A stretch of DNA of 52,101 nt, counting the filler, from Squatina squatina (Eukaryota): NCBI GenBank assembly GCA_031763465.1. It is 3 parts of 3 records of this genome, joined end to end, with 100 filler letters (N's around TTAATTAATTAA, not from the genome) between each part and the next. Parts side by side here need not be neighbours in the genome. Positions count along the whole stretch, not along the records: positions 34,565 to 52,101 come from JARFOE010000115.1; 2 more parts are not named here. One strand, 5' to 3'. The stretch's first letter is position 1. The number at the start of each line of letters is the position of its first letter. The position numbers were made by a program, and so were the translations under genes. Of this stretch, positions 1-52,101 are shown piece after piece. Below the pieces are notes generated by a model. It was given only the letters and a program-made list of their open reading frames with translations, made no database searches and had not been told where the DNA came from.

Positions 1-667
1 GCTTACAGCATTACTGTACTTCATTCCCTATTATGGATGGGATTTGAGGACAAACAAATGCATGTGTCTTGTCACTATAAATCATTTTTAAAAATGGTCT
101 ACACTACAAAATTCATTTATAATCGGAGTGCAATCTACAAAATCTCTCACTTTAAACAGATGAAAAGGGACCTTTTAATTCAGAACAATACATCTGGAAT
201 TAGGTCTCATTTTAAGCCGCAATCCTATTTTGTCTACTGAATTCTCCACTTAAATAGGGATTACAAGTATTTTGGAACCAGATCATTAATTTTCTTCCAC
301 TGATTTTCAAGGTGATATTATTGGAAGATTAGCTTATGTTGTTGAAAACTGCAGGTTGTTTAGGCTAGTCGTGAATAAAGATTTTATTGCAACTGAAAAA
401 AAGTTACACATTGACAAATGTTTAATTCCTGTCCTTACAGATTTGAGCAATCGACCAAGTACAAGTTGCACTTGCCATTTCACTTTCTGTAATAAACAAA
501 ACTTAATACTGCAACAAGTCAACTGAGGCATTAAAAAATTCTATTGAACATTTCAGACCAATTACCATGAGGCAGTAACAGCTGTGACTATGTATCTCGA
601 GTGCCAATAGAAAAGTTAAGGGTTTGCTGCCAAATAGAACTTTAAAAAAAACATAAAAACCACTCAC

Positions 668-829
668 CTCACCAATCCAGAAGGACATTTTATCAATTTT
701 GTAAACAGATACAAATGTATCCACGTAGTACAGGAGGAACACATTATGCAGAATGGAGACAAATAAAGATAAGGAACCGTACAGCACTGCTGTAGGTATG
801 TCCAGGCAGCTCACTGATCTGATTCCCAT
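668..829 (-). CDS. MFSD13A: First coding exon of MFSD13A/TMEM180 (MFS-type transporter), 54 aa; an in-frame upstream ATG at 850 would add 7 aa
   Basis: [54 protein letters not shown] matches the remembered human TMEM180 N-terminus ([43 protein letters not shown]). Ends at a GAG|GTGAGT donor at 668/667. Confidence 0.93.
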
Positions 830-1601
830 GACTTCAGCAGACCATTGCATTGTAGCTCCAGCTCCTTCACAGTCATTTTACTTCTGTTTTTGGCAGAGAT
901 GTCTCAAGTTTACGACAGCGGCCGAAAGCTGCCAATCCGGGGTAAGCTGTGAACAGCAATCCAAAGATAACATTGGTATATTCACCAGGACCAACAATAT
1001 TCACCCCTACAATATGCTGCACAAAATCCAAGCTGTTACATTCTTCAATATCAGTCGCCAGTGTTTCTTCTCTCTATGACTTCTTGTGTTACACAAGATA
1101 CAGCCACAGCTGTTCTCCCCACTGGACGAATAAAACAGAAGTACATATTCCAGGTGAATTATAAAAAGACAGGACAGAAAAAAGTGTGGTTTGCATTTCA
1201 CATACAGTTTAATAAATGGGCGTTGAGTTCTGATATAACTGATGTGGTTACTTTTATTTCTGTAACCTAAATTCACCAATAAATCACGTATATAGAAGTT
1301 CCAGTTGCATTTAAACACTAAAATAAAACGGTTATTCGAGCAGGTTCCCCCACCCCCAAACTTATTTTAACATCTCACTGTGTCGAATATCAGAAGTTAT
1401 TTGTGTGGACATGTCAGCTTAATTTACATATAAACATTGGAGCCTGAATGGTTAAAATCCAGCCAGACTGGTGATAAAATTCTCTGCTTTCTACTTTTGG
1501 GNNNNNNNNNNNNNNNNNNNNNNNNNNNNNNNNNNNNNNNNNNNNNNNNNNNNNNNNNNNNNNNNNNNNNNNNNNNNNNNNNNNNNNNNNNNNNNNNNNN
1601 N

Positions 1602-2005
1602 CGCCGCCTGCAAACCCAGCGGCGTACATGTACCCGCCGTACTACCCGTACAACGGTTATTTCCCACACCAACGGGCGCTCGGCATAAATGGCTGGCCTG
1701 AAGGCTTCGCCGTGAAGGGAGAGCTGCACTGGGGCAAGATGGAGCGGGTGTTCGGACCCAAGAGGGAACTGCCCGACTTTGTGCAGGACGATCTGAGGCG
1801 CGTCTACGGCACGTACCCCAAAACCATTGTCACCGTGACCTACCAGAATGGGGAGTACCTGGTGAAGGCAGACCCCAGAGTTGGCGAGCAGAAGTACAAG
1901 GTGGAAAAGAAAGTCATCAGGAAGCCGCCTACCCCCAGCGACGATAGTGAGGGAGATAGCATCAGCAAAGTGGTGGAGAAGCACAAAAGGAAGTCTAAAC
2001 GCTAA
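1602..2005 (+). CDS. C10orf95: C10orf95 orthologue (uncharacterised protein); 5' part lost in the gap, frame open from the gap edge
   Basis: GC/CpG-rich ORF encoding WPEGFAVKGELHWGKMERVFGPKRELPDFVQDDLRRVYGTYP...VTY...DPRVGE, similar to remembered human C10orf95 (WPEGGSLQTELRWGRVERARGPPLQLPDFVRRELRRAYGTYP). Lies divergent to MFSD13A as in human. TAA at 2003-2005; ATTAAA at 2284. Confidence 0.85.
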
Positions 2006-2813
2006 CCATGCATTCATAGCACGCTATGTCAAACAGTGAACGCTATTGCTGCACGAGTGGGAGGTTTGATTACATTCAAAGTACTGAGTTAATACCACAT
2101 CGCAATACAGTGAATAACGATGAGGTCATAATGGGCGGCCAAAGGTTAACCTTGGGTGCGCTTGAGAGGCTAAGTTAGCTCGGGCTTATCAGGTATAGGT
2201 GTGGCTCCGCTGCCTGTTTGTGTACAAAATTCCAAAGCAACCATATCTGCAATTCGCCTCCTGCTGTTTTATGTATTTCATGTATTAAATATATATCAAT
2301 CCTTGAGCTGCTCAAACTCTATGACCCCAGTTCATCTAAATCAGCAGGTGACGCTGCAACAGTAATCGTAACACTGGCTATTCTTACTACCTTCAGAAGA
2401 TGGCGCTGTAAATACCCAATTTTACAAGAATGCCTGAAATAAGAACAGAAAATGCTAGAAACACTCGGGCAGCAACTGTGGAAAGACAGAACTTTCCAGC
2501 ATTTTCTCTCAGGCATGTGATTCAATGGCCATTGCAGGCAGCTGATTTTGCCAGTATCAATGATGGAACCCATCTGCCACAGACTCTCAGTATTGAGCTC
2601 TGGAAACTCACAATGTCATTGCAATACAATCCAATTTTCAAAATCGACTGATTTATTTCTCATTAAAAGTGTAAAATCTACAGAACAATTCTAGATAACA
2701 TTTAAACTTGAAANNNNNNNNNNNNNNNNNNNNNNNNNNNNNNNNNNNNNNNNNNNNNNNNNNNNNNNNNNNNNNNNNNNNNNNNNNNNNNNNNNNNNNN
2801 NNNNNNNNNNNNN

Positions 2814-3476
2814 AAAGCAGTAGAGGGGTCAAGAGAAGTGGTGGAGAGGTGGAACTGTGTGTCATTAGTGTACACGTGTGAGTAGACCCAAGGTGCAGCA
2901 TGTTTGAGGAAGAGGAGGGGGCCAATGATCCTTGGAGAATTCCAGAGGTAACGGCATAAGGTTGTTAAGAGAAGCCATTGCTAGAAATACTCTCACTGCA
3001 ATTGGATAGGTAAGATGGAACCAAGCGAGTGCAACCCCATTGAGCTGGAAAACAGAAGAAAAGCATTAGAGAAGGATGGTGTGGTCAACCATGTTAAAGA
3101 CTCCAGCGAGGTCGAAGAGGACAAGGAGAGATAGTGCACCATCGTCATAGTCACAGAGGATATAAGTTGTGACTTGGAGTATGGCCATTTCAGTGTTGTG
3201 GCAGGAACAGAAACCTGATTGGAGAGATTCATACATGGAGTTGAAAGAAGGATGAACATGGATTTTGTAGGTGACAACACGATCAAGAACTTTGGAGAGG
3301 AAAGGAAGGTTGGAGATGGGGTGGACATTTGCAAGGAAGAGGGGGGTCAAGACGGGTTTTTGAATAGAGGGTTGATGACGGCGGTTTTGAAAGTGAAAGG
3401 AACAGTACCTGAAGAGAGGGAACCATTTGCAATGTCAGCTGGCAAGGGGCCAGAAAGGGAAGTTTGGTGGTTAGCA
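2814..3476 (-). mobile_element. L2-clade LINE reverse transcriptase fragment, degenerate
   Basis: Frameshifted translation SGTVPFTFKTAVINP..., HPISNLPFLSKVLDRVV, QSGFCSCHNTE, LLVLFDL..FNMVDHTILL, typical of L2/CR1-group RT. Confidence 0.85.
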
Positions 3477-4174
3477 NNNNNNNNNNNNNNNNNNNNNNNN
3501 NNNNNNNNNNNNNNNNNNNNNNNNNNNNNNNNNNNNNNNNNNNNNNNNNNNNNNNNNNNNNNNNNNNNNNNNNNNNATGATTCAGGATATTTACTGATGT
3601 TTTGAACATTGGATTCCATAAATCCTTTTGTTGATAATTAGGGCCTTTGGTTTATCGACACTGATTATGATAAATTCCCTTCTTATTTTCTGGAATTACA
3701 GTATTGTCTAAGGATTTGCCTTTGGATTAGATATTCAATTACCAATTTATGGATGGGTATAATAGTGTAATGGTTATGATACTAAACTGGAGGTTGTAGA
3801 GTTCATGGCCTGGATAATCTGGTTCCCACCTGCCTGAACATGAACGAACAAGTGGCAAGTGTGAGCAGAAAGTGGTTCAGCGTGACACTTTACCAAGTCT
3901 GTGCCCAAATATAGGTCTGCCAGCTATTCTGAACCCCTTCCTCCGGAAAATAATGCTAGCATAGCCTACAGTAAACAAAATGGAGGAATGCAAATGAGGG
4001 TAGCATTATGTCATCTGCAATACTTTCTGTCACCTGCCCCTCTATAGGTTGGTTACAGGTGCGCCCCCTCTCAGATTTTAGCGAAGGCTGTTAAAAGGCA
4101 CCGAACCTCTGTTTCAGTGAGGTGGGATTTTGATCTATTACAAGGAGAGCACTTATCATAGGAGATACTTTATT

Positions 4175-4700
4175 GCTATTGCAATAAGGCTGTGGAAAGC
4201 TTTCTGCATATGTATTGGCTATTGATGGCCAGGAAAGGGAAGATTGTGTGTGCAATAGCTTGGTAAAAGAGATGGGTTCTGAAGGAGAGCAAGGCAGAGA
4301 GATTTGCGCAGAGAACTAGAAGGTAAGACTGGATAACTGAAATCCCTGGTGAGGTGAATAAAGGGGAGCTTCCTAACAGGCCAAAGTCAGAGGACATCAA
4401 TGTTGATGGTTGTGGGGCGGGGTGGGCTGGTGGGAGAGAGAGAGAGGGTGCAAAGGCCGGGTGGGGTGAAGCCAAGATAGGATTTTGAGATGAGGACAAG
4501 AATTTTAAATACAAGGCATTGAAAAACTGAAGCCAATGTAGGTAAATAATTGAGGGAGATGCATGAGTGGGACTTGATTTGGGATAAGATGCATGCAGCA
4601 GAGTTTTGGACAAGTTGGGAGTTTATAGCTGGTGGAGGATGGGAGGAGCCAATAAGGAGAACGTTGGAATAATTGAGTTGAGGTAAGGGTTTTAATGGAG
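4175..4700 (-). mobile_element. Old L2 LINE 3' fragment
   Basis: Translates to ...IYLHWLQF...LKFL; same motif (gatgagaattttaaa...agccaatgtaggt) as the L2 copies at 10.1 kb and 15.0 kb. Confidence 0.6.
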
Positions 4701-4861
4701 AGGATTGAAATTTGCCAATCTGATCTGTGTAAGTTGATTTGAGATTGTAGGGTTTCTTACCGTTGATCTTTTTGAAGCATTATGTATGATGGCTAGATTT
4801 ATTGCAGTGCAGTCACTTATGCAAACATATGCAGCAGCAAGTTTGTACATGTGCTTAGTGC

Positions 4862-5266
4862 ACCTACACTGGCTCCCAGCCCACCAATGCTTTCAATTTA
4901 AAATTCTCATCCTCGTGTTTGTCCCTTCATGGCCTCACCCCCGCCTATCTCGATAATTTGCTTTAGTCGTGCAATCCCCCAAATTCTCCATTGCTAAGAG
5001 CTTGGCCTTCTGTGCATGCTCCCCCTCCCTTTACTCCAACCTTCAGCTGTCTAGGCCCCAAGCTCTGTGATTCCTTAACTTCACCTTCATCTCCAGCTCC
5101 CTCTCCTTTTGTAAGACACTCCTCAAAACCCACCTCTTTGACCAAGCTTTTGGCCACCCATCCGAATATCCACTTCCATGACTTGGCATCCATTTTGTCT
5201 GATCGTGCCTCTGAAGCAGCTTGGGACATTTTCTACTTTAAAAGTGCTGTATAAATGCAAGTTGCC
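4862..5266 (+). mobile_element. L2 LINE 3' end
   Basis: tacactggctccc...ttaaaattctcatcc...cttgggacattttctactttaaaagtgctgtataaatgcaagttg tail, shared with 5993-6222 and (reverse) 14672-15137. Confidence 0.75.
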
Positions 5267-5694
5267 ATTTAAAGTGATTTACTGTGTATTTCAATTTTGC
5301 AGTAAAAAGCGCCAGACAGTAAAAGTGTTGATTTTCTGAGCAATGAATTCACTTGTCACAACAATTTCCTTCAGCTGACATGAGACTTAGCAATATACAA
5401 TTCTGCCTTGTAAATAAACAGGTTTAAACTTTGCTTTGCAGATGATGACAATTCATTCAGATTACATTGCTTCAATGCACATTTTCAAAGCACTTTGGGA
5501 CATCTGCACTAATGCTGCCAATAGAATAGGTTAGTACACAACTACTGTTTGAAAAATAAAAGTTCATGGAAAAAAATGATCTTCATGCTGTGTCAGGAAA
5601 AAAAACACATAGCACAGGTTTCTTTTGGGGTGGGTGGTAAGGAAAATGTGTAAATCTCCTGTGGGCATGATACGGAGTTGTGTACACTACAAAG

Positions 5695-5892
5695 ACCCTT
5701 GCCAAGATGCACTGCAGCAGCTTGTCATGGCTTCTTCAGCACCTTCCAAACCCGCAACCTCTACGGCCTCAGAGGATAAGGGCAGCAGATGCATGGGAAC
5801 GCCATCACCTGCAAATTTCCTTCCAAGTCGCACACCATCGTAACTTGGAAATATGTCGCACACCTCTAACAGCACGGTGGGAGAAACATTCA
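5695..5892 (+). mobile_element. Interspersed repeat, LINE 3'-region fragment; second copy at 38780-39058
   Basis: gatgcactgcagc...cttcttcagcaccttccaaacccgcaacctcta...aagtcgcacaccatc..acttggaaatat is near-identical to 38780-38930. Confidence 0.65.
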
Positions 5893-5992
5893 NNNNNNNN
5901 NNNNNNNNNNNNNNNNNNNNNNNNNNNNNNNNNNNNNNNNNNNNNNNNNNNNNNNNNNNNNNNNNNNNNNNNNNNNNNNNNNNNNNNNNNNN

Positions 5993-6222
5993 CAGCTTCC
6001 TCGGCCCCAAGCTCTGAAATTCCCTCCCTAAACCCCTCCGCCTCTCTATCTCTTTCTTCCTTTAAGATGCTCCTTAAAACCTGCCTCTTTGACGAAGCTT
6101 TTGGTCATCTGCCCTAATATCTCCTTATGTGGCTCGATGTCAAATTTTGTTTTATAACTTTCCTGTGAAGCGCCTTGGGACGTTTAACAACATTTAAAGG
6201 CGCTATTTTAATGCGGGTTGTT
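5993..6222 (+). mobile_element. L2 LINE 3' end
   Basis: SFKMLLKTCLFDEAF ORF2 C-terminus followed by the tail gcgccttgggacg...aaaggcgctat. Confidence 0.75.
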
Positions 6223-6348
6223 CCTTTGGTTCAGTTGTCCATTTTTTCGCCCTGCCTCTGAAACACATCGAGGTTTTACTCAGTTACTGTAATAAATGGA
6301 TTTTTTTAAATATACCTGCTTCTGAGATGTTCTGTAATTTAATTTTAG

Positions 6349-6486
6349 GGAAAACTTCACGACTATTGGGAACCTATGTCTGAAGATCTGAATCACATTA
6401 GTCAGTCCTCTGTGTTTGAAGAGGAGATGGAACACTACATGGTTCAAGACGTTAATGATAGTGATAAAAATTTGGACATTGCTTAG
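6349..6486 (+). CDS. SLF2: Terminal coding exon of SLF2/FAM178A (SMC5-SMC6 complex localization factor 2), 45 aa plus stop
   Basis: Acceptor ttttag|GGA at 6348/6349. Reads GKLHDYWEPMSEDLNHISQSSVFEEEMEHYMVQDVNDSDKNLDIA*; the remembered human C-terminus is GQLHDFWVPDS. Followed by long AT-rich 3'UTR-like sequence and lies upstream of a SEMA4 gene as in human. Not in the ORF track (too short). Confidence 0.7.
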   Translation, partial: GKLHDYWEPMSEDLNHISQSSVFEEEMEHYMVQDVNDSDKNLDIA

Positions 6487-7300
6487 TGCAACAAGTATAG
6501 TTTTTTTTTTACAGTTATAAAGCTACAATCCTGTTATATACATATATATAAAAAAAAAATTAGACCTTAATCAATTTGTGTTCTGGTTTTTGTTCTCACA
6601 TCTGGACCTACATGTGGTTTGGAAGAACTTCTATTAAACTTCATTATAGCGGTAAATGTTTTTGATATTTTAGCTCTATCAAAAGATATATCAGAAAATA
6701 TTTTGTAATAATGTTGGAGATAAGAGTTTATTTATATAATTGCAGCCATGTTTGCAATGTTTTGTAGCGTCAATTTTATTGCTGTACATAAAAGATATGC
6801 CTCTTTTTGTAATGTTCTAATTTTTATTGTACTTTGATACTGTAATTGAACCTTTAAAATGTTCTACTTGAAAATGTCAAAGTTTTTGTTTCGCTTTATG
6901 CCATTTGAAAATCAAATTGTTAGGTTTAATGGACTGTTTCATGTGGAAGATGCAACGAATTCTCAAATCGCTAAGGGAAATAAAATAAATGGCAAGCTGC
7001 ACATTTATACATACTGAGGCTGGAATTCTCCAGCTTGCAGACTCTAAACTCTGTGTGCTAATTGACTTTGCTCGTATCTCTGTCCCAACTCTTGAGTTTT
7101 AAATTGTAGCCTATAATACTGGCATACACTTTAAAATGTTCATGTATGGTTAAGGTTCTCCACATTTTAAATCTTTTTTCCTTTCTCTGACCTCTTTTCC
7201 AATGTAATTATTTGTCTATTTGCACTAGCATGCATTAAGATGACTTGTAGGCTAAAACAGCCAAGGCCAGCCCTAATTTATACATGTGTATGGAATAAAA
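6487..7300 (+). other. Probable SLF2 3'UTR with AATAAA signals near 6979-6989 and 7294
   Basis: AT-rich, repeat-poor sequence after the stop codon, with canonical polyA hexamers. The true 3' end cannot be determined. Confidence 0.45.
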
Positions 7301-9084
7301 GGCCGGTTAAGTGAGTCAAGCGGCATTAATACACCTAGGCAGTTCAGATGTTTCAAGTCAGGAAACAGTCTTGTGTGGTTAATGTGTGCCACTTGAACCT
7401 CAACTGTGTTTCTGCCTTTAACTCTTTACCTAACTCTTAATTTATGTATAAGTTGTAAATTTATAGCTGCCTCCCATCTTTAGGGGGTCCAAATGAAAGA
7501 ATCTTGTGACTTGGACAATTACGTAAGACTGTGTGACTGTTGAAGAGTATTATATGCTTGGTTTTGTGTGTAGAAAATGGTGGTTTATTCACTACCTGTG
7601 TACATTGTATTTATATTTTTTTCCTCTCCAACTAGTGCAGGGTGGTAGAGTTTGCTTCTCTGAAACATTGCAAAACTTCCAACAGGAACAAACTGCCGCA
7701 GCTTATACCTTTTTAATACTAAAGTAAAAAGGTGTGATTGTTTTCTTAGATTGACTTTTTAAAATTGAGCTGTCCAACCTATTTGACCTGCTTATCTGCA
7801 TTACCATACATGATCATAAGTGGAAGTGATGGTCACAAGTGCTGTTGTCTGGTACACAGTTTGTATAAATGAGATGCACTACCGAATCAAGTCAATTTTC
7901 ACATTATACAAAGAATACTTTCCCTGAAGTTTCATTCCAGGTGCTTCTGTGCTACTGACACCAGCTCCTACCATGGCAGGCCTGGCATTGCTGAGCTTCT
8001 GGCCATGCAGGTTAGGGACGTACATGGCCATGGGAGGTAGGTTCCTCTATAGCACCCCCATGTGACCCTCGGTCAACCTGTCCTCTGCCCCAGAATTAGA
8101 GAACAGGTATGTGCCCAAAGGCCAATTTGACATGTGTCCTGCCAACTTATTGATGGAGGAGTGTTGAGTACCTTGTCTGCCAGTCCTCTAGGCTGGAGAG
8201 TGGCACTGGGAATCGTACATTTAAAAAAAAAGAACCATATAACCTATTTTCTTCACACTCATTCCTGCCTTTGTCCTGCATCCTCGGACAAGAAGCTGTG
8301 ATTGTGATCTGGAGACATCACGTTGATAGGCCATCGAGAGATGGACCTCTGTCGATTGGGACTAGCCCTGCCAGTACTTGTTGCCACCATCTGTCATGGA
8401 GAAACTTGGCAAAACACTTCAATGAGAGATGACGTGGTTGAATGTCTTAAGTTTGGATTTAAACTGTCTAATTTAGTACATAATTTATTACTCTAAATTC
8501 AATATTTCTGTAGAGCAATGTTTTAAAGCATTTGATTAATTAAGTAGTGGTGAATTTAGACAGAAATAATTTCTAGTATTGCCCTTGGTGCACTGTTAAG
8601 ATGAGGAAAAGACTAGCTTCCGCAACATGTTGAAATGCCCATTGGTCTAGTTGAGTGTTGCAAAAAACTGGTTTTATAGTCTGGTATTTCACATTAGAAT
8701 CTTTAACCAAAGGATACAAAATTAAGTTCTCTACTGCTAGTTAATCTACCTCAGGACAGAACTGAGTATTTGGTCAGAGCACTTGTCCTCAGGGCACTTC
8801 TGTAGTAATTCTGCCACCTTGCACTTTAAGCTTAAGAAATGTGTAAAAGACTTGAATATTTTTTTTTCTGCTCTAAAGCAATTGTGTGATGCAGGAAATT
8901 TTCTCTTTAATTTTATTATTTTTTTAAATGAGTCCTTTATACACAAACAATTTTCAAGGTATTTTGGCAGAATAAATTTTCAGTACTTATGACTTTGCAT
9001 TTTTGTACTGCCTTGAAAGAGTTCATTCCACCACATCTTGCTGGGTTTAAACAATTGTCATTTCACATTGTTAAGCATGTGTTA

Positions 9085-9468
9085 CATGGAGTGGCACAGA
9101 AGCAGGCTATTCAGCCCAACTGGTCTGTGCTGCTGTTATGCCTCCTCCCACCCCTCTTCATATAACCTTATCAGTATATCCTTCTATTCCTTTCTCCCTT
9201 GTGATTACCCAGCTTCTTCTTGAAGGCATCTATGCTATTCGCCTCAACTATTCCTTGTGGGAGCGAGTTCCACATTCTAACCACTCTCTGGGTAAAGTTT
9301 TTCCTGAATTCCCACTTGTATTTTCTGGTCTTCCCTGTAAGTGGAAACATCTGTGTACCTTACCAGCCTCTCTTATAATAAAGATCTCTAGGTCACCCCT
9401 CAGCCTTTTTTCTAGAGAAAAGAGCTGTAGTCTGTTCAATCTTTGATAGTTATGACCCCTCAGTTTTT
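9085..9468 (-). mobile_element. CR1 LINE 3' end
   Basis: LNRLQLFSLEKRLRGDL ORF2 C-terminal motif (ORF 9248-9439) plus CR1-type 3'UTR. Confidence 0.8.
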
Positions 9469-10004
9469 AACTTGTTCATGAATCCTCATTCTCTATTAAT
9501 ATCTCCCAGCATAAACACATCCCCCTCATTACCCAATGGAGATTCTACCTAACACATAATGGACTGAAATGTTATTTGAACACCTGCGACACACTCCAGA
9601 CATTTCACACTGATCTTGCATTGTAACTGATGTCATAATACTCGGGCAGTAACTGAAAATGTCACTTTTATGACCTCATTACTGTAATGCCTAGCAACAA
9701 ACTGCTCTCAACACTGCCCATTTAGTTCGCTGCCCACGTTAAGGGTGCACTTCATCTCTGATGGAACAAATGCCGTGTTGACCATTTTCCGTTTCCTTGG
9801 CACAAAACCTAACCCCATCTCTATCTTTCAGCAGAAATTGTGTTGCTCCGTGTCTGAAATCTACCTGGGGCGGTCTTGGCTAAACTTTGTAATCCGTGAA
9901 TCTTGGCAACCGCAGAAACCCTGTGATTTCTCTGCTCTGAGCTGGTACATAAAACGATTGCCTTTATTCATATAGTCATAGAACAACAAAAATCTGAGCA
10001 GCAA

Positions 10005-11295
10005 GGATGCTAATGAGGCCAAAATTTGAGGAGCACAGATGTGATGGTTGTGGTGCTGGAGGAGATTAGAGGTAGGATGGGGCAAGGCCAAGGAGAGATT
10101 TAAAAACCAGGATGAGAATTTTGAAATCTAGGCGTTGCTCAGCCAGAAGCCAATGTAGGTCAGTGGGCTCGGAGTGATGGGTGAACGAGACTTGGTATGA
10201 GTTAGGACACGGGCAGCAGAGTTTTGGATGACAAGTTTACGGAGGATAGAATATAGGAGGCTGGCTAGGAGTGCATTGGAATAGTCAAGTCTGGAGGTAA
10301 CAAAGGCATTGATGAAGGTTTCAGCAGCGGATAAACAGAGGCAAGGGCACAGTGGGACAATGCTCCAGAAGTGGGAATAGGCGGTTTTAGTGATTATGTT
10401 GGATATGTGGTTGGAGGCTCATTTCAGGATTAAATATGACACCAAGGTTGCAAACAGTCCAGATCAGCCTCACAGATGCTGGGGAGAGGGATAGAGTCGG
10501 TGGCTAGGGAACGGAGATTGCGACAGGGACCAAAGACAATGGCTTCGGTCTTCCCGATTATTGAGTTGAAGAAAATATATGCTCATCCAGTACTAGAAGT
10601 CTGACAATTTAGAAACCGTGGAGTGGCAGTGAGGTAGAGCTGGGTGCCATCAGCCTACAAGTGGAAACTGACAATTTTCCGATGATGTCGGTGAGGAACA
10701 ACATGCAGATGAAAAATAGGAGGGGGCCTAGGTAAGATCTTTGTGGGAGACCAGAGATAACCCTTTGGAGCGGGAAGAGAAGCCACTGCAGGTGAATCTC
10801 TGGCTACGATTAGATAGATAAGAATGGAACCAAGTGCATACAGTCCCACCCAGCTGGATGATGGTGGGGAGGCATTGGAGGAGAATGGTGTGGTCAACAA
10901 TGTCGAAGGCTGCAAACAGATTTGTGAATTTGACGAGCAGTTTCGGTACTGTGGCACGGGCAGAAATCTGATTGGAGGGATTCAAACATGGAGTTCTGGC
11001 AAAGATGGGCATAGATTTGGGAGGTGACAACACGCTCAAGAACTTTGAAGAAGGAAAGGGAGGTTGGAGATGGTGCAGTAGTTTGCAAGGATGGAGGGAT
11101 CAAGATTTTGTTTTTTGAGATGGATGATGATGACAGATTTTAAGGAGAGGGCGACAGTACCTGAGAAGAGATAACAGTGAGCAATATCAGCTTACATGGA
11201 AGCCAGGAAAGGAAGTTGGTCAGCAGTTTAGTGGGAATAGAGGGAACAGCAAGTGGGTCTCATGGACGAGATGAGCTCGGAGAGGTCATGAGGTG
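10005..11295 (-). mobile_element. L2 LINE RT and C-terminal fragment
   Basis: FKVLERVVTSQI, FESLQSDF, AAFDIVDHTILL, WFHSYLSNRSQ motifs with frameshifts. Confidence 0.88.
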
Positions 11296-11993
11296 NNNNN
11301 NNNNNNNNNNNNNNNNNNNNNNNNNNNNNNNNNNNNNNNNNNNNNNNNNNNNNNNNNNNNNNNNNNNNNNNNNNNNNNNNNNNNNNNNNNNNNNNCATCA
11401 AACCCTTCTCCCAATCTCCACTTAGTGTCAGACTTTTACTCCCATCCCTCCCTGAAACCCCTCAGAACGTTCCACGATGTAAGGGTAGTCAGGAAGAGTT
11501 GAATTGGAGAGAGTGAACCATTACGAACTTGGAATGTTGGAGGAGGAGGGAAAACGTCAAGCGATGCATGCACGTTGTTTTTCTTGTTGGTGCTTCTAAC
11601 TGGTGCTTTGACAGACGCAGTGATGGATCTTTTTTTTTGATTTGCCTATGCTTCATTCCCACCGAGATTATGAATCTGTGACTGGAAAATTGTTCTGGAA
11701 GCATAACTGCGTGATGCCAGAGGAAAAATAGACGGCTTATCTCTTCAGTTTATCTCACCACGCCCGACTTCAACACTATTACACACCTCAGAATGCAGAA
11801 AATGAGTGGCTGCAATCGCATAGTTCACGTCTTCATCCCTTTAATACTTGGAGTTACGCTGTTACCAGTGACACACACTGTGGATTTTGACAATATTCCC
11901 AGAAGGACGGTACCAGTTCATGGTAATGTGGCACTTCATTTTTGTATTGAGTTTACCAGGGTTACAAGGGCAAAAATTTACCTCACTTAGGTG

Positions 11994-12403
11994 TTATATA
12001 CAGAACTTACATTTAGTGGGTTCTATATAGGGATTGTAGATTGGGTAGTATATAGGGCTTACATGTATTGGGTTCTATATAGGGCTTAGATATATTGGGT
12101 ACTATATAGGGCTTATATATATAGTGGGTACTCTATCGGGCTTAGATATATTGGGTATTATATAGCGCTTACATATATTGGGTAGTATATAGGGTTTACA
12201 TATATTGGGTACTATATAGGTTTATATATATTGGGTACTATATAGGGTTTACATATATTGAGTACTATACAGGGCTTGCATATATTGGATGCTATATAGA
12301 GTTTACATATATTGGGTACTATAGGGGGATTACATATAGTGGGTATTATATAAGGCTTACATATATTGGGTTCTACATAGGGATTGTATAGTGGGTTCTA
12401 TAT
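11994..12403. repeat. Minisatellite, about 27-bp unit (consensus TATATAGGGCTTACATATATTGGGTAC), about 15 copies, running into a gap
   Basis: Directly visible tandem array with scattered substitutions. Confidence 0.9.
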
Positions 12404-12608
12404 NNNNNNNNNNNNNNNNNNNNNNNNNNNNNNNNNNNNNNNNNNNNNNNNNNNNNNNNNNNNNNNNNNNNNNNNNNNNNNNNNNNNNNNNNNNNNNNNN
12501 NNNAATCCATTGTAAACAGGTGGATAAATGGTTGTCTGGCAATGGCTGTATATAAAAATGCAGTGCATACACATATATATTTCTATATTTAATATGTTTG
12601 TGTCACAG

Positions 12609-12784
12609 AGCGATGAGGGAGGAAAGAGAACTCTACAGAGAAAGTGGACATCTTTTCTAAAGACCCGAGTTGTGTGTTCCATCCCAGAGTTTGGCTTCCA
12701 TTTCAACATCTTGAGGGGTATCTATGTTTTGAACCAAGGAAGCTGGCAGAACACCATATTCTATGGGGTGTTCATATCGCAATG
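12609..12784 (+). CDS. SEMA4G: Class-4 semaphorin Sema-domain exon (176 nt), SEMA4G by synteny
   Basis: cacag|AGC...TG|gtaagt. SDEGGKRTLQRKWTSFLKTRVVCSIP...FYGVFISQW carries the Sema hallmark D.GG...LQ.KWT.FLK.R..C. Paralog identity is less certain than family identity. Confidence 0.75.
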
Positions 12785-12847
12785 GTAAGTACAAATACTG
12801 CATTCAGAAAATGGTGGAGATGTAACAAGCCAAGTGGCACACGATCG

Positions 12848-13210
12848 AGCTGACACTTTAGTACAGCACTGAGGGAGTGCTGCACTGCTGGAGGTGCTGC
12901 CTCTTGTGTGAAATGTTAAGCCGAGGCCCCTGTCTGCCTTCTCAGGTGGACGTAAAAGATCCCATTTCACATTTTCGAAGAAGAGCAGGGGAGTTCTCCT
13001 GATGTCCTAGCCAATATTCATCCCTCGACCAACACCACAAAAAACAGACGAGCGGGTTATTCATCATTGCTGTTTGTGGAATCTTGGCTGGCGTGTTTAC
13101 CTACAAAACAACAATGGCTACACCTCAAAAGGCAATCCCTGGTGGCAAAGTCTTTTGAGATGTCGTCAAGTTGTGATAAGGCGCTGTATAATTGCAAGTC
13201 TTTCTTTTGG
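12848..13210 (+). mobile_element. Deu-domain SINE (SacSINE1/AmnSINE1-related)
   Basis: gctgacact...ctgagggagtgctgcactg...ctcaggtggacgtaaaagatcccat...gaagagcaggggagttctcc core with an L2-like tail. Confidence 0.85.
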
Positions 13211-13481
13211 TAGAGTTGGATTCAGTTCTAAATCCCAGTTACAGCAGAATTTAATGGCANNNNNNNNNNNNNNNNNNNNNNNNNNNNNNNNNNNNNNNNN
13301 NNNNNNNNNNNNNNNNNNNNNNNNNNNNNNNNNNNNNNNNNNNNNNNNNNNNNNNNNNNTCATTATACACCTCCGCATTTATGACCTGATGGAAAATCAT
13401 GTTAAAGTAGTGCTCACTGACAGCATGTGCTCTGCATGGAATGACGGCTTAACTCTGACGCCATGCTTGTTTTAATTACAG

Positions 13482-13636
13482 AGGATGCTGTACATCGGAT
13501 CACAGAGCGCTGTGATCCAGCTCCCCGTGGCTAGCTGCCGCAAGTATTCCACGTGCTTTGATTGTGTCTTGGCTCGAGATCCTTACTGTGGTTGGGACGG
13601 CAAAGCTTGCCGGGAGATTCAGATGGAAAAGGACAG
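13482..13636 (+). CDS. SEMA4G: Class-4 semaphorin exon (155 nt): end of Sema domain and PSI domain
   Basis: ttacag|AGG...AG|gtactg. [51 protein letters not shown] contains the PSI motif [14 protein letters not shown]. Confidence 0.78.
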
Positions 13637-13739
13637 GTACTGTCGGCCACCTTGACTTTTGATAAAGCCTTGTCTGGAATGTCTGTCTTCATCACACAAA
13701 TAGTCAGTGGTGGGCTTTGGTCCAATGTTACACGTAACT

Positions 13740-13995
13740 GGTCATGAGGGGAGATGAGGAGAATTTTATTTTTTTACACAGCGAGTTGTTTTCTGGAATG
13801 CACGGCCTGAAAGGGCGGTGGAAGCGGATTCAATCGTGACTTTAAAAAGGGAATTGGTTAAATACTTGTAGGGGAAAAATTTGCAGAGTTATGGGGACAG
13901 AGCCGGGGGAGTGGGACTAATTGGACAGCCTTTTCAAAGAGCTGGCACAGGCATGATGGGCCAATTGGCTGCCTCCTGGGCTGAATCATTCTATT
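13740..13995 (+). mobile_element. CR1 LINE 3' end
   Basis: tttacacagcgagttg...tggaatgcac.gcctgaaagggcggtggaagc...gggactaattgga...gatgggccaa.tggc pattern. Confidence 0.8.
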
Positions 13996-14127
13996 AATGT
14001 CTCACTGAGATTTAGCATATCTTGGAAATAATACCAGCTAAAAAGGGCGATGGATTTTAAAGATTATCATGAGCAGTTTAGGTTCCCAGTATACTCAGGA
14101 ATATCCTACCCTATACAATCTCCTGCA

Positions 14128-14550
14128 TAGTAAGCTGTGGCTCAGTGGGTAGCATCCTCACCTGTGGGTTTAAGTCCCACTCCAGAGACTTGAGCACAAA
14201 AACCTAAGCTGGCATTCCACCACAGTGCTGAGGGAGTGTTACAGTGTTGGAAGTGCCGTCTTTAGGATGAGATGTTAAACCAAGGCCCCCTCTGGTAGTC
14301 ATAAAAGATTCCATTGCACTATTGTGAAGAAGAGTGACGGAGTTATCCCCTGGTGTCCTGGCCAATCTTTATCCCTCAATCATCATCACTTAAAAAACAG
14401 ATTATTTGGTCATTGCTGTTTGTAGTTTGCAGTGTGAAAAATAGGCTGCTGTGTTTCCTACATTACAACACTTTGAAAAAGTACTTAATTGGCTGTAAAG
14501 CGCTTAGGGACATCTGTTGATTGTGAGAAAGGGGCTATAGAAATCCAAGC
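14128..14550 (+). mobile_element. Near full-length tRNA-derived Deu-domain SINE
   Basis: tRNA-like head with A box tggctcagtgg and B box ggtttaagtcc, Deu core, L2-like tail. Confidence 0.85.
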
Positions 14551-14671
14551 CATCAATATAAGATAGTGGTGAGAATGTGGAACTCACTACCACAAGGAGT
14601 GGTTAAAGCTAATAGTATAGATGCATTTAAGTGGGGGGTGGGAGCTAGACAAGCATATGAGGGATAAAGAG

Positions 14672-15137
14672 TTACAACATCATGTATTTATATAGCGCCT
14701 TTAACATAGTGAAACATCCCAAGGCGCTTCACAGGAGTATTGAGAGATAAATTTAACACCAAGCTGCAGGAGGAGAAATTAGGGCAGGTGACCAAAAGTT
14801 TGGTCAAATAGTAGGTTTTAAGGAGTGTCGTGAAGGAGGAGAGATAGAGAGGTTTTAGGCAGGGAATCCAGAGCCTTAGGGCCCAGGCAACAAAGGCACA
14901 GCCCTATAGTGATTATAATCAGGGGCGCTCAAGAGAGCAGAATTAGAGGAGCGTAGATATCTCGGGTGGTTGTGGGACTGGAGAGGATTACAGAGATAGG
15001 GAGGGGCGAGGACATGGAGGGATTAGAAAACAAGGATGAGAATTTTAAAATCGAGGCAATACTTAACCGGGAGTCAATGTAGGTCAACGATCACAGGGGT
15101 GATGGGTGAACGGGACTTGGTGCGAGTTAGGACACGG
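14672..15137 (-). mobile_element. L2 LINE 3' end, interrupted at 15138 by a DNA transposon
   Basis: Reverse tail tatttatatagcgcctttaac. Colinear with the 10.1-kb L2 copy up to gttaggacacgg. Confidence 0.85.
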
Positions 15138-15776
15138 TAGGGTGGCCATTCGTCTGGTTTTCAGCTGGTCTGTCCCCTGTCTGGAATTGATACAGCACCG
15201 AATGCCTTGATGTCCACTATTTCCTTAATGGGTAGTTCTCTTTCACTATCGGACTCGAGGGCCCTGCGGAATTCAACCAGGCAGTTCTCAATGTCACTTG
15301 TATGGGGTCCGAAAGAAGTGTTTATGATTTTCCTGCCATCCCTCACAAGGAACACTCACTGCGCAAGCGTATAGGAGGTGGGGGGGGCAACTGGACCCAA
15401 GCGGCGACACAACGGCAGTGGGAGTGCGAGCTGGAGCTGGAGCGTTGATGTCACAAGGGAAGGCCCCGTGCGCACGTGCTGTGTTTCGAACATCCCGGGT
15501 CTCTGATAAGGCCCAGAGACAGAGTCAACAGAAGGGGCAGTGACCTGGCAGGGGAGCGCCTGGTATTCTGGAGTCCCGACAGTGGTAGAGTGACCAGATA
15601 TTTTAAAATGGAAAACCGGGACAAAACTTACCTTCCAGTCTGTGCACGCGCAGTCAATTCTCTGTTCTCGATCGCTGGAAGTCAGGACATTTCAGTGATT
15701 TACAGGTAGGTGACAGGACACTGGGATGTTTACTAAAAAAAAACCGGACTGTCCCCTCATTTCCAGGATGTCTGGG
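15138..15776 (+). mobile_element. hAT-Blackjack-like non-autonomous DNA elements; two left termini at 15138 and 15586
   Basis: Termini TAGGGTGGCCA and TAGAGTGACCAGA with subterminal (c)gggac/gtccc repeats, like MER81/MER94-type ends. Confidence 0.6.
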
Positions 15777-15876
15777 NNNNNNNNNNNNNNNNNNNNNNNN
15801 NNNNNNNNNNNNNNNNNNNNTTAATTAATTAANNNNNNNNNNNNNNNNNNNNNNNNNNNNNNNNNNNNNNNNNNNN
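15777..15876. other. Artificial scaffold-joining spacer N44-TTAATTAATTAA-N44
   Basis: Exact symmetric linker with stops in all six frames; repeated at 34465-34564. Confidence 0.97.
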
Positions 15877-16751
15877 CCAAACAAGGGCCGCCTGCGGCCG
15901 GATCGGACCACCATCCCCTCGTCTGGCATGCCAGTCGGCATGCGAGGCTGGTGGCCCAGTGACGGGCTGCGGGGACCCATCAAGATGGCCGGCGGCCCTC
16001 CCTGTTCAGGGAGGCCTTGCCGCTCTGCTGAAGTCAGCACGAATTTACTCAGTTGACAGCATAAGGTATAAAAGTTGACAATGACACAAGCCATACAGTT
16101 CCAGATGTGAGTGAACTGTCAGCTCTTAGCTGCTGACTACTGTGTCTCAGCACTCAGAGAGCAAAATAATTGCTAGTAGAGATTTATTTTTAGAAATAAA
16201 ACTGCTTGTATTAAATGTCCAGTGTATTTAGTGTCTCTGGGTGTGAAATTGTGGGCGTACAGTAATTTTTCATCCTGGTCCACCCTGGTTCATTGGGGTC
16301 TGCCGGCGAACTTGCTTAATGACAGCTACTTCTCTTTGTAATTTTTCACACGTGCTTAGCACAATCCCTTGAGTACTTTTCTTTAAAAGAGGTGCGTTAT
16401 TTTCGTTTTACTCACTTCTGTGCATTTATATAGGCTGCTTGCGGGATCAAATACAAGGTTATGGGAGAGAGACATATTGAAGCTAAGTTAATCAGTGCCC
16501 TGATTAGTACAGTGTTCCATCTCTGCTGAAAGCTGTAACCTGCATTCATTCTCTCTCAGTAACACCTGCCCACCGCATGTTAATGAGAGCTTAAGATTCA
16601 AAATAAAACAGCAAAAGTGAAGATTAAAGGATTAGCTATGAATACAGGAAATTCAAAAATATCAGAAAATGCTGGCAATGCTCAGCAAAACAGTTATCTT
16701 TTGAAAAACAAAAGGTAGGTTAGGTTTGAGGTAAGATTCTTAATCAGGCAA

Positions 16752-16977
16752 AAGGCAACAGAGAGCGTAGACAATGGTATTGCAGTAGATGTAATTTTTC
16801 TAGATTTTCAAAAGACCTTCGATAAGGTACCCCAGAATAGACTGATGAACAAGGTCAGAGAATGTAGAGTCAGGGGACAAGTAGCAGAATGGATAGCCAG
16901 CTGGCTTCAAGACAGAAAGCAGAGAGTAGGGATAAAAGGTAGCTATTCACAGTGGCAGATGGTAGGTAATGGTGTTC
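16752..16977 (+). mobile_element. CR1 LINE RT fragment
   Basis: VDVIFLDFQKTFDKVP...WIASWLQDRKQRVGIKG..SQW..V.NGV. Confidence 0.88.
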
Positions 16978-17957
16978 NNNNNNNNNNNNNNNNNNNNNNN
17001 NNNNNNNNNNNNNNNNNNNNNNNNNNNNNNNNNNNNNNNNNNNNNNNNNNNNNNNNNNNNNNNNNNNNNNNNNNNNNTATTGCTCTGGGAAACAATCCCG
17101 AACGCACTCTATAAATTCATTCCCATCCTCCCAGTGGTGGAGACCCAGTCAGCAGGGGGAATCTCGCTAAAATCCTGCCTTGCATAATCCCCCCCGCCAA
17201 GGAGAGTTTGATCAGATGCTGGCCAGATAATATGCCTGGGCCGCAACTCCACCCAGCCATTTTTACTGAGGATATCTGGAAAATCCAGGCCTAAATGTCC
17301 TGCTTTTTTTCCTCCTTTTTTCCCCTCCGACTGTGTGCCAGCTCCAGCCAAAATGGTTGTTGGGCAACTTACTATACCAGGCCTCTGTCAGTGTCACTCT
17401 GGGATATCTTTAAGAGCAGCTTGAGATGACTGTCACTTTTCCCTCTGTCTGGCTTCTAGTATGCTTAGCAGCATTGCTAAAATGCAGTTTTTTTTCTATT
17501 GTCTCACAATAGGTCATGAAATCACAAAGAGAATCAGCCTTTTTTATCCTTTAGGCCACAACATTATTTCAGCAAGCTGGTGCAAAAACAAATTTGAATT
17601 TGGAATCAGTAAGCCCTGCATGAAGTCAAAGAGAATCTATTTTTTGGGCCATGGTGCATAGACCTGAAGATTGCATCACAGTTGGTGCCAATTTATACTG
17701 CACAAATACAATTTATCCCTTTACGTTTGGGGAATACCTTTCAGTGCTATTTGAAATGAAGACTGGAGCAAGAGAAAGAGCTGGTAACTTTAAAGGAGAA
17801 GATGGCTTCATAAGGATCAGTGATAGAGAGTACATCACCTCTGAGATAGTCGTTCCTATTTTTGTAAGCTATTATTCAGTGCTCCTCCATGAAGCCCCAT
17901 ATCTCCTCCAGTACATTCCAAAGATTGAAGCCTATTGGACTGGGGTGATGTGAAATT

Positions 17958-18181
17958 AAAACAGAAAAAGCTGGAAAAACTCAGCAGGTCAGATGGTCAG
18001 CATCTGTCGAGAGAGAAACAGAGTTAACGTTTCAGCTCGATGACCCTTCGTCAGAACTAGAAAAAGTAAGAAATGTCGCAGGCTTTTAAGCAGGTGCAGG
18101 GGCGGGGAAAGGGGGGAGGGGGAGGAAAGAACAAAAGGGAAGGTCTGTGATAGGGTGGAAGGCAGAAGAGATTAAGGGACA
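17958..18181 (-). mobile_element. Penelope-like element terminal repeat fragment
   Basis: acagaaaaagctggaaaaactcagcaggtc...gagagagaaacagagttaacgtttcag motif, also at 23415-23578 and (opposite orientation) 29651-29726. Family assignment from memory of shark repeats. Confidence 0.65.
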
Positions 18182-18281
18182 NNNNNNNNNNNNNNNNNNN
18201 NNNNNNNNNNNNNNNNNNNNNNNNNNNNNNNNNNNNNNNNNNNNNNNNNNNNNNNNNNNNNNNNNNNNNNNNNNNNNNNNN

Positions 18282-19019
18282 TCTAGTTGCAGTTCCCCCT
18301 TGGGCTGCACCATCACATGGAGATGAAGCAGAGGCAGCAAAGGGGACAAGCTGCTCGCAGAGGGAAGAGGAAGAGGAAGAAGAGGAGGAAGCAGAAGAGG
18401 AAAAAGCAAAAAAGGAGGACACAGAAGCGGAAAGAAGGATACAACCCATACAACCCCTTTCTGGCCAGGATATCCAAATCAGCCACCTGCAGTCCCAGTG
18501 ACCGCAACCCCAATTCCCCTTTCAACATTGGTTCCACACCTTACCTTCCCTCTGTTACTGACCATCATAGCGTCCTCTTGACCACAATGCTGAAGTAAAA
18601 GCCACCACAAAGCAAACTTTTTAATCCAGCTTTATCCAGATATGCATCCAATATTACGTTAAAAAAATCACCTAATCACCCTTGTGCATTCCCTTTGTGA
18701 CTGTCTTTTGTGTGCATTTGCCTATCCTCATGATGTCATGCAGTGCTACCCCAGTGGTTGCAGCATGGCTGGTGGAAGGCAACTGACTTTCACAGGGGGT
18801 CACTGCAGATGGCCTTGCAGGACAACCTCGAGAAGCTGGTGAATGAGAGTGTGAAATCGAGCGATGGTGTTCCTTCTTTTTCTTCTTCACTCTCCTCTCC
18901 CTCTCCTTGGTGTTAACCACTGGGTGGGCAGGCTGGATTGCTTGGGAGTCTGAAATGAGGAAGGCACAAGTGTAAGGTTTGTGGTGAGGGGAGAGTGAGA
19001 AAGCAAGAGGTGCATGCTT
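18282..19019. mobile_element. Probable PIF/Harbinger internal fragment: Glu-rich end of one ORF (+) converging on the end of a second ORF (-)
   Basis: Plus-strand poly-GAR tract (EEEEEEEEEEAEEE) and minus-strand ORF ending TKGMHKGD*. The convergent two-gene layout fits Harbinger, but no catalytic motif is visible. Confidence 0.45.
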
Positions 19020-19989
19020 NNNNNNNNNNNNNNNNNNNNNNNNNNNNNNNNNNNNNNNNNNNNNNNNNNNNNNNNNNNNNNNNNNNNNNNNNNNNNNNNN
19101 NNNNNNNNNNNNNNNNNNNGCAGCCCAATCGAAAGAGGGCAGGAGATCTCAGTCAACCAATTTGCCAGTGTATATGAAACAGAGAAAATACAGGATCAGG
19201 AACGGGATCCATGTGAGTCTTGGGGGAGACCTGGGCAACACAGCTGTAAGGAGCACTATTGTCCCACTCATGTCATAGAAGTGGCCGTCTATCCCCGGCA
19301 TGGCCAAGGTTGCTGATTTGTTGGGTTGTCCCTTACAACTTCATATAACTGTATCAGCAGCTGTTCAAGTCAGGAGCAGTGCAGCACTACAATATTTATA
19401 ATTAGTTTGGTAATCCATAACTAATGGGAGTACATTAATTAAATGTGTTTTTAAAAGACTGATGTAATTAGGCCACTGCCTACATTTTAATGACATACTG
19501 TGCTCATTATGTGACTAATTAAATGTAAAATGTTCAAAGCTCCAGCAAATGAATATACAAAACTGTCAGGAGAGACTTGGATTATTTTTGTTTTGATTAT
19601 ATCATCACAAATATATTGTTAAAAACAGAAGCATCATCTTTGAATTTCCCTTTTCGCTTGTGTGAAGACTTTATTGGTGCTCACTTGTACACACTCTGCG
19701 GATATGGTTTGCTTTTTGCAGTGGGCTGAGAGGACCATAGAGACCTGCAATGGAGGAGGAAAGCCCTAGGCCTGACTATACCCCTCCCACCCAATCCCAA
19801 TTCGCACATTATGGCTAAGTGGCTCTNNNNNNNNNNNNNNNNNNNNNNNNNNNNNNNNNNNNNNNNNNNNNNNNNNNNNNNNNNNNNNNNNNNNNNNNNN
19901 NNNNNNNNNNNNNNNNNNNNNNNNNNGGCTCATTCAAAACTATGTCAGACAAGCAGTGGAGGGGTTGTGACAATTGGTAGAGGTGGATG

Positions 19990-20560
19990 TCAATGTAAAA
20001 TTCTGCCAAGGGGCAGAATGTAGATGAGAGGGCCAAGGATAGTGAAGGATAGGCCAAGGAGGTAAGAGTGCAGGGTGGGAAAAGAAATGTCATTAGAGGT
20101 GCTCTGGCTATGATTGGATAGATAAGAGTGGAGCCAAGCAAGGGCAGTCCCCTCAAGCTGGACAATGGAGGACAGGCTTTGGAGGAGGATGGTGTGATTG
20201 ACTTGTCATCAGTTGCAGAGAGGTCAAGGAGGACAAGGAGGGATAGTGCAACAATCACAGAGGATGATAATTACAACTTTGTTTATGACTTTTACAGTTC
20301 TGTGACAGTAGCGAAAACCTGAGTGGAGAGATTCAAAAATGGAATTGTGGGAGAGATGGCTAGAGATTTGAGAGCAGACAACATGTTTGAGGACATGGGA
20401 GAGGAAAGGGAGGTTGAAGATAAGGTGATAATTTGTAAGGACATAGGGGTTGAGGGTGGTTTTTTTTTTTGAGGAGTGGGTGATGGCGGTGGTTTTGAGG
20501 GAGAGGGGCACTGTACCTAAGGAGAAGGAACTATTGATGTCAGCTACAAAGGGGACTCGA
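19990..20560 (-). mobile_element. L2 LINE RT fragment
   Basis: NYHLIFNLPFLSHVLKHVV...FESLHSGFR; LLVLLDLSA. Confidence 0.85.
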
Positions 20561-23414
20561 GCAGAAAAATATTTTTACATATCTACCTCCAAATTTCTCT
20601 CAATCCACAGCAATTCAACTCTGACTGAACTGGTGATCTTCTTGGACCACTTCCCCACAGGGCGCATCTGAGCTGCAGTCAGCGACACTGGGCACAGACT
20701 AGGCATTGACTCAGAGAGAGTGAGTCAAAGTATACTTTACATTGGTAAAAAAAAATGTAAATTAATAATTTTTAAAATTGGGGCTATTTTTGGAAGGTAA
20801 GCTGAAAACGTCAACCCGTCAAGTCATGCCTTTGTGTATCAAAGATGCCTTTGAGTTGTGGTACAGATGCATGTGTTAGTGAAAGGAGTCTTCATATTCA
20901 TTCACACTAAATGCCAATGCGGTCAATGCAAACTGTGCTTCAAGATTGAGGAAAGCCAGGGAACTCCGAATACCATACAGATTTCACTGCAGGTCCTGAA
21001 ATGTGTTAAGTTTTTTAATAATCTACAAGCTGACCTCCCATGATGTTACTCACTGGCTTGTGTGGACTCTGCAGCACAGTTGCGCAGTTTAACTGTTAAC
21101 CTGGCCTGAACCTTTCAGACCATTGTTCAAATACTCCTGTGGGAATCTGGGTAATTGTAGATGCTTGTAAATTGCTCAGGACTATTCGAGGTCAGTAATT
21201 TGATTATACATTTCAAGCTGCAGCTCAATAATTGGCTTGTTTTGCATCTATAACAAAAGGCGACATCTGGAGGGTGTTGGATAAGCACTAGGTACAAGCT
21301 GTGTATATTTTGTACATTCAAAAAGAAGTCATTCGTATGCCTAACTACAAACACTTCTTGTCATCTAAAGCCAAGTCAGCACCTGGGCACATGCATCAAA
21401 CACTGCTGTGTTGTATATCAGAATATAACTTGGCAGTATAGGGTTTATTACAAGTCATATTTCTAATTTGAATTTCATTATGGAGTACTTGCTGCTTCAC
21501 ATAACATCTATCCAGCACTTTTAGTCATTTAAGTTCCATGGGGAACTGTGATAAATGAATATTCAACGTCAGACTATTTTCAGATGCAGTTAAATATAAT
21601 GATGGTTCTCTATACGCACTCAAAAAGAACACAAAGTTAATGACAGAAAGTCCCTCATCACATTTAGTCAAAATCTAAAAAATAGTTTTCAAGTCAGTGA
21701 GGTGAAAATCAAACATTTTTAGATGCATGAATAGCACAAATGTGATTCTCAGTAGATTTACTGGGAAACAGAAATGCATCTAATGATGAAGATTGTGAGG
21801 ACAGCTCACCTCAACTAAATAGGTTAAGGACCATGAGTAGTGGTAGCAGGGGGGATAATCTCAAGTTAGGTACAACCAGAACTAAGTTAGCTATGAGGTG
21901 GCTGTGCCCAGAAAACAATGGACCAGAGGCTGTCGGCTCATATGGTCGATGCTAATTCGTTCAATTCCTTCAAGCGAGAGCTGGACCGGTTTCTGGCTGG
22001 GGCGGAGATCACCTCGAACGAAGAGGTATCCCGGTGAGGGGGTGCCAGGGTTGATCTGGTTCCTCAAATATCCCAGCAAATTACAGGGCCCCAGGAGTGC
22101 AGGCAGTGATGCAGAAGGCATTGTGGATGCATGGGACAGGCTGGATGGTATGTTTGAATCCTCTGAGGATAAAAATCTCCTTTATGACTAATGAGTTTTG
22201 AAAGTTTTTAATTTTGGGAACAAAAACAACATGGCTCCTTTAAATGACTGTAGTCTTCAGCAGCTATGTCTCCCTGGTAACAACCAAAGAATGAGAGCTT
22301 GTGTGGCTAAATTTGTGTTTCACATGTCACATTTAACGTTTTTTACCTTGAGTTCTCTCCCTCCTGTTTTGATGTTGGTGGCTGAAGTTAGGTTCCAAAG
22401 GGACTGGGATCCCTCCTCCATCTCATTTGAAATGCTTTTCCTCAAATGCAGCTTTGTTCTTTGATCATCTGGCCACTGCAATCCAGCCCGATCCTGTTCA
22501 GGGTTACTGCCTCCTAACTGTTTCTCCCGAGTCAGGGATGCTGACGCCATTTATAGAACCTCCAAGTCCACCTTAACTGAGGTCAGTGAATACTGCATAG
22601 ACCAGGGACAATTGAATATTATAACCTGTTGCAACACAAAACATTGTGTAGATCCCAGAAGAGGTTAAAATGAGAATATGTGGAGCCCGCTGTGTGTCCT
22701 ATATAAATGATCTCCCTTTACAGTGTCCAGCTTGTGAGCGAATGACTCTATGCAGCTCAGTACAACAGAAAGCTCCAATTCTGGTAATAAATGATGGATT
22801 TCCAAGCTGTGGCGCTGCCTCATTGCCTTCCCCCAGGAGGAATTACTTTAATCATAATGGTTTGCAGTGGCATTAGAACGAGTATAACACTTCATCATCA
22901 GAGCAGATAATGCTTCTCTTCTGCCTGTCCATCTGGTAGCACAGAGGTTGGGTAGATAGTGATTTGTTGGAAATGCATTTAATATCTTTCACTCAAAAAT
23001 TCATTGTTGTCATCTTCATTAGGAGTATGTACATCAGTTATGCTTCCTGTGTTAGGATAATAAGACTGATCTGATTTTTGTCCTTGCACGCAGGATCCCA
23101 ATCAGCTTAGTTACAAATGTGGCTCATTTTCATTGACTGCCCTGCAGGATGTTGCTTATTACTGTCTATGGCTTGTGTTGTAGAACAAGTTTAAATTGTT
23201 CTTGATTGAACGGTGAGGACATGCTGCTGAATGTCACCCACTACAGACTTACCAGAGGTTCTATCACACACTCATCTTAAGGTATATTTTGCACAGAGCT
23301 TCAAATTTCTCCACCTGGTATCAAACTTTATCACTAGTTTTGCATATTTCTGGTTTCCAACAGATTTACTTCAAATCTGGTTTTGTTGTTGCAATTCCAT
23401 ATATATCCGAAATA

Positions 23415-23578
23415 GCAACAGGTGATGCTGGAAACACTCGGCAGGTCAGGCAGCATCTGTGGAGAGTAACAGAGTTCACGTTTATGGTCGATGATCTTTC
23501 AACAGAACTGGAAGATGTTAGAGGTGAACAACTTTTCAGCAAGTGCAGAGCCAGGGAAAATGGGGCGAGGAAGGAACG
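23415..23578 (-). mobile_element. Penelope-like element terminal repeat fragment
   Basis: Same motif as 17958-18181. Confidence 0.6.
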
Positions 23579-24304
23579 NNNNNNNNNNNNNNNNNNNNNN
23601 NNNNNNNNNNNNNNNNNNNNNNNNNNNNNNNNNNNNNNNNNNNNNNNNNNNNNNNNNNNNNNNNNNNNNNNNNNNNNNGTGCTGTTGCTAAAATTGTCTG
23701 AGCATACCGTTGGTTTGCTGTCACCGAATGAAACGTATGCATTGTCAATGCAGTCTATAACTTATGCTAATGGCAAGTAATGAGTAATGAAGCTGGCATT
23801 CCATTTTCCTGAGAACAGATGGTTTGCTGTGGCATTTATAGTGGGAATAGCACTTCTGAGGAGAATGCATTTGTCATTTCCAATCATACCCTGTATGACT
23901 AATTCCCGTAAATATAGAATGTTCAGATGAGCTTCCATTGCTTAAATCTTTCGTGATTTTGGTGCTTGATTGTTGCTTAGGGAAAAAGAAAAATCTGGTA
24001 ACGCTCACTTCTAATCTCAAAGGAAAATAAAATAGCCAAGGGTTGCAAATCTTTAAATGCATGTCCCAAACCACCCTCACCAGAGTAGGGATGAATGGTC
24101 TTACCTACAAGCCTAGTTAACGAGCCTTTGTTATTAATAATTCCTGGGGCTGGCAAATAAGTCCTTCTCATCTTACTGAGGTGGGAGAACCTCTGCTAAG
24201 TGTAGCAGACTTCCACCATTAGAATGATCAGGCCCAGTGGAAAAGCCTGGTTATGTGGGATTTCTTTTTATTTTATTTCTTCCAGAATTTTACATATTCT
24301 TAAT

Positions 24305-24637
24305 TGTCAGGTATCAGCTCTGAGTCAAAAGGTCTGGAATTCCAGTCCCATTCCAGAGGCTTGACATCGTAATCTAAGCTGAGGCTTCAGTGCAGGACTG
24401 AGGGAGTGCTGCACTGCCACAGGAGCCGTCTTTCTGATGAGACGTTAAAATGTCTGCCCTCTCAGATGGACGTTAAAGATCCCATGGCACTGTTCAAAGA
24501 AGAGCAGGGGGAGTTCTCTCCAGTGTCCTGGCCAATGTTTATCCCGCAATCAACATCACTAAAACAGATTAACTAGTCATGATCACATTACTGTTTTTGG
24601 GAGTCTGCTGTGCTCAAATTGGTTGCTGCATTTCCTT
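24305..24637 (+). mobile_element. Deu-domain SINE
   Basis: ctgagggagtgctgcactg...gatggacgttaaagatcccatggcact...gaagagcagggggagttctc. Confidence 0.85.
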
Positions 24638-24644
24638 GTGACAC

Positions 24645-24812
24645 AAGAAACATAGAAACATGGAAAATAGGAGCAGGAGTAGACCATTCGGCCCTTCGAA
24701 CCTGCTCCGCCATTCAATATGATCATGGTTGATCGTCCAAATTCAGTACCCTGTTCCTGCTTTCTCCCCATATCCCTTGATCCCTTTAGCTCTAAGAACT
24801 ATATCTAACTCC
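24645..24812 (-). mobile_element. CR1/HER1-like LINE 3' end
   Basis: aaacatagaaacat..aaaataggagcaggagtagaccattcggccc tail with short terminal repeats. Confidence 0.8.
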
Positions 24813-27758
24813 NNNNNNNNNNNNNNNNNNNNNNNNNNNNNNNNNNNNNNNNNNNNNNNNNNNNNNNNNNNNNNNNNNNNNNNNNNNNNNNNNNNNNNNN
24901 NNNNNNNNNNNNAGAGGGTCTTTTCCTGTCTGTCATTGTTTGTGGGGTTTGTATAATAACGTGCTTCTGCCTTACTCTGAATGAAATGTTCAGTTTCTCT
25001 GGTCTGCTGCAGTTAAACATCTCTTGCTCCTGGTCCCAGGAAAAGTTTCATTAAAATCTGTCTGCAACTTACTGAGCTGGAACTCCATTAATAACAATTC
25101 CATTTGTTGACCTCATCAAGTTTGTACGAAGGAGGTGCTACCAGGTAGAGTTATCCTTAAAGCTGTCATACTTGTAATTCCAGGAAAGGACTTTCATCAA
25201 TGCTGAAATTAAACAATGTTTACTTAATTATCTTCATCTATCTGCTGGAATACGGTCAGCGTGGGCACCGAGTACAATGGGAGAAGATGTATAAGATTTC
25301 TAATTTAAGGTTCATCGTGAAAAATGGCCTCATTAACATGATTTACAACGCAGTTCATTTGCTTTCCTGTCTGATTTATCTACTTCAGAAATACACAACA
25401 GAATGGCTGCTGCCATGACACACACATTATCCCCCAGGAAATAATATCTTCCTCATTATCCAGCTGTTCGAAATGACTGTATTCCTGTCCTGGATGAGAA
25501 CTGTAAAAGTTTCAAAATACACGGACAGTAAGGAAAGGCAAGCAATTTGGGTTCCACATTACTGTCTTTTGTGGATTTATGCAAAGCAATTATCGATGGC
25601 CGTTAGCACCTCTGGGGTAGTGTTATGGAGGCACTACGAGAGGTCCTGCTGGGAGCGCCCCACTCGGCTGTGCACGGCGATAATGACGTCATCGCTGTGC
25701 GCATCGCCCCCTTGCTGCCCCAGAAGTTAAATTGCCCTGCGCAACCTACTTTAGGGCCTGGCGATGTCAATGCCAGCTTCAGCAGTCAAGTTGCAGTCGG
25801 GAACCAGTTGGAGCACTGCTATTTAAAGGCACAATCTTGAAAAGTATTTTCTGTNNNNNNNNNNNNNNNNNNNNNNNNNNNNNNNNNNNNNNNNNNNNNN
25901 NNNNNNNNNNNNNNNNNNNNNNNNNNNNNNNNNNNNNNNNNNNNNNNNNNNNNNGTAGAAATAGGGAATTACAAAGCCATAAAACATGCTCCTGCCTGGT
26001 TCTCAGGGGAGGTGTAGCATGAAGAGCACTTACCTAGTTTAAAGAAATTGAAAGTAATCACAAGGCAGTTTGGATGATAGACCTGGCACAGTTAGAAACA
26101 GAGGGAGCGGAAAAAAAATTAGGCCAAGTTCCATTACATTATTTTTAAATGTTTCAAGTATATGAAATGTCTCATATTTGCAGTTGTAATATTGCCCCAA
26201 TTTAGTGTCGTGTTTTCGATTGCGAAAAAAAAAATTACTTTCAGGTTTTTATGTCATTGTGAACTTCAAGTATTCTGATGGATGAACCAGTTTAGCTAAA
26301 TTGTGCAATGTTCATTGCTTTCACATCTTCATTTCAAATTAAGTGTTTGAAGTCTCCTGCGTGCCCATCGATGGCACGGGTACTTATGACGTTTTTGATC
26401 TGCTGCAACTGCCTGCTGGACTTGGATGCTCTGACTGATTTTGAGATTGGTGAGCTAGTGCTGTTAAAGGCACACTTATAGTGCATGCTTTGCATTGGTG
26501 CAGCATGGGTGTCATGGCATATTAACCCAAAAACTGAATTGTGATTGAAGTTTCTGAGCTTACTGTGCATTATGTTTGGGCAAGCAAGGTTCATCGTTGT
26601 GTTTGTCCATTCTTGGAGTTGAGGNNNNNNNNNNNNNNNNNNNNNNNNNNNNNNNNNNNNNNNNNNNNNNNNNNNNNNNNNNNNNNNNNNNNNNNNNNNN
26701 NNNNNNNNNNNNNNNNNNNNNNNNGTGTGCGTCACATACCTGATGCATTCTTGAGGCAACGCATTACTGGAAGCAAAGTAAGTGGAATGCATTGGCTTTA
26801 AATTACTCATCATTAATAGTTATCATTCAACTGAACAATGGGTAATCACAGCATTCTAATGAACATGCATTTCTTTGGATTAAAATTCCTTACAGCAGAC
26901 TATACAATATTTAACTTGCTTGTTACAGGCTTCTCAGTACAAAACAGCCTCGTTTGAATAAAACCCTACCTGTTTGTAACTTCTAACTAAGTTCTAGCTC
27001 ATAAACACTTGAAAAATCAATCCTTATTTCACAGCTCATTAATATCCAAACGTATCCTGTGCTGATTGCAATTAGGGTGATGGCAAGCAGACTTGAGATT
27101 TTCCATTAGCAGTTTCCACAGTCATAATTTTCCAGGCAATTGTCCGATAAATACTTCACGCCATCATTAGGTTGAGCAGGTGTTTGTGCAGCTATCCAGC
27201 AAAAGTGAACACAGACTTTGTGGAGGTTGCAGAATGTGGTGGGAAGGGGGGCAACAAATGGAAGTATTGTGCTAACGGATTGGAACTAAGAGGAAGGAAC
27301 ATCCGCTGATTACACAATAGGTGATCCTTGAAGTTGTTTCTTCTCTTATTCTGATGGAAAATGTTACGCCCAGGAGTTAAATTAGGGCGTCTTCATAATG
27401 GTCTAAAAATGGCAAATCCAAGATAATANNNNNNNNNNNNNNNNNNNNNNNNNNNNNNNNNNNNNNNNNNNNNNNNNNNNNNNNNNNNNNNNNNNNNNNN
27501 NNNNNNNNNNNNNNNNNNNNNNNNNNNNTGTCCTGCAATATGTTTGGGTGATGTGGATGTCATGATTGAATAACTGCCAGTGTGAGGCTTGCAACAGTGC
27601 TAAGTATGTGAGGGTAAGGTAAAGCAGATGACTGAAGGGCTGAATGCTGATTGATGGAGATTGTTGGTAGGCAGATAATGGGGTGTAGTGAATGAGCAGT
27701 GGATGAGGCTAGTGGAGCAGTTGGGAGGATATGCCATTTAAAGATTGAACTCACTCAC

Positions 27759-28002
27759 CTTGACAACTCAGATGCGTCAGATCATTAAACTTCTTCCTGC
27801 ACTGCATCCATGTTCTTGGAGCTGTACTCCTGGCATTGACCTCTGCTGCTACTTCCTCCTACTGCCTCCTGAGCGTATGTCTTGAGGGCCTCCTGCCTCC
27901 CTGCGGGTATTGGATGTTCATCCTTCTCTCTATCCCTTGCAGCACAGCCTCCAGTGCATTATCAGAAAACCTTGGTGCTGATTCTATCACATGCTCAGCT
28001 AT
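27759..28002 (-). pseudogene. Myb/SANT-like (trihelix) DNA-binding domain exon of a Harbinger transposon, inactivated
   Basis: Manual translation: SAPRFSDNALEAVLQGIERRMNIQYPQGGRRPSRHTLRRQ*EEVAAEVNARSTAPRTWMQCRKKFNDL. The conserved Trp is TAG. Ends at an AAG|GTGAGT donor. A terminus-like sequence (ttatccaattaaccccc) lies near 28434. Confidence 0.8.
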
Positions 28003-29169
28003 TCTCAAAGTATTACAGCCAATGTTTCTGGACGCACACCAATTTGGATATCCCGCACAGATCGCTCACTAACTGCTGCTGCTGCAAGAGATGCCGTGCA
28101 GCAGATTTGAAGGGACGGCGCACGAAAAAAAAATTAGAGGGAAAATTGATTACAGCACAGATTCAATCACAAAGAACTCCCACCACTTGCAGCCACAATG
28201 CACCTCCCCTTTTAAGGGGTGCAGGCTGCTTTCAAGTTGCCCAAATTCCAAGGCAGTAGTCAGAGCTTCAGTGGAAGCTGTGAATTGGCTCGCCACTCAC
28301 AATATCGGGTGTCCTGCTGATGTGTGCAACCGATGAACAGTGCAGCTAACGCTGGTTGCACACAGCAATCACGTAAAATGTACCACGTACCACGATCCCC
28401 ACTCCTGTTTTTGGGGGTTATCCAATTAACCCCCTTGAACTCTTTCATACAGGTGATAGATTTAAATTGCTTGCATAAATGTGCCGAGAATTGAACTCTC
28501 ACCCTACCACCTTGTCGGCTTAGAAGACTTGATTTTTAAGCAATTTGGAACTCTTCCAAGATTTCTTCAAAACCTGCCCATACTTTTCTACTTCTCAATC
28601 TTCTGTTCAACTTCCTGATTGGCATGTGAAAGACCTACAGGTGGATCACAGCTGGGAAATATTTGGATTCCAGGCACAGTGAAGAACCAGAACAGGTGGA
28701 GACCCACTACATCTGGCCTCCGCCCCTACTGTTGTGTTTCAGGTTTTTCTGTGGCTTCCCAAAGTTGTATCACTTCCATTCTTTTATAGACTGCACTTCA
28801 CAAAGCAAAGCTACCTTTCTCACCTATTTTGATGTCTGAACGATCAAACTGATTCATTTTATTGCAAGGATTCATCTTTTAGGTGTCAACCACCTTACAA
28901 AAACACATGACAAGGACCTATAATGAACAATTATTAACTATGAAACAAGAAGTAGGCTTGTTTACCAGTTTATTACTCCTTTCACTTTCCTGTCCTTTAA
29001 CAGCTGAAAAACACTAGATAAAAATAACATTTCCGGTCTTGATTATCTCGACCACACAGCTTCACTTATATGTTATGGCCTTGATAACTTAGATCTGCCA
29101 GCTCCTGCTGGAGCCAGCTGCTGGTTCTATGAGTCCCAAGTACTGTCTGAACTTCCCAGAATCTGAGAA

Positions 29170-29650
29170 TCACACAGGAGGAGGCCATTTGGGTCTTCGA
29201 GCCTGTGGAAACATAGGAACAGGAATAGGCCATTTAGCCCCATGAGCCTGCGCCGCCATTCAATGAGATCATGGCTGATCTGCAACCTAACTCCAAATAC
29301 CCACCTTTGGCCCATATCCCTTTGGTTAACAGAAAGCTATGAATCCCTGATTTAAAATTAACAATTGATCTGGCATCAATTGCCGTTTGTGCAACAGAGT
29401 TCCAAACTCCTACCATGCTTTGTGTGAAGTGGTTCCTAATTTCCCTCCTGAAAAGTCTGGCTCTAATTTTTAGACTATGCCCCCTAGTCCTAGAATCCCC
29501 AACCAGTGGAAATAGTTTCTCTCTATCCACCCTATCTGTTCCCCTTAATATCTTGAAAACTTCGATCAGATCACCCCATAACTTCTAAATTCAAGGGAAA
29601 CAACCCTAATTTGTGGAATTGCTCCTCGTAACTTAACCCTTGAAGTCCGA
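29170..29650 (-). mobile_element. CR1 LINE 3' end
   Basis: DREKLFPLVGDSRTRGHSLKIRARLFRREIRNHFTQSMVGVWNS ORF2 C-terminus. Confidence 0.9.
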
Positions 29651-29726
29651 GTTCTGATGAAGGGTCATCGACCTGAAACGTTAACTCTGTTTCTCTCTCC
29701 ACAGATGCTGCCTGACCTGCTGAGTA
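29651..29726 (+). mobile_element. Penelope-like element terminal fragment inserted in or next to CR1
   Basis: Reverse complement of the 17.96-kb motif. Confidence 0.65.
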
Positions 29727-32700
29727 NNNNNNNNNNNNNNNNNNNNNNNNNNNNNNNNNNNNNNNNNNNNNNNNNNNNNNNNNNNNNNNNNNNNNNNNNN
29801 NNNNNNNNNNNNNNNNNNNNNNNNNNTAGCATACAAATGCCATTTCTGAAATGATCATTAGCCTACGCAGCAGGAAGTGTTTTATCTTAGAGACATTTAC
29901 TGGCTGCCTGCAGAGAGCAAAACAGCTTCCTCTGATCAAAAATGTCATTTAAGAATTTCTTCCCTACATGGAACAGCTGTTCCGAGAATTAAGAGTCTCA
30001 GCTTTTACAAACTTGCACACTTAATATTTCTTAACTTTCTATTCTTTGATCTATGCCGAACATTTTTTTAAAAAAGCCTGCAAAATTTAAATTGGCTAAG
30101 TAAATTAACACAGCACATTTTCATTATTTAAACAGCGACCACAATTCTAAATGAACAGGTTTAATCATAAGTGTGGGTACAGGGCCTGTAATACAATCAG
30201 GGTTTTAATGCAGTCCTTGCTATTTGAACAGCTTGCTCACTTTTCCATCAGTTATGATTGCTTGTGATTGTTAGCTGCCTTTGAGCTAATATTGTAAATT
30301 TTCGGGTGAAAAAAATTTAATGAAAAGTGACGNNNNNNNNNNNNNNNNNNNNNNNNNNNNNNNNNNNNNNNNNNNNNNNNNNNNNNNNNNNNNNNNNNNN
30401 NNNNNNNNNNNNNNNNNNNNNNNNNNNNNNNNAGGTAGACTTGAGTTTTATACAGAGTAAGTGGAAAAAGGATGTATCAACTGCTTTAAACAGTCAGGTT
30501 TCCAATTCACTATTAATGCTGGTAACTGTGAATCCATCGAATGTTTTTGATATAATCTGCTCCCTCAAATGGAAAAATTCAGTTTAAAAAAAAAAGCCTG
30601 CAACCTCTGAAAAGTGTTTGTAACAAGTTTAAAGAAATGTTTTAAACTGCAAGCTGTACTCTGCGTTTCGTGTTTTTGGTTTAAATTAGGCGTAGTTGTA
30701 CTCTCTGAAGCGTCCTGTATGGTTTTTGGCTGTGCATTTTGTGCTCATCAAGGGAGAAGGATGTCAGTGCAGAGGAGTGGAACATTTTTCCAGCACTGCA
30801 CCATTGTGACATTTCTATTTCCCAAAGCAGTCAGCCACAGCCTCGAGCTATCTCTGAGTGAGACCATCAATTTCACGTTAATTAGCACTGAGGTTACAAT
30901 CAGTCTTGTGCTGAGAATTCACACTCGCATTGCCTGGGTTGAGAGATCGGACGCTCTCATTTCATACCAGACCCTTTCAACCATCAGAGAATGAAGGCTA
31001 ACAGCCTATTATTCCGTCTGGTTCTAGCCCAAATTTCAAAGGNNNNNNNNNNTGCTCAACCTTTCTATATTCTAAAATACATTGTGTTAGCTTGGTTCAG
31101 TCAGTAGCATTCAGGCCTGTGAGTCAAAAGGCTGTGGTTGAAGTCCCAATCGGTTATTTGAGCATATAATGGCGGCTGACATTTCCATGTCTTATTGAGG
31201 GAATGCTGCATTATCAGAAGTGCGGTCTTTCAAATATTACAGTAAAATGTTTGTTTGTGGACATTAAGAGGGAGAAATTCAGCTCTGGTTGCACCCCGTT
31301 AGTGCCGCCGAGGGATGCTAACGAGGTGATGCTGGACAAAATGGCGCCGGGGGCGGGGCGGCCATCTCGCCTCCTGGGGAATTCAGCTGGGGGGAAAAGG
31401 CCTTTACGCCTGGCCTACCGAATTCCACNNNNNNNNNNNNNNNNNNNNNNNNNNNNNNNNNNNNNNNNNNNNNNNNNNNNNNNNNNNNNNNNNNNNNNNN
31501 NNNNNNNNNNNNNNNNNNNNNNNNNNNNTGAACCTTAGATCTGCTGGTTGGACAAACTGTCAAACCCGATCTGCACTGAGTGCAGCTTACCCCACACGAG
31601 TGAATATGTGTGCATGCAAATGCTGCTCAAACACCCGCTGGGGACATCGTGCCTACCCAACCCAGACTGGCAGGTCATAAGTAACGTGTTCATGCTTCAG
31701 CCTGTCAGGGTCACATGCCTGCCAGTCTTTCCACTGTGGGATTCAGAATCTGAGCAAGGGACGTTGGGACACATATTGCGGAATTCGTCTGTTCTCTGAA
31801 CTGGAATTAACAGCCATTGGGGGAATGGCTGAAAGTGCAACCTAGGCTTGGAATACATTACCATCCCTGCTGCACATGTATTCAGATTTGAAGATGTACA
31901 ATCAGCGTGTCGCATGAGAATAAAACAGGGCAAGTATTGAATCGTATCAAGCCAGACATTACTGTTGGCAATAAATGGGTTAACACCGCCATCAAATCTC
32001 ATACAAATGCATTAAGCATACTCCAACTATTATACCCAACAGTAATTTCTAGCCTATTATTATGAAAATTTTATAAATTGCATCTGACTGACCTCATTTA
32101 GAAATGACCTCAGCGTCACCCCTTACGCCATAATTACTGGCATAATCCAATCACGCCGACTGCAAAACTGGTGCCTTATTTCCCGGAGTGAACACATTTC
32201 AAGCCATGATTATGAGCATGCTCCTCTCTGAATTAAATGGAACAGTACAAAATATTTAATGCTTTTATTTTGAGGGGGAAGAAATCCAAAACACAAAATG
32301 GAAACGTACGGTCTTGTGAAGGACAGCCACATGTTCCGTGTTGTTCACGTGCTTTTAGTGGGACCTGAAACACATACATTATTAACCAACACGTCCCTGG
32401 TTAAATGCTTCCTGTAATTTTCTCTCCTCTATGATTTATAACNNNNNNNNNNNNNNNNNNNNNNNNNNNNNNNNNNNNNNNNNNNNNNNNNNNNNNNNNN
32501 NNNNNNNNNNNNNNNNNNNNNNNNNNNNNNNNNNNNNNNNNNAAGATTGAGATCCTACTCAGTGCCTTTGCAACATCAGTAAGACTTCATTCCTGCAAGT
32601 GGAGGAAAAATCAAGGAAATCGCTCTCTCCTCAGATGCCTTCGCACATTTTTTTTCTTCTGAAAGTGGGTTTCCAGAACTGTCATTCACACGACAGATTC

Positions 32701-33889
32701 TGAAATTCAATTTGAGTTTTGTCAGGTTAGTAAATGACATTCTTCGGATTGTTTCTCCAGTAAATATACTCAAACATAAAAAAAATGAAAATGCAGCCAG
32801 GGAAAGAAAGTGGATTATGTGGATTTGAAGCATCTCAGTGGAATGTATATCTTATTGGTATTCAAAGATAGCTGAAGTAAGCTGGTCCAGTGTTGCTGCA
32901 TCTCAGCATTCAAGGCAAGCTCATGCTCCGAGGAGTATTTGAAGGCGAGATGCAGGCTGGCTATACTCAGTATTAACATGCTATTGCAGAATATGCATGC
33001 TTTTCACTGAAAGACCTGCATTATTTCTCGTATCAGGCAATCTCATTGCCACAACTNNNNNNNNNNNNNNNNNNNNNNNNNNNNNNNNNNNNNNNNNNNN
33101 NNNNNNNNNNNNNNNNNNNNNNNNNNNNNNNNNNNNNNNNNNNNNNNNNNNNNNNNGTTCAATTTGGAACAAACCAATAAATCCAGAGGGGACCGAAAGT
33201 AATTAACAATGAACCTGAACGCTCTCTTCATTTATTGATTGTGAAATTTCTTCCGAGTTGATAAATGTCACTGATCCTGCATCAGCATATTGTGGTTTCT
33301 TCCTGAGAACATGGTCATCCTTGTCTGTGCCATTTATAGGTGAGCAGTGAATGAATAAACTGAAAAATTAAACCTCCTGAATACCCTGCAGCTTAATCCG
33401 TGTTAATGTGACATGAGGAGGTTAAGGAGGGGATGATTAGCAGATTAGGTGAATTCAATAGCACTCTCTGCCTTCTGGCTTCCAGTGTCAATAGAAGTAG
33501 TTTATTAAAAAAAAGAATTAATCAATGTGTGGATGATAGTTTACAGTAGGTCTGAAAGCATCTCTTGCCAGTCACTGACAGATTAAGGATTGCTTAATCA
33601 AATTGGGATTCAGTTTGAATAATAGGCTGTTTAGTTGCCCAGTGGCTTGGATGATTTAAGCAGCTCAACTCTCCTTCTCTGTGTGTGTGCAGTATGTTAA
33701 GTATCGCTTTAATCCCCCATTGCAGTACAGTAACAAAATAAATTTATGCTACTTGCATTGCGTAGCACCTCATCACACTGAATGCCTTGAAGTGCTTCGC
33801 ACAATGAATTGCTTTTGGAGTGCAGTGACTTCTACTATGCAGTAGTTATTGTGCATTACAATGTCCCACAAGCAGGCAGTGAGATGAAT

Positions 33890-34345
33890 TGGGGAAATCA
33901 AATCCGATTGGGTGACCGCCTTGCGAACACCTCTGTAGAACCATGACAGGGGTCACAGGCATAAGCTGGCATCATAGCATACCAGGGCATGACTCAACGT
34001 TCAACACCGTGTACCTTGCCACAGTAGACCACAGTTGGAAGAGTAGAGTATACAAGCTGGAGGAGGGTAGGCAGGAGGGGTGGGCTAAGGTCTTGCTGGG
34101 AGCTGTAAAATTAGGATTTTGAACTGGGTGTGGTGGGGAGGAGATGGTAGTTGAGCTTGATGAGGACAAGAGTGGTACGTGACCCCAAGCTTCCGGTCGC
34201 CTGTCACTTTAATTCTCCGCCCTACTCTGATCTCTCGATCTTTGGCATCCTCCACTGTTCGTAAGCTCGAGGAACAACACCTCATCTTTCGATTAGGCAC
34301 TTTATATCCTTCTGGACTCAACATCGAGTTCAATAATTTCAGACC
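33890..34345 (+). mobile_element. Penelope-like GIY-YIG endonuclease C-terminal fragment with an internal insertion of about 240 bp
   Basis: RLGDRL(A)EH-like segment near 33905-33930, then DPKLPVACHFNS and RKLEEQHLIFRLGTLYPSGLNIEFNNFR at 34180-34345. Confidence 0.75.
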
Positions 34346-34464
34346 ACAAGGTCCCACACAAGAGATTAGTGTGCAAACTTAAAGCAAATGGTATTGGGGG
34401 TAATGTATTGATGTGGATAGAGAGCTGGTTGGCAGACAGGAAGCAAAGGGTAGGTATAAACGGG
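34345..34464 (+). mobile_element. CR1 RT fragment
   Basis: KVPHKRLVCKLKANGIGGNVLMWIESWLADRKQRVGING. Confidence 0.85.
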
Positions 34465-34564
34465 NNNNNNNNNNNNNNNNNNNNNNNNNNNNNNNNNNNN
34501 NNNNNNNNTTAATTAATTAANNNNNNNNNNNNNNNNNNNNNNNNNNNNNNNNNNNNNNNNNNNN
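34465..34564. other. Artificial scaffold-joining spacer N44-TTAATTAATTAA-N44
   Basis: Identical to 15777-15876. Confidence 0.97.
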
Positions 34565-37224
34565 TGTTTCTAGTACTGAATCTATTTGTCTTTGAGTTGA
34601 GGAACAGACGGGGAGTTGTTACCTTGTTGTGAGTTTTTTTATAGAGCTCCAAACAGTCAGAAGGAGATAGATGGGCAAATTATTCGGCAAACTTCAAAGG
34701 TGTGTAACAAAAGTAGAATAGTATTTGGAGATTTTGGGGGCAAAATCCCCCTATTTTCTCACCCTGTTAGTGCCAATGAGGGGTGTTAATAGGGTGGAAA
34801 TTGAGAAAATGGCAGTGGGAGGCAGCAATCTCACCTTCCAGAAAATTGCCCGGGTGGTCTCCAAGGCATGCCTCGCCTAGGGAATTTCATGGCGGGTTGG
34901 TGTGCAACGTCATCAAATTGCCGCCAACCCTTTTGCGCTGCTGATGTCATCAGTTCCCCGCTGCCGACGCAATCAACGGATGCCAGCTGTGCACCGGCAC
35001 AACGTCCCAGGAGTGAGACGGACAGCGCTCTGCCTCATTTCCATGGTGCAAAGACAAATTTATCGGCAGGGGCGCTACTTCCAGAGCCGCCGCAATTTGA
35101 CTCAGTCCAGGAAGTTTAGCACTTCTTTGGCGCACCGAGGGAAATTTCACCCCTTTATTTACCCTAATATAGACTGGGAAAAACATAGTGCTAAGGGTAG
35201 GAAAGGAGAGAAATTTCCGATGTGCTTTGGAGAACATTCTTGATCAATATGTCTCCAGTCCAATAAGAAAGGAAGCAGTGTTGGATCTGGTTCTGGGAAA
35301 TGAAGTAGGACAAGTGGAGTGTGTTACAGTAGAAGATCATCTAGCTANNNNNNNNNNNNNNNNNNNNNNNNNNNNNNNNNNNNNNNNNNNNNNNNNNNNN
35401 NNNNNNNNNNNNNNNNNNNNNNNNNNNNNNNNNNNNNNNNNNNNNNNCATGGTCCTGGGACTGAATCTGTTTGGCCTGAGTTGAGGAACAGAGGGGAAAT
35501 TGTTGCACTGTTGGGAGTTGTTTTTACAGAGCTCCAAACAGTGAGAAGGAGCGAGACGAGCAAATTTATCAGTAAATTTCAAAGACACGTGTAATAAAAA
35601 TAGAGCAGTAACGGGGCAGTAATATTAGGAGACTTTAATTACTCTAGTATAGACTGGGAGAACATACTGCTAAGGGTAGGGAAGGAGAGGAATTTCTGAT
35701 ACGTGTGCAGGAGAACTTTCTCGATTAATATGTCTCTAGTCCAACAAGGAAGGAAGCAGTGTTGGATCTGGTTCTGGGAAATGAAATAGGGCAAGCGAAC
35801 TGTGTTACAGAAGGAGATCACCTCGCAAACAGTGACCACAACAGAATTTGGTTTAAAGTAATTATGGATAGAGGACAGAAAATATTGAAGGTAAAAATGC
35901 TCAACTGGGGAAGAGCTATTGAAGAAGGGACTGAGCACTGGTGGATTGAAAAATGCAATTGCTGGTAAAGCAGTAATGGAGGGAAGAGATAGTTCAGGTA
36001 TAAATGAAGTATATTCCTTCAAAGGGAAAAGGNNNNNNNNNNCAAAGCTAATCCGTCCTAAATGGCAAAGGAAATAAAAGATAAAATAAAACGGAAAAAA
36101 GAGGCTTATGACAAATGTCAGGAGCAAATTTGGTTAATAGCCAGGAAGATTATGGAAAGTACAGGATGGAATTGAATAAGTTAATACAGGATGCAAAGAC
36201 AGGTTATGAGAAAAGATTAACTGGCAATATTAAGTTGAACCATAAGACATTTTAGAAACATATAAATTAACTAGCTAGGAAANNNNNNNNNNNNNNNNNN
36301 NNNNNNNNNNNNNNNNNNNNNNNNNNNNNNNNNNNNNNNNNNNNNNNNNNNNNNNNNNNNNNNNNNNNNNNNNNNNNNNNNNATAGGGGCAAAGAGGGGT
36401 CCACAAAGATGCTGCCAGGAAAGAAACAGCAGCAAAGATCATTCTACTATTCATTTATCTCAGGGCATTACATTTTGAATCAAATCAATACTACATTGGC
36501 CTTTCAATATGAACTTATCAGGATTCTTTTTGCATCAAAAGTATTGTGGTGAATTCCTCAAGTTAATATCTTAACAATGTATTAAAATTGCACTCCGAGT
36601 TAACTTATAAACAATCACACAGCATGAACATAAAGAAGGCATGAAAACAGCAAACATATCATTTGCCTGAAACGTACACAGTTAAATAAAATAAAAACTG
36701 TCTTGAAGGAATGCATCAAGGCTAGCCAACATAATGAAGTAATGCAAATGGAGGATGTTACAGTCAGAGATCATCTAGCTAATAGTGACCACAACATAAT
36801 TTAGTTATGGAAAGTGATTGAAAATATCGAAGGTAAAAATGCTCAACTGGGCAAGAGCTACTTTCAGTGATTTAAGAAGGCACCTAGCTCAGGTAGATTG
36901 GAAAATGCGATTGCAGGGTAAAGCAGTAATGGAGTAATGGAGGGCATTCAGGGAAGAGATAGTTCAGGTACAAACTAGGTGTATTCTTTTGAAGGGAAAA
37001 GGTAAAGCTCATGCACCCTGGATGACAAAGGAAATAAAAGTTAAAACTAAAACAGAAAAAGGAGGCTCAGAACAACTATCAGGAGCAAGATTCAGTTAAT
37101 ATCCTGGAAGATTATGGATAGCACAGGAGGAAATTGAAAAAGTTAATATGGGAGGAAGAGAGTTTACGAGAAAAGATTAGCAGGCAACTTTAAATTTAAC
37201 CCTAAAACTTTTCATAAAAATATA
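34565..37224 (+). mobile_element. Cluster of three CR1 APE-endonuclease-region fragments (34565-35347, 35448-36282, 36735-37224)
   Basis: ESVW.ELRN, GDFNY..IDW, EAVLDLVLGNE, DHLANSDHN motifs, repeated in diverged same-orientation copies. Confidence 0.85.
34736..35153. mobile_element. GC-rich MITE-like element (about 418 bp) nested in CR1
   Basis: Imperfect TIRs GGGGCAAAATCCCC / GGGAAATTTCACCCC. The neighbouring CR1 copy (35620-35660) is continuous across this site. Confidence 0.75.
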
Positions 37225-37475
37225 GGGGTAGAAATTCCGTACCACTTGCGAGGCACAAGACTTTGCGCTAGGCACAGAAGTCTCGCCTCTCGTGAGAAAT
37301 TTAGGGTTACCGCCCCTAAAAACAAGTGGAGTGCTAAAGGAAGCACTCCACTTGCTTTCTGGCGTGCTAGAGGGGCGCGAGCAGGGCAAACACATTGGAG
37401 AGCAGGGCACAGCGCTACACACTGGGCCACATAGCACTGTTGTGTAGGAGGGGCTCTTCCCTTAATTAAAGGGAA
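37225..37475. mobile_element. Left part of a GC-rich MITE-like element inserted in CR1
   Basis: Abrupt start GGGGTAGAAATTCC after tata. CR1 copy 2 (near 36260) has no such sequence at the equivalent position. Confidence 0.65.
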
Positions 37476-38779
37476 NNNNNNNNNNNNNNNNNNNNNNNNN
37501 NNNNNNNNNNNNNNNNNNNNNNNNNNNNNNNNNNNNNNNNNNNNNNNNNNNNNNNNNNNNNNNNNNNNNNNNNNNCGTCTCCAGTCTAGAAATTCGTCCT
37601 CCATGGTATTAGTGCTAATTTGGTGTGCCCAGTCTATATGCAGTGCAGCTGTGGGTTAGATATCATCAGCTGTGGTGTCAATGGACTACTGTCAAGACTT
37701 AAATTCAGTTTGAGCAGCTACACACTGGAATGGCAAGCAATTACAAGGACACAGCGTGCCAGTGGGGAGTGGCTTTGGCGTTGCCTGGACAACATACAGC
37801 GGTATCACCCTCAGTGCCATTTATAGGCCAGTTACACCTTTGGGTTCAATGGTGTGAGGAAGTTCTAGCTGGCATTGGCACCTGGCTGGTTGTCAGGTGA
37901 GATTAGTAATCGAAGTGCAGTTCACACTAAAGGCTAGAAGTGTAAGACCACTTCTGTGATGTAACCTTACACCACTCGGATTTCACATTGGCTGGTATAA
38001 CTCCCTTTCAGTGTAAAATCACGTTTCCGAAGTTTACTGGACCCGCTACGAACTTTCTAAACTTACGTTTGGTTCCTCCTAACATTGACAGAGAGTCAAT
38101 GGTCCCTTCATTTGTTTGTTGATGTGAAGATTATGGTGGGATTCCATTTTCCTGGGGTCGGCGGTGTGTGTACTCGGTTCTGACAGCTCTGTGCTCTTCT
38201 CAGCAGCTATTTGTACACATGACACTAATATCGCGNNNNNNNNNNATATCGCGCTGAATAAACAGCACAACTATGCGGAGTGAATTAAAATATCAGAACT
38301 CAATTATTTTTTTCTCGCTTTCAAAGTAGAATCAGGAGTTTCTGACATCCACTCAATCTCAGCAAATTTAGTAATGGGATTAAGACTCAGCGGGGAATCC
38401 TTAGACATTCGACGAGTTCATTCGCGAAGTTGCTTGACGTTAGATTAGTTCTGGAGAAGCATTAATTGGATGCTATTTAAACATATTTTCGATATTTATC
38501 ACTTCCAGTTTAAAATAAATTCACATTCACAGTTTCGCCTTGAGACAAACACGTTGTTTAAAAACACAATAAATGCCCTTCAGCAGCGAAATATTGGGCA
38601 AGACTTGGTCACGAACGGGAAAGTTACAAAAAAAATGCACATCTACTCCCAATGCATAGTCTGCGTGCCCAAAAATGGGAATTTAAAGATTTTCTGGGAT
38701 GGGATATTTTTGAACATGTAATGAATTGGATATCTCAATTCGTTGGCCATCAAGTGAAACAGATCTGGCAATCTACTAA

Positions 38780-39058
38780 TGAAGACGCACTGTAGCAACT
38801 CGCCAAGGCTTCTTCAGCAGCACCTCCCAAACCCCCGACCTCTACAACCTTGAAGGGTAAGGGCAGCAGGTGCATGGGAGCATCATCCCCTCCAAGTCAC
38901 ACACCATCCTGACTTGGAAATATATCGCCATTCCTTCGTCATCGCTCGGTCAAAATCCTGGAACTCCCTCTCTAACAGCACTGTGGGAGCATCTTCACCA
39001 CACGGACTGCAGCAGTTCAAGAAGGTGGCTCATCGCTACCTTCTCAGGGGCAACAACT
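38780..39058 (+). mobile_element. Interspersed LINE 3'-region fragment, same family as 5695-5892
   Basis: Direct similarity to the 5.7-kb copy. Confidence 0.65.
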
Positions 39059-41590
39059 TCCACAGACATTAATGACCAGATTTTCTGTTTTTGTGGTGTT
39101 GAGGGATGCATGTAGGCTTGGACTTAATGCATACATTAACCCATTTAAGTGACACAGACAGGAATTCAACATGAATGCATTAACCAATACCTGGATGTAA
39201 TTAAACTTCCTGAATAAGAAAAAAAACTTTCTGTAAATCTCCAATGTCAATGTAGTTCATTGCAAAAAGAAACTACATTAATGAAAGCTACAAAAATAAG
39301 TTAAACCAAATGAATTGTAGAAAGTACACTGTTAAGAGTCTGTATAATGCTGCTACACATAATGACTGCATAGAAGGCACTCTAACTTACTGAGAGTGGT
39401 AAAGCTATTGACAATGAAAGCAAATGACTATGTTCAGTAATCTGTACAACACCGTCAAACCTAACCTTCAGCCCCTATAAATTAGAAAAGAGCAGCTGAT
39501 TAAAACCAGTTTGAGGCAAACTTTGCTGACCTCCGACAAGTACAGCACTATCTAAATTAGTCCTCCGAGAATGTGGACATACTCTGTGCAGATTTCTGTC
39601 AGGCATTGTGTCCTTGAAATTCATGGCTAGCTTTGTGCTGTATGAATTCTTGGTGAGCTGTATTCTCTATTGTCTCTAGTTGGCACTTTTAAATCAATCC
39701 AAAAAAGGATTGTTATCTAACATCTATAAATTGGCAGCAAGTTTTCACAAGTTTTTAATAAGTTTCTGATGTATTAGTCATTGAGAGAATGTTTGTTTCA
39801 GTGCCATGGGCTGTCTTTATTCAGTTAAAAAGTTACAAGTCTCCTTTCTTTTCACTTATACTCACAAACAACAGCATGCTGGGAGATGCATAATCACAGA
39901 ATAAAATTATATATGTTACAAGACCATGTGCTCGGATTCGGCCTGACAGATTCACAAGGTTACTTTGTCCGTTCCAAGACTGAACTACAGCCTCATTGTC
40001 ATAGTACATGCTGGGTGCTGAACCTGTCAAGAGCCGCAGTGCTGTTTCTCTCCCTCACGCACTGCCAAGTGAGCATTATACTGGAATGGAGTTCAGTTAT
40101 GCTCCCTTGCTGTTATCAATGCCTATTTGATATGCGTGTCTAAATCTTCAAAACATTGCATTGGTTCAGTTTATTTGGTAAAGCTTTCTAACACAGTTTA
40201 TTAGCTCAAAAGTAGTCTGCGTTGTTTTCCGTTTAATAAGTGTTTGACACATGCTTGATGAACTGTTTATTAAGATCCGGGCATTTGTTTTTTAAGGATG
40301 GAATTTTGCCAGTAGGAAATCAGGGATCAATTTTCCAAAGAGTTGCACTTCATAATTCCTACTTTTCTGCAATTGTTGGTCATGGGTGAATTGTAATTGA
40401 AGCACATTTTCAGTTCGGATTGTGGAAATTTCCAAGAAAAAATATTACGGTACAGCTATTTTCCCACAGGTCTGGTGCTATTTCATTGTGACCACTTTTC
40501 ACTGACTTGAATTGCTTACCATTGAAGGCAGTGTTAAATGTCCTCCATAAATCAGTCAGCTACATAATCAGTATTATGGACACTTCTTTCAGTCATTTAG
40601 TCTTGTACTTTCCGATATTTTGTCTTTTCTATTACAGTTGCNNNNNNNNNNNNNNNNNNNNNNNNNNNNNNNNNNNNNNNNNNNNNNNNNNNNNNNNNNN
40701 NNNNNNNNNNNNNNNNNNNNNNNNNNNNNNNNNNNNNNNNNTGACGTCCTCCATTGAGAGGTGCTCATTGTACTGGCTCTTAGTCGTCTTTATACTGTTT
40801 TCTGCCATTTAAAATTACCTGAGAGGCACTGTATTAGCAGGGCACTTTAACAGTGTCCTCAATCACACAGGGATGCTATTATCCTGGGCCTTACTTCATG
40901 TTCCAATTGATCAGCATAAAGTTGCAATCAGACAGTTTGCAGCTTTAACCCAAATAAAAGAGTGACTTTGTACTGTAGAATGTGCCAAGCACAATTTTGA
41001 CCAACTCTGTGCTGACACAAAATGAAACCATCGTTACTGTTAATATTATTTTTAATCAAACTTCCACAAAGCACTTCTTTATCTAGCTAAATCTGTCAGG
41101 CTTGAAGGTATTTTTAGTAAGTGTAATATACAAGGTTCAATGGACTTCTCAGTAATTATTTTCAATTAACTTGTAGTACTGATGTGATAAATCAGGAATC
41201 CATCAGGATGAATGATACCATGCATCAACACTGAAAGCCACTGCTGGCCAAAAACATACACCTAAATAAAGTTCAGCGTATTAAATTATAAAACAACAGA
41301 CATCTCTGAGTGATTTCAAGGCTGAGAACTAATCCAGGTTTTCAAATAATTACTAAATGGTCAATCTTGCAATCTATGATAACCGCCTGCTCTCTCAGGT
41401 GGATGCAAAAGATCTCATGGCACTATNNNNNNNNNNNNNNNNNNNNNNNNNNNNNNNNNNNNNNNNNNNNNNNNNNNNNNNNNNNNNNNNNNNNNNNNNN
41501 NNNNNNNNNNNNNNNNNNNNNNNNNNTGCAGGAACTGGCTACAGGAATCCACCCCTAAGTGACTGATGCACTGACTCCTCAGGGAATCAC

Positions 41591-42085
41591 TCACTTTGAA
41601 ACCAACCTCTCCTGTTCTTGCTGAGCCAAGACCTCACGCATCAACCTGTGCTGTCTCTTCTTCCACCGTCTTTTCTCCACCATCGCCAGACATAGCAAAT
41701 GGATTACAATGATCAATTGGATTATGACCAAAACATGAGACACGATCCTTATCCAAGGATTTATCTCGACTGTAGTTCCCCAATTCCATGATTGTTTCCA
41801 CCAAGGGATAATTTCAATATTTTGTACGCCTTTCCCCACTTCACTTTGTCTTTGTTTTAACTCCCACAATATATGATGGGTTACATCAAGATCATTCAGT
41901 AATTTAGTTGTTTTAGCCTGAACTTCGGGTTCGATTAAATCTCTACCATAGCCAAATTTACTAACAAATTCTTCCATGTTCAAATTGGAGAGTAGGGCTG
42001 ATACATTGATACCAGTTTCCTTTCCGAGGTGTAAGGGTCGTAGGATCCTATGTCCTATCAAAACCACGTGAATAGGCTCAATACA
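41591..42085 (-). CDS. Envelope/fusion-glycoprotein-like C-terminal ORF (164 aa) of a putative endogenous LTR retroelement or virus
   Basis: Stop-free frame with an NVS sequon, an amphipathic helix, Trp-rich WWKQSWNW, a hydrophobic TM (IVSHVLVIIQLIIVIHLLCLAMV) and a basic tail KRRWKKR. A purine tract AGGGGTGGA (41556-41548) and TG follow downstream of the stop. Confidence 0.55.
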   Translation of the reverse strand, partial: CIEPIHVVLIGHRILRPLHLGKETGINVSALLSNLNMEEFVSKFGYGRDLIEPEVQAKTTKLLNDLDVTHHILWELKQRQSEVGKGVQNIEIIPWWKQSWNWGTTVEINPWIRIVSHVLVIIQLIIVIHLLCLAMVEKRRWKKRQHRLMREVLAQQEQERLVSK

Positions 42086-42205
42086 TAGAGTGGCCAGACG
42101 TCCCAGTTTCTCACGAAACGTCCCGGTGTCCCAACAATTACCCAAATGTCCTGGTTTTTTGTGCTCACTTGACTGTGCAAGCGCAGTCCCGGCAGAGAAA
42201 TGACT
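42086..42205 (+). mobile_element. hAT-Blackjack-like element terminus truncating the env-like ORF
   Basis: TAGAGTGGCCAGACGTCCC with repeated gtccc motifs, same type as 15138 and 15586. Confidence 0.65.
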
Positions 42206-44042
42206 NNNNNNNNNNNNNNNNNNNNNNNNNNNNNNNNNNNNNNNNNNNNNNNNNNNNNNNNNNNNNNNNNNNNNNNNNNNNNNNNNNNNNNNNNNNNNNN
42301 NNNNNTACTTTATTTTGGCACATTTCGGTAGAGCATCCAGAAGCAGTTTTCAAGTTGGAAAATGGACTTGAGACGAGGTCCCCTTGTCAATAGCTCAACC
42401 GGCATCGCAAAAATGATTGGCACAGTCATTTTGTTAAAAAAATATACAAAATGGAGATATTCTGATTACTTTTTGCAATATTTTGTGAGCTTCCCCACCC
42501 CCCGCACCGCCGAGTCCAAACTGGCAGTTAAATATTGAGTGGATCCTCCTCTGGACATGTCTCATTCACTTCAATAAGACACAGTTGTTTCATGTTTGTT
42601 TAGTAACTTCACAGCATTTAAACACTTAAGTGTGTTAATCCACTTTCTCAAACATCTATTTCTGAAATAAATGTCTACGTTTTTTCTGAGATGTTATACA
42701 CACTCTGAACTAACGATAGGAATCGTAAACCAGTTAGAATCAGCTTTCCGATTTGAATTAGTCTTCCAGTACAGGTGGTTGAAAGGTGGTTTAAACAGGG
42801 GGAAGCATATAAATTCTGTATTCGTAACTAAAGATCTTAATCTTGCGCTCCACTTTAACACTAAATGTGTCGTGTTTATAGGCACGCATTCATTTGTCAC
42901 TTTGAACAGCTTCAACACCGTCTACAATCAGTACATGCAGTAAGTTAAATTCCATTTAAGGCGGCAGTTTAGTTCCCATTGTACGCGTTGCTCGAAGGTG
43001 CAATACTTGAAGATTCATTAGCTGATTAAATTCATGGTCATATCAGTATCATAAGGTCGTTAAACCAAAGCTGATGAATTGTCAAAATGCAGGAAGACTG
43101 TTTTCTGAAATGTATGGGGTTAAAATTTTAGAAAATTGTAGCTAAAATTGGGGTTTATGACGATAAAAGGTTAATTTTGCCTGAATTCGGTTTCACGTTA
43201 CAATGCTGTGTGTCATGACTGCAGGAATAGTAAATCAGAATTGGCAAATTTTGTGCCATCATATATTGACCAAAGTATATTTTACATGAATGATTTGCAT
43301 GATTCATGATTGGTTTTAACTGGTTTAAAATGTGAGTGTACATAGGACAGCATGTTCTTACTTTTACATCTTCTGATAATGGACACTGTTCCCTATTGTT
43401 CCAGCGGCTCTTTGTCTATTATTTTTCCACACGCCAGGACATAGACCCCAAAGGCAGTTAAAGCCATAATAGAGACTGTGTGGGGCCCAACAGACGTCAG
43501 CAAAACGTAAATAGCACATCTGCAGGAAATCCCTTGTAGAGCCTCTCCCAGAACACAATACACAGTGAGACTCCGCGTTTCTTCTGCCACAGTAAAATGA
43601 ATTACAACGCAGTTAATTGCTTTATGTAGACACAAGCTATGTATTAAAAAAAATATCGGGCGTGTTAATAATACAGTGCCCTACTGTCGAATTACCTTTT
43701 ATCAAAACCAAAGGATAGTAAGAATTTTACGACTGCATCCCTTGGGATTCGTTTTTTGTGATATAAAAATTTGGGATCGAAAATGCATACCAGTGTTGGA
43801 TTAAAGGACATGATTAAAAGGCTATAGATACAACTTTTGGAAAATGTTTCATCATTTTTACTGTAATCGAACGCTATTATTCTTAAATCTGTTGGCCCTG
43901 TACATCAAAATAAATAACGAGAATCCATATTAAAAAAATGAANNNNNNNNNNNNNNNNNNNNNNNNNNNNNNNNNNNNNNNNNNNNNNNNNNNNNNNNNN
44001 NNNNNNNNNNNNNNNNNNNNNNNNNNNNNNNNNNNNNNNNNN

Positions 44043-45058
44043 TGCACTGCCTTGACCGCTTGTGAGGAGCTCTCTGTGGCATGAGCGGTAACAGTCTGGG
44101 CTAGCTGGCTGACAGGCAACTGCAATGGCACTAGCAGAGTGGCAGCATTGGAAATATGAATGCTGTCATCCTGAGAGAGGACAGCAGGTACTTGCTTCAC
44201 AGAGCCACTGCCACTCTCCCCGGGGCGGCCCCTCAACATACCTAACCATCTGACAGCTGTAAGACCCTGCAAGTCCCTTTCCATATTTGTCAACCCAGCC
44301 ACAATGGCAGCAAGCTGAGCTTGCCTGACAGTCGTCTGAGCTTTCACTGCAACAGTGAGACATTGGGTCGCTTCCGCTTGTGCTGCAATGGAAGCTGTAA
44401 CATAGTTCATCACACCCAGTATCATGGTTGGGTCTAATGTAGTTGCCAGTTGTCAATAATTTCCATCCTGGAAATCATTGGCTCCAAGTTTCACACAAAG
44501 CCCTGTGTAATATTGGAACTGGAGTCCACCATACCTTAACAGTGACAACAGGCTCTCTGGCAGGCCTGCCATTGCACCAAGGATTTCTGAGTGCATGCTC
44601 GTCACCCTTCTTCTGAAGGCTGCCCCATCAAAGGCCTCATCTAGGTGCTCTGCAGCAGAACTTGTGTGTGACCTCGCCCTCCGCGGAGCTGACACCTGTG
44701 CTACCCTTTCCTCCTGGCCTGGCTGCAGCCCAGTCATGTGCGGTGACTCACCATGTGCAGATCCCACCTCAATATTGTTCTCTAGTTCACATTGTGCCAT
44801 TTCTAAGCTGGTGCCTGGGAGTATCAGATTGAGTGATGCTGCCTCTTTGCTATCTTCTACTTCTTGCTACTCAGGCTGGGCTGTTGGCATTTCTTGGGTA
44901 TTTGAAAGGAGAAAGGCACAAGGGTCAGGTTGTAGTGAGGGTAGGGAGGAAAGAAAGATGTGCATGCTTACACCATCAGTCGCTTTAAATGGAATGAGAG
45001 GGAAGTGTGATGTGAGAAGGATTAGATACGAGCTTCCCATCATCAGCAATGCTTTTAT
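44043..45058 (-). mobile_element. Probable Harbinger second-gene (Myb/SANT protein) C-terminal region, degenerate
   Basis: Overlapping frameshifted ORFs 44453-44800 and 44043-44425 (RRARSHTSSAAEHLDEAFDGAAFRRRVTSMHSEILGAMAGLPESLL; Ala/Gln-rich coiled coil), with a decayed intron-like segment near 44900-45035. Assignment from memory of shark repeats. Confidence 0.5.
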
Positions 45059-45577
45059 NNNNNNNNNNNNNNNNNNNNNNNNNNNNNNNNNNNNNNNNNN
45101 NNNNNNNNNNNNNNNNNNNNNNNNNNNNNNNNNNNNNNNNNNNNNNNNNNNNNNNNNNGTTGCCAACGCCACGCCCAGGCGGAAAGGCATTTGCGTCCCA
45201 TTGGGATACGCTCATGGGAGGCACAAGTGCACTGAATTTCTAGCCCATTGGAATCAGGACAGGTTGATAATGGGTGTCTCAAAGAGAGCTGCACGTTTGG
45301 TGGATAGAACCACATGATACTTTATCTCACGCGATACTTTAATTGATGGACATTCCACAAAGGTCATCTCAAATGGAGTTAGATGTGATGAGAGCTATCC
45401 CCTAAAGTGTTAAAACTGGCCTTTTTCTAAATGGCATAAGAGGTTGTATTCCTTCTCGCACTTTGTTCTGTGCATGTAAAGCTTCATCAACAAGAACAAA
45501 GGTTAGCACAGAGAACTTAGAAAGCAACCTTAATAGTGTGCAAGAGCGTACTTCAATCCATTCTTCTTTTCTTACAG

Positions 45578-45629
45578 AACCTACTTTGATAGTATAATGG
45601 CAATAGATTCCCTACTTGAACACATTATG
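45578..45629 (+). CDS. PDE10A: PDE10A exon (52 nt), start of GAF-B region
   Basis: cttacag|A...ATG|gtgagt. TYFDSIMAIDSLLEHIM versus human TYFDNIVAIDSLLEHIM. Confidence 0.9.
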
Positions 45630-46341
45630 GTGAGTACCTGGCTATGTTTTTATTCCGTATCTCCTGGAAGAATGCAGATTTTAGGAAGAGATATTTGACT
45701 CCAACAAGAATTTGATGGAATGAAAGTACAATTCACTGCCTCCTTCTTATAATTCCTTGAGTCAAGCACGCACATTTGGTGCTTTGCTATCAGGATGACA
45801 TGATCATTACTCTGGCACTCTACTCCTGTTGTACTTGTTAAGGTTATCCATTCATGAGATGCACTGCGCACGGAACAATGCCTAAATATTTACACCAGTG
45901 CTTTTTGATGCATGATTACAATTGGAGATCTGATGGAAAAATAATTGTGGCTGTAGAAATCAGTATCAGCCATTCTTAGTTTCTAATAGCAGAAGCAAAA
46001 GCTTTCCTTCAGACCATGAGTTAGGCTATAAACTGGCTTATTAAGAGTAAAACTTCAAGAGTAGCAAAAGACTGATACAGCAGATTTCACTTCTCACAGA
46101 ACTCACAAAACAACGAGAAACATTTGAGATATACTAGATTAGGTTTAGGAGCAATTAAAAGGAAAGATTTTCTGTGTGATAAGTGTAATGAAATTGCAAA
46201 CCAATTTGTTTTTGTGAAGACTCATGTAAGCGCTACAAAAAAGAGTTTTCAACTTGTTCAAAGCTCCAAACACAATTATATATATTGAACTGAGTGTATT
46301 AACACTGATACGAGTCAGCAACTGCATCGGCATTTCACCTT

Positions 46342-46370
46342 CTCTTTCTCTCTCTCTCTCTCTCTTTCTC
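46342..46370. repeat. (CT)n microsatellite
   Basis: Directly visible. Confidence 0.8.
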
Positions 46371-46846
46371 GTCTCCGACCACAGAACTTGTTGAGTTTTA
46401 CCTTGATCACCTTCTCCCTTGCATTCCTTCGGGCCAAGAGCAGCCACGACTTCACCTTTCCACAGTGCAGTCTCTGTGGACTGTCGCAACAAGTTAGTGT
46501 TTGCTACAGCTAGTCCACAGGGGAAATCTTACCTCAAAGATTTTGGTGCTTAATATTTCCAGTCATACAGNNNNNNNNNNNNNNNNNNNNNNNNNNNNNN
46601 NNNNNNNNNNNNNNNNNNNNNNNNNNNNNNNNNNNNNNNNNNNNNNNNNNNNNNNNNNNNNNNNNNNNNNTTATATTGGTGTTTTATTACTTTATTAAAA
46701 TGTGATGGAAGAATCACAAAGTGCAAGTGGAAACCAGGTACCTGAGATGTATTGTACATCCTGTGTGGCTTGACTGATATAACTGGCACATTATTAAATA
46801 GGTGTGTGACTTTTTCCTCATTCATCCTGCTTCATTTGTTTATCAG

Positions 46847-46989
46847 ATGTACCACAGAATACAACAGTCAGAGTGTATTTATCGGGTCACAATGGAGAAG
46901 CTGGCTTATCATAGTATTTGTACGTTGGAAGAGTGGCAGAGCCTCATGAATTCTACAATTCCAAAATCCCTTTGCAAAGAAATTGAACA
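46847..46989 (+). CDS. PDE10A: PDE10A exon (143 nt), GAF-B to catalytic linker
   Basis: tatcag|ATG...CA|gtaagt. [34 protein letters not shown]...LCKEIE. Confidence 0.95.
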
Positions 46990-47431
46990 GTAAGTGAATT
47001 TTAAGTCAACATCTGGAACAACAGATGATGTATTCTAAGAATGACAGTAATGTTCACAATTTAGTGAAGGGGACATGGTAAAGGAAAGGCCTTGCTTTTG
47101 GAACTACTTATTTGTGTAATTTTTAAGAAGGTCTTAGGATGTATTCATTAACATTTAAAGATCTTTAGTACATTGAGAATGGGGAACAATAGTTCCTCTG
47201 CTACCAGTTTGTAGGGGAGACGTCCTCTGTAGAAGGCAGCTGGTCAGGGTTGTATAGTGGAAATGCAGGGGTAGATGGATGTTCTTGATTATATGTGGTT
47301 ACCATTTAGGGCCTGGAAGTATTTATCCAGAATTTTCCCTCAGGTAATTGAATAAGTAGAGTCCATGACTGGGTAGATTATACATGGTTTATATAAGGAT
47401 CAGACATGATGAGCCAAACGGCCTCCTCCTG

Positions 47432-47620
47432 TCCTCTCAGGTAGAAGTAAAAGATCCCACGGCACTACTACGAAGATGAGCAGTGGAGTTATCCTCGATG
47501 ACCGGGCCAATATTTATCCCTCAATTTTGAGGAATAAAAACAGATGATCAGGTGATTATCAAATTGCTGTTTGTGGAAGCTTGCAGCGCGTGAATTGGCT
47601 GCATGCTTTCTGCATTGCAT
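47432..47620 (+). mobile_element. Deu-domain SINE fragment
   Basis: ctcaggtagaagtaaaagatcccacggcact...ggccaatatttatccctcaa. Confidence 0.75.
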
Positions 47621-47971
47621 GCTTCCTGGACTCCAAGGGTTAAATGCAAGTAGGGATTACACAAACTAGAATTATATTCCTTGGCATTTAGAAGATTAAG
47701 AAGGTTAAGTNNNNNNNNNNNNNNNNNNNNNNNNNNNNNNNNNNNNNNNNNNNNNNNNNNNNNNNNNNNNNNNNNNNNNNNNNNNNNNNNNNNNNNNNNN
47801 NNNNNNNNNNAACGCTCAAATTGTAAAGTGGCTAATTGGGGGCGTCACTGAAAATTTTCTAAGAGTCTCACTTCCAGCACTAAATTCAGCGCTTAGCGCT
47901 AGAAACGCAAAAATCGCGAATTGGTCGTCCTATGTATTGTACTGACATTCCTCTTTGTCTTTTTACCTCAG

Positions 47972-48055
47972 CATCCACTTTGATATCAGCCCCTATGAGG
48001 AACTCTGGCCAACTTTTTTTGTCCATATGATCCACAGCAGCTGTGGAAAAAACAG
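47972..48055 (+). CDS. PDE10A: PDE10A exon (84 nt)
   Basis: cctcag|C...AG|gtatg. IHFDISPYEELWPTFFVHMIHSSCGKN versus human [25 protein letters not shown]. Phases match both flanking exons. Not in the ORF track. Confidence 0.9.
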
Positions 48056-48545
48056 GTATGGAGATGTAATCTGTATTCCATTTTAGTAGCAATCATTTTT
48101 TCATCTTGAAATCGTGTTACTTTTGTTGGAAGTGCTGGATAAGCATAATTGGATATTATTGACCTGTATGGATTTCTCTTAGTGTAACATCTACTGAAGT
48201 GGTGCTGCACTTTGAAGGCTCTGTGAGTCTCATTACAGATCAGGGTTACATCATCAAGCCCCCACTGCCTGCTTCCAAGCCACTGCAGTTGGTAACATCC
48301 TTAGATGTCTGTGAAGTTTTGTGTCGATGAGCTTTCAGAATTTCCCCTGCGATAGATTCCTTAAGTTTCGTAATAAATGAGTGCCTTAATAGATTTGTCA
48401 CTTTACCCATTAAAAGCTGTATGTGCTTTAGAATTCTGACAAATTACAATAGGGATAATGTTAGCACTTTGGTATCTGGGACAAGTGGCATTTCTGGTCT
48501 TTATTTAATTGTGTTTTTCCTCTCTCTATTTTCTTCTCTATCTAG

Positions 48546-48696
48546 CGTTGAGTTAGAGAAACTGTGTCGCTTCACTATGTCAGTAAAGAAAAACTACCGC
48601 CGTGTACCCTACCACAACTGGAAGCATGCGGTCACTGTGGCACATTGCATGTATGCTATCCTGCAGAAACTTCAGGGTACATTCTCAGAACTGGAG
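48546..48696 (+). CDS. PDE10A: PDE10A catalytic-domain exon (151 nt)
   Basis: tctag|C...GAG|gtaggt. [40 protein letters not shown] has the class I PDE YHN..H motif. Confidence 0.96.
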
Positions 48697-49809
48697 GTAG
48701 GTGAATGAAATGTTCCAGCCATTCCAAGCCACAAATATCAATTGCCTGGACATGTAGCCACCGAGAACATTCATTAGACTCTTAAAGATAAGGTAGAGTC
48801 CTCGCCAAACAACACTCTGAGCTGAAAAAAATGAACTGGTACATACTGGATAAGCAGAATGAATCTGTTAGCCTTCTACAACATCACTAACCAAAATTGT
48901 AGTATGAACCATTTTATTAATATTGCAATTGTTTATACAATTCTGCCTTACAACTAGGGGACACTTGATCACAAACCATTGAATAATAATAGAGAGGAAA
49001 TAACAACAAAGCACCTCAGATACAAGTGATTTGCGTAGGTCCTGTTAGCACATGGAATAAATTCTAAGGGATTAGCATTAATGAATGATCAGTTCTTGTC
49101 CTTGAATTTTCTGATGTTCAGGAGTTCATGACTATAATCTGTCTGTACCACAATGTAGAATCAAANNNNNNNNNNNNNNNNNNNNNNNNNNNNNNNNNNN
49201 NNNNNNNNNNNNNNNNNNNNNNNNNNNNNNNNNNNNNNNNNNNNNNNNNNNNNNNNNNNNNNNNNAATCACACATAAAACAGACAGAAAGGATGTCCCTT
49301 GCATAAACACCTTATGATCATTTATATCTACTCCAATACAGTGATCATTTCATCAATGATGTGCGAATATTTAATGCTTGCAAAATGAAAGAAATCCTTC
49401 AAATTGCCAATACATTGAATCATTTGAACTTCATTTACCTGCCTAATATTCATTGTGGAAAACCATACATATGTAGGATATGTGATGCGCCTTTCAAAGT
49501 ACTTCTAATATTGCAGTATGTTGCACTAGTTTATTCAAGTTGCTGTCAATCTTGTTAGTTCTAATTTCTTCTGGAAATTGTAAAGGAATTTTTGCACTCT
49601 GTGTGCTTATTATAATGGAATGCTTTGTACGCATGTAATATGTACAAACTGGAACTTCGTAGCACATTACCAATCACGCCTGCTGCCTAAGCAGCTTCAA
49701 CACCACCTGTAAATACAAGAAAATGCTGACTATCTGTCCATTTCAGCTTTATTATAAAATGTAATGTTTTGATGTTTTTATTTTGTTTAAAGTCTTATTT
49801 TGGACAGTT

Positions 49810-50369
49810 GGGGCACAAAATTTACTTGCGTCGCTTCGGGGTGGGAGCCAGCATTTCTCGCACCGGCCCCTGCCCCACCTGCCACAGAATTTGTAGTTCC
49901 GGACGGAAGCGAGGCACAGTGATGCCGGCCTTGCTGTCGGGTGGCTGGCTGGGGACATCTCTGGCGTGGCCTCAGTGCCATGTTAGCGACGTCAGCTGCT
50001 CCGTGTCAGTGTTGCTGCATACTGACATCAGACGCAGCGCACTGACGTCAGCAGCGCAGCCAGGCCTACCTTAAAGGGGAGGGCCGCTGGCCATCCGGAC
50101 TGCGGCCTGCCACTGGGCCACCAGGGATGGTGGCGATTGGGACACCAGCGTGGCATGCCAGTCAGCATGCTAGGCGAGGGAATGGTGCCCTGAGGGGACT
50201 GTGGGCCACCATCAATCGGCCGACATGAGAGTGGGTAGATAAATAATGATGGTGGCCGCAGGCGCACAGGACCTCCCCTTTAAGAGGGCCGTTGCAGCGA
50301 CAAGCTTTGCTGTCGCTGCAACTACCTGGCACTGCGGCCACGTCCTGCGGGTGAACTCTGCCCGCGTGG
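49810..50369. mobile_element. GC/CpG-rich non-autonomous DNA element; related to 15877-16050 and 25595-25854
   Basis: Sharp compositional start GGGGCACAAAATTT. Shares ggcatgccagtc.gcatgc with about 15925 and tgacgtca..gc with about 25685. Confidence 0.6.
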
Positions 50370-51436
50370 NNNNNNNNNNNNNNNNNNNNNNNNNNNNNNN
50401 NNNNNNNNNNNNNNNNNNNNNNNNNNNNNNNNNNNNNNNNNNNNNNNNNNNNNNNNNNNNNNNNNNNNNTTTACAACAGTTAAGTTAGTGTCTCTTTCAG
50501 ATCAATAAACAGCTTGACTTTAGCAGATCTCTCCGCAATAACTTTTGCAATTTATGTCCTGGGCGAGCTGCTTTTTTTTGTCACAGAGATCACCCGTGAA
50601 ATGTCTCATTAACATCCGCAAGAAGGGAACAGGTCAACTGGTTATTGCAGACCATAGTGAACCCAGTCGGTCAAAACAAACTTCCGAGGTACAAGAGCTG
50701 CCCCCTTGAGAAATCGAACAGTTAATCACCTCACACCAAGGTTCATAAACCGGACTCCCCTATTGAGACAGGCATCACTAATGACTCTTCCCTTCGCAGG
50801 CTCACTACAATAGCAAACAAAGAAACTCAAAGATCACAGCCTGGTGATCAGTACGTTGATGATTTCAACTCCCCTCTTCCCCATCCCCCCAACACCTCCC
50901 CACCACCATATCCTCTCCCCACACCCACAACCCCTCCCCAACATATGGTTGCTATTGGATATGGACAACTGCACTCACAACATCAACGCACCAATGTATC
51001 CTCCTGAATCGTGACAAAACTGCAGTAAGTTCACAAACATATATATTCTTTTTTCTGAATTAAGAAAAGTAAGGTTAATGCTCAGGTAGGAAAACTAAAT
51101 TTTAACTAGTTTGTTTTGAAACAAGTTTATAACATGGAGTAAATTGGATATACTGTTGAGGAGAACACAAGTTAAAGCTTGTTTATTTGTTCTGACAAGA
51201 CACAATGGCAATCATCACTTAATACCATCAAGCTGCAGAAGATACAATGAATCTGTTTAACTATTCCAGTCATAATCAGCAGTGTGAGTTGGCCATTCTG
51301 AAATACAGTTTTTGTACTTGACGTAGAAAAACTACCAATCTCCTCATAGTTCTCAATTTAACACATCAGTTTAAGAATAAGGTTTTGAAAAAGTGATATG
51401 AATCAGTCATCAACCCGCGAATGAAAAGGTTTCTGA

Positions 51437-51742
<306 letters not shown>

Positions 51743-52101
51743 TTATTAGATTCAAGCTGAAAGTCCCCCTGTATTCTGCTGAAAAGCAGATTAGCTGTGC
51801 TATAAATTTTTTAATTGTTTGCTGCATTTTATAATTAAAGAGTAAAAATGCCTTTTTGATTTATTAATTGATGGGAACTTGTTAATTTTAGGTGCTCAAC
51901 CTTTGCCCGAGCGGAGCTGCCCATGGACTTCCTGGATGTCTTTTCAGTGGCTGCACCCTACCATCTGAACAGGGCACAACAATTGGTCCTATCCCAGGGG
52001 TTCCATAATATGTTAATAGCCTAAAGTATGTAAATTCTATTTATTGGCAATTTGGAACAGGTTAATTAAAGCATTTATATTTTTTCTCTTGTACCAAGCT
52101 G

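Follow-up and report, generated by a model that had tools for sequence, protein, structure and literature searches.

Does the retrovirus-like reading frame in this window (the whole 52,101-nucleotide stretch analysed here) represent an intact envelope gene, and to what kind of virus did it belong? The frame lies within the third of the stretches joined in the window, on a contig of 679 bp (41527-42205, placed in the genome at C115:17086216-17086894) that is flanked by two 100-N scaffold gaps. The genome assembly comprises 1.5 Gb in 1.15 million contigs, so that repeats are fragmented. The reading that we favour, with a probability of about 0.86, is that the locus holds the 3' end of an endogenous retrovirus, an old and likely non-functional copy with a hAT-type MITE inserted into it, from a family that likely combines a pol related to snakehead retrovirus (SnRV) with an env of predicted F type. 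As a fossil broken by a transposon the locus is ordinary, and the interest resides in the family.

The minus-strand frame runs from 42085 to 41594, 164 codons without a stop, and ends at a stop at 41591-93. The initial annotation had described it as an intact envelope-like frame with an NVS sequon, a heptad helix, the segment IPWWKQSWNW, one transmembrane helix and a basic tail, and we located each of these elements as claimed (Table 1). Hydropathy over 19 residues is highest, at 3.0, at residues 118-136, in the transmembrane helix. The purine tract AGGGGTGGA begins 34 nt past the env stop (41556-41548; about 35 nt had been claimed), TGTAGCC follows 4 nt further at 41543, and the gap comes next, all as annotated. 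The 164 codons, the motifs and the env-PPT-LTR layout of the observation therefore stand, but the "intact" status of the frame and the sequon as a family feature do not. No pol adjoins env at the window locus, where the sequence runs into a gap. Pfam detected no further PDE10A exon in the 59 of 85 plus-strand frames examined, and no C115 match was among those listed by a genome-wide PF00233 search; these results lend no support to a location within an intron.

Table 1. Features of the envelope locus, in window coordinates
Feature	Position	Strand	Remark
env C-terminus, 164 codons + stop (end of beta-rich ectodomain, HR2, membrane-proximal segment, TM, tail)	41591..42085	-	5' part severed by transposon
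NVS sequon	41999..42007	-	D in three sister copies; private to the window copy, no family trait
Heptad helix preceding the membrane, putative HR2/HRB	41816..41923	-	helix predicted at the aligned site of homologue P0011, residues 349-381
Trp-rich membrane-proximal segment IPWWKQSWNW	41780..41809	-	conserved family-wide (alignment)
Transmembrane helix, single	41678..41752	-	hydropathy and alignment
Cytoplasmic tail, basic	41594..41677	-	3 nt shorter at 41655 than in relatives, in frame
Polypurine tract AGGGGTGGA	41548..41556	-	putative plus-strand primer; found in sister copies too
3' LTR, first 17 nt	41527..41543	-	remainder inside gap
hAT-type MITE end, high-copy, inserted into env	42086..42205	+	other copies have TIRs at both ends
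Scaffold gap, 100 N	41427..41526	.	true size unknown; hides LTR remainder
Scaffold gap, 100 N	42206..42305	.	hides MITE remainder and any remaining 5' provirus

The frame stays open for 40 more codons up to the gap (204 codons in all), but positions 42086-42205 belong to a different element. This repeat has 1357 candidates in the genome, with matches that begin at 42086. Four two-ended copies carry terminal inverted repeats at both ends, and an 8-bp target-site duplication is exact in L102, matches at 7/8 in L100 and at 5/8 in L106, and is absent in L101; from the 8-bp duplication we take the MITE to be of hAT type. Of four other organisms, three have contigs of the same retroviral subfamily that run past 42085 into upstream env. 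The element boundary at 42086, together with this continuation in other organisms, indicates that env is interrupted at 42085/42086. None of the four other organisms' contigs covers 42102-42205 and none in their data spans the env-MITE junction, which is not proof of its absence there. We conclude that the supposedly intact frame is only a C-terminal env fragment cut by a high-copy transposon, to which neither signal peptide, cleavage site, fusion peptide nor HR1 is attached. We looked for the rest of env upstream across the window, C115:17080000-17099999 (partly N) and four genome matches without success; it may lie inside the gap.

The 3' layout of a retroelement, as proposed in the initial annotation, proved real, since solo LTRs whose flanking sequences are unrelated have TGTAGC as their exact start. 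Using the sequence behind the polypurine tract of a sister copy as query (50 matches), we recovered 17 distinct LTR copies, unrelated in their 5' flanks, that begin at TGTAGC or within 1 nt of it; one each starts with TATAGC, TGTGGC and TGTATC. Three env-linked sister copies have an identical purine tract ahead of the LTR start. The family LTR, which the annotation had proposed to look for as pairs beginning TGTAGCC, measures about 870-1050 bp and runs from TGTAG to CTACA. An exact 4-bp target-site duplication flanks three of the seven solo LTRs with both ends and is absent from the other four. In two copies, a primer binding site lies 7 nt past the LTR and matches the 3' end of the host tRNA-Lys(ttt) at 16/18 positions.

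What type of envelope does the family encode? The annotation had suggested an F-like rather than a gamma-type protein, and both halves of this suggestion gained support. The central domain of L193, a homologue in the host genome, is predicted to adopt the fold shared by paramyxo/pneumovirus F and foamy Env, beta-rich between HR1 and HR2. The fold-predicted homologues L193 and P0011 are about 22-29% identical to the window piece, which holds only the end of that domain. No ISD/CX6CC motif occurs in the alignment from fusion peptide to transmembrane helix, a family env spanning about 390 residues from cleavage site to transmembrane helix, and Pfam gave no TLV_coat or HR match. The family env is thus a predicted class Ib (F-type) fusion protein, as judged from modelled structure. 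Direct searches were less informative. The structure checks supported an F-type fold in L193, but the 164 residues themselves matched nothing significantly in Pfam or among PDB sequences, Pfam found no fusion-protein family in six env pieces, and a search for longer database proteins containing the frame came back blank. Profile A1 matched hPIV3 F at E 0.18, below matches to coiled-coil phosphoproteins, and profile A2 had no match in the PDB. The model of the full-length env was poor (pTM 0.27; best Foldseek E 1.5e-3), VIA returned only coiled coils for it, and both Atlas queries had low recognition values. Among the BFVD matches of this low-confidence model were the Env proteins of WDSV (E 1.9e-3) and WEHV-1 (E 1.3e-2).

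A protein search of the genome gave 1033 env candidates, of which the 150 scored were 26-78% identical to the window env (self excluded), many with long open frames. The env tree resolved several distinct subfamilies and placed the window copy without support. Nine database proteins were related to the frame; the six that have names are all from sharks or rays, one family member being in Chiloscyllium punctatum, and the other three are Logan records. In databases, pieces of the family appear under the name of "uncharacterized" shark proteins or are mistaken for exons, for example in an fbxo15 isoform. The notion of an undescribed chondrichthyan family survived in part: the host is probably chondrichthyan, the named relatives all being elasmobranch, but the SnRV-related RT lineage is already known from the elephant shark (PMC4422223).

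The missing env parts and the pol were sought in other copies. Sister copies carry them on natural pieces that are separate from one another: a Cys-rich region that directly precedes the env portion seen in the window, as well as an integrase end, a signal peptide, an RKRR site and a fusion peptide. On one ungapped stretch (L044), RT, tether, RNase H, integrase and env follow each other contiguously, as the annotation had led us to look for. For the window's own subfamily, the link to pol would run through overlapping similar copies, with nothing contiguous: by DNA identity, the window copy leads to L002 (89%), L002 to L062 (84%), and L062 to L114 (83% over 999 bp) and L112 (85%). Here L062 holds an integrase end adjoining the subfamily's env start, and L114 contains the RT core. 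A 10-N gap lies within the env of L002. The RT search of the genome gave 1613 candidates, with the 150 scored 56-75% identical (self excluded). In one relative, L189, Gag contains a Cys-His box, and a single stop separates gag from pol, which share a frame.

Reverse transcriptase identity points to SnRV as the nearest named virus. L114 and L189 are 47% and 45% identical to SnRV, whereas class I elements reach 27-39% and gypsy-type elements 23-36%, in a comparison that left out class II and ERV-L; L044 reaches 54% over 127 aa, which gives a core range of 45-54%. A scan of viral contigs with the shark RT yielded a single relative among 46 candidates, and this contig bears the RT printed for SnRV. 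SnRV entered our trees through P0057, whose pol is 99.4% identical to that contig. Frog and coelacanth elements are nearer to the shark RTs than SnRV is (47-54%). Both RT trees, built without Loki sequences, excluded class I and gypsy with full support, but their deep nodes were open or weak and the shark RTs were not joined with SnRV. The second RT tree united L189 and L114 in one clade (99/86). The integrase tree, which contained no CGIN1 or Loki sequences, grouped the window's subfamily with L189 and L047 (support 100) and placed L042 and L046 in class I (98). The integrase tree omits 24 of 71 distant sequences, and the second RT tree omits 38 of 70. On the basis of RT identity, we file the element as likely SnRV-related (clade Huo/class III). 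Such elements have been described as SnRV-related ERVs, clade Huo or class III (PMC4422223, PMC6001957 and PMC4977317); they include CmiERV lineage I of the elephant shark (PMC4422223), and clade Huo is said to occur across all major vertebrate lineages.

To judge the age of the insertion, we compared copies. The four closest copies are 86-89% identical to the window copy (K2P 0.12-0.15) and all have stops and frameshifts. Over 485 columns, 17 substitutions (3.5%) are private to the window copy, 6 synonymous and 11 nonsynonymous, seven full family LTRs are 81-86% identical to one another, and the single-copy flank is 8-10% diverged in two other organisms (B and C). The young insertion that had been considered is not compatible with these values. 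The insertion is old, likely by tens of millions of years at slow, uncalibrated shark rates. The open frame is found only in the window copy among the five of the close subfamily, and 19 of the best 30 family matches, the window's own among them, contain no stop. In the other four copies there are 22 disablements per 89 private changes, so about 4 would be expected in the window copy (by hand); a single copy would have none with a probability of about 0.015, and one copy in five with about 0.07, uncorrected for the choice of an open copy by the reader, while for stops alone, from codon make-up, it is 0.38 for the window copy. Openness thus exceeds the chance expectation mildly and is no proof of selection, leaving a residue for co-option; most likely, the C-terminal piece remained open by chance.

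Could the host nevertheless have co-opted this piece, perhaps using a membrane-anchored HR2 fragment to keep related viruses from fusing? The window copy is the sole open one of its subfamily; it lacks stops, its private changes number about half those in the other copies, and its frame holds an in-frame methionine at residue 37 of the 164 codons. Against this, the MITE separated it from the signal peptide, cleavage site, fusion peptide and HR1, the junction is spanned by no contig of the four other organisms, and open env fragments are common across the genome. Private synonymous/nonsynonymous changes are 9/19, 5/11, 5/9 and 5/16 (plus 10 stops) in the broken sister copies; the resulting nonsynonymous/synonymous ratio, calculated by hand, is about 0.49 in the window copy and 0.56, 0.58, 0.48 and 0.85 in the broken ones. 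Since these ratios are alike, this dN/dS-type check gave no indication of special constraint, and the co-option floated in the initial annotation, of which we saw no sign, appears highly improbable. An origin as an exon of a cellular single-pass membrane protein can be dismissed almost entirely. One database match is indeed annotated as an fbxo15 isoform, but the model is an F-box fused to an env piece with a weak Baculo_F match, and the polypurine tract, the LTR, the multicopy spread and the linkage to pol exclude a cellular exon.

The retroviral reading thus retained, two other assignments of the virus deserve attention. A lokiretrovirus, the first from cartilaginous fish, was proposed in the annotation and was also our own initial reading, from the NYNRIN-like integrase (database names of pol relatives are NYNRIN-like); we dropped it after the RT comparison. 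An F-type env with an RXKR site, fusion peptide, coiled coil and transmembrane helix, together with a dual RNase H, are Loki hallmarks (PMC7947760), and the central env motifs align by eye with the Loki Env printed in the supplement of that paper. The dual RNase H of the L044 pol (tether plus new RH) is, for its part, common to all retroviruses. Each of the 24 Loki RTs given in the supplement of PMC7947760 (part 71) reads PFG, whereas L044, L189 and L193 read LPQG and L114 reads LPQR; canonical retroviruses have LPQG at this site, as the shark elements do. Over a 55-residue RT core, L044 matches SnRV at 43 positions and Loki-Aro at 23, both this and the exclusion of Loki being judged by eye against printed sequences. 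Moreover, Wang & Han screened five chondrichthyan genomes (Orectolobiformes 3/0), yet the env family is present in Chiloscyllium punctatum. With SnRV as the nearest named virus, a Loki affiliation is very unlikely. Equally doubtful is that the window env belonged to a class I (epsilon-like) or recombinant provirus, the env family moving between backbones. L042 and L046, which have no RT within the DNA examined, do have an env of this family immediately behind an integrase of the class I clade (SH-aLRT 98), and WDSV and WEHV-1 Env appear among the structural matches given above. Yet the DNA of the integrase end beside the subfamily's env start in L062 shares 83-85% identity with L114 and L112, L112 and L113 share the 100-support integrase clade with L189 and L047, and the env tree, though weak here, does not group the window copy with L042 and L046. 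An SnRV-related provirus therefore remains the preferred source of the window env.

Such a provirus would have had the order LTR-gag-pol-env-LTR. Its minus strand was probably primed by tRNA-Lys(UUU), given the primer binding site in two copies, and its plus strand at the polypurine tract, with integration creating a 4-bp duplication, as the solo LTRs suggest. Pol may have been expressed by read-through of one in-frame stop, the layout seen in L189. Env would have entered the secretory route with a signal peptide, and a furin-type cut at RKRR, a motif of sister copies, would have exposed the fusion peptide. By analogy with the predicted fold, HR1 and HR2 would then refold into a six-helix bundle about a beta-rich head, as in measles and RSV F and in foamy Env. 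At this locus, integration was presumably followed by about 3.5% neutral change and the MITE hit, leaving a silent copy.

The family bears on the origin of retroviral envelopes. Orthoretroviral Env is assigned to class Ia, and foamy Env alone shares class Ib with F (Fernandez 2024, PMC11468914). Canonical and Loki Env have no detectable similarity, and separate gains are preferred, according to Wang & Han 2022 (PMC9040795), and a survey of anamniote Env dealt with the gamma and beta types only. Surveys that search for envelopes by gamma/beta motifs would overlook this abundant family. SnRV-related ERVs in chondrichthyans, and F-type Env in Loki and foamy viruses, are already known. We found no paper describing an F-type Env on an SnRV-related, class III or epsilon-like backbone, in a search that had subscription papers, Repbase/Dfam, bioRxiv supplements and the CmiERV data file outside its scope. 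One tentative interpretation, to which we give somewhat less than even odds, is that F-type Env is a single old homologous family common to Loki, foamy, SnRV-related and epsilon-like retroviruses of fish, and that elasmobranch genomes saw it exchanged among pol backbones; it would be the ancestral retroviral envelope, with the gamma and beta types as later replacements. The idea of a single old F-type envelope becomes testable in existing shark genomes through a canonical, SnRV-related family with an F-type Env, the occurrence of this env also on class I pol in one genome, and its weak links with the Env of SnRV and WDSV.

How does the family compare with known systems? Identity is 10-16% in the comparison with foamy Env and paramyxo- and pneumovirus F, the class Ib fusogens (PMC11468914). 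Foamy viruses differ from the shark family, which has a short ordinary signal peptide, a Gag Cys-His box, and gag and pol in frame. Their Gag is not known to carry a Cys-His box, and their Pol is expressed apart from Gag. The epsilonretroviruses WDSV and WEHV resemble the family in that their Env lacks gamma-type hallmarks (PMC9967133) and figures among the BFVD matches, and class I-type proviruses here share the env family; in contrast, the RT and integrase of the window's subfamily are not class I, and the WDSV match is weak and comes from a low-confidence model. Lokiretroviruses likewise have a signal peptide ahead of the cleavage site and the other env hallmarks, and a dual RNase H (PMC7947760, PMC9040795), but differ in the RT motif noted above; they are unreported from cartilaginous fish, and their printed Env C-termini, by eye, lack the WW..W..G ahead of the transmembrane helix.

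SnRV is closest by RT, although the whole pol is only about 30% identical. The primer binding site is Lys(UUU) in the shark family and another in SnRV, and the env frame is longer in SnRV, with 1134 codons from stop to stop. Evidence from sequence for homology of the two Env proteins is weak, reaching significance in one of four pairwise tests (z 5.6) and in two of a further 14 (3/1000 and 11/1000), with an hhalign P of 0.03 and CmiERV-I Env left out of the comparison; an HMM search and a genome search for it were both blank. The shark family and SnRV share a dual RNase H, a Gag Cys-His box, gag and pol in frame with one stop (L189 and SnRV) and, by eye, the same order of Env motifs past the cleavage site.

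A single env family is common to two pol backbones. In two pieces of the same genome, L042 (G000:C486712) and L046 (G000:C115:16008000-16017999), an integrase is followed by an env of the family of the window's endogenous retrovirus (ERV), with no assembly gap between them. This integrase belongs to the class I (gamma/epsilon) clade in the integrase tree, at an SH-aLRT support of 98.

L193 (G000:C415871) carries, on one strand and ungapped, the end of an integrase, env, gag and then pol, an order that reflects either a tandem pair of proviruses or a collapsed assembly. In one family (L043 and L047), integrase and env are separated by a long tandem repeat array with a unit of about 16 codons. 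The C-terminus of the window's env family, including its transmembrane segment, was also found joined to an F-box protein in a database entry (P0006, the RefSeq model of Heterodontus fbxo15 isoform X3); this fusion is either an annotation artefact or an exonized ERV.

The sequences surrounding the ERV are listed below. The high-copy repeat beside the scaffold gap that hides the rest of the LTR is SINE-like. The single-copy flank has orthologues in two other organisms whose contigs carry the same ERV subfamily, with a divergence of about 8-10%, similar to that of their copies of this subfamily. The PDE10A exon lies 6 kb from the ERV, on the opposite strand, and the ERV may sit antisense in a PDE10A intron. 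Facing this exon, just 3 kb apart, is the last exon of an RBBP9-like serine hydrolase; their closeness may stem from faulty scaffolding or from one gene nested in the other. Of the two exon-like frames, the minus-strand one looks like a membrane transporter exon.

Features of the window outside the ERV
Feature	Position	Strand	Remarks
Exon-like frame, host gene	506-877	-	without Pfam match
Exon-like frame, host gene	1604-2002	+	without Pfam match
Single-copy flank	40742-41380
Piece of very high-copy repeat	41383-41426		contig end adjoining LTR gap
PDE10A catalytic-domain exon	48331-48705	+	E 1e-24
Serine hydrolase last exon	51440-51742	-	PF06821, E 0.008

The Env of snakehead retrovirus (L226, a viral contig of 10,688 nt) had no significant match in Pfam; downstream of its cleavage site, the motifs follow an F-like order. 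The Env proteins of WDSV and WEHV-1 were weak matches in the structural comparison. LTR elements usually place the PBS and the PPT 0-2 nt from the LTR. Both spacers exceed this in copies L091 and L157, where 7 nt separate the LTR end from the PBS and 4 nt the PPT from the LTR start.
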